From NCBI GenBank assembly GCA_041687695.1, contig JAWLBL010000012.1, positions 1-64,000 on the forward strand: 64,000 nucleotides of DNA, in the 5' to 3' direction. Below are positions 1-64,000 of the stretch, in pieces. Both the position numbers and the translations under genes were made by a program. The notes below the pieces were generated by a model. The model did not search any database. It was not told the DNA's origin and saw nothing but the letters and a program-made list of their open reading frames with translations. Position 1 is the first letter of the stretch. The number at the start of each line of letters is the position of its first letter. The stretch is from Myxococcota bacterium. Its GTDB lineage: Bacteria; Myxococcota_A; UBA9042; PHBI01; JAWLBL01.

Positions 1-143
1 GAACGCGGGACGGGACACCCGAGAGGGGCTCATCCCAGCCCAACTACCGGGAAACGACCGCGAGACAAACCCGGGACGGGGAGCCGGGACAGGACACGAT
101 AGGCACCGGGACGGTTGGCCAAGGAGCGTCCCCAGATGTCAGG

Positions 144-209
144 AGTCCAGGTGTCAGGGTCCATCACTCTTCACTTTGGGTTCGGCGGATATGAACCCTG
201 ACGCCTACC
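144..209. repeat. REP-like palindromic element, family A (AGGTGTCAGGGTCCAT...ATGAACCCTGACGCCT)
   Basis: Inverted arms at 149-164 and 191-206 (2 mismatches). The same element recurs at 1175-1334. It abuts the stop codon of the 205..453 gene. Confidence 0.8.
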
Positions 210-453
210 CTCCAGGGTCTTGCCAATATGCTTCGTCCAGCCCCATTTCAGCTCCAAGCGAGCCAATCTCGGCAAGGATAGAGGACGGCACCGAGGCACC
301 GAATTCGTACAGCTGGTCACATAGGTTCTCAAGAGCGATCCCCCACTCTCGGGAGCGCGTCAGTTCTTCGACGCTCCGGATATCCTCATCTGGCAACAAT
401 TGGCGCAGTGCACTAATGACTCTCATGAGCCTTTCCTCGATATTTCCAGCCAT
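205..453 (-). CDS. MafI-family immunity protein (orphan)
   Basis: 82 aa acidic protein with motif EWGIALENLCDQLYE, typical of MafI-type immunity proteins. RBS-like GGAGAACAGGGA upstream. Confidence 0.7.
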   Translation of the reverse strand: MAGNIEERLMRVISALRQLLPDEDIRSVEELTRSREWGIALENLCDQLYEFGASVPSSILAEIGSLGAEMGLDEAYWQDPGG

Positions 454-464
454 TCCCTGTTCTC

Positions 465-521
465 CTACTGGGTAGAGAAGACAGTGATAGTGCCTTCGCC
501 AGTCGGCTCCACAATGACCTG
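465..521 (-). pseudogene. C-terminal stub of a polymorphic toxin (EndoU-like)
   Basis: Translates QVIVEPTGEGTITVFSTQ*, ending 11 nt before the mafI ATG. It resembles the ...VIVEP.GEG.IT.FP end of bacterial EndoU toxins and is cut upstream by the palindrome at 526. Confidence 0.45.
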
Positions 522-525
522 AGCC

Positions 526-782
526 CAGGGGTCAAGTCCAACCCTGCAAGCAGCCAGCGCAGGTCAGGCCTTCGCGTCCCAACGTGCAGCTCGCGCGACG
601 AGTTCGGAGACGCCGCGTCCGCGCTCTCGGTCATCCGAGCCCGTCTAAGTTAGCGGCTCACCCCGCCCATGGAGCTGAGACGTGAAGGTGTTTGCAAGTT
701 GGGACTTGACCCTTGGGGTCCGTTGGCTTCCGAAGTAGCCGGCCGCATCCAGGTTGTTTGTTCGTTGGGACTTCACCCTGGG
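526..782. repeat. REP-like palindromic elements, family B (GGGTCAAGTCC / GGACTTGACCC)
   Basis: CAGGGGTCAAGTCCAACCCTGCAAG (526-550) is inverted relative to TTTGCAAGTTGGGACTTGACCCTTG (691-715). A third arm, GTTGTTTGTTCGTTGGGACTTCACCCTGG (753-781), ends a few nt from the stop of 788..1150. Confidence 0.75.
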
Positions 783-787
783 CATTC

Positions 788-1150
788 TCAGGCACGATCT
801 CGCGATAGCCTGGTCACGTTCCACCGGCTCCCACGGTACTCAGCCAGCCAACGGGAGACCCATCGGCTGGCAGGGCTCCACGGGTCGTGAAACTCCATGC
901 GAACAGCACCAGCAATCGTCTTTAGCTCAACAACGTCGACTGGTGGCCATGAGCTCAGCAGACTCGGATATCTGATGTAATTCGTCCAACCGAGCCGGAG
1001 CGGTATGGGGCGCCAAGACTCGCCGCCATCCTCGGTAATCATGACGCGCTTTAAGTGGAACGGTTGGTGTGGAATGTCGATCACTTCAGTGCGGTATCCC
1101 ACTCTTGTGGATGTCCAGCAACTCCCACCGTACGCGGAAGAATCCGGCAT
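788..1150 (-). CDS. Hypothetical protein (120 aa) in repeat-delimited island
   Basis: Non-repetitive Trp-rich ORF with a TEDGGESW (BNR/Asp-box-like) motif, bounded on both sides by palindromic elements. Start uncertain. Confidence 0.5.
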   Translation of the reverse strand: MPDSSAYGGSCWTSTRVGYRTEVIDIPHQPFHLKRVMITEDGGESWRPIPLRLGWTNYIRYPSLLSSWPPVDVVELKTIAGAVRMEFHDPWSPASRWVSRWLAEYRGSRWNVTRLSRDRA

Positions 1151-1174
1151 ACGTCACCAATCATGCATCCCGAC

Positions 1175-1334
1175 AGTCCAGGTGTCAGGGTTCATCACTT
1201 CTCACTCTTGGAAGTCCAGGTGCCAGGCTCATCACTTTTCACTATTGGTCCGGCGGAAAGTCCCGGTGTCAGGGTTCATCACTTATCACTTTTGGTCCGG
1301 CGGAGAATGGAATTTATGAACCCTGACACCTACC
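1175..1334. repeat. Three tandem copies of the family A left arm plus one right arm
   Basis: AGTCC(A/C)GGTG(T/C)CAGG..TCATCACTT.TCACT.TTGG at 1175, 1213 and 1259, then ATGAACCCTGACACCTACC at 1316-1334, 5 nt from the stop of the next gene. Confidence 0.85.
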
Positions 1335-1339
1335 TCGCG

Positions 1340-2248
1340 TCAAGGGCTCGGATCGCGCTCCAGAGGGCTCAGCGTCTCTCGCTTGCACGTCACGAAGTCC
1401 ATCACAGGAATCGGGAATCCTTTGCGACTTTTCCCTGAGGAGTAGATGGGCCGCTTACCGAAGCCGGGCCGCCGCATGTTGAACGCGATCGAGATCCGAG
1501 CCGTGAAGCCCTTCGGCTCGAGCCGCGGCGGGGCGAGGGACGGCGCCACGAAGTCGGCCTCGAGGAAGACGGCCTCGGCGCAGGCCGCGAACTCGTCGAA
1601 GCCGAACTCGCGGACCTGCAGGTCGGCCGAGGTCACACGCCCGTCCGCGGTGATCGCCAAGAGAAGCTTCGCCCGCACGTCGCCGTCGTCGGCGCGCCAG
1701 GCCATGTGCCGGCGGTGGCAGTCCAGCATGCGCGGCAACTGCGCCTGATAGCGCTGGTCGACCTCTTCGGGGCTCCACCGCACGGCAGCGTCGGCCGCCG
1801 GGGCGCCCTGCGCGTCGTCGGCGGGCTTCGGGGCTGTGGCTGGAGCTCCCGCGATGGGCCGCCAGCCTTCCGCCGAGGCCTGTCGCCGCGTCAGCTGCTT
1901 ACCGTCCGGCGCCAGCCACTCCCACTCGCCCACGGGCTGTCCAGCCGCGTACCGCCCCCGCAGGCGCGGCTGGCCGTCCGGGTACAAGAAGACCCAATCA
2001 CCGTCGCGGCGGCCGGCGGCGAAGGCGCCGCGGGCCTCGAGCGACCCATCGGGACGATAGAACGACCACGCGCCGGTGCGCGCGCCCCCCTCGTAGAGCC
2101 CCTCGGCCACCTTGCCCCGGTGCACGAAGGTGCAGTGCCCATCCAGCACCAGCGGCTCGTCGTCGCCGAGCGCGTTCGCGGCCGGCGGCGTCCCCACCAT
2201 CACCGACGCGACCAGGGACGCGAGCGCCCATCGCCTACGAATGCCCAC
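1340..2248 (-). CDS. Exported protein with MORN-variant repeats and a TonB-C/AgmX-like C-terminal domain
   Basis: Signal peptide after GTG with GAGGGAGG RBS. Repeats G.Y..G.R.G.W.FY.PDG. C-terminal 'LAITADGRVTSA...FAACAEAVF...F..P'. Confidence 0.65.
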   Translation of the reverse strand: MGIRRRWALASLVASVMVGTPPAANALGDDEPLVLDGHCTFVHRGKVAEGLYEGGARTGAWSFYRPDGSLEARGAFAAGRRDGDWVFLYPDGQPRLRGRYAAGQPVGEWEWLAPDGKQLTRRQASAEGWRPIAGAPATAPKPADDAQGAPAADAAVRWSPEEVDQRYQAQLPRMLDCHRRHMAWRADDGDVRAKLLLAITADGRVTSADLQVREFGFDEFAACAEAVFLEADFVAPSLAPPRLEPKGFTARISIAFNMRRPGFGKRPIYSSGKSRKGFPIPVMDFVTCKRETLSPLERDPSP

Positions 2249-2311
2249 TTGCCCTCCCTCGCGCCTGCAGCAGAAAGCCGATAGGACACCAATAACCGCC
2301 ATTAGAAGCCC

Positions 2312-2430
2312 GCGGGTCAAGTCCCCATCTCGCACACGAGGTCATCGTTCGCCTCATTCGAGGTAGCCGTCCGCATTCAAGTTGTTTGTAAGTTGGGACT
2401 TGACCCCTGGACTTTTGACCCCTGGACTTT
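2312..2430. repeat. Family B palindromic arms at the island's right boundary
   Basis: GCGGGTCAAGTCCCC (2312-2326) and GTTGTTTGTAAGTTGGGACTTGACCCCTGGACTTTTGACCCCTGGACTTT (2381-2430), the latter with an internal 15-bp duplication. Confidence 0.8.
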
Positions 2431-2560
2431 CTATGCCCGCCTCGGCGAGGGTCGGCGCGCCAACGCCGACGCTCGAAGCCTGGGTGAGCGCTCGCTCGAT
2501 CCGCGCGGAGTCGGGCAGCCCGAGGATCAGCTCGACGATGGCCGAGGTGTCCAGGATCAT
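2431..2560 (-). pseudogene. vapC: Truncated VapC (PIN) toxin
   Basis: MILDTSAIVELILG...APTLAEAGI is a classic PIN N-terminus and overlaps the vapB stop (ATGA). After about 43 codons it runs into the repeat element and stops at 2354. Confidence 0.8.
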
Positions 2561-2829
2561 ACGCCCTCGGGCCCGTAGCCGAGGATGCCGTCCTCCTCGT
2601 CGCGGGTCAGACGATGCTGGCGGACTTCCGGTGGGAGGTCGGGCCAAACCTCGCGCTCGAGGTAGTCGCGGAATTGCTTGGGTCCCATGGAGGATGAGCC
2701 ACGCATGCGGAGGCGCTCGCGACGCTCGAGAAGCGCGCGGCGGACGGCCTCCGTACGCGTCTCGCCGGTCAGCTCGGCGACCTCGACCACCAGGGCCTCG
2801 ACCTCGGGGTTCTTGATGTTCAGCGCCAT
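2557..2829 (-). CDS. vapB: VapB antitoxin (Rv0623-like / PSK_trans_fac type)
   Basis: MALNIKNPEVE...LAELTGETRTEAVRRAL.ER...DGILGYGPEGV is the signature of this family. Confidence 0.85.
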   Translation of the reverse strand: MALNIKNPEVEALVVEVAELTGETRTEAVRRALLERRERLRMRGSSSMGPKQFRDYLEREVWPDLPPEVRQHRLTRDEEDGILGYGPEGV

Positions 2830-3109
2830 GAAGCACCTCCCGAAGCAAGACTAGGCGCCGGGGGTGGAAAGCACAACAGAGGGTGGAAACGGCAAGCAGG
2901 GGCAGCGCAGGTGCGGGCTCGAGGGCCACGTTCGAGGGACCTCTGCCGGAGCCGCGGGATGGGTTCGGGATGGCCGGCGGGTCACGACTCTACGGCTCCA
3001 CATCGGCGGCGCGTCAGGATCTCGGGGCCGTCGGGGTCTCGGGAGGGAGTGCTCGAGCGGGGCCGAGAGCAGGCCCTCGGCGTGACGGCTGCGCCTCGGT
3101 GCGCGCGGC

Positions 3110-3718
3110 CTACTCGGCGGTGACGCCGGGGACGATGATGCCGAAGAGGGAGGCCAGGGAGGCCAGGGCCTCGAGGGAGAGGCGGGTGTCCTTCAGGGTG
3201 TTGTCGCGGGGGTCGATGAGGTAGTTCGAGGCCGTGGAGAGGTCGGCGCGGGTCAGGTTGGTGCGGCGGAAGGTCGTGCCAGAGAGGTCGGAGCCGGAGA
3301 GGTCGGCCGAGGAGAGGTCGGCCTCGGCGAAGTCGGCGTCGTGGGCGCGGCAGTCGTGGAGGACGAGGCCGCGCAGGGTCATGCCGGCGAAGGACGCGTA
3401 GGAGAGGTTGCAGGCGTGGAAGCTGGCCTCGAAGCGGAAGCGGGCGGCGTCGGACCAGCGGACGCCGAGGAGCTTGCAGGCCTCGAAGCGGACGGAGCGG
3501 AAGGCGGCGCCCTGGAGCTTGGCGCCCGACAGGTCCGAGTCCTGGAAGGTGCAGTCCTCGAAGACCCACTTGCGCAGGGCGGCTTCGCGGAAGCTGGCGC
3601 GGACGAAGCGGCAGCGGTGGAAGCGCTTGGGCGAGGGGGTGGCCTCGTCGAGGTCGAGGCCGTCGAAGAGGGCGCCGTCGTGGTCGTCGGTGGAGGCGAG
3701 GAGGGCCTCGGGGGTCAT
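3110..3718 (-). CDS. Pentapeptide repeat protein
   Basis: Many A(D/N)L/F-x-x repeats (ADFAEADLSSADLSGSDLSGTTFRRTNLTRADL). Confidence 0.9.
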   Translation of the reverse strand: MTPEALLASTDDHDGALFDGLDLDEATPSPKRFHRCRFVRASFREAALRKWVFEDCTFQDSDLSGAKLQGAAFRSVRFEACKLLGVRWSDAARFRFEASFHACNLSYASFAGMTLRGLVLHDCRAHDADFAEADLSSADLSGSDLSGTTFRRTNLTRADLSTASNYLIDPRDNTLKDTRLSLEALASLASLFGIIVPGVTAE

Positions 3719-3758
3719 GTGGGGCCTCGGCGGGGGACAGGGAACGGTCGGGGGGCGG

Positions 3759-5060
3759 CTAGGGACGGCCGTGGAGGCCGCGGCGGCGGCGCCAGGAGAG
3801 GGCCGCGAGGGACGCGAGGGCCAGGAGCGCCGAGCCGCCGGGGGCGCCGGTGCAGCCGCTGGCGCCCGGCGACCGGGAGCCCTCGGGGTCGGGGGTCGCG
3901 GTCGAGCTGTCGGCGGCGTCGGCCTCGGGGCCGGGCTCGGGGCCGGGCTCGGCCGAGGGTTCGGTGATGGCCTCGGGGCCGGGCTCGGCGGGGTCCTCGG
4001 GGCCGGGCTCGGCGGGCTCGACGGGGGCGCCGACCTCGACGAGGCCGCAGGTCTTGGCGTCGCAGGCGAGCGGCGGCAGGGGCACGGGCTCGGGGGAGTC
4101 GGTAGGGACGCACACCTGGGTCGTGGCCGCGGAGGTGTCGGTCGCCAGGTTCCACAGCTCGGCCTCGACGCACAGCTCGGGCTCCTTGGGCCACGGCAGC
4201 TGGTAGGGCGCGGGGCGGAAGCTGCCCGAGCGGACGATGGCCTTGCCGTCGGCGACGGGATGCCAGTAGCCGATCTTGGGCGAGCCGCCCTCGACCGAGT
4301 CCGTGCGGACCCGAAGGACGTAGTTGGCGGGCCCGCCCACGGCGAGGCCGCTGGGGACGACCTCGGCCGCGAAGGTGTAGAAGTTGGGCTCCTCGTCGAC
4401 ATACCAGCAGCAGACGCCCGGCGCGTCGTCGCAGGCCGCCACGTTGGGGGCCTCGCAGTCGGTGCCGTACTCGGGCCAGGGCCAGGGACTCAGCGTGAGC
4501 TTGGCCGTGACGGCGAGGGTCGGCGCCGGGGGCGGCTCGGCCGGGATCTGGAAGGTCACCTTGCGATCGAAGGCCTCGTAGTAGCACTCCCAGCCGTAGC
4601 CCTCGGGTGGCTCGGCGACCGTCAGGGTCGCCTCGTAGGTCCCGGGCGCGAGGGGAGCGGTCGCCCGCCAATACAGCTGGCGGCGCAGCATGGAGACGCC
4701 CGACGGATCGAACCCCGGCAAGGGCAAATCACCGAGCACCCCCACGCCCAGCTCGCCGGCCACGGGCTCGGTCGCCTCGCTGTCGAGCGGCTTCACCAGG
4801 ACCGTCAGCGCGTCGTAGACCTCGCCGCCGGGCGCGACGCCCTCGACCTGCGCCCAGAGCGCCGGCAAGAGCACCGTCGGCTGCGCGGGCATCCCCTCGA
4901 AGCTGGAGGGCATCCCGTGACGCGGCTGCCACCAGGCGTGCTGGCACTCGGGGACGTACGATTCCGCGAAGCCGAGCCCGCCGAGCGGCCCCGCCAGCAA
5001 GCCCAGGGCCAGCGCAGCGACTAGCGTGCGGCGTAGTACCAGTGTCTCGTGGGCTCGCAT
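3759..5060 (-). CDS. Secreted protein with Pro/Glu linker and MYXO-CTERM-like sorting tail
   Basis: N-terminal signal peptide. C-terminus SGC...hydrophobic helix...WRRRR. Confidence 0.7.
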   Translation of the reverse strand: MRAHETLVLRRTLVAALALGLLAGPLGGLGFAESYVPECQHAWWQPRHGMPSSFEGMPAQPTVLLPALWAQVEGVAPGGEVYDALTVLVKPLDSEATEPVAGELGVGVLGDLPLPGFDPSGVSMLRRQLYWRATAPLAPGTYEATLTVAEPPEGYGWECYYEAFDRKVTFQIPAEPPPAPTLAVTAKLTLSPWPWPEYGTDCEAPNVAACDDAPGVCCWYVDEEPNFYTFAAEVVPSGLAVGGPANYVLRVRTDSVEGGSPKIGYWHPVADGKAIVRSGSFRPAPYQLPWPKEPELCVEAELWNLATDTSAATTQVCVPTDSPEPVPLPPLACDAKTCGLVEVGAPVEPAEPGPEDPAEPGPEAITEPSAEPGPEPGPEADAADSSTATPDPEGSRSPGASGCTGAPGGSALLALASLAALSWRRRRGLHGRP

Positions 5061-5238
5061 GACGCCTCCGTGTCGATCGTATCCGCGCCCGCAGTAGGCC
5101 TGGGGGTGAGGCGTCAGCGTGCCATGCGCAGCGCTGCGGGTCCAGCGGGCTCGAGCGGGGGCGAGGGCGTTTCCGGCGCTGGGGACCCGCTGGGTCAGCC
5201 TCGTTGCCGTCGAGGGTTGCCGCTGGTATGGTCGACCC

Positions 5239-5670
5239 ATGACATTGAACGAGCTCTTTCGAGGCCGGCTGCTCGATCACGTGCAGCTGGTGGTGCGCGA
5301 CCTCGAGGCCAGTCGGCGGTTCTACGAGCCGCTGTTGCGGACGCTGGGTGTCCCCATCGGCGGGGATGGGCCGGGTTTCTTCTGGGTCGACGAGCTCGTG
5401 GTGTCGAGCGTGGACTCGCCGGCCAGCGCAGGGCGGGTCACCGGGCCGACGCACCTGGCGTTCCAGGCGAAGGACCAGGCGGCGGTCGCGGCGGCCTACC
5501 GGGCGGCGCTGGACGCGGGCGGACGGGACAACGGTGCGCCCGGCGAGCGGGCGCAGTATCACCCGGGGTACTTTGCCGCGTTCGTGCTGGACCCGGACGG
5601 CAACAACATCGAGATCGTCTACCACGGGCCGGCGGAGCGGTCGGCGGACGCGGTGCGGATTGCGTTCTAG
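5239..5670 (+). CDS. VOC/glyoxalase family protein
   Basis: LDHVQLVVRDLEASRRFY, HLAFQA, YHPGYFAAFVLDPDGNNIE. Confidence 0.92.
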   Translation: MTLNELFRGRLLDHVQLVVRDLEASRRFYEPLLRTLGVPIGGDGPGFFWVDELVVSSVDSPASAGRVTGPTHLAFQAKDQAAVAAAYRAALDAGGRDNGAPGERAQYHPGYFAAFVLDPDGNNIEIVYHGPAERSADAVRIAF

Positions 5671-5711
5671 CGAGACCTCGTGGGCGGGGAGGCGGCGGCT
5701 GCGCGTCGCGC

Positions 5712-6341
5712 CTACTCGTCGGCCTTGGCGAAGTGGGCCATCTGGGCGTCGTAGGCGCGTTGGAAGGCCGGGCGGGCGCAGGTCTTGGCGACGTAGGCCC
5801 GGATGGCGGGGAAGTCGCCGGCGGCCAGCACCTTGGGGACCCGCAGCGCGTCCGCCATCAGGAGGTCGGCCACGGTGAACCGCCCGGCGGCGAGCCATTC
5901 ACGCTGCGCGAGGACGGCTTCGAGGTGTTGCAGGCGCTGCATCATCCAGCCGTCGAGCGGGTTGTCGGTGGGCTTGGACAGGCCGATGAACCACCACGGG
6001 ACCGAGACCATCTCGATCGAGTTGAGGGCGGCGATGGTCCAGGACAGCGTCTCGGCCTCGCCTTGGGGGTCGCGAGGCATCAACGTCTCGCTCTTGCGCG
6101 CCAGGTGCAGGAGGCAGGCGCCGCTCTCGAAGAGGGTGATGTCACCGTCGGTGAGGAAGGGCACCTGACCGAACGGCTGACGCGCGAGGTGCGCGGGGCC
6201 GCGGTCTCTGAACGGGACGGATCTGCCCTCGTAGTCGAGGCCAGCCTCTTCGCAGGCCCAGCGCAGTCGGATGTCGCGAACGTGACCACGGGGTCCCTCG
6301 GGCACCCAGTCGTAGGTCCAGATGGTCAACGCTTCGGTCAT
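5712..6341 (-). CDS. Glutathione S-transferase family protein
   Basis: QPFGQVP, LFESGA and FTVADLLM motifs. Confidence 0.92.
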   Translation of the reverse strand: MTEALTIWTYDWVPEGPRGHVRDIRLRWACEEAGLDYEGRSVPFRDRGPAHLARQPFGQVPFLTDGDITLFESGACLLHLARKSETLMPRDPQGEAETLSWTIAALNSIEMVSVPWWFIGLSKPTDNPLDGWMMQRLQHLEAVLAQREWLAAGRFTVADLLMADALRVPKVLAAGDFPAIRAYVAKTCARPAFQRAYDAQMAHFAKADE

Positions 6342-6384
6342 GTCGCTGCTCCGTCTGCGCCGTACGCTTGGCAGCCCTTCGCGG

Positions 6385-6900
6385 CTACTCGCCGTCCCAG
6401 TAGTCGGCGGCGAGGTCGGGGCGGCCGACGTAGCGGAAGGGGCGGGGCTGGCCGTCGGGGCCGGGGAGCTGGGCGAGGAGGCCGAACTTGCCGGTGACCG
6501 GGTACTCGACGACCTCGGGGACCTGCTTGGTGCTGACGGCCAGGTAGCGGAGCTCGCCCGTGCCGGTGTTGGTGATCTGGTGGGCGGTCTCGGGGCCGCC
6601 GGGCGGGCAGGCGATGATGTCGCCCTTGCGAATGGGCCAGGTCGCCTGGCCGATGGTGACCTCGCCCGTGCCCTCGAGGACGAAGAACATCTCCTCGTTG
6701 ACGCTGTGGCAGTGCAGGGGGAAGGCGCGCTTGCCGGGCGGCAGGGCGGTGATGTTGTAGCCCAGCTTCTGGGCGCCTACCCGGGGGCCGATGAAGCCCA
6801 TGCGGGCGCCGTAGCGCTCGGCGGCGGGGCCGGTGGGCTCCATGCCGGGGGGCGGGGGCTGCAGCTCGATGTCGTCGACGTTCACGATGGGCTTGGACAT
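6385..6900 (-). CDS. Cupin domain protein
   Basis: P.HCHSVNEEMFFVLEG and PPGGPETAHQITN cupin motifs. Confidence 0.92.
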   Translation of the reverse strand: MSKPIVNVDDIELQPPPPGMEPTGPAAERYGARMGFIGPRVGAQKLGYNITALPPGKRAFPLHCHSVNEEMFFVLEGTGEVTIGQATWPIRKGDIIACPPGGPETAHQITNTGTGELRYLAVSTKQVPEVVEYPVTGKFGLLAQLPGPDGQPRPFRYVGRPDLAADYWDGE

Positions 6901-7178
6901 GGGGCCTCTGCGTTGGGGGCTCGGGGACGCGTCCGAGTCGCTTCAGTGTGGCCGGACAGTAGACGGGCTCATACCCCGGCGCAACCGCCCCGCGGCGGGC
7001 TCGTTGCGGCGCGTTGCCGCGTGTTGCCGAGCGTGGTTGGCGGGGGGGCTCGGGGGGGTGGCATTCATGCCCCATCACGAACGGACGCCGCCGCGGACCG
7101 GGTGCCTGGGAGCAGCCTCGGGTCACCAGGAGGGCGGCGGCACGATGGCGTCGAGGACGACGCCAAGGGAGGACGACG

Positions 7179-8387
7179 ATGGTCATCAGAGTTGCGATGT
7201 TGGCGGTGCTCGTGAGCGTGGTCTCTGGATGCGGGCTGGTCATACAGGCGGTGATGGATGCCACCCAGCCCAAGCATTCGCGCGAGTATGCCGACGTGTG
7301 GGATGACGCTGCCCTGCAGGTGATGGCCGAGCGCGTCCGCACCAACCAGGTCACCGCGGACGACCTGCTGCAGGCGTTGCACGTGTACCTGAGCCCGTGT
7401 GTGAAGCAGCCGCGCGCCATTCCGGTGCCGGAGGATGGGCAGAACCGCAACGGCACGCTGCGCGAGGACGTGCGGCTGGCGGCCGGTCAGGTGGCGATCG
7501 ATGGGCTCGGCCGGATGGTGCTGGCCGGCTACGCGGCCGGCGGAGCGTTCGAGGGCACGTACGAGGCCAAGCGCGTTCGCGACTCCGTCTCCAAGGCGCG
7601 GACCGACGCGGCCGAGCTCTGCGCGCCCGACGAGCTGGCCAAGGTCGACTCCGAAGGCGTCCTGCCAAAGCTGGACGAGCTGATGTCGCCGGAGGGGGGC
7701 AAGGCTCATCAGATGGCGTACCAGTCCGCATCGATGGAGCGGCTCGCGGCGCTCGCGGAGGCCGACGCCGAGCGGCTGGTGAGCTGGCTGAACGAGGACT
7801 GCGCGGTCGGCGCGCCGCTCGGCGAGTGCCTGCGTGCGGCGGGCGCGCGCCTGGCCGCCATCGGCGCGTGGGACGCGTTCCTGACCCATGTGCTCGACAA
7901 GACGCAACCCACGGACGCCTCGGCCCTGCTCACCCACGTCGCCGGTGACGAGGGCGCCCCGCGGATCCTCAAGGACATCCTGGCGCACGTCTATGCCAAC
8001 GACGCCTCGATGCTCAAGAAGCCGCTGGCGCGCGCCGGGCTCTTCGCCGCCCTGACGGAACGCGGTCAACTCAAGGGCTGCAAGGAAAAGCGCCTCGTCG
8101 CCAACCTGTTGGCCAGCCCCGAGCCGGACGCCAACATCGCCGCCGCCCACGTGGTGCGCGTAGAGAAGTGCAAGGCGCTCGAAGGCCAGGTCATCGAGTT
8201 GCTCGGCCACTGGAGCTGGAAGGTGCGCGAGGCCGCGGTGGTGGCCCTGGGCAGCATGGCCAGCCCGCGCGGGGCCAAGGCCGTCAAGGCGCTTCGGTAC
8301 ACCGATCCCGAATGGGACCGCGCCTGTCGGTGCTATCCGGTCCGCGATGCCGCCAAGCTGGCTCATGCCAAGCTCGGAGGCCGCTGA
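7179..8387 (+). CDS. Lipoprotein with C-terminal HEAT repeats
   Basis: Lipobox VSGC after a hydrophobic stretch, RBS AAGGGAGGA, HEAT motif WKVREAAVVALG. Confidence 0.7.
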   Translation: MVIRVAMLAVLVSVVSGCGLVIQAVMDATQPKHSREYADVWDDAALQVMAERVRTNQVTADDLLQALHVYLSPCVKQPRAIPVPEDGQNRNGTLREDVRLAAGQVAIDGLGRMVLAGYAAGGAFEGTYEAKRVRDSVSKARTDAAELCAPDELAKVDSEGVLPKLDELMSPEGGKAHQMAYQSASMERLAALAEADAERLVSWLNEDCAVGAPLGECLRAAGARLAAIGAWDAFLTHVLDKTQPTDASALLTHVAGDEGAPRILKDILAHVYANDASMLKKPLARAGLFAALTERGQLKGCKEKRLVANLLASPEPDANIAAAHVVRVEKCKALEGQVIELLGHWSWKVREAAVVALGSMASPRGAKAVKALRYTDPEWDRACRCYPVRDAAKLAHAKLGGR

Positions 8388-8432
8388 ACGCTTCCCCGTG
8401 GTCGCCGCCCACGCGCGGAGTGAGCGAGGCGG

Positions 8433-11231
8433 TCACCACAGCAGCGTGAACGGCTCGAAGTCGCCGAGGGCGTAGCCCGCGTCCGTCGTCAGGATGCGAC
8501 GCGGCGCGCCGGGGTCGCCCTCGAGCTGCTTGCGCAGCCGGCCGATCGCGACCTGCAGGCGCTTGTCGTCGCGCATGGGGTTGTAGTCGGGCAGCTCCCA
8601 GGCCGCGACCGCCAGCGCCTCCTTGGTCACCTCGCCGTCGGCCCGTGCGAGCAGCTCGAGCAGACGGAGCGCGAGGGTGCTGCGCGACAGATCGACGGTC
8701 TGCCCGTCGACGAGCCAGGCCCGGCGCTGCAGGAGGTCGACGCCCCAGCCACGCCGGCCCGGGGCGCCGGGCGGCTGACGGCGCAGGGAGCCGATGCCAC
8801 TCCAGCCGCGCCGCAGGCCCGTCAGCAGCAGCCGGTCGAGCGCGCTGCTCGGGGGCTCGCGCGACAGCAGAGCGTGGGCGAGGCGAGCCGGGAGCGGGGC
8901 GAGATCATGGGCGGCGATGATTCGCTCGAGGGCGAGGACGTCCGGGTATGGCGTGGTCGCCATGACGACCAGCTCCGTCAGGTTCTGGAGCATCACGCCT
9001 TCGATGGCGCGCGTCAGCTCGACCAGGGGCACGAGGGCCTGACGCGCCTCGTCGTCGCGGCGGTCGGCGAGCAGCAGCATCACCTGCAGGCTGCGCGCGG
9101 CGTGCTCGATGATGCGGGCGCCATTGCTCGCCGCCTGGTTGGCCGCCTGGGCCGACGCGAGCGCCGCCTCGCGCGGCCGCCCAGCCCCCGCGAGGCAGGC
9201 AGCGCGCCCGAAGAGCGCCAGCGGATCGCGCAGCTCACGCGCGCCGACGAGGGCGGGCTCCCAGGCGGGGCGCTCGCCGCGGTCGAAGGCGTGCAGGAAG
9301 CGGACGGCCTCGATGAGGCGGCCGGGCGGGCCGCTGGGCGGGGGGACGTCGGCGGGCCAGGCCAGCTCGGGCTCGGGGCGCCCGAGGAACCAGGCCGAGG
9401 CGCCGGCCGCGAGCGCCGTCCATTGGACGAGGTTCCACATGCGCGACTCGCTGGCGTCGCGCCAGGCTGCGTCGACGTGCCCGGCAGACTCGGCGGCCGG
9501 ACCGTCGACCAGCGTCTGCACGACCGAGATGAGGCGCATGGAGACCCGCTCGCCTGCGCGGTCGTGTTCGTCGATGGACTGGCGCGCCAGAAAGGCCGCG
9601 ACCTCGCTCGTGCGTCCGGCCAGCGTGTTGCGCAGCGCCATCAGGATCTCGGGCAGCAGGCCGCCGGCGGGAGGGCCGCTGGAGGCGTCGGACGCGGCGG
9701 CGTCGACGCGGACGTCGAGGCGGACCAGGTGCGCGTCGAGCATGGCTTCGGTGCGCTCGCGGCCCTCGAGGGTGTCGAGCAGGTCGGCGACGCGGCGCAC
9801 GCGATCGGTCGCCTCGCCCGAGCGGCCGCGCAGCCAGGCCAGGCGGGCCAGGGCCACCTCGCGGCGGGCGCGGGCGGGCTCGGTGGTCGGGACCAGCCCC
9901 TGGAGCTGCACCTCGGCCTCGTCGAGGCGGCCCGCGTAGACCAGGCCGCGGCCGGCGGCCAGCCCGGCTTCGAAGGCCAGGGCCGGCGCGTCGGCGGCGC
10001 GCGCGTCCTGTTCGAGGGCGGCGGCCTCTTCGATGCAGCGGGCGACCCCCACGACCCGGAGGCGGGCGCCGAGCCAGGCGACCTGGATCTCGAGGGAGCT
10101 GCCCACAGGGCGGGGTTGGCGGGCGGCCCAGCGGAGCGGATCCTCGGCGTCGAGGCCGGCCGCGAGCAGGAAGGCGGCCCCGCGCAGGCGCGGCGAGGGG
10201 CTGGTGCGGACCAGACGCCAGGCGCGCAGACCCATGCCCCCGGTGGCGAGGGCTCCGGCCGCGCCCTCGAGGTGGGTGGCGGCCTCGTCGACGCGTCCGC
10301 TGTCGACCAGCGCGCGGGCGGCCTCGAGGGTGGCCGCCGGGTCGGCGCTGCTCAACAGGCCGTCGAGCAGGGCCGGGCCCTGGTCGGGCGCGAGCTCGGG
10401 GGCGAGCCGCTCACGCACGCGATCGTGCAGGCGGAGGCGGTCGCCCGACTCGACCAGGCTACCGGCCTCGGCGATGGCGAGCAGGGCCTCGGGTCGGAGC
10501 TGGCCGGCGAGACGCTCGAGGTCCGGGCGGGACAGGCCGAGCGGGAGGCGGGCCAGCGCGGCGACCAGGGCAGCGCTGGCGTCGCGGAGGTCCTGCCGGG
10601 CGTCGGAGCGGGTGACGGCCTGTCGGAGCTCGAAGGGATTTCCGGCGGCGTGGGTGACCAGCGCGGCGATGTCGGCGTCAGTGAGTCCGGGGCGCAGGCG
10701 GCGCGCGAGGTCGGCCGCGTCGTCGGCGGAGAGGACGTCGAGGGCGATGGTCTGCTCGGCGAGGGTGGGGACGACGGGGAAACGGCGGGCGGTGAGGATC
10801 CAGCGCGACGAGACGGCGTAGGCGGCGAGAGCCTCGAGCCAGTCGGCGAGCTCCCTTTCGTCGGCGTAGTGGAGATCCTCGACGATCAGCACGGCCGAGG
10901 TGGCCTCGGCCGCCAGGAGGACGCGCTCCCAGGGCTCGCCGACGACGTCGCGCGGGGTGAGCGCGTCGTGGAGATCGGCGATGGCCTGGTCGAGCGGATC
11001 TTCCGGTCGGAGCTCCACCGCGATGGCCTTGAGGAGGGGGCCGTCGGGGGCCGCGCGGACCCAGCGCCGGACCAGCGCGGACTTGCCGATGCCGCCGGGT
11101 CCGGACAACAGCGCGACGGGGCCACGGCGGAGCGCTTCGTCGAGCGCCGCCAACTCGCGGTCGCGCCCGACGAAGGTCGGCGGCGGGTTCGGAACACGCC
11201 AGCGCAAGCTGGTCGAGCGGAGCAAGGTCAT
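8433..11231 (-). CDS. STAND/AAA ATPase regulator with helical repeats and C-terminal OmpR-type winged helix
   Basis: FVGRDREL, Walker A GPGGIGKS, Walker B LIVEDLH. C-terminal LQVAIGRLRKQLEGDP...ILTTDAGYAL. Confidence 0.85.
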   Translation of the reverse strand: MTLLRSTSLRWRVPNPPPTFVGRDRELAALDEALRRGPVALLSGPGGIGKSALVRRWVRAAPDGPLLKAIAVELRPEDPLDQAIADLHDALTPRDVVGEPWERVLLAAEATSAVLIVEDLHYADERELADWLEALAAYAVSSRWILTARRFPVVPTLAEQTIALDVLSADDAADLARRLRPGLTDADIAALVTHAAGNPFELRQAVTRSDARQDLRDASAALVAALARLPLGLSRPDLERLAGQLRPEALLAIAEAGSLVESGDRLRLHDRVRERLAPELAPDQGPALLDGLLSSADPAATLEAARALVDSGRVDEAATHLEGAAGALATGGMGLRAWRLVRTSPSPRLRGAAFLLAAGLDAEDPLRWAARQPRPVGSSLEIQVAWLGARLRVVGVARCIEEAAALEQDARAADAPALAFEAGLAAGRGLVYAGRLDEAEVQLQGLVPTTEPARARREVALARLAWLRGRSGEATDRVRRVADLLDTLEGRERTEAMLDAHLVRLDVRVDAAASDASSGPPAGGLLPEILMALRNTLAGRTSEVAAFLARQSIDEHDRAGERVSMRLISVVQTLVDGPAAESAGHVDAAWRDASESRMWNLVQWTALAAGASAWFLGRPEPELAWPADVPPPSGPPGRLIEAVRFLHAFDRGERPAWEPALVGARELRDPLALFGRAACLAGAGRPREAALASAQAANQAASNGARIIEHAARSLQVMLLLADRRDDEARQALVPLVELTRAIEGVMLQNLTELVVMATTPYPDVLALERIIAAHDLAPLPARLAHALLSREPPSSALDRLLLTGLRRGWSGIGSLRRQPPGAPGRRGWGVDLLQRRAWLVDGQTVDLSRSTLALRLLELLARADGEVTKEALAVAAWELPDYNPMRDDKRLQVAIGRLRKQLEGDPGAPRRILTTDAGYALGDFEPFTLLW

Positions 11232-11379
11232 GCGGCGAGTCTAGGCGAGCACGTCGCGGCCGAAAACCCCGCCCCGGGTGTTCACGGGGCCGCCGTAGCG
11301 TTGGCGAGGTGGTCGCGGAGTCGGCCGCTCACATCGGAGCTCCGAGGCTCCGAGTCCGCGAGAGCGCCCAGGGGGCTGG

Positions 11380-12453
11380 TCAGCGCAGCCTGGGCAGGCC
11401 GGGGGCGGACAGGGCGCGGTCGAGGGCGGCCATGACGTCGGCTTCGGGCAGGCCCTTGCCGCGGACGAGGGACTGGCGCAGGGCGCGCTCCAGGCGGTCG
11501 CGGCGCTTGGGGAGGAAGCGGAAGGTCTTGCCGCCCCAGATGCCCGAATAGTGGAGGTACAGGCGCATCACCGCGTCGAGGTCGATGTCGGGCAGCAGGC
11601 GCCGGGCGGCGATGAGGCGCAGGCGCAGGGGTTTGCCGCGGGTGGGGCGGGTGATGACGAAGTCGCCGGCGCCGATGAGCGGGGGCTCGGGGGCGGTGCG
11701 GGTCTGGGGGTCCCACAGGGTGAAGCAGACCTCGAGGATGGCCTCTTTGATGTCCTCGGTGTCCTCGGCGCCGAAGTGATGGAAGGGCAGCTCGTTGACG
11801 TAGAAGTGCATGCGGCGGTTGACGCCCATCTCGTGGAAGGTCGTCAGCCAGGGCGTGCAGTAGTAGTAGAGGTCGCGCGGCCGGGGCTGGCCGGGGTCGA
11901 GGACGCGCAGGGTGCCGCCCGAGAGCGGGCCGATGACGTGGACCGGGTCGCGGCGGTGCAGCTCGGAGAGGTTGTCGTGCTCGCGGCGGGCGAGCGCGCT
12001 GCGCTGGGCCTCGTCCTTGCCCATCAACAGGCAGACCTGGACCCGGGCGCCGGTGACCAGCTCGGCCGTGACGCGGAAGACCAGCTGGAAGTCGCCCTCC
12101 TGGAAGTGGAAGACGTCCAGGGCGCGCACGTCGGCGCCGCCGCCGACCTTGGCGGCGAGGGCGCGCGCGGCCTGCATCAGCGGGCTCTGCGGGTGGCCCA
12201 GCTCGCGCTCCATGGCCCGCTGCAGGACGGGGCGCGGGACCGGCCAGGCCCAGCGCTCGCCCCAGAAGTTGAGCAGCTCGCGCAGCGTGACGGTCACGCG
12301 CGGGCCGCGGGGGCGGTCGTCGCCGGGGCGCGGCGGGCGCGGGCCGGACGGCGGACGGGCGGGGCGCGGGCCCTGCGAGGGGCCCGGCTCCGGGCGGCCG
12401 GGGCGCGGACCGGGGCGTCGGCTGGGGTCGGGGCGGGCGGGCTTTTTGGGCAT
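11380..12453 (-). CDS. Hypothetical protein, possible atypical protein-kinase-like fold
   Basis: GAGGA RBS before the ATG. Basic Pro-rich N-tail, then EGDFQLVFRV...REHDNL...GAGDFV. Confidence 0.6.
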   Translation of the reverse strand: MPKKPARPDPSRRPGPRPGRPEPGPSQGPRPARPPSGPRPPRPGDDRPRGPRVTVTLRELLNFWGERWAWPVPRPVLQRAMERELGHPQSPLMQAARALAAKVGGGADVRALDVFHFQEGDFQLVFRVTAELVTGARVQVCLLMGKDEAQRSALARREHDNLSELHRRDPVHVIGPLSGGTLRVLDPGQPRPRDLYYYCTPWLTTFHEMGVNRRMHFYVNELPFHHFGAEDTEDIKEAILEVCFTLWDPQTRTAPEPPLIGAGDFVITRPTRGKPLRLRLIAARRLLPDIDLDAVMRLYLHYSGIWGGKTFRFLPKRRDRLERALRQSLVRGKGLPEADVMAALDRALSAPGLPRLR

Positions 12454-12581
12454 GGTCCTCGGCGCGCGGCGGGTCGACGGGCGCGTCGGCGTCATAGCGC
12501 CGGGCGGGGGCGCTGGCAACCTCGGCGGACTCGTCAACTAGAGGTGGCGTTCGGGCGCGGGTGGCGCGAGGATGCGCCGCC

Positions 12582-13751
12582 ATGAAGCCCAAGCGTCCCA
12601 CGTCCAGGCCCGGCGGAAAGGCCGGCCCCAAGTCAGGCAGCAAGACCGACGGCAAGGCGGGCGGCAAGCGCGGGCCCGCGCCGAAGAGCGGCCCCGGCCG
12701 CCGCGGCGCCGCTCGCCACGAGGCGCCGCGCCGGCGCGACGACCGGCCGTCCGAACCGGCAGGCCGGCCTCAGGGCCGATCCGGCCCCGGCGGGCGCCCT
12801 CCCCGCCCCGGCACCACCGCCCTGGGCTTCCCCGCCCCGCCCGTCCCGCACTGGGAGCCCGGCGCCGGCGCGCTGTGGGTCGGCGGCGAGGAGCGCACCA
12901 ACCTGCGCCGCTACCTGACCGAGCACTTCCCGCGCCTGACCAGCCGCGAGATCTCCCGGGTCATCGGCGAGGGCTACTGCCGCGTCAACGGGGTCATCGA
13001 CACCCACGGCACGCGCGCCCTGCAGCACCGCGACGTGGTCGAGATCACCCTGCCGCCGCCCCAGGAGACCGGCTTCGACGAGGCCCGCGTCGCCTACATC
13101 GACGAGCGCCTGGTCGCCTACGACAAGCCGGCCCACCTGCCCACGACGCCGACCGACGGCGGCGACCGCACCTCGCTCGAGGTCCTCTTGCGCGAGCAGT
13201 ACGGCCCCATCTTCGCCGTCCACCGCCTCGACGCCGACACCAGCGGGCTGGTCCTGTTCGCGCGCACCGAGGCCGTCGCGCAGCGCCTGATGGACTTCTT
13301 CCGCGACCGCAAGGTCCACAAGACCTATCACGCCATCGTGCGCGGCCACCCGCCCGCCTCGGGCACCCGCCACACCCACTTCCACAAGCTCGCCGCCGGC
13401 AAGGGCTTCGAGAAGTGGCGCTCGGGCCCGCCCAGCCCCAACGCCAAGGAGGCCATCACCCGCTGGACCGTCGAGCAGCCCCTGGGCCGCTGGGCCGCGC
13501 TGGTCAAGGTCGAGCCGCAGACCGGACGCTTCCACCAGATCCGCATCCACTTCGCCGAGCTGGGTCACCCGGTCTACGGCGACCTCGTCTACGGCGACCG
13601 CCGCGAGCCCTTCCACCTGGGCCGCCACCTCCTGCACGCCTCGCGCCTCGAGCTGCCCGATCCCGAGCGTCACGGCGAGCGCCTGGTCGTCGAGGCGCCG
13701 CTGCCCGCCGAGATGCAGGAGGCCCGCCGGCGCCTCCTGAAGATGCGCTGA
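12582..13751 (+). CDS. RluA-family pseudouridine synthase with S4-like domain
   Basis: DKPAHLPT, catalytic VHRLDADTSG, KTYHAIV, TGRFHQIRIH, LHASRL. Confidence 0.95.
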   Translation: MKPKRPTSRPGGKAGPKSGSKTDGKAGGKRGPAPKSGPGRRGAARHEAPRRRDDRPSEPAGRPQGRSGPGGRPPRPGTTALGFPAPPVPHWEPGAGALWVGGEERTNLRRYLTEHFPRLTSREISRVIGEGYCRVNGVIDTHGTRALQHRDVVEITLPPPQETGFDEARVAYIDERLVAYDKPAHLPTTPTDGGDRTSLEVLLREQYGPIFAVHRLDADTSGLVLFARTEAVAQRLMDFFRDRKVHKTYHAIVRGHPPASGTRHTHFHKLAAGKGFEKWRSGPPSPNAKEAITRWTVEQPLGRWAALVKVEPQTGRFHQIRIHFAELGHPVYGDLVYGDRREPFHLGRHLLHASRLELPDPERHGERLVVEAPLPAEMQEARRRLLKMR

Positions 13752-13761
13752 CCCGCTCCCT

Positions 13762-15156
13762 TTGTCGCCCGACTCCCGCAGCCAGCGCCTGCTGGTCTTC
13801 GCCCTCATCGCCTCGCAGTTCGGCCCGCCCTTCATGTTCTCGGGCGTCGCCGTCGGCCTGCCCGCGCTGGGCGCCGAGCTCGAGGCCGGCGCCGTCTCGC
13901 TGGGTCTCGTCGAGACCCTCTACCTCGCCGGCAGCCTGGCCTTCCTCCTGCCCATCGGCCGCCTCGCCGACGCCTCCGACAAGCGCTCCCTCTACAAGTG
14001 GGGCCTGCTCGCCTTCGGCCTGTGCTCGCTGCTCATCGCCACCCTGTCCTGGGTCCCGGCCATCCTCGCCGTCCGCTTCCTCCAGGGCGTCACCTCGGCC
14101 ATCTTCGCCGTCACCGGCACCGCCATCCTCGCCGACATCGTCCCCGCCCCCCAGCGCGGCCGCGCCTTCGGCGCCTCCATCGGCGCCATCTACACCGGCC
14201 TCACCCTCGGCCCCCTCGCCGCCGGCTGGCTCACCGAGGCCTTCGGCTGGCGCGCCATCTTCATCGGCGGCGCCGCCCTCATCCTGGCCGGCTTCGCCGT
14301 CATCTCCGCCCTGCTCCCGGCCGCCTGGCGCCGCCCCACCCGCCCCTTCGATCTCTCCAGCGCGACCCTCCTCGCCGCCACCATCCTCAGCCTGGTCGCC
14401 GGCGTCGTCACCCTGCGCCAGGGCGCCCTCGGCCCCGCCCTGCTCGCCCTCGGCCTGCTCCTCGCCGCCGCCTTCGTCCGCTGGCAGCGACGCCTCGAGG
14501 CCCGCGGCGCCGACCCGCTCATCGCCTTCGGCTGGCTCGCCGCCCAGCGCGACCTCGCCGTCGCCCTGCTCACCCAGGCGATGCTCTACACCAACGCCTT
14601 CAGCTCCATCTTCCTCTTCAGCCTCTACCTCCAGGTCTCGCTCGGCCACTCGGCCGACACCTCGGGCCAGGCCCTCGCCATCGGCTCGGCCGTCATGGCG
14701 GTGGTCGCCCCCTTCGCCGGCCGCCTCGCCGACCGCTTCCGCCCCCAATCGCTCACCGCCGTCGGCGCCGGCGCCGTCTTCGGCAGCGCCCTCGCCGCCC
14801 TGACCCTGGACGCGACCACCGCCCTGCCCCGGGTCATCGCCGTGCTCGCCCTGCAGAGCCTCGGCTTCGCCCTCTTCTCCTCGCCCAACGTCACCCTCAT
14901 CATGAACAGCGTCGACCCCAGCGCGACCAGCCTCGCCTCGGCCCTCGCCGCCAAGGCCCGCTCCATCGGCATGGTCACCGGGATGCTGCTCACGAGCCTC
15001 CTCATCTCGCTGACCCTGGGCGACGACCCGGTCGAGCGCCACCCCTTCGCCCTCATCGGCACCATGACCACGGCCTTCACCGTCCTGGCCGTCGTCACCG
15101 GCGCCGCCTTCCTCATCTGCCTGTCGGCCCGCTCGCGACGGCCCCGCCGCGCCTGA
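13762..15156 (+). CDS. MFS transporter (DHA2-like)
   Basis: About 14 hydrophobic segments, motif A GRLADASDKR, RFLQG, GLTLGPLAAG. Confidence 0.92.
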   Translation: MSPDSRSQRLLVFALIASQFGPPFMFSGVAVGLPALGAELEAGAVSLGLVETLYLAGSLAFLLPIGRLADASDKRSLYKWGLLAFGLCSLLIATLSWVPAILAVRFLQGVTSAIFAVTGTAILADIVPAPQRGRAFGASIGAIYTGLTLGPLAAGWLTEAFGWRAIFIGGAALILAGFAVISALLPAAWRRPTRPFDLSSATLLAATILSLVAGVVTLRQGALGPALLALGLLLAAAFVRWQRRLEARGADPLIAFGWLAAQRDLAVALLTQAMLYTNAFSSIFLFSLYLQVSLGHSADTSGQALAIGSAVMAVVAPFAGRLADRFRPQSLTAVGAGAVFGSALAALTLDATTALPRVIAVLALQSLGFALFSSPNVTLIMNSVDPSATSLASALAAKARSIGMVTGMLLTSLLISLTLGDDPVERHPFALIGTMTTAFTVLAVVTGAAFLICLSARSRRPRRA

Positions 15157-15168
15157 GCGTCGTGCGGC

Positions 15169-15217
15169 TTGTCCGCGGCCCGAGTTATACGTAGAGTCTG
15201 GCAAGGCTGCGTATAAC
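15169..15217 (+). promoter_or_regulatory. Sigma70-like promoter overlapped by an inverted-repeat operator
   Basis: TTGTCC(15169)-N17-TAGAGT(15192). Inverted repeat GTTATACGTAG (15184-15194) / CTGCGTATAAC (15207-15217). Confidence 0.55.
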
Positions 15218-15218
15218 C

Positions 15219-16280
15219 ATGGAACACCTCGCCACCGAACTCCAGACGCTCTATGCCGAGCTCGTCGACCAGCTCCTCGCCTATGAGGCCGGCCGGTCCC
15301 TGGGCCACGCGCCGGGGTCGTTCGTGACCAAGCAGGTCAAGGGGCAGACCTACTCGTACTTCCAGCACTCCGTGCCCGGCGACGGCACACGCCAGGTCTA
15401 CCTCGGCCGCCTGACGCCCGAGCTGCAGGCCGTCATCGATCGCTTCCAACGCGAACGCGCGACCGTGACGGCCGATCGGGCCAATACTCAGCGACTCTGC
15501 GCATTGCTGAGGGCGGGCGGGGCGACGGTCACCGACGCGACCTCGGCGCGGGTCCTGGCGGGCCTGGCCGACGCCGCGGTGTTTCGCCTGGGCGGGGTCC
15601 TGGTCGGCACCCATGCGTTCATCGTGATGGCCAACGTGCTCGGCGTGCGCTGGCAGGGGACGGTCTGGCGCACGGACGACATCGACGTCGCCACGCCGCG
15701 CTCGCTGGCGGTCGCCGTGCCCGAGCTCACCGACATGCCGGCCGCGCTCGAGGCGCTCGAGATGGGCTTCCTCCCGGTTCCGGGGCTGTCGCCCAAGGAG
15801 CCCGCGACGTCGTTCAAGGTCCGGGGACGCCCGCTGCGGGTCGATCTCCTGACCCCGGCGGACGGACGCTCGGGGGGCGCGGTGCCCATCCCACGCTTGA
15901 AGGCGGCGGCCCAGCCCCTGGCCTTCCTCGACTACCTGCTAGAGGACCCCACCCCAGCGGCCGTCGTCGCCGGCTCCGGCGTCCTGGTCCAGGTCCCCAA
16001 TCCGGCCCGCTTCACCTTGCACAAGCTCATCGTCGCCCACAGCCGGATTGCAGCCTTCCAGGCCAAGGCAGCCAAGGACCTGCAGCAGGCCGCGCTGCTC
16101 ATCGAGGCCTTGGAGGAGTCCCGCCCAGGTGATCTGGAGCTCGCCTGGGAGGACGCCCTGGCTCGAGGCTCGGCCTACCGTGAGGCCCTCGCCGGGGGGA
16201 TGCGGAGACTCGCCGCGCGCGCGCCCGAGGCTCACGCACGGCTGGTCGCCGCCGTCGGACCCGACACGTCGCCGACGTGA
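15219..16280 (+). CDS. GSU2403-family nucleotidyltransferase-fold protein
   Basis: N-terminal YAEL..GSF..KQVKGQTYSYFQ..RQVYLG. Pol-beta-like VLVGTHAF...RTDDIDVA. C-terminal PARFTLHKLIV...KAAKDLQQA. Confidence 0.85.
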   Translation: MEHLATELQTLYAELVDQLLAYEAGRSLGHAPGSFVTKQVKGQTYSYFQHSVPGDGTRQVYLGRLTPELQAVIDRFQRERATVTADRANTQRLCALLRAGGATVTDATSARVLAGLADAAVFRLGGVLVGTHAFIVMANVLGVRWQGTVWRTDDIDVATPRSLAVAVPELTDMPAALEALEMGFLPVPGLSPKEPATSFKVRGRPLRVDLLTPADGRSGGAVPIPRLKAAAQPLAFLDYLLEDPTPAAVVAGSGVLVQVPNPARFTLHKLIVAHSRIAAFQAKAAKDLQQAALLIEALEESRPGDLELAWEDALARGSAYREALAGGMRRLAARAPEAHARLVAAVGPDTSPT

Positions 16281-16323
16281 CGGCGCGTGCCCGGGCTGCG
16301 ATGCGGTGCTACGGTCCGCGGCC

Positions 16324-17769
16324 ATGCCCGTCGACCCGCACTACCGCCCCGACCCGGTGTACCTGACGCTCGGCGACGAGGTCGCCGACCCGGTGACGCC
16401 GGCGCGCTTTCCCAAGCACGTCCTGCGGTTCCGCAACCAGCGCTGGGCCCAGCGGGTCGGCCTGGGGGCGCTGGACCAGGCCGAGTGGGAGGCCGCGTTC
16501 GCGCGCTTCCAGCCGCTGCCGGACAACCTGCCGCGGCCGCTGGCGATGCGTTATCACGGGCACCAGTTCCAGCACTACAACCCGCAGCTCGGCGACGGGC
16601 GGGGGTTCCTGTTCGCGCAGCTGCGCGACGCGGTGAACGGGCGGGTGCTGGATCTGGCGACCAAGGGCAGCGGGACGACGCCCTACTCGCGCGGCGGGGA
16701 CGGGCGGCTGACGCTCAAGGGCGGCGTGCGCGAGATCCTGGCGGCCGAGCTGCTGGAAGCCCGGGGCGTGCCGACCTCCAAGGCCTTCAGCCTGTTCGAG
16801 ACCGGCGAGTCGCTGTGGCGCGGGGACGAGCCGTCGCCGACCCGGTCGTCGGTGCTGGTGCGGCTGGGGCACTCGCACCTGCGCTTCGGGACCTTTCAGC
16901 GGCACGCGACCCACGGGCGGCACGATCTGGTCGGGCGGCTGGTCGAGCACGCGATCGAGCACTACCTGCCCGAGGCCCAGGCCGATCCCGAGGCGGCGAC
17001 CATGCCGCCGCTGGCCTTCCTGCGCGCGGTGGTGGGGCGCAGCGCGAAGCTGGCGGCGCGGTGGATGGCCGCCGGGTTCGTCCACGGGGTGCTGAACACC
17101 GACAACATGCTGGTGACGGGCGAGAGCTTCGACTACGGCCCCTGGCGGTTCCTGCCGCGCTGGGACGAGGGCTTCACCGCGGCCTACTTCGACCACCAGG
17201 GGCTGTACGCGTACGGCCGGCAGCCGCAGGCGGTGCTGTGGAACCTGGCGCGGCTGGCCGAGGCGCTGGCGGGGGTGCTGGGTGACGCTCCGGCCATGCC
17301 GATCCTGAACGAGTTCGCGCCGGTCTATCGGCAGGCCTTCGTCGAGGCGTGGCTCGAGCGGCTGGGCGTGGCGCCGCGTGGGTTCGAGGCCGACCGGGAC
17401 CTGGTCGAGGCGTCGCTGCAGCTGCTGGCCGAGACGCAGCTGCCCTTCGATTCCCTGTTCCACGACTGGTACGGCGGGCGGGCGAGCGAGGCGCGCGCCG
17501 AGGCCAGCCCGGTCGCGGCGGCCTACGCCGACCCGAACGCGCAGCCGTTCCGCGAGGCGCTGCGCGAGTACGAGGCGGCGCACCCCGAGCGGCTTGCCGA
17601 GGCGGTGATGCAGGCGCCGGCGCCGTGTTCGCTGCTCATCGACGAGGTCGAGGCGATCTGGGCCCCCATCGCCGACCGCGACGACTGGTCGCTGTTCGAG
17701 GCCAAGATCGCCGAGATCCGGGCCTACGGCGCGGTCATGGGCAACGCGCCGGCGGCGCCCGCGACCTAG
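16324..17769 (+). CDS. selO: Protein adenylyltransferase SelO/YdiU
   Basis: YHGHQF, QLGDGRG, KGSGTTPYSRGGDGR, GFVHGVLNTDN, FDYGP. Confidence 0.95.
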   Translation: MPVDPHYRPDPVYLTLGDEVADPVTPARFPKHVLRFRNQRWAQRVGLGALDQAEWEAAFARFQPLPDNLPRPLAMRYHGHQFQHYNPQLGDGRGFLFAQLRDAVNGRVLDLATKGSGTTPYSRGGDGRLTLKGGVREILAAELLEARGVPTSKAFSLFETGESLWRGDEPSPTRSSVLVRLGHSHLRFGTFQRHATHGRHDLVGRLVEHAIEHYLPEAQADPEAATMPPLAFLRAVVGRSAKLAARWMAAGFVHGVLNTDNMLVTGESFDYGPWRFLPRWDEGFTAAYFDHQGLYAYGRQPQAVLWNLARLAEALAGVLGDAPAMPILNEFAPVYRQAFVEAWLERLGVAPRGFEADRDLVEASLQLLAETQLPFDSLFHDWYGGRASEARAEASPVAAAYADPNAQPFREALREYEAAHPERLAEAVMQAPAPCSLLIDEVEAIWAPIADRDDWSLFEAKIAEIRAYGAVMGNAPAAPAT

Positions 17770-17779
17770 GGCGCCGCGA

Positions 17780-18387
17780 CCGGATGAGCCCGCGCGAGCG
17801 CGGGCACTCCCAGTGGCGGATCGCGGCCTGGGACCGGCGGCTTTCAGAGAGCGTCGAATTGATACCAGCGGAGGCCTCGGAGTGCTCCGGCTTGCCGGAG
17901 CCCCGGCCCCGGCGGCTTGCCGCCGGGATCGGGCCGCCAAACCCGGCGCAGCAAGCTGCGCCGGATCGGGGCTCCACCAAGGTGGAGCACTCCGATTGGC
18001 CTGTCGCGGGCGCTCCGATCAAGCTGCCATTGGAGTGCCCTCGCTCGCGAGGGCTCGCTGGATCGGCGCCGCTCGCGGCGCCCGGATGAGCCCGCGCGAG
18101 CGCGGGCACTCCCAGTGGCGGATCGCGGCCTGGGACCGGCGGCTTTCAGAGAGCGTCGAATTGATACCAGCGGAGGCCTCGGAGTGCTCCGGCTTGCCGG
18201 AGCCCCGGCCCCGGCGGCTTGCCGCCGGGATCGGGCCGCCAAACCCGGCGCAGCAAGCTGCGCCGGATCGGGGCTCCACCAAGGTGGAGCACTCCGATTG
18301 GCCTGTCGCGGGCGCTCCGATCAAGCTGCCATTGGAGTGCCCTCGCTCGCGAGGGCTCGCTGGATCGGCGCCGCTCGCGGCGCCCGG
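17780..18387. repeat. Tandem duplication (2 x 302 bp) of a REP/REPIN-like composite element
   Basis: 17781-18082 matches 18083-18384 by eye. Each unit contains hairpin arms ...GCGCGGGCACTCC, GGAGTGCTCCGGCTTGCCGGAGC, GCTCCACCAAGGTGGAGCACTCC and GGAGTGCCCTCGCTCGCGAGGGC. Confidence 0.92.
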
Positions 18388-18392
18388 GGAGG

Positions 18393-19598
18393 TCAGCTGG
18401 GCGCCTTCTCCACGCGCCCGTCGAGGTACTTGGCGAAGCGGCCCTCCTCGCGCGGGTGGACCGGGTCGCTGGCGCCCCAGGGCCAGCCGCCGAAGCGGGT
18501 GCGCTGGTAGTCGGCGAAGGCCTGGCGGATCTCGTCCTGGGTGTTCATGACGAAGGGGCCGCGCTGGGCGACGGGCTCGCCGATGGGGCGGCCCTGCAGC
18601 ATCAGCAGCTCGACCTCGTCGGGGCCGGCCTCGAGGGAGACGGCGGCGTCCGAGCGCATCGCGAGCGTCTTGCCGCCCTCGATGGGCTTGCCGCCGACCT
18701 TCAGCGACTGGCCGTGGAAGAAGTACAGCATCCGGTTGAGGCCCGCCGAGCCGGCCGGCAGGGTCCAGCGCGCGCCGGGGGCCAGCTTCAAGGTCCAGAT
18801 GGCGACCTCGGCCTCGGGCCGCGAGGCGTACGACTTCGGCGGGGGCGCCGGCGCCTTGGCGTCACCGACGCGGCCGGCGATCACCGTCACCTCGGTCACG
18901 CGGCCGGCCTCGTCCTTGGCCTCGATTCTGGGGACGTCGGGCCCCCAGAACATCGAGAAGTGCGGGTCGGCGAACTTGTCGGCCGCCGGCAGGTTCAGCC
19001 AGATCTGGAACAGCTCGAGCGGGTTGTCCTGGTCCTGGTAGACCAGCGGGAACATCTCGCTGTGCTGGATGCCCTTGCCGGCGGTCAGCCACTGCACGTC
19101 GCCGCGGCCGTAGCGGGCCGCCGCGCCCATCGAGTCGGAGTGGTCGACCAGCCCCCGGCGCACGATGGTCACCGTCTCGAAGCCGCGGTGCGGGTGGGCC
19201 GGGAAGCCGGGGACGACGTGGCCGTGGTACATGCGCCAGCCATCGATGCCCTCGAAGTCCATGCCCAGGTTGCGCCCGGCCAGCGAGGCCACCGGCGCCA
19301 TGCGGGCGTCGCCCTTGGGGTAGGCGTCGTCGTGGTAGACGCAGAACAGGAACGGGTCGGGGGTCTTCCAGGGGAAGCCCAGCGGCTCGACCCGCACGAT
19401 GGCGTCCGCGCCGGTCTCCGCCCAGGCCGCGCTGGGGGCCTCGGGCGCCGGGTTCGTCGCCTGGGACGCCGCCGCCGGCTCGCCGGCCGCCGCCTGGGGG
19501 CTCGCCCCGGGCGGCGCGCACCCCGCCACCACCGCCGCGCCCGTGGCGCCCGCCGACACGATGACCTTCAAGGCGTCCCTCCGCGTGATCTCGTCCAT
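18393..19598 (-). CDS. Pirin family protein with Tat/lipoprotein signal
   Basis: GFPAHPHRGFETVT, AGKGIQHSE, FQIWLNLP, GPFVMNT. N-terminus TRRDALK...VVAGC. Confidence 0.92.
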   Translation of the reverse strand: MDEITRRDALKVIVSAGATGAAVVAGCAPPGASPQAAAGEPAAASQATNPAPEAPSAAWAETGADAIVRVEPLGFPWKTPDPFLFCVYHDDAYPKGDARMAPVASLAGRNLGMDFEGIDGWRMYHGHVVPGFPAHPHRGFETVTIVRRGLVDHSDSMGAAARYGRGDVQWLTAGKGIQHSEMFPLVYQDQDNPLELFQIWLNLPAADKFADPHFSMFWGPDVPRIEAKDEAGRVTEVTVIAGRVGDAKAPAPPPKSYASRPEAEVAIWTLKLAPGARWTLPAGSAGLNRMLYFFHGQSLKVGGKPIEGGKTLAMRSDAAVSLEAGPDEVELLMLQGRPIGEPVAQRGPFVMNTQDEIRQAFADYQRTRFGGWPWGASDPVHPREEGRFAKYLDGRVEKAPS

Positions 19599-19689
19599 GT
19601 CGCACCTGCTGCCGTTCATGCGGTCAGGTCACGCACCTTGCCAGCGCCGCACGTGGGCGCCAAGGCGCGTGTCGAGGACGGCATAACGC

Positions 19690-19923
19690 TCAGAGGCGGT
19701 AATGGGTTCCATCGCAGAAGGGCGGATTGGCGGTGTGCCCGCAGGCGCACAGCTTGCGCGTGCACGGCTCGTCCACCTCGAAGGCGACGGCCTCGGCCGC
19801 GCAGGCGGGATCGGTGCCCGCGCACAGGGGCAAGGTGGGCGAGCGGCCACAGGCGCACCAGCGGTGGCGCCCGGCCTCGAGTCGAAGGGTGATCCCACGC
19901 TTGGGACGCGCCTCGACGGTCAT
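19690..19923 (-). CDS. CDGSH iron-sulfur domain protein (two motifs)
   Basis: WCACGRSPTLPLCAGTD and LCACGHTANPPFCDGTH. Start overlaps the globin stop (ATGA). Confidence 0.85.
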   Translation of the reverse strand: MTVEARPKRGITLRLEAGRHRWCACGRSPTLPLCAGTDPACAAEAVAFEVDEPCTRKLCACGHTANPPFCDGTHYRL

Positions 19924-20579
19924 GGCTGCGCCCCCTCGAGCAGCGTCGGGTCGACCTCGCCGATGCGCGCGGCCACCGCGGGGCGGCCTGGGGCGGCCGC
20001 GTCCTGGGGGAAGCAGGCCCGACACCAGGTCTCGCCGGTCCGCACGTGGTAGCGCGCCATCGCGCCGGCCGGGACCTCGACGCCGCAGGCGTCGCACAGC
20101 GCGCCGATGGCCATCTCGACGTCCTCGTACCCCTCGAGCGGCATGGCGACGCCGCCGATCTTCCGCGGGCGCGGCGTGTCCTTGACGATCTGCTTGCGGA
20201 AGGCCTCGTCGACCTCGCGGACGTGCGCGACCAGCGCCTCGGACAGCCCGTAGCGGCGCAGGCAGTCGGCCAGCAGGTCCTCGCGGTAGTCGAACAGCTC
20301 GTCCGAGATGACCATCCAGGCGTGGGCGTTGCGCGGGCGGGCGCCGAAGTAGACCGGCTCGCCCGTGAAGATGGCGCTCAGGAAGCTGTATTGCTGCTCG
20401 ATGGCGCGCTGGCGGGTCGTGTGGACGAAGAACGGCGCGAGCCGCGGGTCGGCGTACACGCGCGTGTAGAAGTCCTCGAGCACCTGGGTCAGGCCCACGC
20501 CGTGGCCGAGGGCGGCCCACAGGTCGGGGTGCGGTTCGAGAATGCCCGGGCGCGGGCGGCGGTCGGGTTGCGCGGTCAC
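19920..20579 (-). CDS. Group 1 truncated haemoglobin with C-terminal CxxC...CxxC domain
   Basis: FYTRVYADPRLAPFF (B9-B10 FY, CD1 F), proximal His in RNAH, tail LCDAC...WCRAC, RBS AGGAGG. Confidence 0.85.
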   Translation of the reverse strand: MTAQPDRRPRPGILEPHPDLWAALGHGVGLTQVLEDFYTRVYADPRLAPFFVHTTRQRAIEQQYSFLSAIFTGEPVYFGARPRNAHAWMVISDELFDYREDLLADCLRRYGLSEALVAHVREVDEAFRKQIVKDTPRPRKIGGVAMPLEGYEDVEMAIGALCDACGVEVPAGAMARYHVRTGETWCRACFPQDAAAPGRPAVAARIGEVDPTLLEGAQP

Positions 20580-20627
20580 TCGGGGGCCCTCCTAGGCGTT
20601 CAAGGGACTCGGGACTCCGAATTGACC

Positions 20628-20642
20628 GCAGGCGCCGCGCCA
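20628..20642 (-). promoter_or_regulatory. Possible sigma54 -24/-12 promoter for the globin operon
   Basis: Minus strand TGGCGCG-GCGC-CTGC, about 50 nt upstream of the globin start. Weak match in high-GC DNA. Confidence 0.3.
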
Positions 20643-20661
20643 CGCCAATGAGGCAGGTGAA

Positions 20662-21414
20662 TCATTTTGCGGGGGTGGCCGCCATTTGGTGCGATTGCAC
20701 CAGACGCTCTGGCCGTGGCGCGGCGGCGGCGCGGGGGCGCTCGGGGACGGGCTCGGCCAGGGCGCGGCTGACGACGCGCCAGTGCAGGGCGACGCCGGCC
20801 AGGACGCCCAGATGGAACAGCTCGTGGGGGCCGACCACGCCGGGGATGACCGTGGGCCACTGGAACAGCTCGAGCAGGGCGCCGACGCTGTAGGCCAGGC
20901 CGCCGCCGATGAGGCCGCGGATGGCCGCGCGGCGGCGCGAGCGCCACAGGGCGAAGGCGGTCACGGCGCCCAGCCAGCCGAGGCCCAGGTAGAGCGCCAG
21001 GCCGAAGCCCTCGCCGACCGAGTCGAAGAAGATGGTCTTCAAGGTGAGGCCGGTGATGGCGACGACCCAGACCAGGACCGGGATGGACCAGCGCCAGCCG
21101 CCGCGGAACAGGACGCCGTGGATGGCGGTGAAGCTGCCGGCGATCTGGACGAAGATGCCGGCGTGGTCCAGGCGCTGCAGGACGGCGCGCGGGGCGCCGC
21201 CGGGCTCGAGCAGGTGGTAGACGCCGCTCATCGCGAACATGAAGAAGGCGCCGAAGGCGAAGACGCCCAGGGCCAAGCGCTCGCCCGGCCCGCGCCCGCG
21301 GCGCACCAGGGCGACCGAGGCGATGGCGACGGCGAGCGCGCCGAGGAGGTGCGTCCAGCAGGCGACCGGCTCGCTGAAGCCGGGGATCGAGAGGATGTGG
21401 GTGTGCGTGTCCAT
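20662..21414 (-). CDS. Hemolysin III / PAQR family membrane protein
   Basis: EPVACWTH, SGVYH, LQRLDHAGIF..IAGSFT, HELFHLGV. Confidence 0.92.
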   Translation of the reverse strand: MDTHTHILSIPGFSEPVACWTHLLGALAVAIASVALVRRGRGPGERLALGVFAFGAFFMFAMSGVYHLLEPGGAPRAVLQRLDHAGIFVQIAGSFTAIHGVLFRGGWRWSIPVLVWVVAITGLTLKTIFFDSVGEGFGLALYLGLGWLGAVTAFALWRSRRRAAIRGLIGGGLAYSVGALLELFQWPTVIPGVVGPHELFHLGVLAGVALHWRVVSRALAEPVPERPRAAAAPRPERLVQSHQMAATPAK

Positions 21415-21543
21415 GTCTCCATCGTCCGCGCCGGAGCGCCTCGGGGACAGCTTCATCCGGGGGCTTTACCAAGGTTTGACAGTCGCGCCGCGGCCCTGGC
21501 CTGGCCTTGACTTCCGCCGACCCTCCGGGCTACCCACGTGGCC

Positions 21544-24348
21544 ATGTCCGCAGCCGACGCAGCCCGGCGGGTCGTGGGGGCGACCGAGCAGGCCGCCGGC
21601 GGGGGCGCCGCGGACAGCGCCGACGACTGGGCGCGCCACCTGTCCGACGCCCGCGCCTACGAGCTGGCCCACGACACGCGGGTCGGCCGCACGATCGGGC
21701 GCCCGCTGTCCCCGACCGTCTCGGTCGACCTGATGGCCGGCTACTCCTTGGACGGCGACGCCGCTGCCCAAGCCCCGGCCCCCGCCGCCTACACCCTGGA
21801 CGGCGACGCCGCCGCCGAGGCCCCCGCGCCCTACACCCTGGACCGCGAGGCCGGCGCCCCGCGCGAGGCGACCGCCGACCCCGAGCAGCGCGTCCGCCTG
21901 GTCGACGCCGCCGGCTTCGCCCTGACCGGCGAGTTGGGCCAGGGCGGCATGGGCGTGGTCCACGAGGCCACCCAGACGGGCCTCGGCCGCGAGGTCGCCG
22001 TCAAGACGCTGCGCCCCGAGCTGGCCCACACCGCCGCCGCCGCCCGCTTCGCCGCCGAGGCCCGCATCACCGGGCGCCTCGAGCACCCGGGCGTCGTCCC
22101 GGTGCACGCCTACGGCGTCGACCCGGCCGGCCGCCCCGCCCTGGTGATGAAGCGCATCCGCGGCGTCGCCTGGACCCAGCTGCTGGCCCAGCGCCCGCCC
22201 GACGGCGACGCCCACGCCGCGCGCGAGGCCCTGCGCCGCCACCTGGGCATCCTGCAGCGCGTCGCCGAGACGGTCGCCTTCGCCCACGAGCGCGGCGTCA
22301 TCCACCGCGATCTCAAGCCCGACAACATCCTCATCGGGCAGTTCGAGGAGGTCCTGGTCACCGACTGGGGCATCGCCCTCGAGCTGGACGCCCGCCGCGC
22401 CCCGCCGCCCGGCGCGCCCTGGGACCTCATCGGCACGCCGTCCTACCTGGCGCCCGAGATGCTGGCCCCCGACGAGCGCCGCCAGGGGCCCTGGACCGAC
22501 GTCTTCCTGCTGGGCGGGCTGCTCTACGAGGTGCTGACCGGCGGTCCGCCGCACCCCGGCGCCACCGTCATGGAGGCCGTGCGCCACGCCGGGCGCGGCC
22601 ACGTCACGCCGCCTGCGCACCGCGCCCCCGACCGCCTGGTGCCGGCCGAGCTGTCGGACATCGCGCTGCGCGCCCTGGACGCCGACCCGACGCGCCGCTT
22701 CCCGTCGGCGACCGCCTTCGCCGCCGCGCTGGACGAGTTCCTCAGCAACCAGGAGGCCGCCGCCATCGCGGCCGAAGCCCTGGACCACCTGGCCCGGGTC
22801 GAGGCCGACGTCGCGGCCGCCGCGCGCCCGCCCGCCGCGCTGTACACCGCCTTCGCCCAGGTCACCGCGCAGCTCGGCCAGTCGCTGACCCTGTGGCCCC
22901 AGGGCCGCCGGGCCCGCGAGGGCCTGCACCGCGCCCGCGCCGCCTGGGCCGAGCTGGCCCTGACCCAGCGCGACGTCAACGCCGCCGAGGCCCAGGTCGC
23001 CGAGCTGCCGCCCGACCTGCCGCGCACGGTGATGCTGCGCCGCGACATCGCCGCGCTGCGCGCCCGCCAGCGCCGCGACCGCCGCCTGCGCCTGGCGGTG
23101 CTGGTCGGCATCGCCGTGGCCGCGCTGGTCGCCCTGGTCGGCGGCTGGACCACCCTGCGCCAGGCCGCGCGCGCCGACCGCGCCGAGGCCGCCGCCGCCC
23201 GCCGCGACGCCGCGCTGGCCAAGGTCGAGGGCGCCGCCTGGAAGGAGCCGGCCGACCGCATCGCGCTGTACGAGGCGGCCATCGCCCTGGACCCCAGCTG
23301 GCGCGAGGCCTACGCCGAGCTGAACGCCGCCTGGCTCGAGCGGGCGCTGGACGAGGCCGACGACGACCCGGCCGCCTGCGCCGCCAGCCTGGCCGCCGCG
23401 CGCGAGGTGCTGGACCGGGTGCTGGCCCGCGAGCCCGGCTACGACGTGGCCCTGTACTACCGCGGCTATACGTCACAGATGATGGGCGACGGCCCGGGCG
23501 CCCTGCCCGACCTCGAGGCCGCGGCGCGGGCCGCCCCGAGCGGCCACGACGGCCTGGCGGCGGCCACGGTCATCGCTCTGAGCCGGGGGGACGTGGCCGA
23601 GGCGAAGCGCCTGGCGACCGCCGCGATCGCCGCCCAGGGCGACGAGGACGACTACGCGCGCCGGGCGCTGGCCCGCTACGTCGAGGGCGACCTCGACGGG
23701 GCGCTGGCCGACCTGGCGGCGGCCGAGGGCTTCCGCCCGGCCGAGGAGGACTACGACAGCTTCGCGGCGTTGTTCCACCTCGCGCGGGGCGACCGGCGGG
23801 CGGCCTCCGAGCGGCTGGTCGCCGGGGTCGCCGCCCACACCCGCACGCCGCACATCCTGCCGCTGCTGGCCTATCTGGCGGCCACGCGCGGGGACACGGA
23901 CGAGGCGCGCGCGCTCGAGGCGGCCGCCCGCGCCGAGCTGAAGGCCTACGCCGGGTGCTTTCTGGACTTCGCGCTGGTCACCCAGATCGTGGGCACGGCG
24001 CCGGGCGAGCGGGGCGTGCTCGGCCGGGCGGCCCTCATGCGAGAGGATCTGTCGGGGCTGTCGCCCGCGCAGCCGCCGCCCACGGTCGCCCTGCGCGCCC
24101 AGGCGCAGGCGGCGCTGGACGGGGGTGACGCGACCGCCGCGCTGGCGCTGACCGAGCGGGTCCTCGCCGACGAGCCGGCCGACGGCCTGACGCGGCTCTT
24201 GCGCGCCCGGGCCCTCATCGCGCTGGGCCACCCGCGGGCCGCGGCCCGGGATCTGGCGCTGGTGCCGCGGCTGGCGCCGACCCGCGCCGCCGAGGCCGCC
24301 GCCTTCGCCGCCGCGCTGGCCGATCCGCCGTCCGGGGTGGTGCCGTGA
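21544..24348 (+). CDS. Membrane Ser/Thr protein kinase with TPR domain (copy 1)
   Basis: LGQGGMGVV, VAVK, HRDLKPDN, DWG, GTPSYLAPE, a TM helix, then TPR-like repeats. Confidence 0.93.
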   Translation: MSAADAARRVVGATEQAAGGGAADSADDWARHLSDARAYELAHDTRVGRTIGRPLSPTVSVDLMAGYSLDGDAAAQAPAPAAYTLDGDAAAEAPAPYTLDREAGAPREATADPEQRVRLVDAAGFALTGELGQGGMGVVHEATQTGLGREVAVKTLRPELAHTAAAARFAAEARITGRLEHPGVVPVHAYGVDPAGRPALVMKRIRGVAWTQLLAQRPPDGDAHAAREALRRHLGILQRVAETVAFAHERGVIHRDLKPDNILIGQFEEVLVTDWGIALELDARRAPPPGAPWDLIGTPSYLAPEMLAPDERRQGPWTDVFLLGGLLYEVLTGGPPHPGATVMEAVRHAGRGHVTPPAHRAPDRLVPAELSDIALRALDADPTRRFPSATAFAAALDEFLSNQEAAAIAAEALDHLARVEADVAAAARPPAALYTAFAQVTAQLGQSLTLWPQGRRAREGLHRARAAWAELALTQRDVNAAEAQVAELPPDLPRTVMLRRDIAALRARQRRDRRLRLAVLVGIAVAALVALVGGWTTLRQAARADRAEAAAARRDAALAKVEGAAWKEPADRIALYEAAIALDPSWREAYAELNAAWLERALDEADDDPAACAASLAAAREVLDRVLAREPGYDVALYYRGYTSQMMGDGPGALPDLEAAARAAPSGHDGLAAATVIALSRGDVAEAKRLATAAIAAQGDEDDYARRALARYVEGDLDGALADLAAAEGFRPAEEDYDSFAALFHLARGDRRAASERLVAGVAAHTRTPHILPLLAYLAATRGDTDEARALEAAARAELKAYAGCFLDFALVTQIVGTAPGERGVLGRAALMREDLSGLSPAQPPPTVALRAQAQAALDGGDATAALALTERVLADEPADGLTRLLRARALIALGHPRAAARDLALVPRLAPTRAAEAAAFAAALADPPSGVVP

Positions 24349-27041
24349 GCACACGCGACCTGATGCAGGAGGCGCGCGACCGCGTGCACCAGACGCTGGG
24401 GGTCGACGCCATCGCGCTCGCCGACGACCCGCGCGTCGGCCACACCTTCGGCAGCTGCTTCGGCGCGCACGACCCGGTGATGGACGCCGACGACGACGCG
24501 CTGGCCCTGGATCTGGCCGAGCCCGACTTCGCGCCCGAGGTGTCGCCCGCCGCGCGCGCCGCGCTGGCCTTCTCGGAGCTGGTCGAGGAGTCCGCGCTGG
24601 AGCTGGCCGAGCCCGAGGGCGACGCCGCGGACCGGCTGACGTTGCGGGGCGCCGAGCAGCTGGCGCTGGACTTCGTGCTGGGCCAGGGCGGCATGGGCGT
24701 CGTGTGGGCGGCGCGGCAGGCGGGCCTCGACCGCACGGTGGCGGTCAAGACGCTGCACGCGCGGGTGACGTCGGCGCGGGCGGTGGCGCGGTTCGCCGAC
24801 GAGGCGCGGGTCACGGGGCGCCTCGAGCACCCGAACATCGTGCCGGTGCACGCCTTCGGGCACGACGCCGCCGGGCGGCCGTGGCTGGTGATGAAGGTGG
24901 TGCGCGGGGTCGAGTGGGGGGATCTGCTGGCGGCGGCGCCCGACGACGGCAGCGCGCTGCGGCAGCACCTGCGCATCCTGCAGCGGGTGTGCGCGGCCGT
25001 GGCCTACGCGCACGACCACGGGGTGCTGCACCGGGACCTCAAGCCGGCCAACGTGATGATCGGCGAGTTCGGCGAGGTGCTGCTGACCGACTGGGGCATC
25101 GCGCTGGATCTGGACGAGCGGCGGCCGCTGGCGCCGGGGGCGAAGCGGGCGCTGACGGGGACGCCGGCCTACATGGCGCCCGAGATGGTGGCGGGCGACC
25201 CGATGGTGCTCGGGCCCTGGACGGACGTGTATCTGCTGGGCGGGCTGCTGTACGAGGTGCTGACCGGGACGGCGCCGCACGCGGGCAAGAGCGTGCTGGA
25301 CGCGGCGGTGGCGGCGGCGGCGGGCGACCTCGAGCCGCCGCAGCGGCGGGCGCCGCACCGGGTAATCCCCGACGAGCTGGCGGCCATCGCCCGCAAGGCG
25401 CTGTCGGTGCGCATCGACGACCGCTACGAGGACCCGATGGCGCTGTCGCGGGCCATCGACGGGTACCTGGAGAACGAGGCGGCCGGGCGGCTGGCTGCGG
25501 CGGCGCTGGAGCGGCTGGCCGAGACGGAGCGGGCGGCGGCCGAGGGGGCGTGGGCGCCGGCGCGGGTTTACGGCGGGTTCGAGGGGGCGATCGCCGGGCT
25601 GACGCAGGCGCTGGCGCTGTGGGCCGAGTGCCGGCCGGCGGTCAAGGGGCTGCGGCGGGCGCGGCTCGCGTGCGCGCGGTTCGCGGTGGCGCAGGGGGAC
25701 CCGACGGCGGCGGAGGCGCAGCTGGGCGAGCTGCCCGGGGAGATGCCCGAGGCGGAGGCGCTGCGGGCGAAGGTGGCGGGGCTGCACGCGGCGCGGGCGG
25801 CGGCGGCGCGGCGGCGGCGGTGGCTGCGGGTGGGGCTGGGCGGGGCGTGCACGGCGGCGCTGGCGTTCGTGGTGGCGGGGGTGCTGGAGACGCAGCGGGC
25901 GGAGGCCGAGGAGGCGATGGCGGCGCAGCGGCGGGCGGCCATCGCGGCGGTGGACGGGCTGACCTGGAAGGACGCGGACGGGCGCATCGCGATGCTGGGC
26001 GACGCGGTGCGCATCGACCCGACCTGGCGCGAGGCCTACACCGAGCTGGCCGGCGCGCTGACCGACCGGGCGTACGAGAAGGCGCCCGAGGACCCGGGGG
26101 CGTGCGCGGCGGATCTGGGCCAGTCGGCGCAGGTGCTGACGAACCTCATCGACCTCGACCCGGGCCACGTCGCGGGGCGCTACTACCTGGGATACGCGTG
26201 GCACATGCTGGGCGACGCCGAGCGGGCGGCCGCCGAGTACGAGCAGGCGGCCAAGCTCGGGCCCGACACCCACGACGGGGTGGCCTCGGCGTCGGTGCTG
26301 GCGTTGCGCGAGGGGCGGCTCAGCGAGGCCGAGGCGCTGCTGGAGCGGGCGGTGGCGCTGGGCGGCGACGAGGACGACCACATGCGGCGGGCGGTGGTTC
26401 GCTACGCGCTGGGCAAGCCCGAGCAGGCCATGGCCGACCTCGAGACGTTGATCGGGGGGTCGCCGACCTCGCCCGAGTATCCGGCGCTGGCGGCGCTGGT
26501 CCTGGCCAGCCGGGGCGACCTGGCGCGCGCGTCCGAGCAGGTCCTGGCGGCGCTGCGCCTGCACGCCCGCAGCCCCCACGCGCTGCCGCTCGCCGCCTGG
26601 CTGGCCGCCCGGCGCGGCGACACGGCGGCCGCGAAGGCCCTGAGCGAGCGCGCCCGGCAGGCCAAGGCCGCCTACTCGGCCTGCTACCTGGACCACGACC
26701 CGGTCCACCGCACCCTGACGAAGGCCCCGGGCGCCGCGGGCGAGCTGGGCCGCGCCTTCCTCTTGGACCTGCCGCTGGACGCGGTGCCCCCGGTCGACGC
26801 GCCGGCCGGCGCCGCGCTGCGCGCCGAAGCGCAGACCGCCCTCGACGCCGGCGACCCCTCGCGCGCCCTGGCCTTCGCCTCGCGCGCCCTGGCCGCCGAC
26901 GCCACCGACGGCCCCGCCCGCCTGCTGCGCGCCCGCGCCCTCATCGCCCTCGGCCACCCCGGCGCCGCGCGCTCGGACCTGGCCCTCCTCCCCCTCGTCG
27001 CGCCCCACCTGTCCGCCGCCGCCGAGGCGCTGGCTCCCTGA
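24345..27041 (+). CDS. Membrane Ser/Thr protein kinase with TPR domain (copy 2)
   Basis: Same motifs (HRDLKPAN, GTPAYMAPE). Its GTG overlaps the previous stop (GTGA). Confidence 0.93.
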   Translation: MSTRDLMQEARDRVHQTLGVDAIALADDPRVGHTFGSCFGAHDPVMDADDDALALDLAEPDFAPEVSPAARAALAFSELVEESALELAEPEGDAADRLTLRGAEQLALDFVLGQGGMGVVWAARQAGLDRTVAVKTLHARVTSARAVARFADEARVTGRLEHPNIVPVHAFGHDAAGRPWLVMKVVRGVEWGDLLAAAPDDGSALRQHLRILQRVCAAVAYAHDHGVLHRDLKPANVMIGEFGEVLLTDWGIALDLDERRPLAPGAKRALTGTPAYMAPEMVAGDPMVLGPWTDVYLLGGLLYEVLTGTAPHAGKSVLDAAVAAAAGDLEPPQRRAPHRVIPDELAAIARKALSVRIDDRYEDPMALSRAIDGYLENEAAGRLAAAALERLAETERAAAEGAWAPARVYGGFEGAIAGLTQALALWAECRPAVKGLRRARLACARFAVAQGDPTAAEAQLGELPGEMPEAEALRAKVAGLHAARAAAARRRRWLRVGLGGACTAALAFVVAGVLETQRAEAEEAMAAQRRAAIAAVDGLTWKDADGRIAMLGDAVRIDPTWREAYTELAGALTDRAYEKAPEDPGACAADLGQSAQVLTNLIDLDPGHVAGRYYLGYAWHMLGDAERAAAEYEQAAKLGPDTHDGVASASVLALREGRLSEAEALLERAVALGGDEDDHMRRAVVRYALGKPEQAMADLETLIGGSPTSPEYPALAALVLASRGDLARASEQVLAALRLHARSPHALPLAAWLAARRGDTAAAKALSERARQAKAAYSACYLDHDPVHRTLTKAPGAAGELGRAFLLDLPLDAVPPVDAPAGAALRAEAQTALDAGDPSRALAFASRALAADATDGPARLLRARALIALGHPGAARSDLALLPLVAPHLSAAAEALAP

Positions 27042-27090
27042 CCGGCGCCAGCTGGAAGAGGGTGTCGTCTGGATGCCGGCGCAGGCGCTC

Positions 27091-27184
27091 CTGGAGTGCT
27101 CCGGCTTGCCGCCGGGATCTGGCCGCCAACCCCGGCGCAGCAAGCTGCGCCGAATGGGGGCTCCACCAAGGTGGAGCACTCCAG
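27091..27184. repeat. Single REP-like doublet, same family as 17780-18387
   Basis: CTGGAGTGCTCC...GGAGCACTCCAG terminal inverted repeat. Shares the internal CGGCGCAGCAAGCTGCGCCG hairpin. Confidence 0.85.
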
Positions 27185-27272
27185 TGGGCCTCTTGCGACA
27201 CCCTCTCGAAGCCGGCGATCCCAGGATGCGAACCGCGGGAGGGCTGAACGGTGCGCGCGTGTTGAAGCCAAC

Positions 27273-28055
27273 GTGCGCACCGATCCCCATAGCCAGGCCA
27301 CCCTGCGCGCCTGCGTCCACTCCATCACCGGCCGCCGCTCGGGCAACGAGGACGCCTGCTGCAGCCTGCCCGATCTCGGCCTGTTCGCCGTCGCCGACGG
27401 CATGGGCGGCTACGAGGGCGGCGAGATCGCCAGCCAGCTGGCCATCGACACCCTGGTCGAGGTCGTGCGCGACGCCCTGACCCAGCCAGAGGGCGTGCGC
27501 CGCACCTGGCCCATCGGCTACGACCCCAAGCTGACCGAGGCCGAGAACGTCCTCAACATCGCCATCCGCCTGGCCCACGACCGCATCCGCGCCCGCCGCC
27601 AGGGCGCCCTCGAGCGCATGGGCTCGACCCTGGCCGTCCTGCTGGTCCACGAGGGCGAGGCGACCATCGCCCACATCGGCGACAGCCGCGTCTACCGCCT
27701 GCGCGAGGGCCGCCTGAGCCTGCTCACCCGCGACCACACCCTGGCCGAGGAGGTCGCCAGCCGCGGCACCCCGACCAGCGGCCGCGGCCTGTCCAACATT
27801 CTCACCCGCGCTCTCGGCTCCGACGCGGGCGCCCGCCGCGCCGGCCAACCCGAGCTGCGCACCGAGCCCGCCCAACCTGGCGACACCTTCCTCCTGTGCT
27901 CCGACGGCCTCTCCGGCGCCCTGACCGAGACCCAGCTGGCGGCCCACCTCACCGCCTCGCCCCCCGACGCCGCCTGCCACGCCCTGGTCGACGCCGCCTT
28001 CGACGCCGGCAGCCACGACAACATCACCGCCGTCGTCGTCGCGCTGGGCGCCTGA
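27273..28055 (+). CDS. PP2C-family Ser/Thr phosphatase
   Basis: R..NED, VADGMGG, AHIGDSRVY, LCSDGL, GSHDNIT. Start approximate. Confidence 0.92.
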   Translation: MRTDPHSQATLRACVHSITGRRSGNEDACCSLPDLGLFAVADGMGGYEGGEIASQLAIDTLVEVVRDALTQPEGVRRTWPIGYDPKLTEAENVLNIAIRLAHDRIRARRQGALERMGSTLAVLLVHEGEATIAHIGDSRVYRLREGRLSLLTRDHTLAEEVASRGTPTSGRGLSNILTRALGSDAGARRAGQPELRTEPAQPGDTFLLCSDGLSGALTETQLAAHLTASPPDAACHALVDAAFDAGSHDNITAVVVALGA

Positions 28056-28251
28056 GTCGAAACAGGCCGCCGCCCGCACCACTTCCCAGACCGGCGAGCC
28101 CTGGAACCGCCCGCCGGCCCCCCTGGCCGCGCAGCCCCTTTCGGCCGACGGATGCGCTCGACCGCGCTGCAGGATGACCTGGGAGGTCATCGACAGCCTC
28201 GCCCCCCACACTCATAACGGCTCCGAATCCTGTCACCTACGGAGCCTTTCG

Positions 28252-30384
28252 ATGCGACTTCACCCGCGAACCCTCGGTCTCGCGCTGTCGACCCTCGCTC
28301 TCTTCGCTTGCGCGGACGAACCGCAACTCCACGCGCACGAGACCGTCGCCGCGCCCTTGACCGCGTCCGTCACGACCGACGACCTGCCCACCTTCATCGA
28401 CTCCGGCGACTTCGACGCCACCGCGCCCCCGCCCCCATGGAAGCCGCTCGACCCCGTGGTCGGAGGCGCCGTGGACGCCATCAAGGCCGGCGCCGCCGAA
28501 ATCCCCTTCCCGATGGAGGTCGCGGCCAAGGACGTCGGCGTCCGGATCGTCGATGTCATCGACGCGGCCGCCCTCAAAGCCACGGACGGAACCTTCGCCC
28601 TCTTCGAGGTGTTCGGCGTGCCCGTCAAGGTCGTCAACGACCGCACCTCCTCGCGGGCCCGGGAGGTGAAGGCCAAGGTCACCCTCGCCGTCGGGTCGGC
28701 GCCTCTCGAGGGGCTGCTCTTTCAGCGGACCTATGCCCCGACCTCCGACGGCGACGTCAGGCTGGCCAGTGTGGCCGTGGTGGTCCCTGCTCCAGACGGC
28801 GGCACTTCGGCCGCCGCCGACACGCTCGCCATCGCGCCCCTCGACATCCCGCTGCACGACCACCTCCCAGGCTCCGGCAGCAACTCCTGGGTGCCCGGCA
28901 ACCTGGACTGCGAGGGGATGGTCATCGCGCAGGCCCTCGCCCTCGGACCCATGTCGGCCTCAGCCCCCCCGGTCATCTTCCCCGAGTTCAAGACCTACGG
29001 CGGCTGCACCCTGGATGAGTGCGTCATGATCCGCCGCTCGTGGCTGCTCTCCCACTACTACAGCTGGCTGCTGTACCGCTGGGCCGAGTACTTCGAGGCC
29101 ATGCCGAAGGCCAGCAGAACCTGGGCCTGGGCGCAGCCGGGCCACGGCCCCGGCCCGGTCGTCGTGGGCGAAGCCGAGCCTGGCGTCCCCGGTCCCGACA
29201 ACTGGTCCATCCCCGCGGCCTGGTTCGGCAGTTACGTCGACTACCGCTGGGACGCAATCCGGCAAACGCTCCACAAGATCTACGACAACTATCGCAAAGG
29301 CGAGACGGGTGGCATCAAGTTCAAGCACCAATGTGACCCGCAGGGTTCGAGCAATGTCTGCCAGTCGATCTGGCCCATAGCGCATCACTGGGTGAAGGGC
29401 TGGATCAACTACTGCTTCGACTTCTTCCGCCCCAACGTCGGCCAGCTGGTCGATTTCCCTGACAACCCGGCCCGCCAGCGGGTCCACATCAGCATGCACG
29501 AGTCCATTCACCACCTCTACACGTCCTGGTGGAAGGGTGGGCTCTTCAAGTGGAAGATGGTCAAGGATCACCACCGCCACGAGCACGGCGAGACCTGTGG
29601 TCAAGGCCCCCTGGAGGCCATGATCACCCTCGAGCGCGTGGGACACCTGGCGAGCTACACCAACACCGAGGGTGACACCTGCGGCCACCGCGAGAACGCC
29701 ATCATCAACGTCGACAGCTATGCGCAGATGATCACGCTCTTCGGTGAGCTGGTCCACCGCGGCATCATGGTCGGCTGGCCCATGCCGGCGGACCCCACGC
29801 CCCAGCCGCCGGGCAACTGTGAGCTGGGCACGCTGGGGTGCCTGTGCGCCCCTGTGCCCGACGACGACGTCCCCCCCGACGGTGACGCCGCGCCAGGCAC
29901 CTACTGCGTCGATGACGACGGCGAAGGCCACGCGCTCGAGGTCAGCTGCGCCCTCACGACCTTCAACGCCGACGACGTCGTCGGTGTCTGCCGCAGCTGC
30001 GAGGACGGCCCGCGCCCGGGCGGGTGCGCCTGCACGCACGACGACGACTGCGCGCCGGGGCTGTCCTGCTTCGGCGAGGACACCGCCGGTGGCCCCGCCG
30101 TCGGGCGCTGCTACGCGTCGAACTCGCCGCCCGCCTGGGCCTGCCAGGCCGACTGCGCCAAGCTGACCAACGACGACTACGCCTGGTGCGATCAGCAGGA
30201 CCCGATGGGCGGTCACTGCTACGACAGCCTCTGCGACCCGCTGCAGGTCGACACCTGCGCCAACCTGGGCAAGACCTGCCGCGACGGCGACTGCGTCATC
30301 GAGTGCTCTCCCGGGGTCACCTGCCAGGACCAGGGCTATCCGCCGGGCTTCCTCTGTCTGTCGGGCGCCTGCTACGCACCCTGA
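28252..30384 (+). CDS. Lipoprotein with HExxH zinc-peptidase domain (M35-like) and Cys-rich C-terminus
   Basis: Lipobox LFAC, MHESIHH, downstream AIINVDSYA, and many Cys in the tail. Confidence 0.7.
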   Translation: MRLHPRTLGLALSTLALFACADEPQLHAHETVAAPLTASVTTDDLPTFIDSGDFDATAPPPPWKPLDPVVGGAVDAIKAGAAEIPFPMEVAAKDVGVRIVDVIDAAALKATDGTFALFEVFGVPVKVVNDRTSSRAREVKAKVTLAVGSAPLEGLLFQRTYAPTSDGDVRLASVAVVVPAPDGGTSAAADTLAIAPLDIPLHDHLPGSGSNSWVPGNLDCEGMVIAQALALGPMSASAPPVIFPEFKTYGGCTLDECVMIRRSWLLSHYYSWLLYRWAEYFEAMPKASRTWAWAQPGHGPGPVVVGEAEPGVPGPDNWSIPAAWFGSYVDYRWDAIRQTLHKIYDNYRKGETGGIKFKHQCDPQGSSNVCQSIWPIAHHWVKGWINYCFDFFRPNVGQLVDFPDNPARQRVHISMHESIHHLYTSWWKGGLFKWKMVKDHHRHEHGETCGQGPLEAMITLERVGHLASYTNTEGDTCGHRENAIINVDSYAQMITLFGELVHRGIMVGWPMPADPTPQPPGNCELGTLGCLCAPVPDDDVPPDGDAAPGTYCVDDDGEGHALEVSCALTTFNADDVVGVCRSCEDGPRPGGCACTHDDDCAPGLSCFGEDTAGGPAVGRCYASNSPPAWACQADCAKLTNDDYAWCDQQDPMGGHCYDSLCDPLQVDTCANLGKTCRDGDCVIECSPGVTCQDQGYPPGFLCLSGACYAP

Positions 30385-30403
30385 ACCTTCGATCCCGCCG
30401 CGC

Positions 30404-30438
30404 CGGCCGCGCGTCACCCCCGACGTGACGCGCGGCCG
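30404..30438 (+). terminator. GC-rich hairpin after the 28252..30384 gene
   Basis: CGGCCGCGCGTCAC-N7-GTGACGCGCGGCCG, a perfect 14-bp stem with no U-tract. Confidence 0.5.
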
Positions 30439-30730
30439 CGCGCTGGGTCCGGTGAGCTCGGCCCCCTGCCTTCGACACTCTGCCGCCGTCGTCTTGACCG
30501 TGGCCTCCTCAGCCCGCGCAAGTAGCCGCCGAGAACAGCGAAGTTCGCTCGTCCCGCCGACGACGTCCCAACTTGGACACGCACACGCCGACGGGCGTTT
30601 GACGCGTTGCGGAGGCCCCACCTCAGCGCATACAGTCGGCCCCGAGTAGGCCTCGGCGGCACAGCGGACCGGGCCCGAGTCGACGACTCGTCGGTGTTTC
30701 GAAGCGCGGCTGCGCGAGGCGCCGACCCAA

Positions 30731-32080
30731 ATGGGGTGTGACTCCATGCTGACGCAGGACGACTCGGGCGCCTTTGTCCTTCGCACGGTCCTCGTGCGTC
30801 GCTTCACGCTCACGGCCCTGCGCCGGCTGGGACTCTCGATGAGGCGCTCCAGCGAGCTGTGGCGGGCGAACGTGGCTTCGTGCGCGCCCACTGCAGCGCC
30901 CGTCATCGAGACCATCGACCTCGACCTGCCCGACGTGGGCGCCGTTCGGGTCCAGCTCACGATGAAGAGTCAGGTCCCAGAACAGCTGACGCATCTGCAG
31001 CTGATCCTGCCCGTGGCCAGGCACACCGCCGAGCATGTGGCCGCTCACCTCGGCCGGTACACGCCGGATGCGGACCCCGAGCGCTGGGTGCAGGAGGTCT
31101 GGCTCGCCAAGCTGCATGAGCTGGCTGATGTTCTGGGCATTGGCCTGCGAGAGCTGCAGCAGCTCATGAATCGACCCGGCCCCATCGATCAGCGCACGGC
31201 CGACGTGCTCATGGCTCACTACGTCGAGCATGACGACCCCGACCTCATCCAGCCCCTCCTCGATCTGCTCACCCACGCGAAGAACGCAAAGCGCATCAAG
31301 CGCCGGGTCGGCGAGTGGCTGCTGGGTCGGCTCCGTGTGGCTCCGACCGACTACGAGCAGTGGCTCGTGGCGCAGGCGCTCGTGCGTTGCGCCATCCCGG
31401 AGCTTGGGGACGACCTCGTGGACGCGGTCGCGCGCCGGGACCTGGGCGAGGCCCGACAGTTCCTGGTCGAAGCGCTCGCCAGGTCGCGGCATCCTTCGGC
31501 CTCGGCCGTGCTGCTCGAACTGCTCGCAGATCCGCCCGCTCCTCCACCCGTATTGGTCGAGGTCATCGCCGGGCTCGACCGGCTCGGGACCCTCGAGCCT
31601 GCCTATGCCGAGGCGCGGTTCGGGCCACTCACGGAGCACGACGATCCAGAGGTCCGACGCGTCGCGCGGCGAGCCCTCGGCAAACTCGCCAAGTCCGCCT
31701 CGACTGGTGAGACCTACCGACTCCAGCGCTCCGCGGTGCCTTCCGATCGACCGACCTTCGACTTCGAGTCGGATCCCGAGGACCTCGAGGACATCATCAG
31801 AACCTGGGAAGGGGGCATGCCAAGCCTGCCATCGGCCGTCGTGAAACAGATCGAGGCCTGGCTCGCCGGCACGAAGCGCGGCATGACGTCCTGCTGGCGA
31901 CTTCCCCTCGAACCCTCCGACGTCTTCGTCATCCTCGAGACGGCGCGCAACGACGGACAGGAGCTCCTGGTGACCCTGGTCGGGTCCACGCCGCAGCTCC
32001 AGCGCCTGGTCGACCTGGCCTGGGAGGCCCGCGGCGAGCTTCCCGCCCCGACGGTCGGTCGACCGCGGACGACCTCATGA
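30731..32080 (+). CDS. Hypothetical HEAT-repeat protein
   Basis: 449 aa ORF with HEAT-like ARQFLVEALAR and DDPEVRRVARRALG. Start uncertain. Confidence 0.6.
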   Translation: MGCDSMLTQDDSGAFVLRTVLVRRFTLTALRRLGLSMRRSSELWRANVASCAPTAAPVIETIDLDLPDVGAVRVQLTMKSQVPEQLTHLQLILPVARHTAEHVAAHLGRYTPDADPERWVQEVWLAKLHELADVLGIGLRELQQLMNRPGPIDQRTADVLMAHYVEHDDPDLIQPLLDLLTHAKNAKRIKRRVGEWLLGRLRVAPTDYEQWLVAQALVRCAIPELGDDLVDAVARRDLGEARQFLVEALARSRHPSASAVLLELLADPPAPPPVLVEVIAGLDRLGTLEPAYAEARFGPLTEHDDPEVRRVARRALGKLAKSASTGETYRLQRSAVPSDRPTFDFESDPEDLEDIIRTWEGGMPSLPSAVVKQIEAWLAGTKRGMTSCWRLPLEPSDVFVILETARNDGQELLVTLVGSTPQLQRLVDLAWEARGELPAPTVGRPRTTS

Positions 32081-32150
32081 ACGGCGCGGGACTACGTCGA
32101 CCGTCGGGACCTGCGCGCTGTGAAGTGATGGCGGCCGCCCAGGGGGTCAC

Positions 32151-32735
32151 ATGACTGAGCTGGCGTTGGGCAGTCTGTTCGTGGCTGCGGTGGGGGCTGC
32201 TGCGGTCGTCGCTGTCCGGCAACACCGTCGCGACGAACGAGCGATCGCGCGAGTTTGCCATTCCTTTGCAGCCCTCGGGTTCGCGAAGACCGGAGGCTTG
32301 GCAGGACACGACACCGGCAAGGGCACCCTCACGAACGGAACCTTGGTGCTTCGTCGCCAGCTGCCGTTCGTGGTCATCGAATGGCGGCTTGGCGCCGACG
32401 CTCCCGAGCTGCCTGCGCTCCGTCCTACGCGATTGGCCTTGGCGACCGAGCGGTTGGCCTTCAGACGGCCGCCGCTGAAGCACCCTCCCCTCGAGCTCCA
32501 CCGCTTCACCGGCGCCTTGCTCGGTGAACGCCACGAAGACGCGGAACACGCCTCAGGGCTCGCCGCCTGGATGAGCCGTTACTGCCTCTCCTGCGATGGC
32601 CGGAAGCTGCAGGTGTTCCTCTCGCTTCACGACCTGACGCCGGCGCGTGCCTCGGACTGCGTCGACTTGCTGCGCGCGCTCGAAGCGCGGGTCCACTCGA
32701 ACGCGCGAGTTCCAGGCCTAGGGTCGACTCGCTGA
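32151..32735 (+). CDS. Hypothetical protein with N-terminal TM helix
   Basis: Hydrophobic N-terminus followed by a basic stretch. AGGGGG upstream. Confidence 0.55.
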   Translation: MTELALGSLFVAAVGAAAVVAVRQHRRDERAIARVCHSFAALGFAKTGGLAGHDTGKGTLTNGTLVLRRQLPFVVIEWRLGADAPELPALRPTRLALATERLAFRRPPLKHPPLELHRFTGALLGERHEDAEHASGLAAWMSRYCLSCDGRKLQVFLSLHDLTPARASDCVDLLRALEARVHSNARVPGLGSTR

Positions 32736-32769
32736 GCCCTCAGCGGAGCGTTCCTCGGCGCGCTCCCTC

Positions 32770-33250
32770 GGAGCTGAGGGGTCGTCGACGACCTCCGGAG
32801 GTCGCTCCCTCGCACCGCGGAGGGCGTCGAGAGGCCTCTCCGAGCCAACTTTCGCTCCGACCGGCCTGTCGACACGCCTCGAGGAGCCACTTCTCGCGCC
32901 CGCAGGCGCCCAGTCTGGCCCAATGGGGGCGAAATCTCGCGCGAAGGGCCTGTCGGTGACCTCATGGCCGCGCGCCCGTCGCGCCGAAGGGGTCGTCGAC
33001 GACCTCCGAAGGTCGCTCCCTCGCACCGCGGAGGTCGTCGCGAGGCCTCTCTGAGCCCACTTTCGCTCCGACCGGCCTGTCGAAAGGCTCGCTCGGCCGC
33101 TCCTCGCTCTCGCAGAGGCCCGATTTGGGCCCAGCGGGGGCGAAATCTCGCGCGAACGGCCTGTCGGTGACCCCAATGCTACGCGCCCCTCGCGCCGAAG
33201 GGGTCGTCGACGTCCTGTCGAGGTCGCCCCCCGCGCACCGCGGAGGTCAC
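32770..33250. repeat. Imperfect 211-bp tandem repeat (about 2.3 copies)
   Basis: GGGGTCGTCGACG...GGTCGC.CCC.CGCACCGCGGAGG recurs at about 32778, 32989 and 33200. Confidence 0.85.
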
Positions 33251-33287
33251 CGACGGCCGGTTCGTGCCCGACCCGCGCTGCGGTGGG

Positions 33288-34808
33288 TCAGGCGAGGCCC
33301 GCGGCGGCGCGGCCGACGTGCAGGCCGAGGGCGTAGATGGAGAGCTGGGGCGGGACGCCGATGGAGGTGGGGAAGAGCGAGCCGTCGGCGACCCAGAGGT
33401 TGGACAGCTGGTGGTGGCGGCCGTCGGAGCGGACGGGGCCGAGGGCCGGGTCGTCGGACATGGGGACCGAGCCCATGGGGTGTACGGCGGTGACGGGCTG
33501 ATCGCCCCGCCGTAGCGGCAGGCTGGAGAGTCGGTCTGGGTCGTCCGAGGGGCCGAGCGCGATGGCGGGGTCGGTCGGGACCAGGACGCGGGTGGCGCCG
33601 GCGGCCTGGAGCAGGCGGGCGCAGGCGGCCAGGCCCCGGGTGAGCTGGGCGCGGTCGGAGGGGTCGGGCCAGTAGTCGACCGTCAGGCCCAGGTCGCCGG
33701 AGGGGCGGACGCGGCCGGCCGTGTGGTCGTGCAGCATGGCCGTGAAGACCGCGAGGTGCGGGTAGCGCAGCATGAGGTCGCGGTGGGCGGCGCCGTGGCC
33801 GGGCAGCAGGGTCGCGAAGCCCATCGGGTGGGCGAAGGCGGGCACGATCCAGACGCGGCGGTCGGCGCCCGGGGTGAAGTCGAGCAGCTCGGTGCACTCG
33901 TAGGTCTGCGGGATGCCCTCCCAGGCGCGGACCGGCTCGGCGAAGTCGCCGGCGGCGACCAGCGCGGGGTGCAGCCGCAGGGTGTTGCCGGTCAGCCCCG
34001 AGGCGTCGGGCGCCGCCGAGCGCAGCAGCAGGGCCGGCGTGCCGGTGGCCGAGGCCGACAGCACGAAGCGCTCGGCGGTGATCTCGAGCCGGCCCAGCAC
34101 CTCGCGGGTGGTCGGGTCGAGGGCCACCGCCTCGAGCTGGCGGACGCGGCCCGCGTCGTGGTGGAGGCGCACCGCCTGCGCGTGGACCAGCACCTCGGCG
34201 CCGGCCTTGACGGCGCGCGGGATGAGGACCCGGGCGGCGTTCATCTTGGCGTCGTAGGCGCAGCCCACCTCGCAGAACCCCGAGCCGACGCAGCCGACCC
34301 GGTTGTGGTGCAGGCCCGCGCCGCGCCAGCCCAGGGCCTCGCAGCCGGCCTGCAGCAGGCGGTTGTGCCGGTTCCAGCGGGCCTCGGGCACCGCCGAGAC
34401 GTGCAGCAGGGCCTCGACCTCGGCGTACAGGGCGTCCCAGACCGCGGGGGTCAGGCGCTCGACGCGGTGGTCGGCCTGCCAGGCGTCGCGGATGGGCGCC
34501 GGGATGCGCTTGCACAGGTTCAGGTTGTGCAGGGTCGAGCCGCCGACGCCGCGGCCCTGGTGCACGTGCACCGCGCGGTCGGCCGTGGTGCGGCCGCCCG
34601 ACTCCCACAGGAGGCGCTCGAGCATCTCCTCTTCGCGCTGCGTCATGTCGGCCGGGGTCAGAAAGTCGCCGGGCTCGAGCACCAGCACCCGCAGGCCGGC
34701 CTCGGCGGCCACCATCGCGACGGCCGAGCCGCCGGCGCCGCTGCCGACGACGCACAGATCGGCCCGCAGGCGCGCGGGCAGCGGCAGGTGGGCGGCGTCG
34801 TGGATCAC
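33288..34808 (-). CDS. GMC family FAD oxidoreductase
   Basis: VVGSGAGG, GRGVGGSTLHN, CVGSGFCEVGC, HPMGS, NLWVADGSLFPTSIGVPPQLSI. GTG overlaps the upstream stop. Confidence 0.92.
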   Translation of the reverse strand: MIHDAAHLPLPARLRADLCVVGSGAGGSAVAMVAAEAGLRVLVLEPGDFLTPADMTQREEEMLERLLWESGGRTTADRAVHVHQGRGVGGSTLHNLNLCKRIPAPIRDAWQADHRVERLTPAVWDALYAEVEALLHVSAVPEARWNRHNRLLQAGCEALGWRGAGLHHNRVGCVGSGFCEVGCAYDAKMNAARVLIPRAVKAGAEVLVHAQAVRLHHDAGRVRQLEAVALDPTTREVLGRLEITAERFVLSASATGTPALLLRSAAPDASGLTGNTLRLHPALVAAGDFAEPVRAWEGIPQTYECTELLDFTPGADRRVWIVPAFAHPMGFATLLPGHGAAHRDLMLRYPHLAVFTAMLHDHTAGRVRPSGDLGLTVDYWPDPSDRAQLTRGLAACARLLQAAGATRVLVPTDPAIALGPSDDPDRLSSLPLRRGDQPVTAVHPMGSVPMSDDPALGPVRSDGRHHQLSNLWVADGSLFPTSIGVPPQLSIYALGLHVGRAAAGLA

Positions 34809-36418
34809 GCGGCCTCCTCGGGGCGCACCAGGGCGCGCGGCAGGGCGCCGGCCGGAGCGACCAGCGCCTCGTAGTGGGGCGGGCGCGGGCGCGGGCCGCG
34901 GACCCAGGGGCCGCCGTAGCCGATGGCGGGCCAGGTCGCGTTCTGCTGGTAGTAGCCGAGCATCACCAGATCGCGCAGGCCGCGGGCCATGGTGCGGCGC
35001 AGCCCGCCGGCGGTGGCGAGGCCCTCGAGGTGGGCGCGCCGGGCCTCGGGCGACAGGTTGGACAGGCGCCGCAGGTGCAGATCGGTCAGCGGGGTGCCGT
35101 GCTCGACCGCGCCGACCAGCAGGTGGATCTCGGCGCGCAGGCCGGGCGACAGGCCGGCGACGAAGCGGTCGACGGCGGCCGGGACCTGCGCGAAGGCGCC
35201 GGCGTCGGGGGCCGGGGGCAGCAGGGCCTCGGCCAGGGCGGCCAGGACGTGGGCCTGCCAGGAGCCCAGGGTGCGGCCGCGCCAGTCGGGTCGGTCGGGG
35301 TAACCCGAGGTGCGGACGACGGCGCCGAGGGCCAGGGCGGCCGCGCCGCCGATTAGGACGCGGCGGCGGCTCAGGCGCGGGGCGTCGGCCGGGGCGGCGA
35401 GGCGGCGGGCCAGGGCGGGCGGCAGCCGGTCGCGCCAGTCGGGGGCGGCGGGCAGCGGGCCGGCGCGGCGCGGCGTGACCCAGAACAGGACGTGCTCGCC
35501 GCGTGGGGCCTGGGCGCGCAGGGCGGCCAGGGCCTTGCCGGAGTAGACCGGCTCGAGGGGCAGGCCGAAGGCGCGGGCGAGGTCGACGGCGGCCAGCGAG
35601 GCCGGGGTGGGGACGCCGTAGCCGCGGCCCAGGTGGGCGCGGTCGAGGTGCAGGCGGGTGAGATCGACGGCGGCGTCGACCGGGTGGCCGGCGGCGGCGA
35701 GCCAGGCGAGCAGCTCGCGCACGAGGCGGGCCAGGCGGCGGCGGGGCGACAGCAGGCGCTCGACGGTCGCGACGGCGTGGACGCGGGTGGGCAGGCCGGC
35801 GAGGGCGAGGCCGACGAGCAGCCCGGCCGCCGTGCCGCCGGTGCCCAGGGGGACGATCAGGCGGTCGGGCGGCGGGGCCAGGCCGGCGCGGACCTGGCCG
35901 GCCAGCTCGAGGGCGGCCAGGACCAGCCCGGCCATGGCGGGCGCGGTGGTGGCGCCCGGCGGGACGACCGCGACGTCGCCCCGGGCGCCGGCGCCGAGGA
36001 GCCAGGGGCGCGGGGCGATCAGCGTGGTCCGGCGCGAGGCGAAGACCAGCCGCTCGGCGGCGGTGGCGGTGGCGGCCAGGTCCTCGAGGGTGCGCGCGGA
36101 CGGCGGCGTCCAGAACAGGTAGGCGTCGAACGGCCGGCCGGTCAGGAGGCTGGCCGCGGCCAGGGTCGACAGGTGCCCGGACCCGATGGCGCCCACCGAG
36201 GCCCAGCGCTCGGCCCGCCGCCAGGGCGGCTGCGCCAGCAGCACGTCGAGCTTGCGCAGCTTGGTCCCGCCCGGCAGCGCGCCCGCGGCGGCGCCCAGCA
36301 GATCGTCGCGCTTGAAGGTCAGCGACCCGAGCCCCAGCTCGCCGGCCAGCTCCGGCGCCTCGAGCAGCGGGCTCGCCTCGCCGATCCACCCCATCCGCGA
36401 AAGCGACCGGTCGATCAT
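34805..36418 (-). CDS. PLP enzyme (D-cysteine desulfhydrase/ACC deaminase-like) fused to a gluconate-dehydrogenase-subunit-3-like domain
   Basis: KRDD, GGTKLRKL, PLGTGGTAAG, LEPVYSGKA. Then LSRRRVLIGG + hydrophobic helix and ...LVMLGYYQ...IGYGGPW. Start approximate. Confidence 0.8.
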   Translation of the reverse strand: MIDRSLSRMGWIGEASPLLEAPELAGELGLGSLTFKRDDLLGAAAGALPGGTKLRKLDVLLAQPPWRRAERWASVGAIGSGHLSTLAAASLLTGRPFDAYLFWTPPSARTLEDLAATATAAERLVFASRRTTLIAPRPWLLGAGARGDVAVVPPGATTAPAMAGLVLAALELAGQVRAGLAPPPDRLIVPLGTGGTAAGLLVGLALAGLPTRVHAVATVERLLSPRRRLARLVRELLAWLAAAGHPVDAAVDLTRLHLDRAHLGRGYGVPTPASLAAVDLARAFGLPLEPVYSGKALAALRAQAPRGEHVLFWVTPRRAGPLPAAPDWRDRLPPALARRLAAPADAPRLSRRRVLIGGAAALALGAVVRTSGYPDRPDWRGRTLGSWQAHVLAALAEALLPPAPDAGAFAQVPAAVDRFVAGLSPGLRAEIHLLVGAVEHGTPLTDLHLRRLSNLSPEARRAHLEGLATAGGLRRTMARGLRDLVMLGYYQQNATWPAIGYGGPWVRGPRPRPPHYEALVAPAGALPRALVRPEEAA

Positions 36419-36500
36419 CACCACCTCGCACGCGACGTTCGTCACGGCGGCCACGCCAGACCATGATCAATGTCACGACGCCAGCCGGGCCGCGCGCGGG

Positions 36501-38210
36501 TCAGGCGGCCGGGGGGCGCAAGGGCAGGTAGACGGTGAAGGTGGCGCCGCGGCCGGGCTCGCCGCCCACGCAGATGGTGCCGCCCAGGGCGCGGACGATC
36601 TCGTTGCAGACGAACAGCCCCAGGCCCAGCCCGCCGTAACGCTGGACCGAGACGGCGCGCTCGAAGCGCTCGAAGATCTTGGCGCGGTCGTCGTGCGCTA
36701 CGCCGATGCCGTGGTCGGCGACCTCGAGGACGGCCTGCTCGTCGGTCGCGCGCAGGCTGATGTCGACCTCCCTGCCGCTGCCGAACTTCATGGCGTTCGA
36801 GAACAGGTTGGTGACGACCTGCCCGAGCCGCAGCGGGTCCCAGTGCCCCACGACGTCGGGCTGGATGTCGACGTGGAGCACGCAGCCGGCCTCGTCGAAC
36901 TCGGCGCGGTGGCGCTCGACCAGCTCGGCCAGCAGATCCGACAGCGAGACCTCGCGCAGGTGCAGGACCAGGCGCTGGTCGCGGGCGCGCGTCATGTCGA
37001 GCAGGACGTCGATGAGGCGCTGCAGGCGCTCGTTGCCGCGCAGGGCGCCGAGGACCAGCGGCTGCAGCTGACCGACCGGCAGGACGCCGTCGCGCGAGCG
37101 CGTGGCGAGCTTGTCGAGGAGCTGCAGCTGCAGGGTGCTGGCCGTCAGCGGCGTGCGCAGCTCGTGCGAGGCGACCGCGATGAAGTCCTCGCGGGCGCGG
37201 ACGGCGTCCTCGAGCCGCGCGCGCGCGCGGGCCTCGGAGCGCAGGAGCAGGGCCCAGCGCAGCCCCGAGAACAGCATCAGCGCGGCCACGCCCAGCAGCA
37301 GGAGCCGGACCTGGCCCTCGATGGCGTCCCAGTAGGTGAAGACGCCGGCGCACAGGGTCGCGAAGAACCCGGCCCAGACCCAGCCCAGCTGGCCGGGGCG
37401 CGGCACCTCGTCGAGGTGGCGTTCGGCCGGGTCGCGGGCGCGGAGCACGGCGGCGAGCAGCAGCAGGCTGAAGGCGATGCACCACAGGACGTCGAAGGCG
37501 CGGCCGACCTCGTAGCTGGCGACCAGGAGCGTCAGGACGAAGACGGTGTAGACCGCGGCGAGCGAGGCCAGCCCGAGCAGGAGCAGCAGGGCGACCGGGG
37601 GCGGCAGCCCGACCGCGCGCTGCGACAGCGCGATGACCCCGAAGAGCAGGGCGAGCGTGTAGGTCGACAGGCGCGCGACGGCCCCGCGCACGTGCGCGGG
37701 GTCGCCGGTGAAGGCGACCGCCTCGTCGTACAGCGTGGCCCCCAGGACGACGAAGATGAGGCTGGCCGCGAGCCCCAGCTCGGTCGCGGCCAGCGGCGTC
37801 GCCCCGGGCGCCGAGGTGGGCGTGCGCATGAGCCAGACGGCCGGCACGAAGAAGAGCGGCGAGGCGATGAAGAACGCGTCGGTCAGCGAACCGATGGGGA
37901 GACGGCGCCCCTCGACCAGCTCGTACCAGGTCCACAGCAGCATCCCGGCGGCCCAGACCGAGGCGCCGGCGCTCCACCACCGCCAGGCGGCCCGCTCGCG
38001 GCGCGAGCTCACCCGGCGCGAGGTCACCCAGCACGCCACCGCGCAGGCCAGGCTGGTCAGCAGCCACATCGCGTCCGACCAGACGTGGCCCGCCCAGGAT
38101 CCGGCAGGCAGCAGCACCAGGCCCGCCAGGATGACCGCGTTGGCGGCCACGGCGGCCAGGATCAGGCGCCAGGGCAGCGGCCGCGTCGACGGACCGAGCG
38201 CGGCCGTCAC
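36501..38210 (-). CDS. Membrane sensor histidine kinase
   Basis: Multi-TM N-terminus, H-box ASHELRTPL, NLFSNAMKF, DHGIG, GGLGLGL. Start approximate. Confidence 0.9.
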   Translation of the reverse strand: MTAALGPSTRPLPWRLILAAVAANAVILAGLVLLPAGSWAGHVWSDAMWLLTSLACAVACWVTSRRVSSRRERAAWRWWSAGASVWAAGMLLWTWYELVEGRRLPIGSLTDAFFIASPLFFVPAVWLMRTPTSAPGATPLAATELGLAASLIFVVLGATLYDEAVAFTGDPAHVRGAVARLSTYTLALLFGVIALSQRAVGLPPPVALLLLLGLASLAAVYTVFVLTLLVASYEVGRAFDVLWCIAFSLLLLAAVLRARDPAERHLDEVPRPGQLGWVWAGFFATLCAGVFTYWDAIEGQVRLLLLGVAALMLFSGLRWALLLRSEARARARLEDAVRAREDFIAVASHELRTPLTASTLQLQLLDKLATRSRDGVLPVGQLQPLVLGALRGNERLQRLIDVLLDMTRARDQRLVLHLREVSLSDLLAELVERHRAEFDEAGCVLHVDIQPDVVGHWDPLRLGQVVTNLFSNAMKFGSGREVDISLRATDEQAVLEVADHGIGVAHDDRAKIFERFERAVSVQRYGGLGLGLFVCNEIVRALGGTICVGGEPGRGATFTVYLPLRPPAA

Positions 38211-38380
38211 GCGCGCGCCCGCGGGTGGCGCCTGGGGCGGCGTCGGAGCGCGAGGCCGAGCGCAGCTCGGGGTCGTGGAGCGGGGGCCGGCGTCGTCATG
38301 GAGGTCCGGTAACGCGTGGGACGGCCCCATCATGCGCCAGCGGGCGCCGGTCCGCCACAGGCGCGCCGCGAGGGCCGGCG

Positions 38381-40555
38381 TCAGACCCAGCCGACCGTCT
38401 CGAGATCCCAGCGCTTCCAGGCGCCGTCGACCTCGCCGTAGAGGTCGCGCGAGCCGGCGAGGACCTTGAAGCGGGTGGCGGTCGCGACGGCCGCCGGGTC
38501 GTCGAGGCGGGCGCTGGCCTCGGCCTCGGGCAGGGCGTGGAAGGTCACGACCAGCTCGTCCGCGGAGAGATCGACCACCGCGCAGCCGTGGGAGGCGACC
38601 TCGGCGAAGGCGAGGTGCGGGTTGGGCTTGGTGTCCTTGGCCTCGAGGAAGGACTTGACGCCGGCGGCCAGCGCGACGGCCCCGGCGGCCTTGAGGATCG
38701 GGTCGGCGCTGGCGGCGCGGATGAGGATGGAGCGGTAGGTGGTCGACGAGATGCCCGAGGTGACGAACTCGGGGACGCGGGCGCCCTTGTCGCCTCGCGC
38801 GTGGGGGGTGCCCGCGAAGAAGGCGTGGCGGTCGCCGGTGAGGGCGACGACGTTGTCGACCGGGGCCAGCGCCGTCATGACCTGGTCGGCGCGGTCGGGC
38901 ATGCCGGCCCAGTCCTCGGCCGACAGCAGGAACTTCTGGGCGAAGGCGGGCGGCAGCGATGAGATGGGGCGCAGATCCACGCCCAGCGGCATCAGGCAGT
39001 AGGGGTTGCCCCACAGCTTCCAGGTGCGGGTGGACGTCTGCATCGTCTCGAGGAACCAGGCCTGTTGCGCGTCGCCCAGGATGTGCTGGCTGGCGCCGTC
39101 GGTGTCGGCCCAGCGCTTGGCGGCCCACAGCTCGAAGGGCTCGCGCACGACCAGGTCGCGCGTGCCGATGGAGGCGTAGGGCGTGTTCTTGCCCATGTGG
39201 TGGAAGGCCACGCCGAGCGGGAGGCCGTCGGGATCGATGGACGGGATGACCACCGGATCCGGGTTGGTCTGGTTGAAGCGCTCGACCACGCCGTTGACCC
39301 ACGAGACGCTGAGCAGGCCGGTGATGCGGGCGGGGTCGTAGCCCTCGGCCTCGGCGGCGTTCTTCAGGACGTCGAGGTAGGAGCCCTCGGCGTGGGTGTC
39401 GATGTCGACGTAGGCCGAGGCGTAGCCGGGCACCTCGCCGGCCAGGGCGACGAGGTCGTCCTGGGTCAGCGCGACGGCGCCCGGGAGCGCGTCCTCGGGG
39501 ATGAGGTGGTCGGCGCGGTAGCTGCGCGCGTCGGTCATCACGACGTGGGCGTGGGCGCCCCAGCCGAAGTCGCGGTAGATGCGGAGGTCGCCGGGGAAGG
39601 GGGCGGCCGGGTCGTAGGTCAGCGCCGGCTCGCCGACCGGCATGTGCTCGCTCCAGGCCTGGTTGGCGGCCTTGCGGCGCGCGACGTCGGCCTCGTCGGT
39701 GCGCCCGTTGGCGTAGGTCCCGTGCTGCTGCCAGGCGTCGTTCGAGAACTCGTGGTCGTCCCAGACGGCGATCATCGGCCAGCGCTCGTGGACGGCCTGC
39801 AGATCGGGGTCGGAGCGGTAGATCTTGTAGAGTTCCCGATAGTTGTCGAGTGATCGCGCCGCGTGGTAGGGCGCGGCGGGGTCGCCCAGGGCGATGGCGC
39901 CGTCGACGTCGGTGAAGGCGACGGCGCGGCCGGGGTGGGCGTCCTGGAAGAGCGGGTCCGAGGTGGTCTCGTAGACGTAGTCGCCGAGGTGCAGGACGAA
40001 GTCGAGGTCGGCGTCCTGCTGCAGCAGCAGGCGATAGGGGTTGTAGTACTTGCCGTTGAAGTCCTGGCAGGACACGAAGGCGAAGCGGGCCGGGACGTCG
40101 GCGTCGGCGGCGGGCGCGGTGCGGGTGCGGCCGGCGCGGCTGGCCATGAGGACGTCGCCCGAGGGGACCAGGAAGCGGTAGTAGTAGGTGGTTCCGGCGG
40201 TCAGGCCGGCGACGCGCACCTTGAGGCAGTGGTCGGCGGCGGCCTCGGCGGTGAGGGCCAGCTGCGGGGCGCCGTCGAGCTCGACGAGGGCGGTGAAGTC
40301 GGGGTCGGTCGCGACCTCGAGGAGGATCGCCAGATCGTCGGCGGGCGCGGCGGGGTCGACGGCGCGCGTCCACAGGATGACGCTGTCGGGCCGGGGGTCG
40401 CCCGAGGCGACCGACTGCGGGAACAGGGCCTCGCCGGGTTCGACGGCCTTGGGCTGGGGCTGGGCGGCCCCGTCGTCGTCGCAGCCGGCGCCGCCGCCGA
40501 GCAGGGTCGCGCCGGCCGCCGCCAGGGTGATCTTCAGGAAGGTTCGCCGCTGCAT
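38381..40555 (-). CDS. phoD: Alkaline phosphatase D (Tat-exported lipoprotein)
   Basis: MQRRTFLK...GAGC, SVASGDP, LHLGDYVYE, WDDHEF, TGDRH. Confidence 0.93.
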   Translation of the reverse strand: MQRRTFLKITLAAAGATLLGGGAGCDDDGAAQPQPKAVEPGEALFPQSVASGDPRPDSVILWTRAVDPAAPADDLAILLEVATDPDFTALVELDGAPQLALTAEAAADHCLKVRVAGLTAGTTYYYRFLVPSGDVLMASRAGRTRTAPAADADVPARFAFVSCQDFNGKYYNPYRLLLQQDADLDFVLHLGDYVYETTSDPLFQDAHPGRAVAFTDVDGAIALGDPAAPYHAARSLDNYRELYKIYRSDPDLQAVHERWPMIAVWDDHEFSNDAWQQHGTYANGRTDEADVARRKAANQAWSEHMPVGEPALTYDPAAPFPGDLRIYRDFGWGAHAHVVMTDARSYRADHLIPEDALPGAVALTQDDLVALAGEVPGYASAYVDIDTHAEGSYLDVLKNAAEAEGYDPARITGLLSVSWVNGVVERFNQTNPDPVVIPSIDPDGLPLGVAFHHMGKNTPYASIGTRDLVVREPFELWAAKRWADTDGASQHILGDAQQAWFLETMQTSTRTWKLWGNPYCLMPLGVDLRPISSLPPAFAQKFLLSAEDWAGMPDRADQVMTALAPVDNVVALTGDRHAFFAGTPHARGDKGARVPEFVTSGISSTTYRSILIRAASADPILKAAGAVALAAGVKSFLEAKDTKPNPHLAFAEVASHGCAVVDLSADELVVTFHALPEAEASARLDDPAAVATATRFKVLAGSRDLYGEVDGAWKRWDLETVGWV

Positions 40556-40726
40556 GGTCACTTCTCCGAGGTCCGTCGCGCGCGAGCGTAGCGGAGGCGG
40601 CCGGTCGCGTCGATGGCGGCCGCGAGGGGGCGGCGGCGCCGGCCGCGGCGGCGTCGGCGGGGTCTCCTTGCGCCGGCCGAGCGGCTCTGGTTCCATGGGC
40701 GCAGCTCGGGAAAAGGACGGGGACAC

Positions 40727-42805
40727 ATGCGGAGCGCGTGCGGGTGGTCGGCGTCTGAGGGCGCGGTGCGGGCGGCGGCGCTGGTCGGGATCCTCTCCGC
40801 GGCCCTTTGGGCCTGCGGTGACATCACGGTGCCGTCGGGCGGCGGCGGGGACACGGACGCCGACGGCACGGTGAAGTCCTGCCAGTCGAACGACGACTGT
40901 CAGTCGAACAAGAGCTGCCGCATCGGGACGTGCGAGACCGACGGGACGTGCTCGTACGTCATCGTCGGCGGGTCCTGCTACATCGGTCAGAGCTGCTACC
41001 TGGACGGCCAGGAGCAGCCGGGCAACCGCTGCCGGGTGTGCTCGCCGTCGCTGGTGGCGACCGAGTTCGTCAACAAGTCGTGTCCGACCGGGACGGCCTG
41101 CAACCCGGCCAACGGGCAGTGCGAGGGCGGCGGGATCCCCGACGCGACCGGGGACACGGGCGGAGACGCCGGCGGAGACGTCGCGGCGGACGTGACGGTG
41201 GACGTCGAGCCGGACGAGGGCGGGCCCGACGTGTCGCCCGATGTCGCGGACGTCGAGGAGGACGTCGCGGACGTCACGGACGTCGAGGACGTCGAGGACG
41301 CGGACGACGGCGACACGGTGGCTGACGCGGGCGACGCGGGCGACGTCGAGCCCGACGTGCCGGTGCTGACGTGCGCGGACATCCCGCCGGTCGGGTGCTG
41401 CACGGCGGCGGGGAACGTCAAGCGGTGCGTCGGGGGCGAGGTGGTCGAGCAGAGCTGCGACTACGGCCACATCGGTGTGCAGGCGGCTTGCGGGTACGTC
41501 GCCGAGTTCGACTTCGGGGGTTACCAGTGCGTGCCGGCGGCGATGGCAGGGCCGATGCCCGACGCGCCGTACCTGTGCCCGGGCGAGGTGTGCGACGGGT
41601 CGGTGTGCGAGGGCAAGGACTGCGGGTTCGACTGCGGACAGAGCTGCGGGTCGTGTGAGGACGGGCTGCTGTGCGACTGGGGGACGACGACCTGCACCGG
41701 GTGCGGGTGCGACGGCAAGACGTGCGGGAGCGACCCGTGCACGGGGCAGTCGTGCGGGACGTGCGCGAGCGGGACGTGGTGCCCGTACGACACGTGCGTG
41801 CCGTGCACGTGCGACGGCTACGAGTGCGGCACGAACCCGTGCGGGGAGGACTGCGGGACGTGCGGCGAGGGGGCGTTCTGCGAGTTCCTGGGCGTGTCGA
41901 GCATGTGCTTGCCGTGCTCGTGCGAGGGCAAGGCGTGCGGCGACGACGGGTGCGGCAACAGCTGCGGCGAGTGCGGCGAGGGCGAGACGTGCCAGGAGGG
42001 GGCCGGGGGGCCGTCGCAGTGCGTGGCGTGCGAGTGCGCGCCCGGGCAGACCTGCGGGAGTGACAACTGCGGCAACAGCTGCGGCGAGTGCGAGGCGGGG
42101 GCGTTCTGCAACTGGGACGCGGCGGGGGCGCCGCAGTGCGAGGCCTGCTCGTGCGAGGCCAAGGTCTGCGGATACGACCCCTGCGGTCAGCACTGCGGCG
42201 ACTGCCCCGGTGGGATGTGGTGCAACGAGTCGTGGCTGACCTCGGAGTGCCTGCCGTGCTCGTGCGACGGCAAGGAGTGCGGCTACGACCAGTGCGGCAC
42301 CCTGTGCGGCGACTGCGCTGAGGGCGAGTACTGCCAGGACCAGTGGAACGAGGCCACGTGCCAGGCCTGCAGCTGCGACGGCAAGGAGTGCGGCTACGAC
42401 CAGTGCGGCAACGAGTGTGGGCAGTGCCCGAGCGGCAGCCTGTGCGACTGGCAGGGCCTGTGCCAGCCCTGCACACCGTGCGACCAGGTCTGCGGCTACA
42501 ACGAATGCGGCGAGCTCTGCGGCACGCCCTGCCCCGACGGGCAATACTGCAACCAGAACGGCAGCCCCAACCTGTGCCAGGACTGCAGCTGCGCGGGCTT
42601 CAAGTGCGGCTCCGACCCCTGCGGCAACCTCTGCTCGCCCTGCAACGGTGACTGCTGCACCGTCAACGGCTCGGCCGGCTGCAACGACGAGGCCATCACC
42701 GCCTGCGTCTGCAAGGCCGACCCCTACTGCTGCCAGGTCACCTGGGACAACCTCTGCAAGAACGAGGTGACCAGCCTGGGCTGCGGCACCTGCGCGGCGC
42801 AATAG
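40727..42805 (+). CDS. Cysteine-rich repeat surface lipoprotein
   Basis: Lipobox LWAC, Asp-rich linker, about 10 repeats CxCxGKxCGxDxCGxxCGxC, terminal CC...CVC..DPYCC...WD..C module. Confidence 0.85.
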   Translation: MRSACGWSASEGAVRAAALVGILSAALWACGDITVPSGGGGDTDADGTVKSCQSNDDCQSNKSCRIGTCETDGTCSYVIVGGSCYIGQSCYLDGQEQPGNRCRVCSPSLVATEFVNKSCPTGTACNPANGQCEGGGIPDATGDTGGDAGGDVAADVTVDVEPDEGGPDVSPDVADVEEDVADVTDVEDVEDADDGDTVADAGDAGDVEPDVPVLTCADIPPVGCCTAAGNVKRCVGGEVVEQSCDYGHIGVQAACGYVAEFDFGGYQCVPAAMAGPMPDAPYLCPGEVCDGSVCEGKDCGFDCGQSCGSCEDGLLCDWGTTTCTGCGCDGKTCGSDPCTGQSCGTCASGTWCPYDTCVPCTCDGYECGTNPCGEDCGTCGEGAFCEFLGVSSMCLPCSCEGKACGDDGCGNSCGECGEGETCQEGAGGPSQCVACECAPGQTCGSDNCGNSCGECEAGAFCNWDAAGAPQCEACSCEAKVCGYDPCGQHCGDCPGGMWCNESWLTSECLPCSCDGKECGYDQCGTLCGDCAEGEYCQDQWNEATCQACSCDGKECGYDQCGNECGQCPSGSLCDWQGLCQPCTPCDQVCGYNECGELCGTPCPDGQYCNQNGSPNLCQDCSCAGFKCGSDPCGNLCSPCNGDCCTVNGSAGCNDEAITACVCKADPYCCQVTWDNLCKNEVTSLGCGTCAAQ

Positions 42806-42815
42806 CCGAAACGAT

Positions 42816-42858
42816 GGGGCCGGAGCGAGCGTGCGCTGTGCCCGCTCGCTCCGGCCCC
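42816..42858. terminator. Hairpin between convergent genes
   Basis: GGGGCCGGAGCGAGCG-N11-CGCTCGCTCCGGCCCC, a perfect 16-bp stem. Confidence 0.65.
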
Positions 42859-42898
42859 GTCCCTCGATGAGACGAACCCAGGCCTGAGGGACGTCGGA

Positions 42899-44245
42899 CT
42901 ACTCGGTGGGCGGCAGCAAGACCGCGTCGATGACGTGGATGATGCCGTTGGAGGCCTCGACGTCGGCCGTCACCACCGTGGCGTCGTTGATCATCACCGT
43001 GCCGTTGGAGACGGTGATGGCGACCGTCTCGCCCTGCACGGTCGTCAGCTCGGCCAGGGTCACGATCTCGCTCGACGGCACCGAGTCGGCGACGACGTGG
43101 TACAGCAGGACCTCCCCGAGCGCGTCGGGATCGGCCAGCAGCGCGTCGAGCGCGCCCTCGGGCAGCGCGTCGAAGGCCGCATCGGTCGGCGCGAACACCG
43201 TGAACGGCCCGTCGCCCGACAGCGTCGCCGTCAGGCCCGCCGCCTCGACGGCCGCCAGCAGCGTCGTGAAGTCGCCCGCCGCCGTCGCCACCTCGATGAT
43301 GGTGCCGGGCCCGGGCTCGGGCGGCAGCAGCACCGCGTCGATGACGTGGATGATGCCGTTGGAGGCCTCGACGTCGGCCGTCACCACCGTGGCGTCGTTG
43401 ATCATCACCGTGCCGTTGGAGACGGTGATCGCGACCGTGTCGCCCTGCACGGTCGTCAGCTCGGCCAGCGTCACGATCTCGCTCGACGGCACCGCGCGGG
43501 CGACGACGTGGTAGAGCAGGACCTCCTCTAGCGCGTCGGGGTCGGCCAGCAGCGCGTCCAGCGCGCCCTCGGGCAGCGCGTCGAAGGCCGCGTCGGTCGG
43601 CGCGAACACCGTGAACGGCCCGTCGCCCGACAGCGTCGCCGTCAGGCCCGCCGCCTCGACGGCCGCCAGCAGCGTCGTGAAGTCGCCCGCCGCCGTCGCC
43701 ACCTCGATGATGGTGCCGGGCCCGGGCTCGGGCGGCAGCAGCACCGCGTCGATGACGTGGATGATGCCGTTGGAGGCCTCGACGTCGGCCGTCACCACCG
43801 TGGCGTCGTTGATCATCACCGTGCCGTTGGAGACGGTGATCGCGACCGTGTCGCCCTGCACGGTCGTCAGCTCGGCCAGCGTCACGATCTCGCTCGACGG
43901 CACCGCGCGGGCGACGACGTGGTAGAGCAGGACCTCCTCTAGCGCGTCGGGGTCGGCCAGCAGCGCGTCCAGCGCGCCCTCGGGCAGCGCGTCGAAGGCC
44001 GCGTCGGTCGGCGCGAACACCGTGAACGGCCCCGCGCCCGTCAGCGTGGCGTTCAGCCCAGCCGCCTCGATGGCCGCCAACAACGTCTCGAAGCGTCCGT
44101 CGGCCTCGGCGACCTCGAGGATGTTGCCTGGTCCGGTCGGTTTCACTTCACCGTCGTCGTCGTCGCAGCCCGCCCCGACGGCGGCCAACATCCCGAGACC
44201 GAGCGCGACGCACGCCCAGCGGCCCATGAGCCCAAGTCGAATCAT
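42899..44245 (-). CDS. Triple fasciclin (FAS1) domain lipoprotein
   Basis: Lipobox GAGC, three copies of GPFTVFAPTDAAF...LLYHVV...ASNGIIHVIDAVL, RBS AGGAGAGG. Confidence 0.95.
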   Translation of the reverse strand: MIRLGLMGRWACVALGLGMLAAVGAGCDDDDGEVKPTGPGNILEVAEADGRFETLLAAIEAAGLNATLTGAGPFTVFAPTDAAFDALPEGALDALLADPDALEEVLLYHVVARAVPSSEIVTLAELTTVQGDTVAITVSNGTVMINDATVVTADVEASNGIIHVIDAVLLPPEPGPGTIIEVATAAGDFTTLLAAVEAAGLTATLSGDGPFTVFAPTDAAFDALPEGALDALLADPDALEEVLLYHVVARAVPSSEIVTLAELTTVQGDTVAITVSNGTVMINDATVVTADVEASNGIIHVIDAVLLPPEPGPGTIIEVATAAGDFTTLLAAVEAAGLTATLSGDGPFTVFAPTDAAFDALPEGALDALLADPDALGEVLLYHVVADSVPSSEIVTLAELTTVQGETVAITVSNGTVMINDATVVTADVEASNGIIHVIDAVLLPPTE

Positions 44246-44301
44246 CTCGCCTCTCCTATCGGTGTCGTCGGCCTGTAGGGGCCAATCGTGGTGTGCAGCG
44301 G

Positions 44302-44370
44302 ACGGTAGGTGCCTGCCAGACGACGTGTCAACATTCTGAACCGATATACCCTGTTCACAATCTGAATACA
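44302..44370 (-). promoter_or_regulatory. Sigma70 promoter of the fasciclin gene with candidate CarH/CarA operator
   Basis: Minus strand TTGACA (44331-44326)-N18-TACCGT (44307-44302). Direct repeats TGTCAACATTCTGAAC (44326) and TGTTCACAATCTGAAT (44352). Confidence 0.65.
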
Positions 44371-44459
44371 CCGCCGCTAGGATCGGGAAGTGCTGGACTT
44401 CTGAACCGCTAGTGACCAGATTCCGAGCACCCGGACGCCCGCGAGAGGAGCCCTGGACC

Positions 44460-45401
44460 ATGCCGCCAAGCGACGGCCGCTTTCCGATGCGCGTGGTCAC
44501 GCGCCAGACCGGACTGCCGGCCGACACCATCCGAACCTGGGAGCGCCGCTACGGCGCCGTGGAGCCCGACCGCACGGAGGGTCAGACGCGGCGCTACTCG
44601 TCGGCCGAAATTCGTCGTCTCCTGCTTCTAAAGGCGGCCGTGGGTCAGGGTCACGCCATCGGCGCCATTGCGCAGCTGCCGGACGACGAGCTCGAGGCCC
44701 TCGCCGCCGCGGGCGCAGCTCCTCAGATACCCGCGACGACCACTCCCCTCGCGGTCGACGGCGGCCCGGCCGACCCGCTCGCGCCCCTGCGCGAGCACTA
44801 CCTGGACGCCGTCGCCCGCTTCGCCCCGCGAGAGGCCATGGATCTGCTGGCCCGCGCCGCCGCCCTGGTCCCCGCCCGCGACTTCGCCCTGCACGTGGCC
44901 GCGCCCGTCCTGGCCGCCGTGGGCCACCGCTGGGCCCACCAGGAGCTCGGCGTCGCCCAGGAGCACCTGGTCAGCGCCCAGCTCCGCGACCTGCTGGCCA
45001 CCCTGACCCGCCACCTCCCCACCGACCGCGGCGCCCCGCGCGTCCTGGTGGCGACCCCTGCGGGTCAACGGCACGACTTCGGCGCCCTCATCGGCGCGAT
45101 GCTGGTCGCCGCCCGCGGGCTCGAGCCCATCTTCCTGGGCGCCGACCTGCCGCTCGCCGACCTGCGCTGGGCCGCGCGCATGAGCCGCGCGTCGCTGACC
45201 CTGCTGTCGGTCGTCACCGACCTCGAGGGGCCCGCCGCGGAGGACACGCGCCGGACGATCGAGGCCCTGGCCGAGGAGACCCCGGTGTGGGTCGGCCTGG
45301 CCGAGGGACACGCCCTGACCCGCGCCCCGAGCCGCGCCCGCTGGTTCCACCGCTTCGAGGACCTCGATCTGGCGCTCGCCGACTTCCGTCCCAACCGCTG
45401 A
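44460..45401 (+). CDS. MerR-family cobalamin-binding regulator (CarH/CarA/LitR-like)
   Basis: MerR HTH TIRTWERRYG, W-x9-EH (WAHQELGVAQEH), B12 His motif GQRHDFG, FLGADLP. Confidence 0.88.
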   Translation: MPPSDGRFPMRVVTRQTGLPADTIRTWERRYGAVEPDRTEGQTRRYSSAEIRRLLLLKAAVGQGHAIGAIAQLPDDELEALAAAGAAPQIPATTTPLAVDGGPADPLAPLREHYLDAVARFAPREAMDLLARAAALVPARDFALHVAAPVLAAVGHRWAHQELGVAQEHLVSAQLRDLLATLTRHLPTDRGAPRVLVATPAGQRHDFGALIGAMLVAARGLEPIFLGADLPLADLRWAARMSRASLTLLSVVTDLEGPAAEDTRRTIEALAEETPVWVGLAEGHALTRAPSRARWFHRFEDLDLALADFRPNR

Positions 45402-45417
45402 GTCGCGGCAGCCGCGG

Positions 45418-46225
45418 TCAGGCGGCGGCGGGGAGGGGCTCGGCGGGGGCGGAGGCGAGGCGGCGGGCGACGAGGCGGCGGACGAAGTGGGCGCCGGCGA
45501 GGAGGAGGGCGCCGAGGGCGACCAGGGCGAGGTCGGTCCAGAAGAGGTAGGGGTTGCCGGTGGGCGCGAGGGGGAGGCGGGCGTTGAGGGCGCCGTCGAG
45601 GGCGGGGAGCAGGAGGAAGGTGAGGCCGGACAAGGCCAGCAGGTGGACCGCCGAGGCCGTGGCGCGCGGGAAGACGAGGGCGTAGCCGACGGAGGCGAGC
45701 CAGGCGCCCCAGAAGACGCGCTGCTCCCACGCGACGCGGTCGGCGAGGGCCTCGGGCAGGAGCTGGTTGGCGAGGAAGATGGCGGCGAGGGCCGCGGCGG
45801 CGCCGGCGCAGCCGCCCGAGGTGAGGCGGGCGATGAAGACGTCGACGCGGCGGCGGTTGCGGGCGCGGCGTTCGAGCCAGATCAGGTTGCCCGAGAGGAT
45901 GGTGAGCGCGCCGAAGAGGGCGAGCAGGGCGTAGAGGAGGCGGACGCCGTAGCCGCCGTACAGGCCCGAGTGCAGGAGGTAGGCCGCCTCGAGGGTCTTG
46001 GAGGTCGCGCCCGGGCCGCCGGGCTGGCCGACGTGGAGGAGCGCGCCGTCGCGGGCTGCGCGGACGCTGGCGAAGTGGTGCAGGCCGTCGTGCGCCCAGC
46101 CGCGGACGTCGATCCAGGCGGCCGCGTCGCCGGCGTGGTGGGCCGACAGGCGGTAGTGCAGCGCGTCCGGCAGAACCTGGCGCGCGGTGGCGAGGGCTGC
46201 GGCCGGATCGGGCGGCGGGGCGGGC
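45418..46225 (-). pseudogene. 3' half of a PepSY-associated TM helix protein (5' part missing)
   Basis: LHSGLYGGYGVRLLYALL...ILSGNLIWLERR is the C-terminal PepSY_TM motif. The N-terminal half and a credible start are absent. Confidence 0.65.
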
Positions 46226-46429
46226 GCCCGAGCGGGCGAGCAGCGCCAGGCAGGGGGCGGTGGCCAGGGCGGGGACCGCGAGGAGCACGCCGACGAGGTA
46301 GCGGAGGTCGCCCGAGGCGGGCAGGAGCGCCGGCAGGGCGATCGCGACGAGCAGCGCGGCGAGCGGGGCGCCGAGGACGGTGGCGGTGATGCGGCCGAGG
46401 CCGTGGCGGTGGTCACGGGCGCCGCTCAC
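46225..46429 (-). pseudogene. Small membrane protein truncated at the same junction
   Basis: GTG overlapping the upstream stop. GRITATVLGAPLAALL...LALLARSGAR, then the frame degenerates into out-of-frame PepSY sequence. Confidence 0.5.
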
Positions 46430-46761
46430 GGCAGGGCCTCGAGCAGGCCGAAGAGGCCCCCGACGGCGCACAGGGCGCGAGGACGAAGGGGGGGGCGGCG
46501 GGCGAGCGGGGTCAGGACGGCCATGGCCGACACGGCGCCGGTGAAATGGCCGATGGCGGCGGTGACGGCGGCGCCCCACGGCCCCGCGGCGATCGCGAGC
46601 CCGAGGACGGCGGCGGCGAGCGCCCAACCGGCGAGGGACAGCTGGCGGGCGCCAGGCGGCTGGCCTCCGCGGAGATCGCGTCGCCGCAGCCAGGCTCCGT
46701 ACAGCAGCGCGGCGGCGATCCAGAGCAGCAGTGGGGCGAGCGCGATCCTCGGCGCGACCAT
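46426..46761 (-). CDS. Small hydrophobic membrane protein of a PepSY/iron-uptake-type operon
   Basis: About 111 aa with 3-4 TM helices. First gene after the Fur-like box. Confidence 0.6.
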   Translation of the reverse strand: MVAPRIALAPLLLWIAAALLYGAWLRRRDLRGGQPPGARQLSLAGWALAAAVLGLAIAAGPWGAAVTAAIGHFTGAVSAMAVLTPLARRPPLRPRALCAVGGLFGLLEALP

Positions 46762-46780
46762 GTTGAACTCCATTCTCAAC
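46762..46780. promoter_or_regulatory. Fur-box-like 19-bp palindrome
   Basis: GTTGAACTCCATTCTCAAC (minus: TGAGAAT-G-GAGTTCA), an AT-rich island directly before the ATG. Confidence 0.55.
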
Positions 46781-46886
46781 ATCAACCAAGATCCCTGCGA
46801 CCGCTGGGCGTCCCGACGCGCAGGCGCGTCCGGACGGGCCGCGCGCGGCTTGTGGAGCGGCGCGGACGCGTGCCAGGCTGCGCCCC

Positions 46887-48137
46887 ATGGCCCACCTCCC
46901 CTCTCCCGAGCGCCAGGAGCTCCTCCTGACGCGACTCGCGACCCTGATCCGCCAGCGCGGCTGCGGCCCGTGGGTCAACGCGCCGCTGCTGACCCCGGAC
47001 GACCGGTGGTTCCCGGACCGCTGGACGCCCGACGCGGCGGGCGCGCGCGTGGTCTTGCGGCGCCTGATGCGCTACGCCGGCCTCGACCGCCTCGACCTGC
47101 ACCTGCAGGTCGTCCAGCGCCGAGGCAAGGTCCAGGCCCTCGACGCCTACGGCCGCCCCAGCCAGACCTGGCACTCGGGCGCCATCGGCTGGTTCGCCGG
47201 CATCGACGAGCTCGGCAAGTGCCACTTCGGGCTCGACGCTTCCCAGGTCGTCGACCCCGAGGCCCTCGTCGGCACGCTGGCCCACGAGGTCGCCCACGCC
47301 TACCGCCGCCACCACGCCCTCGAGGCGCCCGATCAGGGCGTCGAAGAGGAGCTGACCGACCTCACCACCGTCTTCTTGGGCTTCGGCCTCTTCACGACCA
47401 ACGGCAGCTACCGCTACCGCGCCAGCGGCCTGGACGGCGACGCGCTCGCGGGCGTGCAGTGGAGCCACCAGCAGGCCGGCTACCTGCCCCCCGAGGAGTT
47501 CTCGTTCCTGCTGGCCGCGCAGACCGTCTCGCGCGACGCGGCCCCCGCCCAGGTCAAGGCGCTCGCCGCCTCGCTCGAGCCCAACCAGCGCGCCTTCTTC
47601 AAGACGGCCCGCAAGCACCTGGGCCGCGACCGCCAGGCCCTGCGCGACCGGCTGGGCGTCCCGCCGCGCGACGCCTGGCCGCCCCCGCCCGATCTCGCGC
47701 GCCTGACCCGGCCGCAGGAGAGCAGCGAGCCCGCCCGCCCCGCTCCAACAAGCGCGCGGCCGGCCATCAACCAGGGCATGCCGGTCTTCCGCGTGCCGAC
47801 GCATCGCGGGGACGTCATCGGTCCGTTCGGGGCCGTGGCCGGGCTGGTCGCGGCGCTGGTCGCAGGCCTGGGCGGCCTCGCCGCGCTGGCCGTCATCGGC
47901 GCGAGCTGGCTCGGCGCCCGCGGGGCGGGGCGCGCGCTGACGCTGCGCGACGAGTGCTCGGATCCCGACTGCGCCGAGGTCATCCCGGCCGGCGCCGAGG
48001 TGTGCCCGGCGTGTGGCGGGTTGGTCGCCGGGAGCATCCGGTCGCGCAACGACCGCCTCGAGGCCGAAGAGGACTGGCTCGCGCGCCAGGGGCCGGCGAT
48101 CGAGCTCGAGGCGCGCTCGGAAGACGTCGTGGGCTGA
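46887..48137 (+). CDS. Hypothetical HExxH metallopeptidase-like membrane protein with C-terminal zinc ribbon
   Basis: TLAHEVAH...EELTD, TM hairpin, CSDPDC...CPACGG. Confidence 0.7.
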   Translation: MAHLPSPERQELLLTRLATLIRQRGCGPWVNAPLLTPDDRWFPDRWTPDAAGARVVLRRLMRYAGLDRLDLHLQVVQRRGKVQALDAYGRPSQTWHSGAIGWFAGIDELGKCHFGLDASQVVDPEALVGTLAHEVAHAYRRHHALEAPDQGVEEELTDLTTVFLGFGLFTTNGSYRYRASGLDGDALAGVQWSHQQAGYLPPEEFSFLLAAQTVSRDAAPAQVKALAASLEPNQRAFFKTARKHLGRDRQALRDRLGVPPRDAWPPPPDLARLTRPQESSEPARPAPTSARPAINQGMPVFRVPTHRGDVIGPFGAVAGLVAALVAGLGGLAALAVIGASWLGARGAGRALTLRDECSDPDCAEVIPAGAEVCPACGGLVAGSIRSRNDRLEAEEDWLARQGPAIELEARSEDVVG

Positions 48138-48153
48138 GCGGGGGCTGAGCGGG

Positions 48154-49362
48154 TCAGCCGCCGGCGGGGGTCTCGCGGGCGGTCAGGCGGTCGATGAGGA
48201 CCTCGGACAGGCGCCACAGAAGGCGCGTGCCCAGGCGCGGGTGCTGCGCGATGAGCGCCTGGAAGTCGATGTCGCTCATGGACAGGATCTGGCACTCGGT
48301 CAGCGTCGTCACCGTGGCGCTGCGCGGGCGCTGCGAGACCAGGGCCATCTCGCCGAAGTGGGCGCCCTCGCCGAGGCGGTTGATCTCGCGGCCGTTCTGG
48401 ACGACCGCGACCTGCCCGTCGAGCACGATGTACAGGCGGTCGCCCGGCTCGCCCTGGGTCAGGATCGTCTCGCCGGGCGGCAGCGACGAGGCGCGCAGCT
48501 TGGCGACCACCAGCGAGATCTCGGCCAGCGACAGCGACTCGAACAGCCACACGCGGTTCAGGGTCGCGAGCTTGCGCAGCGTCATCCGGTCGCGGGCCTG
48601 CTCGGCCGGGCGGACGTCCTTGGGGTGCTCGACCGTGACGACGACGGCCGTCACGTTGTCGCGGGTGCCGCTGGCGATGGCGAGGGCGATGAGCGCCTCG
48701 GGCGGGGCGCCGGCCTCGAGGCGGGCCTTCAGCTCGGGGAGGGCGTCGCCCTTGCCGATGAGCCCGTCGGAGCACACGAGCAGCCGGTCGCCGTCGATGA
48801 GGTCGATGACCAGGGTGTCCACCTCGACCGAGGGCTGGGTGCCGACGGCGCGCGTCAGCTGGTGGCCGAGCGACGGGTTCAGCTTGTCGCGCGGCAGCCC
48901 CTGGCGCACCAGCTCCTCGAGCACGGTGTGGTCGCGCGTCAGCTGGTGCAGCTCGCCCCGCCGCGACAGGTACACGCGGCTGTCGCCCACGTGCCCGACC
49001 GCCGCGACGCGCCCCTGCACCAGCACCAGGCTCATCGTGCAGCCCATCCCGGCCCGGCCCTGCCCGTCGCGCGCCATGCGGTAGACGGCCCCCGCCGCCT
49101 CGGTCACCGCCGTCCGCACCAGCTCCATCAGCCGCGCGCGCCCCGCCGGCCCATCGTCCAGCCCCGCCAGCTCGGCCGCGCGCCCCCGGACGAAGGCCTG
49201 CACCGCCTGCGCCGCCGCCTGCGAGGCCACCTCGCCCGCCGCGTGCCCGCCCATCCCGTCGCACACGACGTACAGGCGCAGCCCCTCGTCGATGACGTAG
49301 TAGTCCTCGTTGTGCGGCCGGACCGGCCCGACGTCGGTGGCGCCCACGCCGCGTGTCTTCAT
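48154..49362 (-). CDS. PP2C phosphatase with C-terminal cyclic-nucleotide-binding domain
   Basis: NED, VCDGMGG, GDSR, CSDGL, RDNVT. QGEPGDRLYIV...FGEMAL..RPRSATV. Confidence 0.93.
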   Translation of the reverse strand: MKTRGVGATDVGPVRPHNEDYYVIDEGLRLYVVCDGMGGHAAGEVASQAAAQAVQAFVRGRAAELAGLDDGPAGRARLMELVRTAVTEAAGAVYRMARDGQGRAGMGCTMSLVLVQGRVAAVGHVGDSRVYLSRRGELHQLTRDHTVLEELVRQGLPRDKLNPSLGHQLTRAVGTQPSVEVDTLVIDLIDGDRLLVCSDGLIGKGDALPELKARLEAGAPPEALIALAIASGTRDNVTAVVVTVEHPKDVRPAEQARDRMTLRKLATLNRVWLFESLSLAEISLVVAKLRASSLPPGETILTQGEPGDRLYIVLDGQVAVVQNGREINRLGEGAHFGEMALVSQRPRSATVTTLTECQILSMSDIDFQALIAQHPRLGTRLLWRLSEVLIDRLTARETPAGG

Positions 49363-49410
49363 CGCGTCTCTCCCAAGTGGCGTCGCGAGCCTAGCACGCC
49401 GCCGCCGGCG

Positions 49411-50586
49411 CTACTCCCACTCGTCGGTCATCTCGCGCCGGAGCATCGCGTCCATCTGCTTGAGCCCCTCGAGCAGCTCGTTCAGCTGCGCCGGGCTGGC
49501 CAGCATCGCCGCGCACTCGCGCTCGTCCTCGGCCGTGACCTGACCGGCCTCGGCCCGCATCTCCTTGCACATCGGCTTCGAGACGACCGCGCACATCCTA
49601 TCGAGCAGCACCGAGCACGACGACGCCGCCGGTGGGGGCGACGGCCGCGGCGCTGGCTCCGGCTGGGTCACCTTGGGCCCCGGCGTCGGCCCCGGCGTCG
49701 GCGCGGGCCCCAGCACCATCGCCGCCAGATCGGGCCCCGCCTCGCGCCCGCTCTTGCCCAGCACCCGCGCCGGGCCGTGGCGCTCGGGCGTCTGCTCGCG
49801 GTCCTTGACCGTCACCCGCAGCACCTTGTGCGCGTAGGTCACCACCTCGTCGGCCGTCACCTGCCCGTCGGCGTCGGCGTCACCCCACCCTCGCAGCGCC
49901 CCCAGCACCAGGTAGCTGAACGCCGGCCGCCCCGCCCCCGGCAGCGGCCCGGCGAGCTGGTGCGCCTTGCCCGCCGACAGCACCGTGACCGGCGACGCCG
50001 CGGCCTTCGCGTCGGCCACCGGCAGCATCGGCTGCAGCCCCGGCGCCAGCGGCGCGCCGTCTCCCGCGCGCCCCGAGAAGCACGCGTCCAGCACCACCAC
50101 GGCCTCCACGCGCTCGCCCTTCCCCACCGCCTTCAGCAGCTCGGCCCGCGGCAGGCTGCGCGCGTACAGCGTCTTGGCGTTCTGCTGCGCGTCGAAGCCG
50201 ACCAGGACCCCGTCCTGCCCGTCCAGCGCCGGCGCCCCGTGGCCCACGAAGACGAACCACAGGGTCCCGCCCGGCTTGGCGTACCCGGCCGCCTTGGCCA
50301 GCGCGTCGCGCAGGTTCTCGAGGTTGGCCTCGCTGTTGCGCAGCAGGATCACGTTCTCGATCGGCACCTTGCGGTCGCGCGTCAGGTGGCGGTACCAGTC
50401 CTCGGCGTTCCTCGCGGCGCCCGGGACGTCGGGGACGAAGGCGTAGTCCTCGATGCCGACCACGACCGCCGCGTCCTTGGCGCCGCCGCCGAGCGCCGCC
50501 TTGGGCGGGGAGGTCAGATCGGGCCAGGCCGGGGCGGGCTGCGCGAGGGCGGCCGCCGCCGCGAACAGCGGGACGAGCAGGTGCAT
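49411..50586 (-). CDS. Exported caspase-like (peptidase C14) protein
   Basis: Signal peptide, VVVGIEDY, catalytic FVGHG and LDACFSG, DGQVTADE. Confidence 0.88.
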   Translation of the reverse strand: MHLLVPLFAAAAALAQPAPAWPDLTSPPKAALGGGAKDAAVVVGIEDYAFVPDVPGAARNAEDWYRHLTRDRKVPIENVILLRNSEANLENLRDALAKAAGYAKPGGTLWFVFVGHGAPALDGQDGVLVGFDAQQNAKTLYARSLPRAELLKAVGKGERVEAVVVLDACFSGRAGDGAPLAPGLQPMLPVADAKAAASPVTVLSAGKAHQLAGPLPGAGRPAFSYLVLGALRGWGDADADGQVTADEVVTYAHKVLRVTVKDREQTPERHGPARVLGKSGREAGPDLAAMVLGPAPTPGPTPGPKVTQPEPAPRPSPPPAASSCSVLLDRMCAVVSKPMCKEMRAEAGQVTAEDERECAAMLASPAQLNELLEGLKQMDAMLRREMTDEWE

Positions 50587-50782
50587 CGGGGCTCCCGGGC
50601 GTGGGGTGCGAACGCGACCTTACCGAGTCCGGGCGCCGCTCGCCACCTGCGGCGGCCACCGCGGCCTCGCGCCGGGTTGTCTCGACCGCACGACGTGACG
50701 CCCTTATCAGCTTCGGGGTGGGCGTCCAGGCCGCGAGCCGCTAGCGTGGCGCCCCCTCCCGAACCGACGACGAGGATCCACG

Positions 50783-52672
50783 ATGACGCTTGCAGGGCAC
50801 TGGACCACGCGCTTTTCCGACAAGGTCGTCACGGTCGAGCAGGCGATCCGGGCCATCCGCCCCGGACGCCGCGTCCTGGTCGGCTCGGGCGCGGGGGAGC
50901 CCGAGCGGCTGGTCCAGGGCCTCATCGAGCACGGCGCGCACCTGGCGGACAACGAGATCGTGCACCTGCTGACGCTGGGCGCGGCGCCGTACGTCGACCC
51001 CGGGCTCGAGCGGCGCTTCCGACACGTGGCCTTCTTCATCGGGCCCAACGTCCGCAAGGCCGTGCAGGAGGGGCGCGCCGACTTCATGCCGGTGTTCTTG
51101 AGCGAGATCCCGCAGCTCATCCGCAGCCGGCGCGTGCGCATCGACGTCGCGCTGGTGCAGGTCAGCGAGCCCGACGCCCACGGCTACGTCAGCCTGGGCG
51201 TCTCGGTCGACATCGTGCGCGCGGCCGTCGACTCGGCGGCCCTGGTCATCGCCGAGGTCAACCCGCGCATGCCCCGCACCCTGGGCGACTCGTTCGTCCA
51301 CGTCAGCCGCCTGGCCCACCTGGTCCCGGTGGACGCCCCGCTGCCCGAGCTGAAGGCCGAGCCGCTCGACGAGGTCACGCGCACCATCGGCCAGCACGTC
51401 GCCAGCCTCATCCCGGACGGCGCGACCATCCAGACCGGCATCGGCAAGATCCCCCACGCCGTCCTCGAGGCCCTGCGCGACCACCAGGACCTGGGCGTCC
51501 ACACCGAGATGCTGAGCGACAGCGTCATCGATCTGGTCGAGCGCGGCGTCATCAACGGGCGCCGCAAGACGCTGCTGCCCGGCAAGCTGGTGACCTCGTT
51601 CATCATGGGCACCCAGCGCCTGTACGACTGGGCCCACGACAACCCGGCCATCGAGATGCGCCCGTCCGACTTCACCAACGACCCGGTCACCGTCGCCCGC
51701 AACGACTGCATGATGGCCATCAACTCGGCGGTCGCCATCGATCTCACCGGGCAGGTGGCCAGCGACACCGTGCGCGGGCGCTTCTTCAGCGGCATCGGCG
51801 GGCAGGTCGACTTCATCCGGGGCGCGGCGCGCAGCCGGGCGGGCAAGCCCATCATCGCGCTGCCGTCGACGGCGCGCGGCGGGACGGTCAGCCGCATCGT
51901 GCCGACGCTGGACGAGGGCGCGGGGGTCGTCACCAGCCGCGGCGACGTGCGCTACGTGGTGACCGAGTTCGGCGTCGCGGATCTGTGGGGCAAGAACATC
52001 CGGCAGCGCGCGATGGCGCTCATCGAGGTGGCGCACCCGGACTTCCGCGACGCGCTGCTCGAGGCCGCCAAGGGGCGGCGCTACGTGTTCCCGGACCAGC
52101 TGGTGCCGCGGGCGCGCTACCCGTGGGAGGAGGCGTGCGAGGCGAAGACCCGCGACGGCGAGGCCATCGTGGTGCGCCCGGCGCGGGTGGCCGATCACGA
52201 GGCGCTGCAGGACTTCTTCTACGGCTTGAGCGACAAGACCGTGTACCGGCGCTTCATGCAGCACAAGCGGCGCCATCCCCACGCCGAGATCCAGGCGCTG
52301 GTCGACCAGGACTACGAGAGCAGCATGGCGCTGGTGGCGACGCCGGCCGAGCGCCCCGACGAGATCGTGGCGATGGCCCGCTACGATCTGGACCCGGCGA
52401 CCCGGCTGGCCGACATCGCCTTCGTGGTGGCCGACGCCTGGCAGGGCAAGGGGCTGGGGACGTTCCTGATGCGGCGGATGGCCGAGGTCGGGCGCTCGCG
52501 CGACATCGCGGGCTTTTCGGCCGACGTGCTGGCGACCAACCTGGACATGCTAGAGATCTTCAACCGCAGCGGGATGCAGGTGCACGCGGACCTCGACGGG
52601 TCCGAGTACCACGTGACCCTGACCTTCCCGCAGGGCGAGCCGGCCGGCGGAGGCGACGCGGCGGGCGGCTGA
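50783..52672 (+). CDS. Acetyl-CoA hydrolase/CoA-transferase fused to a GNAT domain
   Basis: GATIQTGIGKIP, LGVHTEM, SGIGGQVDF, VVTEFG. C-terminal VADAWQGKGLG...N..ML. Confidence 0.92.
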   Translation: MTLAGHWTTRFSDKVVTVEQAIRAIRPGRRVLVGSGAGEPERLVQGLIEHGAHLADNEIVHLLTLGAAPYVDPGLERRFRHVAFFIGPNVRKAVQEGRADFMPVFLSEIPQLIRSRRVRIDVALVQVSEPDAHGYVSLGVSVDIVRAAVDSAALVIAEVNPRMPRTLGDSFVHVSRLAHLVPVDAPLPELKAEPLDEVTRTIGQHVASLIPDGATIQTGIGKIPHAVLEALRDHQDLGVHTEMLSDSVIDLVERGVINGRRKTLLPGKLVTSFIMGTQRLYDWAHDNPAIEMRPSDFTNDPVTVARNDCMMAINSAVAIDLTGQVASDTVRGRFFSGIGGQVDFIRGAARSRAGKPIIALPSTARGGTVSRIVPTLDEGAGVVTSRGDVRYVVTEFGVADLWGKNIRQRAMALIEVAHPDFRDALLEAAKGRRYVFPDQLVPRARYPWEEACEAKTRDGEAIVVRPARVADHEALQDFFYGLSDKTVYRRFMQHKRRHPHAEIQALVDQDYESSMALVATPAERPDEIVAMARYDLDPATRLADIAFVVADAWQGKGLGTFLMRRMAEVGRSRDIAGFSADVLATNLDMLEIFNRSGMQVHADLDGSEYHVTLTFPQGEPAGGGDAAGG

Positions 52673-52689
52673 GCGCCGGGAGCGGGCGG

Positions 52690-52952
52690 AGATCTACGGA
52701 CCTGGGTCGAAGCGGGGGGAGTGGGCATCGGCTCTCGCCAGCGGGGATCCAGCTGACCGGGTAGCCATTGGGGACCGCTGTCGGGGTTCAGCGTCCGCCG
52801 GGCGCCCTGCCGGGCCGTGGGTCGATGCGCGATGCCACTCGGGGTTCGACACGTCCGCGTGGGGAGCGCGGACGCTGACGGGGCGTCGGGGAGGGCGCCA
52901 CCGTCACGAGGTCTGGATGTCAGAGGCCACCGGGGAGGGAGGCCAGCGACGC
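52690..52952 (-). ncRNA. Candidate sRNA made of tandem hairpins with C-rich loops
   Basis: Six hairpins with CUCCCC/AACCCC/AUCCCC loops directly downstream of a sigma54 motif, in a gap between convergent genes. 3' end uncertain. Confidence 0.55.
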
Positions 52953-52962
52953 CCAGAGAGAT

Positions 52963-52979
52963 TGCACGACCCGTGCCAA
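52963..52979 (-). promoter_or_regulatory. Sigma54 -24/-12 promoter
   Basis: Minus strand TTGGCACGGGTCGTGCA versus consensus TGGCACG-N4-TTGC(A/T), one mismatch. Confidence 0.65.
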
Positions 52980-53192
52980 CCGAACCGATGGCCAGCAACT
53001 TGGCGGCCTTCGCGCGAAACCGGGGCGGGCGAGCCGCTCACAACCCGGCGAAAACGCGTCGGTTTGCGAGATTTCTCGCTCCTGAGTGGGGGACGCCCCG
53101 GCGGGCGCAGACGCCAAGCGGCCGAACCGGTCCCCAGCGGTCGGTCAAGGGGGGAGCGGCGGATTCCGGTGGCAGGCGCGGCGTCGCCGGGC

Positions 53193-55469
<2,277 letters not shown>

Positions 55470-55853
55470 GAGGGGGCGGCTCCGCGGGTCGCTGCAGGGG
55501 GTCGGGGGCGCGACTTTGAAGCCGATCGCCGCGCGAGTCCACGACGATTGCGCATTCGGGCTTGCGCCGGTGCCGCCCGCTTCCCATACTGCGCGCTCTC
55601 AGGAGACCCCCTATGATTCGCCTCGGCTTTCAGAACCGACACGAGTAGCGGGCGCCGCCGGATGGCCGCGCGTCGCTGACGCACGGTCCCTTCCTGTCGC
55701 CCACATCGCTTCGTTGGTCCCCTCGGCGAGCCTCGCCGTGAACGCGCGCGCCCTGCCCCATCGCGCAGGCGCCGCGCCGCGTTCGCGCCCTCGCGCGCCG
55801 ACCTGCCGCCAGCCCGCCGCCACGCGCGACGCGGGCTGTCCGAACGCCGAGCC

Positions 55854-58742
55854 ATGTCCAGAAGTCGCCACCCGTCGCGGCCGCGTCCGCCGCGTCGCGT
55901 CTCGTCGCTGCAAAGACAGCTGTCGGGCCCCGCCGTCGTGGCGGGCGCCCAGGTCGTCGTCCTGTCCGAGACGCCGCCGCGTCCGCCCGACCCGCTCGCG
56001 CTGGCGCGCGCCCTGCTGACGCCGCAGCTGCCCGACGTGGACGAGCTGGCCAGGCGAGTGGGCGCCAAGCAGGCCGTCCCGCTGTCGCCGGAGCTGCAGG
56101 TCCAGGCCTGGCGCCAGGGCGCCGCGTTGGCGTCCTTGCCGGAGCTGGTCCGGCGCGCGGCCGCCCACGGCCCTCCGCAGACGCGCGTCGGGCTGGCCGC
56201 CGAGGCGCTGATCTCGCTGGACGCCCCGGAGCGGCACGCGCCCCTGCTGGCGCGGCTGCTCGCCGAGGCGCCGCCCGCGCCCGGTCAGCGGCCTCCGGGA
56301 CCGGGTGGGCCGGCGGTCGCCTCGCGCGTCGCGGCGAGGCGGGCCCTGGCCGCGCTGAGGGCCGGCGTGCTGTACGGCCCGGCCGTGGCCGCCCACGCCG
56401 CGGCGGTGCTGGCCGCGCGCGAAGCGCCGCCGGGCGATGACGAGCTCGTGCTGGCGGCGCTGCTGCTCGTGCCGTCGGCGCGCGCGACGCCGCCGGACGT
56501 CGACGCGGACGGGCTGAGGCTGTTGGTGCGGGGGCTGAGGCACCAGGAGACCGAGCGCGCCGTGGCCTTGCTGAGCGCCCTCTCCGGTCTGCCGCGCGAG
56601 GCGCTCGGGCGGCTGCGCTGGTGGCATCTGAGGTGCGTGTCGCGGCCCGAGCTGCTCGGCGATCTCCTGCAGCGGGGCATCGAGCCGACGTCCCACGAGG
56701 CGCTGCGGGCCTCGGCGCCCGCGCGGCGCTGGCTGGCGCTGGCGACCGACCTCGCGGCCGCCGCGGGCGGGGGCGCGGAGCCGGACTTCGCCGGGCTCGC
56801 GCCGGACGAGGACGCCGTGGTGCGCCTGTCGGCCCGCCGCCGCGCCGACGACCCGCTGAGCGTGCTGGGCGCGCTGGCGCTGGTCCGCCAGGCGCTGCGC
56901 CACGGGCACGACGCCGAGGCCGTCGCCGCGCGCGCGATCGCGCTGGGGCGTCGCTGCGCGCCGCTGATGCGGGTCCTGGACGCGTGGCGGACCGTCGACC
57001 TGGCCGCGCCGCCGCCCGAGCTGGCGGAGGTGGCCCGGGTGACGGGGCTCGCGCCCGAGGTGGTGGCGCGTTATCTGAGGTTCCGCGAGCTGACCGGCGA
57101 GGGGGCGACCTTCTCGCGGGCGCTGCGAGAGGCGCTGCAGGCGCCGCCGGAGCGGGTCGAGGCGGCCGGCAAGCGGGCGCGGCGACGGCTGGAGCGGGCG
57201 CTGCCCGAGCTGGGGCGCGAGGCCTTGAAGCAACTGGTCGAGGACGCTGCGTTGCGAGCCCTTGGCGACGTGGTCGGCCGGCGCGCCGCGGCGCGGCCGC
57301 TGTCACGCGAGGATCTGGGGCGGCTGCAGGGCCTCTTCGTCGACTTGCGGACGCGGTTGCCGCTGGTCGGGGCGCTGGTGCGGGAGGCGGTCGGCCGGCA
57401 GGCGCTGGCGTCGCGGCCGCCGAACGCCGCCTGGTGCGAGCGGGCGCGGGCCGCGGGGGTCGACGTCGAGGCGTGGCTGGGCGGGCTGGACGTCGAGGTC
57501 GAGGTCGCGGGCGAGCGGCTGCGCGTGCAGACCGAGGCGGATCCCTGGGCCGTGCTGGACATGGGGACCTGGTTCGGCACCTGCCTGAGCCTGGAGGGCG
57601 GCTTCAACTGCGCGTCGACGCTGGTCAACGCGCTGGACGTGAACAAGCACCTGGTGGTCGCGCGGCGCGCCGACGGGAAGGTCTTCGGACGCAAGCTGAT
57701 CGGGGCGACCGCGCGCGGCGAGCTGGCCGGCTACCACACCTACGCGCACGAGCACGGGTTGGCGTTGCGTGAGGCCCTGTCCGAGGCGCTGCGCGGGTTC
57801 GCGGCGCGGTGTGGGCTGCGGCCGTCGGACCGGGCGACGCCCGAGGTGCTGCACGACGGGTTCTGGTACGACGACGGCAACGAGGGCTGGCAGGCGCGCA
57901 CGGCGGCCGGGCCGCATGCGGGCGAGGTGGCGCGGGCCTTGCGGGCCGGGCGGGCGCCGACGGCGGCCGGGCGCACGTTCGGGGACGACCTGGCCTGGCG
58001 GCTGGCGGTCTACGGCGTGCCGGCGTGTCGACCGGCGGTGGCTCGGCTGGCCGGTCTGGGGCCGGAGGCCGCCGTGAGGATCGCGGTCGACGCGCTGGTC
58101 CGGCGGCGTCCCGACGCGGGGGCCCTGCGGCTGCTGGCGCGGGCGAGCCGTGAAGCGGCGCGGCGCGGCGGCAGGTTGCCGCCGGTGCCGATCGAGGCAG
58201 GCGAGTGCTCGGTGGATTGGCTGACGGCGCTGCTGGAGGCGCTGCCCGACGCGCCCGAGGGCGGGGTGGTGACGCGGTGGGCGGACGCGCTGGCGACGGC
58301 GGGACGGCGCGAGGGGACGCTGGCGGCGTTCGCGGGGTCGCGGGCGGTGCCGGGAGTGGCGCGGGGGTTGCTGGTGGCGGCGCTGGAGGCGCGCGGGTGC
58401 TGGCCCGAGCCGACGGTGCGCGGTGGGCGGCGCGACGCGGGGCCGAGGCCGGCGGACCGGCTGCGGGCGTGCCTGGGCGAGGCCGAGGGGCCGAGCCGGT
58501 CCTGGGCGGTGAGGGCGGCGGCCTGCGCGGCGCGCATGGACGCCGGGGAGGTGGCGACGGTGGTGGCCGGGAGCGAGACGCTGGGCGAGGCCAAGGTGGT
58601 CGACCTGGCGATCGCCGAGGACGCGGCGGGGCGGCCGTGGGGGCCGCTGACGCGGGCGGCGTTGGGGGCGCTGGGCGAGGCGACGCGCCGGAGGGCGCTG
58701 GCCGAGGTGAAGCGCTGGCTGGGCGACGGTGGGGGCTGCTAG
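55854..58742 (+). CDS. Large hypothetical protein (962 aa)
   Basis: Long ORF with host-like codon usage, mostly helical and Ala/Arg-rich, with one enzyme-looking segment MGTWFGTCLSLEGGFN...NALDVNK. Confidence 0.7.
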   Translation: MSRSRHPSRPRPPRRVSSLQRQLSGPAVVAGAQVVVLSETPPRPPDPLALARALLTPQLPDVDELARRVGAKQAVPLSPELQVQAWRQGAALASLPELVRRAAAHGPPQTRVGLAAEALISLDAPERHAPLLARLLAEAPPAPGQRPPGPGGPAVASRVAARRALAALRAGVLYGPAVAAHAAAVLAAREAPPGDDELVLAALLLVPSARATPPDVDADGLRLLVRGLRHQETERAVALLSALSGLPREALGRLRWWHLRCVSRPELLGDLLQRGIEPTSHEALRASAPARRWLALATDLAAAAGGGAEPDFAGLAPDEDAVVRLSARRRADDPLSVLGALALVRQALRHGHDAEAVAARAIALGRRCAPLMRVLDAWRTVDLAAPPPELAEVARVTGLAPEVVARYLRFRELTGEGATFSRALREALQAPPERVEAAGKRARRRLERALPELGREALKQLVEDAALRALGDVVGRRAAARPLSREDLGRLQGLFVDLRTRLPLVGALVREAVGRQALASRPPNAAWCERARAAGVDVEAWLGGLDVEVEVAGERLRVQTEADPWAVLDMGTWFGTCLSLEGGFNCASTLVNALDVNKHLVVARRADGKVFGRKLIGATARGELAGYHTYAHEHGLALREALSEALRGFAARCGLRPSDRATPEVLHDGFWYDDGNEGWQARTAAGPHAGEVARALRAGRAPTAAGRTFGDDLAWRLAVYGVPACRPAVARLAGLGPEAAVRIAVDALVRRRPDAGALRLLARASREAARRGGRLPPVPIEAGECSVDWLTALLEALPDAPEGGVVTRWADALATAGRREGTLAAFAGSRAVPGVARGLLVAALEARGCWPEPTVRGGRRDAGPRPADRLRACLGEAEGPSRSWAVRAAACAARMDAGEVATVVAGSETLGEAKVVDLAIAEDAAGRPWGPLTRAALGALGEATRRRALAEVKRWLGDGGGC

Positions 58743-58751
58743 GGTGCGGGG

Positions 58752-60278
58752 ATGAAGCGCTTCGGGTGGGTGATGGTGGGGCTGGCCGCCGCGTGCGGGG
58801 GCGAGCCGGCGGGAGAGGCCGAGACGGTGGCCGACGTCGTGGCCGAGGCGGAGACCGCGGCGGACGCCGAGGCCGAGGCCGGGGCCGACGCCGAGACGGG
58901 GACCGGGGGCGACGCCGAGGCCGAGACGGTGGCCGACGCCGAGGCCGAGACGGTGGCCGACGCCGAGGCCGAGACGGTGGCCGGACCGGTCCCGGGTGCT
59001 CTCGAGGGGTTGCCGACGCTGGGCGAGACGCTGTGTCTGGCGCACCCGCCGCAGTGGACCGACGTCGAGCGGCAGGCGGCGGTCGAGCGGCTGCTGGAGG
59101 CCGGCGTCGGGACGGTGCGGTTCGATCTCCGCTGGGCCTACACCGAGAAGCAGCCGGGGACCTTCGACTGGAGCTGGATCGACGCCAGCGCCGAGGTGTA
59201 CGCGGGCGCGGGGCTCGAGCTGCTGGGGCTCCTGTGGGCTGGCAACCCCTGGGCCAGCAGCCACCCGAAGGCGGACCAGTTCTACCCACCGGACGACCCG
59301 GCCGAGTTCGGCGACTTCGTCGAGGCGGCCGTCACCCACCTGGGCGACCGGGCCTGGCGCTTCGAGATCTGGAACGAGCCCAACGCCGGCTACCGGTTCT
59401 GGAAGGGCGTGCCGTCGGGCGGGATCGTGTCCAAGGGCGACCCGGCGGCCTTCGGGGCGCTGCTGAAGGAGGCCACCGCGCGCGGGCGCGCCGCCTGCCC
59501 GGATTGCGAGTTCGCCTTTGGCGGCCCGTTCTTCCACGACCTGGGCATCGACGGGCACGTGACGTTCCTGGCCGACGCCTTCGCCGCGCACCCGGACCTG
59601 GGCGAGTCGTTCGACGCGATGGGCTTTCACCCCTACGCGATGTACCCGCCGCTGGCGGCGCCCGAGGAGGGCGAGTCCGAGCTGGAGCTGCCGGTCTGGG
59701 AGATGGCGGCGCAGGTGCGCGCGGTGATGGCCGCGCACGGGGCCGGCGACCGGCCGCTGTGGACGACCGAGATCGGATGGCCGGTCTGGGGCGAGACCAC
59801 GCCCGAGCGGCAGGCCGTCTATCTGGTGCGCGCGCACTTGCATCTGGTCGCCCTGGCCGCCGCGCCGGTCTGCTGGTACGAGCTGTACGACGGCCCCGAA
59901 CCGGACGGCTTCCCGCCCGAGGACGCCTTCGGGCTGCTCAGTCACCTGGACCCGGCGACCGGGCTGGGCGGCGAGCCGAAGCCGGCCTTCCACGCCCTGG
60001 CGCAGCTGGGCAACCGCTTCGCCGCCCACCGCCCGACCCGCGATCTGGCCGCGGGCGGCGCCCTGCCGGCCGGCGCCTTCGGCTACGAGCTGCGCGCCGA
60101 CGGGGGCGACGACGTCTGGTGGGCTTTGTGGACGCACCCAGCGAAGGCGCTCACCGCCGCCCTGCCCGCGCCGGTCGCCGAGGCGCGCGCCCTGACCGGC
60201 GAGCCGCTGCAGGCGCTGGTCGGCCAGACGACCGCCACGCTGGGCGAGGCGCCGATCTTCTTGCGGCTCGCGCCGTAA
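58752..60278 (+). CDS. Clan GH-A glycoside hydrolase lipoprotein (GH39/GH5-like)
   Basis: Lipobox LAAAC, acid/base EIWNEPN, FHPY, nucleophile WTTEIGW, 24-bp DAEAETVA repeats at about 58911-58982. Confidence 0.85.
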   Translation: MKRFGWVMVGLAAACGGEPAGEAETVADVVAEAETAADAEAEAGADAETGTGGDAEAETVADAEAETVADAEAETVAGPVPGALEGLPTLGETLCLAHPPQWTDVERQAAVERLLEAGVGTVRFDLRWAYTEKQPGTFDWSWIDASAEVYAGAGLELLGLLWAGNPWASSHPKADQFYPPDDPAEFGDFVEAAVTHLGDRAWRFEIWNEPNAGYRFWKGVPSGGIVSKGDPAAFGALLKEATARGRAACPDCEFAFGGPFFHDLGIDGHVTFLADAFAAHPDLGESFDAMGFHPYAMYPPLAAPEEGESELELPVWEMAAQVRAVMAAHGAGDRPLWTTEIGWPVWGETTPERQAVYLVRAHLHLVALAAAPVCWYELYDGPEPDGFPPEDAFGLLSHLDPATGLGGEPKPAFHALAQLGNRFAAHRPTRDLAAGGALPAGAFGYELRADGGDDVWWALWTHPAKALTAALPAPVAEARALTGEPLQALVGQTTATLGEAPIFLRLAP

Positions 60279-60359
60279 CCCCCTCCCGCGATCCCGGCGC
60301 TCCCGGAGTCTCCGGCGGCGCGGTATGGTGCGGCCTCCGCCTCCCCTGAAAGGCCCGCG

Positions 60360-61436
60360 ATGGACAACCTGCTGCTGCACCCCGAGGCGCGCGCGACCGT
60401 GTGGGACCGCGTCTGCGACCACTTCCCGCGCCAGCCCGCGACCTGGGACATCTCGGCCGACGGCCGCGTCCCCATCGACGACGACGCCCCGCTGCTCCGC
60501 CACGGCGCGCCGGTGCTGGGCCTGTCGTTCTCGCCCGACGGCCTGTGGCTCGCCGCAGCCGGCGGCGGCGCCATCCCGCGCGCCGACGCCACCGTGCGCT
60601 GCTGGAACGTCGAGACCGGCGACACCCTGGTCTGCCGCGGCCACGCCGCCGGCGTCTTCGCCGTCGCCTTCGACCCGCGCACGGGCGTGCTCGCCTCGGC
60701 CAGCCACGACTTCTCGGTCCTTCTGTGGAACCTCGAGGCCGGCGACGCCGTGTTCCTGCTGGGCGAGGACTCGGTGGCCAAGCAGGGCCTGGCGTTTGCG
60801 ACCACGCGCCCGTGGCTGGCCATCGGCGACGGCCACGCCTACCGAGGCCGCCAGGCCGCCCTGCGCGTGCTGGATCTGACCACCGGACAGACCGTCTTCC
60901 AGCACACGCTGCCCCCCGGCGAGCACGTGCAGCACCTGGCCCTGTCGCCCGACGGGACCACGCTGGTCGCCGCCACCCTGGACGCCGACGCCTACGCGCG
61001 CGAGGTCGTGGCCTGGCGGCTGCCCGAGGGCGAGGTCCTGTGGCGCTTCGATCGGCCCGAGGGCGCCGCCTGGCAGGGGCTGGCCCTGGACCCCGCCCGC
61101 GACCGCGTCCTGCTGGCCTGGCGCGACGCCGACGACGTGCGCTGGTTGACCCCGCACGCGCTCGCAGACGGCCGCGCGCTGGACCCGGTCTCGGTGGGGC
61201 GCGGGCTGTTGGGCGCCCTGGCCGTCAGCCACGAGGCCGATCTCGCCGCCACCGTGGGCGAGGACGCGCTGGTCCGCGTCTTCGAGCTGGGCTCGCTGAC
61301 CCCGACCGCCGAGCTGCCGGTCGCCGCCACCGGCCCCACCGCCCTCGCCTTCTCACCCGCGGGCGATCTGCTGGCGGTCGGCACCGTCCGCCGCACCGTC
61401 GCCCTGCTGCGCGGCCCCTTCCGCGGCCGCGACTGA
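60360..61436 (+). CDS. WD40 repeat protein
   Basis: GH..GVFAVAFDP...LASASHDFSVLLWN and repeated xAFSPDG motifs. Confidence 0.9.
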   Translation: MDNLLLHPEARATVWDRVCDHFPRQPATWDISADGRVPIDDDAPLLRHGAPVLGLSFSPDGLWLAAAGGGAIPRADATVRCWNVETGDTLVCRGHAAGVFAVAFDPRTGVLASASHDFSVLLWNLEAGDAVFLLGEDSVAKQGLAFATTRPWLAIGDGHAYRGRQAALRVLDLTTGQTVFQHTLPPGEHVQHLALSPDGTTLVAATLDADAYAREVVAWRLPEGEVLWRFDRPEGAAWQGLALDPARDRVLLAWRDADDVRWLTPHALADGRALDPVSVGRGLLGALAVSHEADLAATVGEDALVRVFELGSLTPTAELPVAATGPTALAFSPAGDLLAVGTVRRTVALLRGPFRGRD

Positions 61437-61443
61437 CCGCGCG

Positions 61444-62805
61444 TCAGCCGCGGGTCGACAGGGCGCCCAGCATGGCGTCGACCAGCCAGATCCAGCCGCG
61501 GAAGCCCAGGGTCGGCGCGTCGAACAGCGCGTGGCGGTGGAACGACGGGAAGCCCAGCTCGAGCAGGCGCGGGCGCGGGTGGGCGTCGGTGACCGACAGG
61601 TGGGCCGTGCTGTTGCCGACGAAGAGATCGAGGCCGGGGGCGGCCTGGGCCTCGGCGACGACGCGGTCGAGCATGGTGTGCGAGGGGGCGAAGCAGGCGC
61701 GGACCGGCTCGAAGCCCTCGGGCGAGAAGTCCAGGCCCTCGGGGCGGCGGGCCGAGGCGGCGAGCAGCGGGACCGTCATGCCCAGCTCCTCGCAGGTCGC
61801 GAGGAAGCCGGGGAAGCAGTGCGGGTCGCCAGCGAAGGCGACGCGCTTGCCGGCGAAGTAGTGGGGCACGACCCACTCGAGGCGCGGGACGGCGCGGGCG
61901 AGCTCGGCCTCGCAGAGGGCGTCGGCGCGGTCGAGGCGGCCGACGGCGCGGCCCAGCCCGCGGACGAAGCGGCGGGTGGCGCGCAGGCCGAAGGGCAGCG
62001 GCAGGTCCAGGACGCGCGCGCCGGAGCGGCCGGCCAGGGCGTGGGCGGCGCGCTTGCCGTGGGGCAAGGCGACGACCAGCTCGGCCTCGCCGGCGGCGGC
62101 CAGGTCCTCGTAGCGCGAGCCGTCGAGCCAGACGGAGGTGACCTCGAGCCCGAGCGCCTCGCACAGCCGCCGCAGCTCGGCGGTGTTGGCGCGGTTGTCC
62201 TCTTCGTTGCGGTCGAAGAGGTAGCCGACCAGGGCGACCCGGCCGGGGCGCGGGGCCGCGGAGGGCAGCGCGATGTGGCGGGCGATGGCGAGCAGGGTCT
62301 CGTCGTAGCCGTCGAGCCAGTCGCCGTCGAGCGAGCGGCTGGGGACCTCTAGCATCGGGAAGGGGATCTCGGGCTGCAGATCGGCCAGGATGCGGTCGTA
62401 CTGCGTGCCGATGATCATGACGTGGGGCATCGAGCAGACGAGCGCGGCGCCGACCTTCGGGATGCGCGCGACGCGGCGGATGCGGTCGCGGACCTCGCTG
62501 CCGTCGCTCTTGATGACCCGCGAGGAGTACAAGAGCGTCGAGACGATGCGGTGCTCGCCCATGGCGTCGAGCAGGGTCGAGTTGAGGTCGTGCTTGCCGT
62601 GGACCCACTCGGCCTTGCGGTACAGGCAGTCGGGGCCGTCGATGACCGCGTAGGCGTCGGAGATGGCGTTGATGGCCGTGTACAGGCCCAGCTGGTAGGG
62701 CAGCCGGTACGAGCGGGTGTGGCGCTCGGCGGGCAGCGGCTCGAGCAGCTCGACGCCGGGGCGGTCGGTCGGGAAGACGGCCTCGGGGACGCGCGCGGTG
62801 GTCAT
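61444..62805 (-). CDS. Nitrogenase component 1 type oxidoreductase-like protein
   Basis: AVIDGPDC, IIGTQY, DWLDGY, VALVG, ELRRL..ALGLEV, PFGLRATRRF, GKRVA, LGFP...PTLGFRG. About 453 aa. Confidence 0.8.
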   Translation of the reverse strand: MTTARVPEAVFPTDRPGVELLEPLPAERHTRSYRLPYQLGLYTAINAISDAYAVIDGPDCLYRKAEWVHGKHDLNSTLLDAMGEHRIVSTLLYSSRVIKSDGSEVRDRIRRVARIPKVGAALVCSMPHVMIIGTQYDRILADLQPEIPFPMLEVPSRSLDGDWLDGYDETLLAIARHIALPSAAPRPGRVALVGYLFDRNEEDNRANTAELRRLCEALGLEVTSVWLDGSRYEDLAAAGEAELVVALPHGKRAAHALAGRSGARVLDLPLPFGLRATRRFVRGLGRAVGRLDRADALCEAELARAVPRLEWVVPHYFAGKRVAFAGDPHCFPGFLATCEELGMTVPLLAASARRPEGLDFSPEGFEPVRACFAPSHTMLDRVVAEAQAAPGLDLFVGNSTAHLSVTDAHPRPRLLELGFPSFHRHALFDAPTLGFRGWIWLVDAMLGALSTRG

Positions 62806-64000
62806 GGGCGGCCTCCTTCGAGGCCGAAGGCGCTGCCGAGGTAGCGGCCGTACAGGCGGTAGAAGGGCATGGCGCAGCGGCTGAGCAGGGCCTCGGCGGT
62901 GCGGACGGCCCCGGCGGGCCCGCAGTCGACGTCGCGCAGCGAGAACACGTTCTTGCCGAGGCGGGTCAGGCGCTTGTCGAAGAAGATCTCGGAGTAGAAG
63001 GCGACCGCCGGGGCGCGGCGCAGGGCGTCCTGCAGCTCGGCGGGCGAGGCGAAGCCGTGCAGGACGTGGCCGGGCAGGGTCGGCGGCGGCGGCGGGCCGG
63101 TGGCCGTGAAGGCCAGGATGTCTACGCCGGAGAAGCCGATCTCGGCCACGAGGTCGAACAGCGGCACGCCCATCAGGCGGCTGGCGGTGAACAGGCCCCG
63201 CCAGTCGGCCCGGTCGCTGACGACGCCCAGGCGGTAGGCGCGGGCGCGGCCACGCAGGGCGTCCCAGCGCTCGGCGACGCGGGCCTCTTCGAGGTCCCAG
63301 ACGTCGCAGGCGCGCTCGAGCAGCCCCAGCGGCTCGGCGATGGCCAGCAGCCACCGGCGCGTGCCGTCGAGCCCGAAGGGGGCCGGCGGGCGGAGCAGCG
63401 GGATGTCGGGGAAGCGCTCGGCGAGGCCTTCGACGGGGCGGGCGTAGCGGTCCCAGCCGTAGGCGACGTTGAGCGCGGCCTCGCCCAGGCCCACCAGCCC
63501 CTCGGGGCTGACGTCGGGGAAGACCGAGCAGCCGATCTCGACGCCGATGGCCTCGAGCAGGCGCACCAGATCCGCGCGCCCCGGCATGTCCGGGAAGCCC
63601 AGCAGGTTCACGCGGTTGGCCACGCGGCGGGACCCGCGCACGCGGGGGTCCGCGCTGAGCTTTTGCAGCAGGACGTCCTGCGGGTTGTTCTCGTTGCCGA
63701 CGACCACGATGGGTACGCCGATGCGGGTCTGGGCGCGGGCGGCCGCGGCCTCGAGGTCGTCGCCGGTCACCATCGGGACGCAGCTGTTGTAGACGACGAC
63801 CATGTTGGGCTTGGACGGCAGGTCGGCCACCCCCTCGAGCACCTCTTGCAGCTTGGCGTCGCCGCCCTTGATGACGTCCAAGTCCGACAGATCGGTGATG
63901 AGCCCCTCGTCGGCGGGGCGGCGCTCCTTCTGGGTGTTCGGCGCGACGGTGTTGAAGAACCCGACGGTGCCTCGGTCGGCCACGGTCGCGTTGAAGCTGC
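62802..64000 (-). CDS. Second nitrogenase component 1-like protein (5' partial)
   Basis: TDLSDLDVIKGGDAKL, NSCVPMVTGDDL, VNLLGF, PFGLDGTRRWL. The frame is open to the window edge and its stop overlaps the next ATG. Confidence 0.8.
   Translation of the reverse strand, partial: SFNATVADRGTVGFFNTVAPNTQKERRPADEGLITDLSDLDVIKGGDAKLQEVLEGVADLPSKPNMVVVYNSCVPMVTGDDLEAAAARAQTRIGVPIVVVGNENNPQDVLLQKLSADPRVRGSRRVANRVNLLGFPDMPGRADLVRLLEAIGVEIGCSVFPDVSPEGLVGLGEAALNVAYGWDRYARPVEGLAERFPDIPLLRPPAPFGLDGTRRWLLAIAEPLGLLERACDVWDLEEARVAERWDALRGRARAYRLGVVSDRADWRGLFTASRLMGVPLFDLVAEIGFSGVDILAFTATGPPPPPTLPGHVLHGFASPAELQDALRRAPAVAFYSEIFFDKRLTRLGKNVFSLRDVDCGPAGAVRTAEALLSRCAMPFYRLYGRYLGSAFGLEGGRP

Follow-up and report, generated by a model that had tools for sequence, protein, structure and literature searches.

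Six sibling loci for a predicted sigma54-driven non-coding RNA with C-rich loops in a Myxococcota genome

The window considered here is a 64,000-nt stretch of DNA from a Myxococcota bacterium. It contains a 520-bp gap (52673-53192) between two convergent genes, as had been claimed in the preliminary description (Table 1). A sigma54 promoter had been placed on the minus strand of this gap, with a palindrome further upstream (53066-53079), and both are present. The promoter reads TGGCAC-N5-GTGCA (52978-52963), which we take to be one mismatch away from the sigma54 consensus, and its -24/-12 spacing presumably puts the +1 near 52952. Neither an intrinsic terminator nor a sigma70-like promoter was found at the locus, and the 3' boundary of the RNA at 52699 is a predicted end, namely the end of a closing stem. 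The 256 nt of the RNA region hold nine C4 runs and no G4 run, a C4 count that is equalled by 946 of 248,702 genome windows. The best match of Rfam 15 (E 4.6) is located outside the RNA. Elsewhere in the window, the C-terminal part of a frame at 61444-63354 (minus strand) resembles, we presume, a nitrogenase component-1-like oxidoreductase, and the long, coding-like frames at 55854-58742, 58752-60278, 49411-50586 and 46887-48137 gave no Pfam match at E 0.001.

Table 1. Features of the RNA locus, its flanking genes and the expanded sibling.
Feature	Position	Strand	Remark
Acetyl-CoA hydrolase/transferase + GNAT domain fusion	50783-52672	+	Flanking gene, convergent, outside the element
MaeB malic enzyme-PTA fusion	53193-55469	-	Flanking gene upstream, same strand; absent from the other copies
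Candidate enhancer-binding-protein site, including the palindrome	53066-53082	-	Gibbs sampling of six upstream regions
Sigma54 -24/-12 promoter	52963-52978	-	Sequence; counterpart before all six copies; RpoN gene in genome
Predicted non-coding RNA, ~255 nt	52699-52952	-	Similarity to paralogue C7a begins at 52952
Hairpin 1, loop CUCCCC (52937-52932)	52919-52950	-	8 pairs, 2 compensatory; 100% paired in 4 copies
Closing stem, 5' strand	52909-52913	-	Pairs with 52703-52699
Hairpin 2, loop (C)CUCCCC	52876-52906	-	Top seed in target prediction
Hairpin 3, loop CUCCCCA	52851-52875	-	Stem sequence varies between copies
Long bulged arm	52719-52841	-	Most conserved part; 16 of 43 pairs compensatory
Expanded copy C8 (locus L034), ~610 nt	G000:C8:32160-31548	-	Same arm behind many more C-rich loops

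Six hairpins had been claimed for this RNA. Four of them fold as described (52944-52925, -9.1 kcal/mol; 52906-52876, -15.7; 52874-52852, -13.6; 52793-52776, -5.6), and in the ensemble the CCCC bases of these four stay 98-100% unpaired. The other two are not confirmed as family hairpins: 52851-52833 reaches only a negligible -0.9 kcal/mol, and 52756-52738 (-6.9 kcal/mol) appears in the single-sequence fold, yet the comparative structure makes it the 3' side of the long arm. According to the comparative model both are really strands of this arm, and the predicted architecture combines three C-loop hairpins with a single long conserved arm instead of stringing six hairpins together. The shared fold begins with a 5' hairpin, followed by the closing stem (5 bp in the window copy, 13 bp in the siblings C32 and C7a), two more CUCCCC-loop hairpins and the long bulged arm, which is tipped by AACCCCGA. 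In the window copy this apical loop lies at 52788-52781 (minus strand), and the arm contains an invariant internal-loop core (52813-52805 with 52761-52749). A kink-turn in the arm was considered and rejected, as the required G-A pairs are by eye not conserved. The window copy alone only modestly beats its shuffles (z -1.9; 8 of 200 shuffles as good), and the main evidence is therefore comparative. The single folds of C32, C7a and C7b (z -4.3, -2.75 and -1.6) agree with the consensus fold.

The host genome (7.97 Mb, 73% GC, 99% complete) holds five further copies. Three of these, C32, C7a and C7b, were found by BLAST. C35 (66 bits) and, as a weak match, C8 (19 bits, E 0.4) emerged from a covariance model in whose construction the promoter was left out; the 219 bits given to the window RNA follow by construction. 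Upstream of all five lies a TGGCAY-N6-TGC promoter, a pattern that occurs once per 117 kb of strand (a chance of 4e-4 per 50 nt) and that was used to find the copies neither by the models nor by the BLAST core matches. The four standard siblings (C32, C7a, C7b and C35) are 63-70% identical to the window copy, and C32 and C7a are 91% identical to each other, upstream DNA included. In the sixth copy, C8, promoter and arm are separated by ~480 additional C-rich bases, and the copy runs to the stop of the convergent gene; the arm is the only conserved part that it retains. All six copies are intergenic and their neighbours are unrelated, so that the suggested association with maeB is not conserved. 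Since the next gene is convergent in four of the six, the RNA was rejected as a leader of the downstream gene. When 134 strict sigma54-like sites were scored for CCCC loops downstream, family members accounted for three of the three sites with four loops and for two of the five with three loops, while C8 scored 0 over its first 270 nt. At E ≤ 1, Rfam 15 gave a single unrelated match across the six loci, in a flank.

Two further elements were observed in the same genome. A separate palindromic dispersed repeat of ~60 nt (94 BLAST matches) is found near C32, C7a and C7b, for example at G000:C7:257290-257350. At G000:C9:79380 (minus strand), an intergenic sigma54-like promoter is followed by ~200 nt with C-rich-loop hairpins and short C/U-rich repeats; this element faces a convergent gene, has no match to the family arm and is a candidate for a second sRNA.

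In the six-row alignment, 20 of the 67 pairs are altered in both partners, a number that none of 500 shuffles reaches, and 95.8% of its 331 cells are paired. Slid controls give at most three compensatory pairs. These values are to be read for an alignment of six related sequences that was adjusted to fit a structure obtained from four of its rows, with C35 and C8 supplying only the arm. Read on the minus strand, the alignment contains 13 G-U against three A-C cells. The minus strand is favoured because the promoter lies there and because of this G-U bias. The preliminary description had cautioned that one stem pairs slightly better on the plus strand, and the plus strand is indeed lower in folding energy in all six copies, as expected for a G-rich complement. 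The Csr-like reading of that strand fails, given that no CsrA was found and that promoter and G-U bias favour the opposite one. For CsrA, PF02599 gave no match in the 99% complete genome, while control genomes do give matches.

Among the copies the stems are replaced and the CUCCCC loops are kept, just as had been noted for the window copy. The number of CCC-bearing loops per copy is 4, 4, 4, 3, 4 and 9, reached by 3/60, 1/60, 1/60, 1/60, 0/60 and 0/15 shuffles, respectively; the fold counted for C8 took in ~130 nt of the convergent gene. The original proposal of a sigma54-driven, multi-loop regulatory RNA without a known family is thus supported by five more promoter-bearing copies, by covariation and by the lack of an Rfam match. 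The locus is very probably a free-standing gene for a structured non-coding RNA, one of six siblings.

A second shared element lies upstream. All six copies carry the motif GGTG(G/C)KGAWWWT at 104-118 nt ahead of their -24 element. In leave-one-out scoring it is outscored by 4, 0, 2, 0, 0 and 0 of 142 other intergenic sigma54-like promoters, the window copy being the weakest fit. The palindrome, which had been placed where an enhancer-binding protein would sit, coincides with this common motif. An RpoN gene is found in the genome, along with ~25 enhancer-binding-like proteins recognised by motif; the nearest cluster of this RpoN is mostly from Myxococcota, which is a hint. No enhancer-binding-protein gene was recognised beside any of the six copies. 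Genome-wide, 148 intergenic sigma54-like promoters were counted, and among those listed many precede, by eye, signal-peptide- or lipoprotein-like N-termini. A type IV pilin-like gene (by eye) follows one of them at C8:94508. Others stand directly before copies of one gene (G000:C12:219149, C29:230 and C44:230), which we assume to resemble a Y1/RAYT-type transposase, and the ends of C22 and C43 carry similar ones.

The family is lineage-restricted and apparently undescribed. The host genome is the sole member of its taxonomic family among the genomes searched. A BLAST-type search of 40 relatives gave matches confined to flanks or short chance pieces. Covariance model R1 returned, from five genomes of the order, one match at E 0.035 that lacks promoter and fold. 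The core pattern was absent from 17 other genomes of the order, and its five single matches in 400 genomes of the phylum equal the five in the reversed control. A promoter-plus-hairpin pattern had two matches in 106 other genomes of the class, both in coding or leader DNA without model score. Scans of metagenomes and of a genome collection gave three and 45 matches, respectively, all at 19 bits or less with R1 and none with model R2, and two viral scans gave none. R2 likewise found nothing in 17 (order), 106 (class) and 150 (phylum sample) other genomes, where it scored 150, 30 and 21 candidates per genome, respectively, so weak homologues may escape it; exact-pattern searches miss diverged members. 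A description of this RNA was not found in the largely non-subscription literature searched. The ncRNA survey of M. xanthus to which PMC8538405 refers, or supplementary data, may contain an unnamed relative.

A small part of the stretch is shared by five soil runs, which come from two studies; four of these runs (X1-X4) were aligned. In the RNA-seq run X1, four of six contigs cover 52715-52923 at 95-100% identity and in more than one variant. Over the flanking genes the same run gave no close contig and two short low-identity pieces in maeB. These contigs suggest that the family is transcribed, although they carry no strand, end or level information and an RNA library may contain DNA. Runs X2-X4 are probably DNA. 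In these, two contigs match exactly to 52952 and then diverge, and a third spans the promoter with changes in the spacer and alongside, the -24/-12 core being intact among the differences listed (7 of 17 lie outside the list). At 15 mapped positions, the soil variants show one compensatory pair (52771/52798) and two pairs retained through G-U; four variants break model pairs as mapped, where indels may shift the register, and seven fall in model-unpaired positions, one of them breaking a pair of hairpin 3.

From these data we favour, at a probability of about 0.5, a set of Hfq-independent anti-Shine-Dalgarno sibling sRNAs that would act like the cuckoo RNAs and sX13 while belonging to neither. 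An enhancer-binding protein bound ~115-140 nt upstream would turn on sigma54 transcription of all six genes together. Each RNA is predicted to fold with three or more CUCCCC or CCUCCCC loops left single-stranded, on stems that are backed by covariation. The loops are complementary to GGAGG and GGGGAG Shine-Dalgarno sites, with which they most likely pair independently of Hfq; no match to Hfq was detected in the genome. By analogy with cuckoo, sX13 and RsaE-type RNAs, this pairing would prevent ribosomes from loading onto a wide range of mRNAs, and the RNA probably lowers the protein output of many genes simultaneously. The long arm, which does not vary even in C8, is probably a protein-binding or processing/stability module.

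In this genome GGAGG and GGGGAG are most frequent 5-15 nt ahead of start codons (GGGGAG before the start codon in 143 genes), a peak that is partly circular because start calling rewarded Shine-Dalgarno motifs. Accessibility-weighted pairing, run without a shuffled-RNA control, places 143 of the 200 best predicted targets of the window copy at -20 to -6, mostly via hairpin 2. The Shine-Dalgarno peaks and the predicted targets at these positions are the reason why Hfq-independent occlusion of the Shine-Dalgarno site is favoured. At G000:C13:598-3244 (minus strand), two genes that by eye resemble ftsA and ftsZ each carry a GGGGAGG ribosome-binding site. They rank 5th and 35th, respectively, of 5357 predicted targets, which in this uncontrolled prediction is a lead. 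No 16S 3' end was located in the assembly. Hardly any start region is matched by the AACCCCGA loop, and this non-Shine-Dalgarno loop, the conservation of the arm and the expanded copy are not explained by base pairing with mRNA.

The main, if tentative, alternative is that of a multivalent sponge, in which the C-rich loops would titrate a protein that prefers single-stranded C, such as an RRM protein, KhpA/KhpB or Rho. Possibly, such a sponge would resemble the titration of CsrA by CsrB/RsmZ and of Hfq by CrcZ, with a different protein and loop code. The replacement of the stems around a constant loop motif fits this reading, as does a loop number that runs from 3-4 to at least nine in the expanded copy; the 610-nt C8, with its many more C-rich loops, looks more sponge-like. 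The genome encodes five RRM proteins and KhpA, whereas CsrA and Hfq were not found, and redundant siblings under sigma54 have a parallel in CrcZ as far as the available source material goes. A KhpB structure with a C-rich 10-mer, mainly with backbone contacts, is cited in the accessible part of bioRxiv 10.64898/2026.10.12.757534. However, inspection of N-termini by eye revealed no RNA-binding-protein gene next to any of the copies, the loop sequence is specifically that of the anti-Shine-Dalgarno core, CUCCC/CCUCC, and not just any C-rich stretch, and known C-loop sRNAs target mRNAs. A more elaborate and rather doubtful proposal is a Csr-like global control of opposite polarity: a fixed protein-binding arm and an expandable C-loop array (3 to 9 or more), in six copies under one sigma54 activator, would titrate an unrecognised RRM/KH-type C-loop-binding translational regulator or recruit it to G-rich ribosome-binding sites. 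It is unlikely, in turn, that the RNA is a precursor cut into short active C-loop hairpins, or that its function resides in the conserved arm, which would dock on a larger machine. This would agree with NrsZ and Pxr-L/Pxr-S, both sigma54-driven in the portions of their descriptions at hand, with the arm as the only conserved part of the expanded copy and with the missing intrinsic terminator. In four copies, nevertheless, the modules are bracketed by the conserved closing stem, which points to an RNA folded as one unit. Such processing or docking is compatible with anti-Shine-Dalgarno pairing, and the two are non-exclusive.

Coding and repeat-based explanations were weighed as well. A dual-function or peptide-coding RNA is highly improbable: an SD-like GGAGG/GGACG and a start codon (ATG in three copies, GTG in one, CTG in the window copy) do stand at a fixed place in the arm, and ~17 codons stay in frame in four copies, but the frames end at unrelated lengths (83, 82, 71 and 57 aa), C35 is out of frame and C8 is without a start. 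In addition, the differences between the window copy and C32 are non-synonymous and consistent with stem pairing, and the soil variants have a one-base insertion within the frame. There is similarly very little to be said for a dispersed REP/MITE-type DNA repeat or a small mobile element without RNA function. Dispersed copies with unrelated neighbours, the two copies that are 91% identical including their upstream DNA, the separate 60-nt repeat (94 BLAST matches) near several copies and the narrow lineage range would all suit it. Against it, only six copies exist, their similarity begins at the predicted +1, promoter and upstream motif precede each copy in the same orientation, and the G-U bias indicates RNA pairing on one strand. 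The possibility, raised at the outset, that the element is simply a REP-type repeat did not hold in view of this copy number and of the promoter and upstream motif before each copy. A 6S paralogue was also rejected, as the genome's own 6S RNA (RF00013) sits elsewhere, at C6:268078-268262.

Few regulatory RNAs have been characterised in myxobacteria-like organisms; the part of PMC8538405 that could be consulted names only Pxr for myxobacteria. The siblings described here bear on sRNA action where Hfq and CsrA are missing. They offer a defined fold, six natural variants (one of them size-expanded) and a candidate activator site common to all, and provide a sharp test of Shine-Dalgarno blocking versus protein titration. 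To search for an RNA-binding partner in such bacteria, the conserved arm offers a ready-made bait. The reach of the family is limited by its narrow, apparently uncultured lineage.

CsrB/RsmZ titrate CsrA, and the sigma54-driven CrcZ titrates Hfq; their motifs are GGA or A-rich. The present family resembles them in its multivalent repeated motifs and its redundancy, but neither of their partner proteins, CsrA and Hfq, was detected in the genome. Repeated GGA does not occur in loops of the transcribed strand, and GGGGAG loops are present only on the promoterless one.

Pxr of the Myxococcales, in the accessible parts of PMC5684412 and PMC5568312, is ~110 nt long with three stem-loops and tandem paralogues, always next to pxrR/nla19; long and short forms exist (PMC5684412). 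Pxr and the present family both have a sigma54 promoter and an upstream enhancer site, here by sequence consensus only, as well as paralogues with a promoter each, a myxobacterial-type host and a lineage-restricted origin. In contrast to Pxr as described, the RNAs studied here are ~255 nt long and dispersed, with differing neighbours. NrsZ of Pseudomonas is, in the available excerpt of PMC4253122, an RpoN transcript of at least 226 nt that is processed into three stem-loop modules of variable number, with the loop motif ACAGGCAG, a single locus by ntrC and a proposed role as activator of rhlA. It is likewise RpoN-driven, of similar length and built on a repeated loop motif with a variable module number. 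Its loop motif, single locus and context differ, however, and there is no sequence likeness.

The cuckoo RNAs (ar14/CcsR/RSs0680) are similar in that several hairpins with variable stems display a repeated C-rich, anti-Shine-Dalgarno-like loop, in multiple paralogues per genome that are poorly conserved beyond the genus. In these alphaproteobacterial RNAs, as stated in the consulted sections of PMC4615179, CCUCCUCCC is found in every hairpin loop, and 2-4 adjacent hairpins make up the whole structure. Here the loop is CUCCCC(A) and never the full CCUCCUCCC anti-Shine-Dalgarno motif (0 occurrences in the loops of six of six copies), and a closing stem and a 120-nt conserved arm are added, giving ~255 nt. 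The promoter is of the sigma54 type, against RpoH for RSs0680, no Hfq was detected in the host, and the phylum is another one. For sX13 of Xanthomonas, the passages available from PMC3771888 report that CCCC loops act without Hfq on mRNAs with G-rich motifs near the start, and that compensatory mutants failed. Whereas sX13 has three stem-loops and lies beside polA, the present RNAs are six siblings with sigma54 promoters and a long arm, and no link to polA was seen. The two share CCCC loops on stable hairpins in a high-GC host, the loops here being predicted to be exposed on stems that covary.
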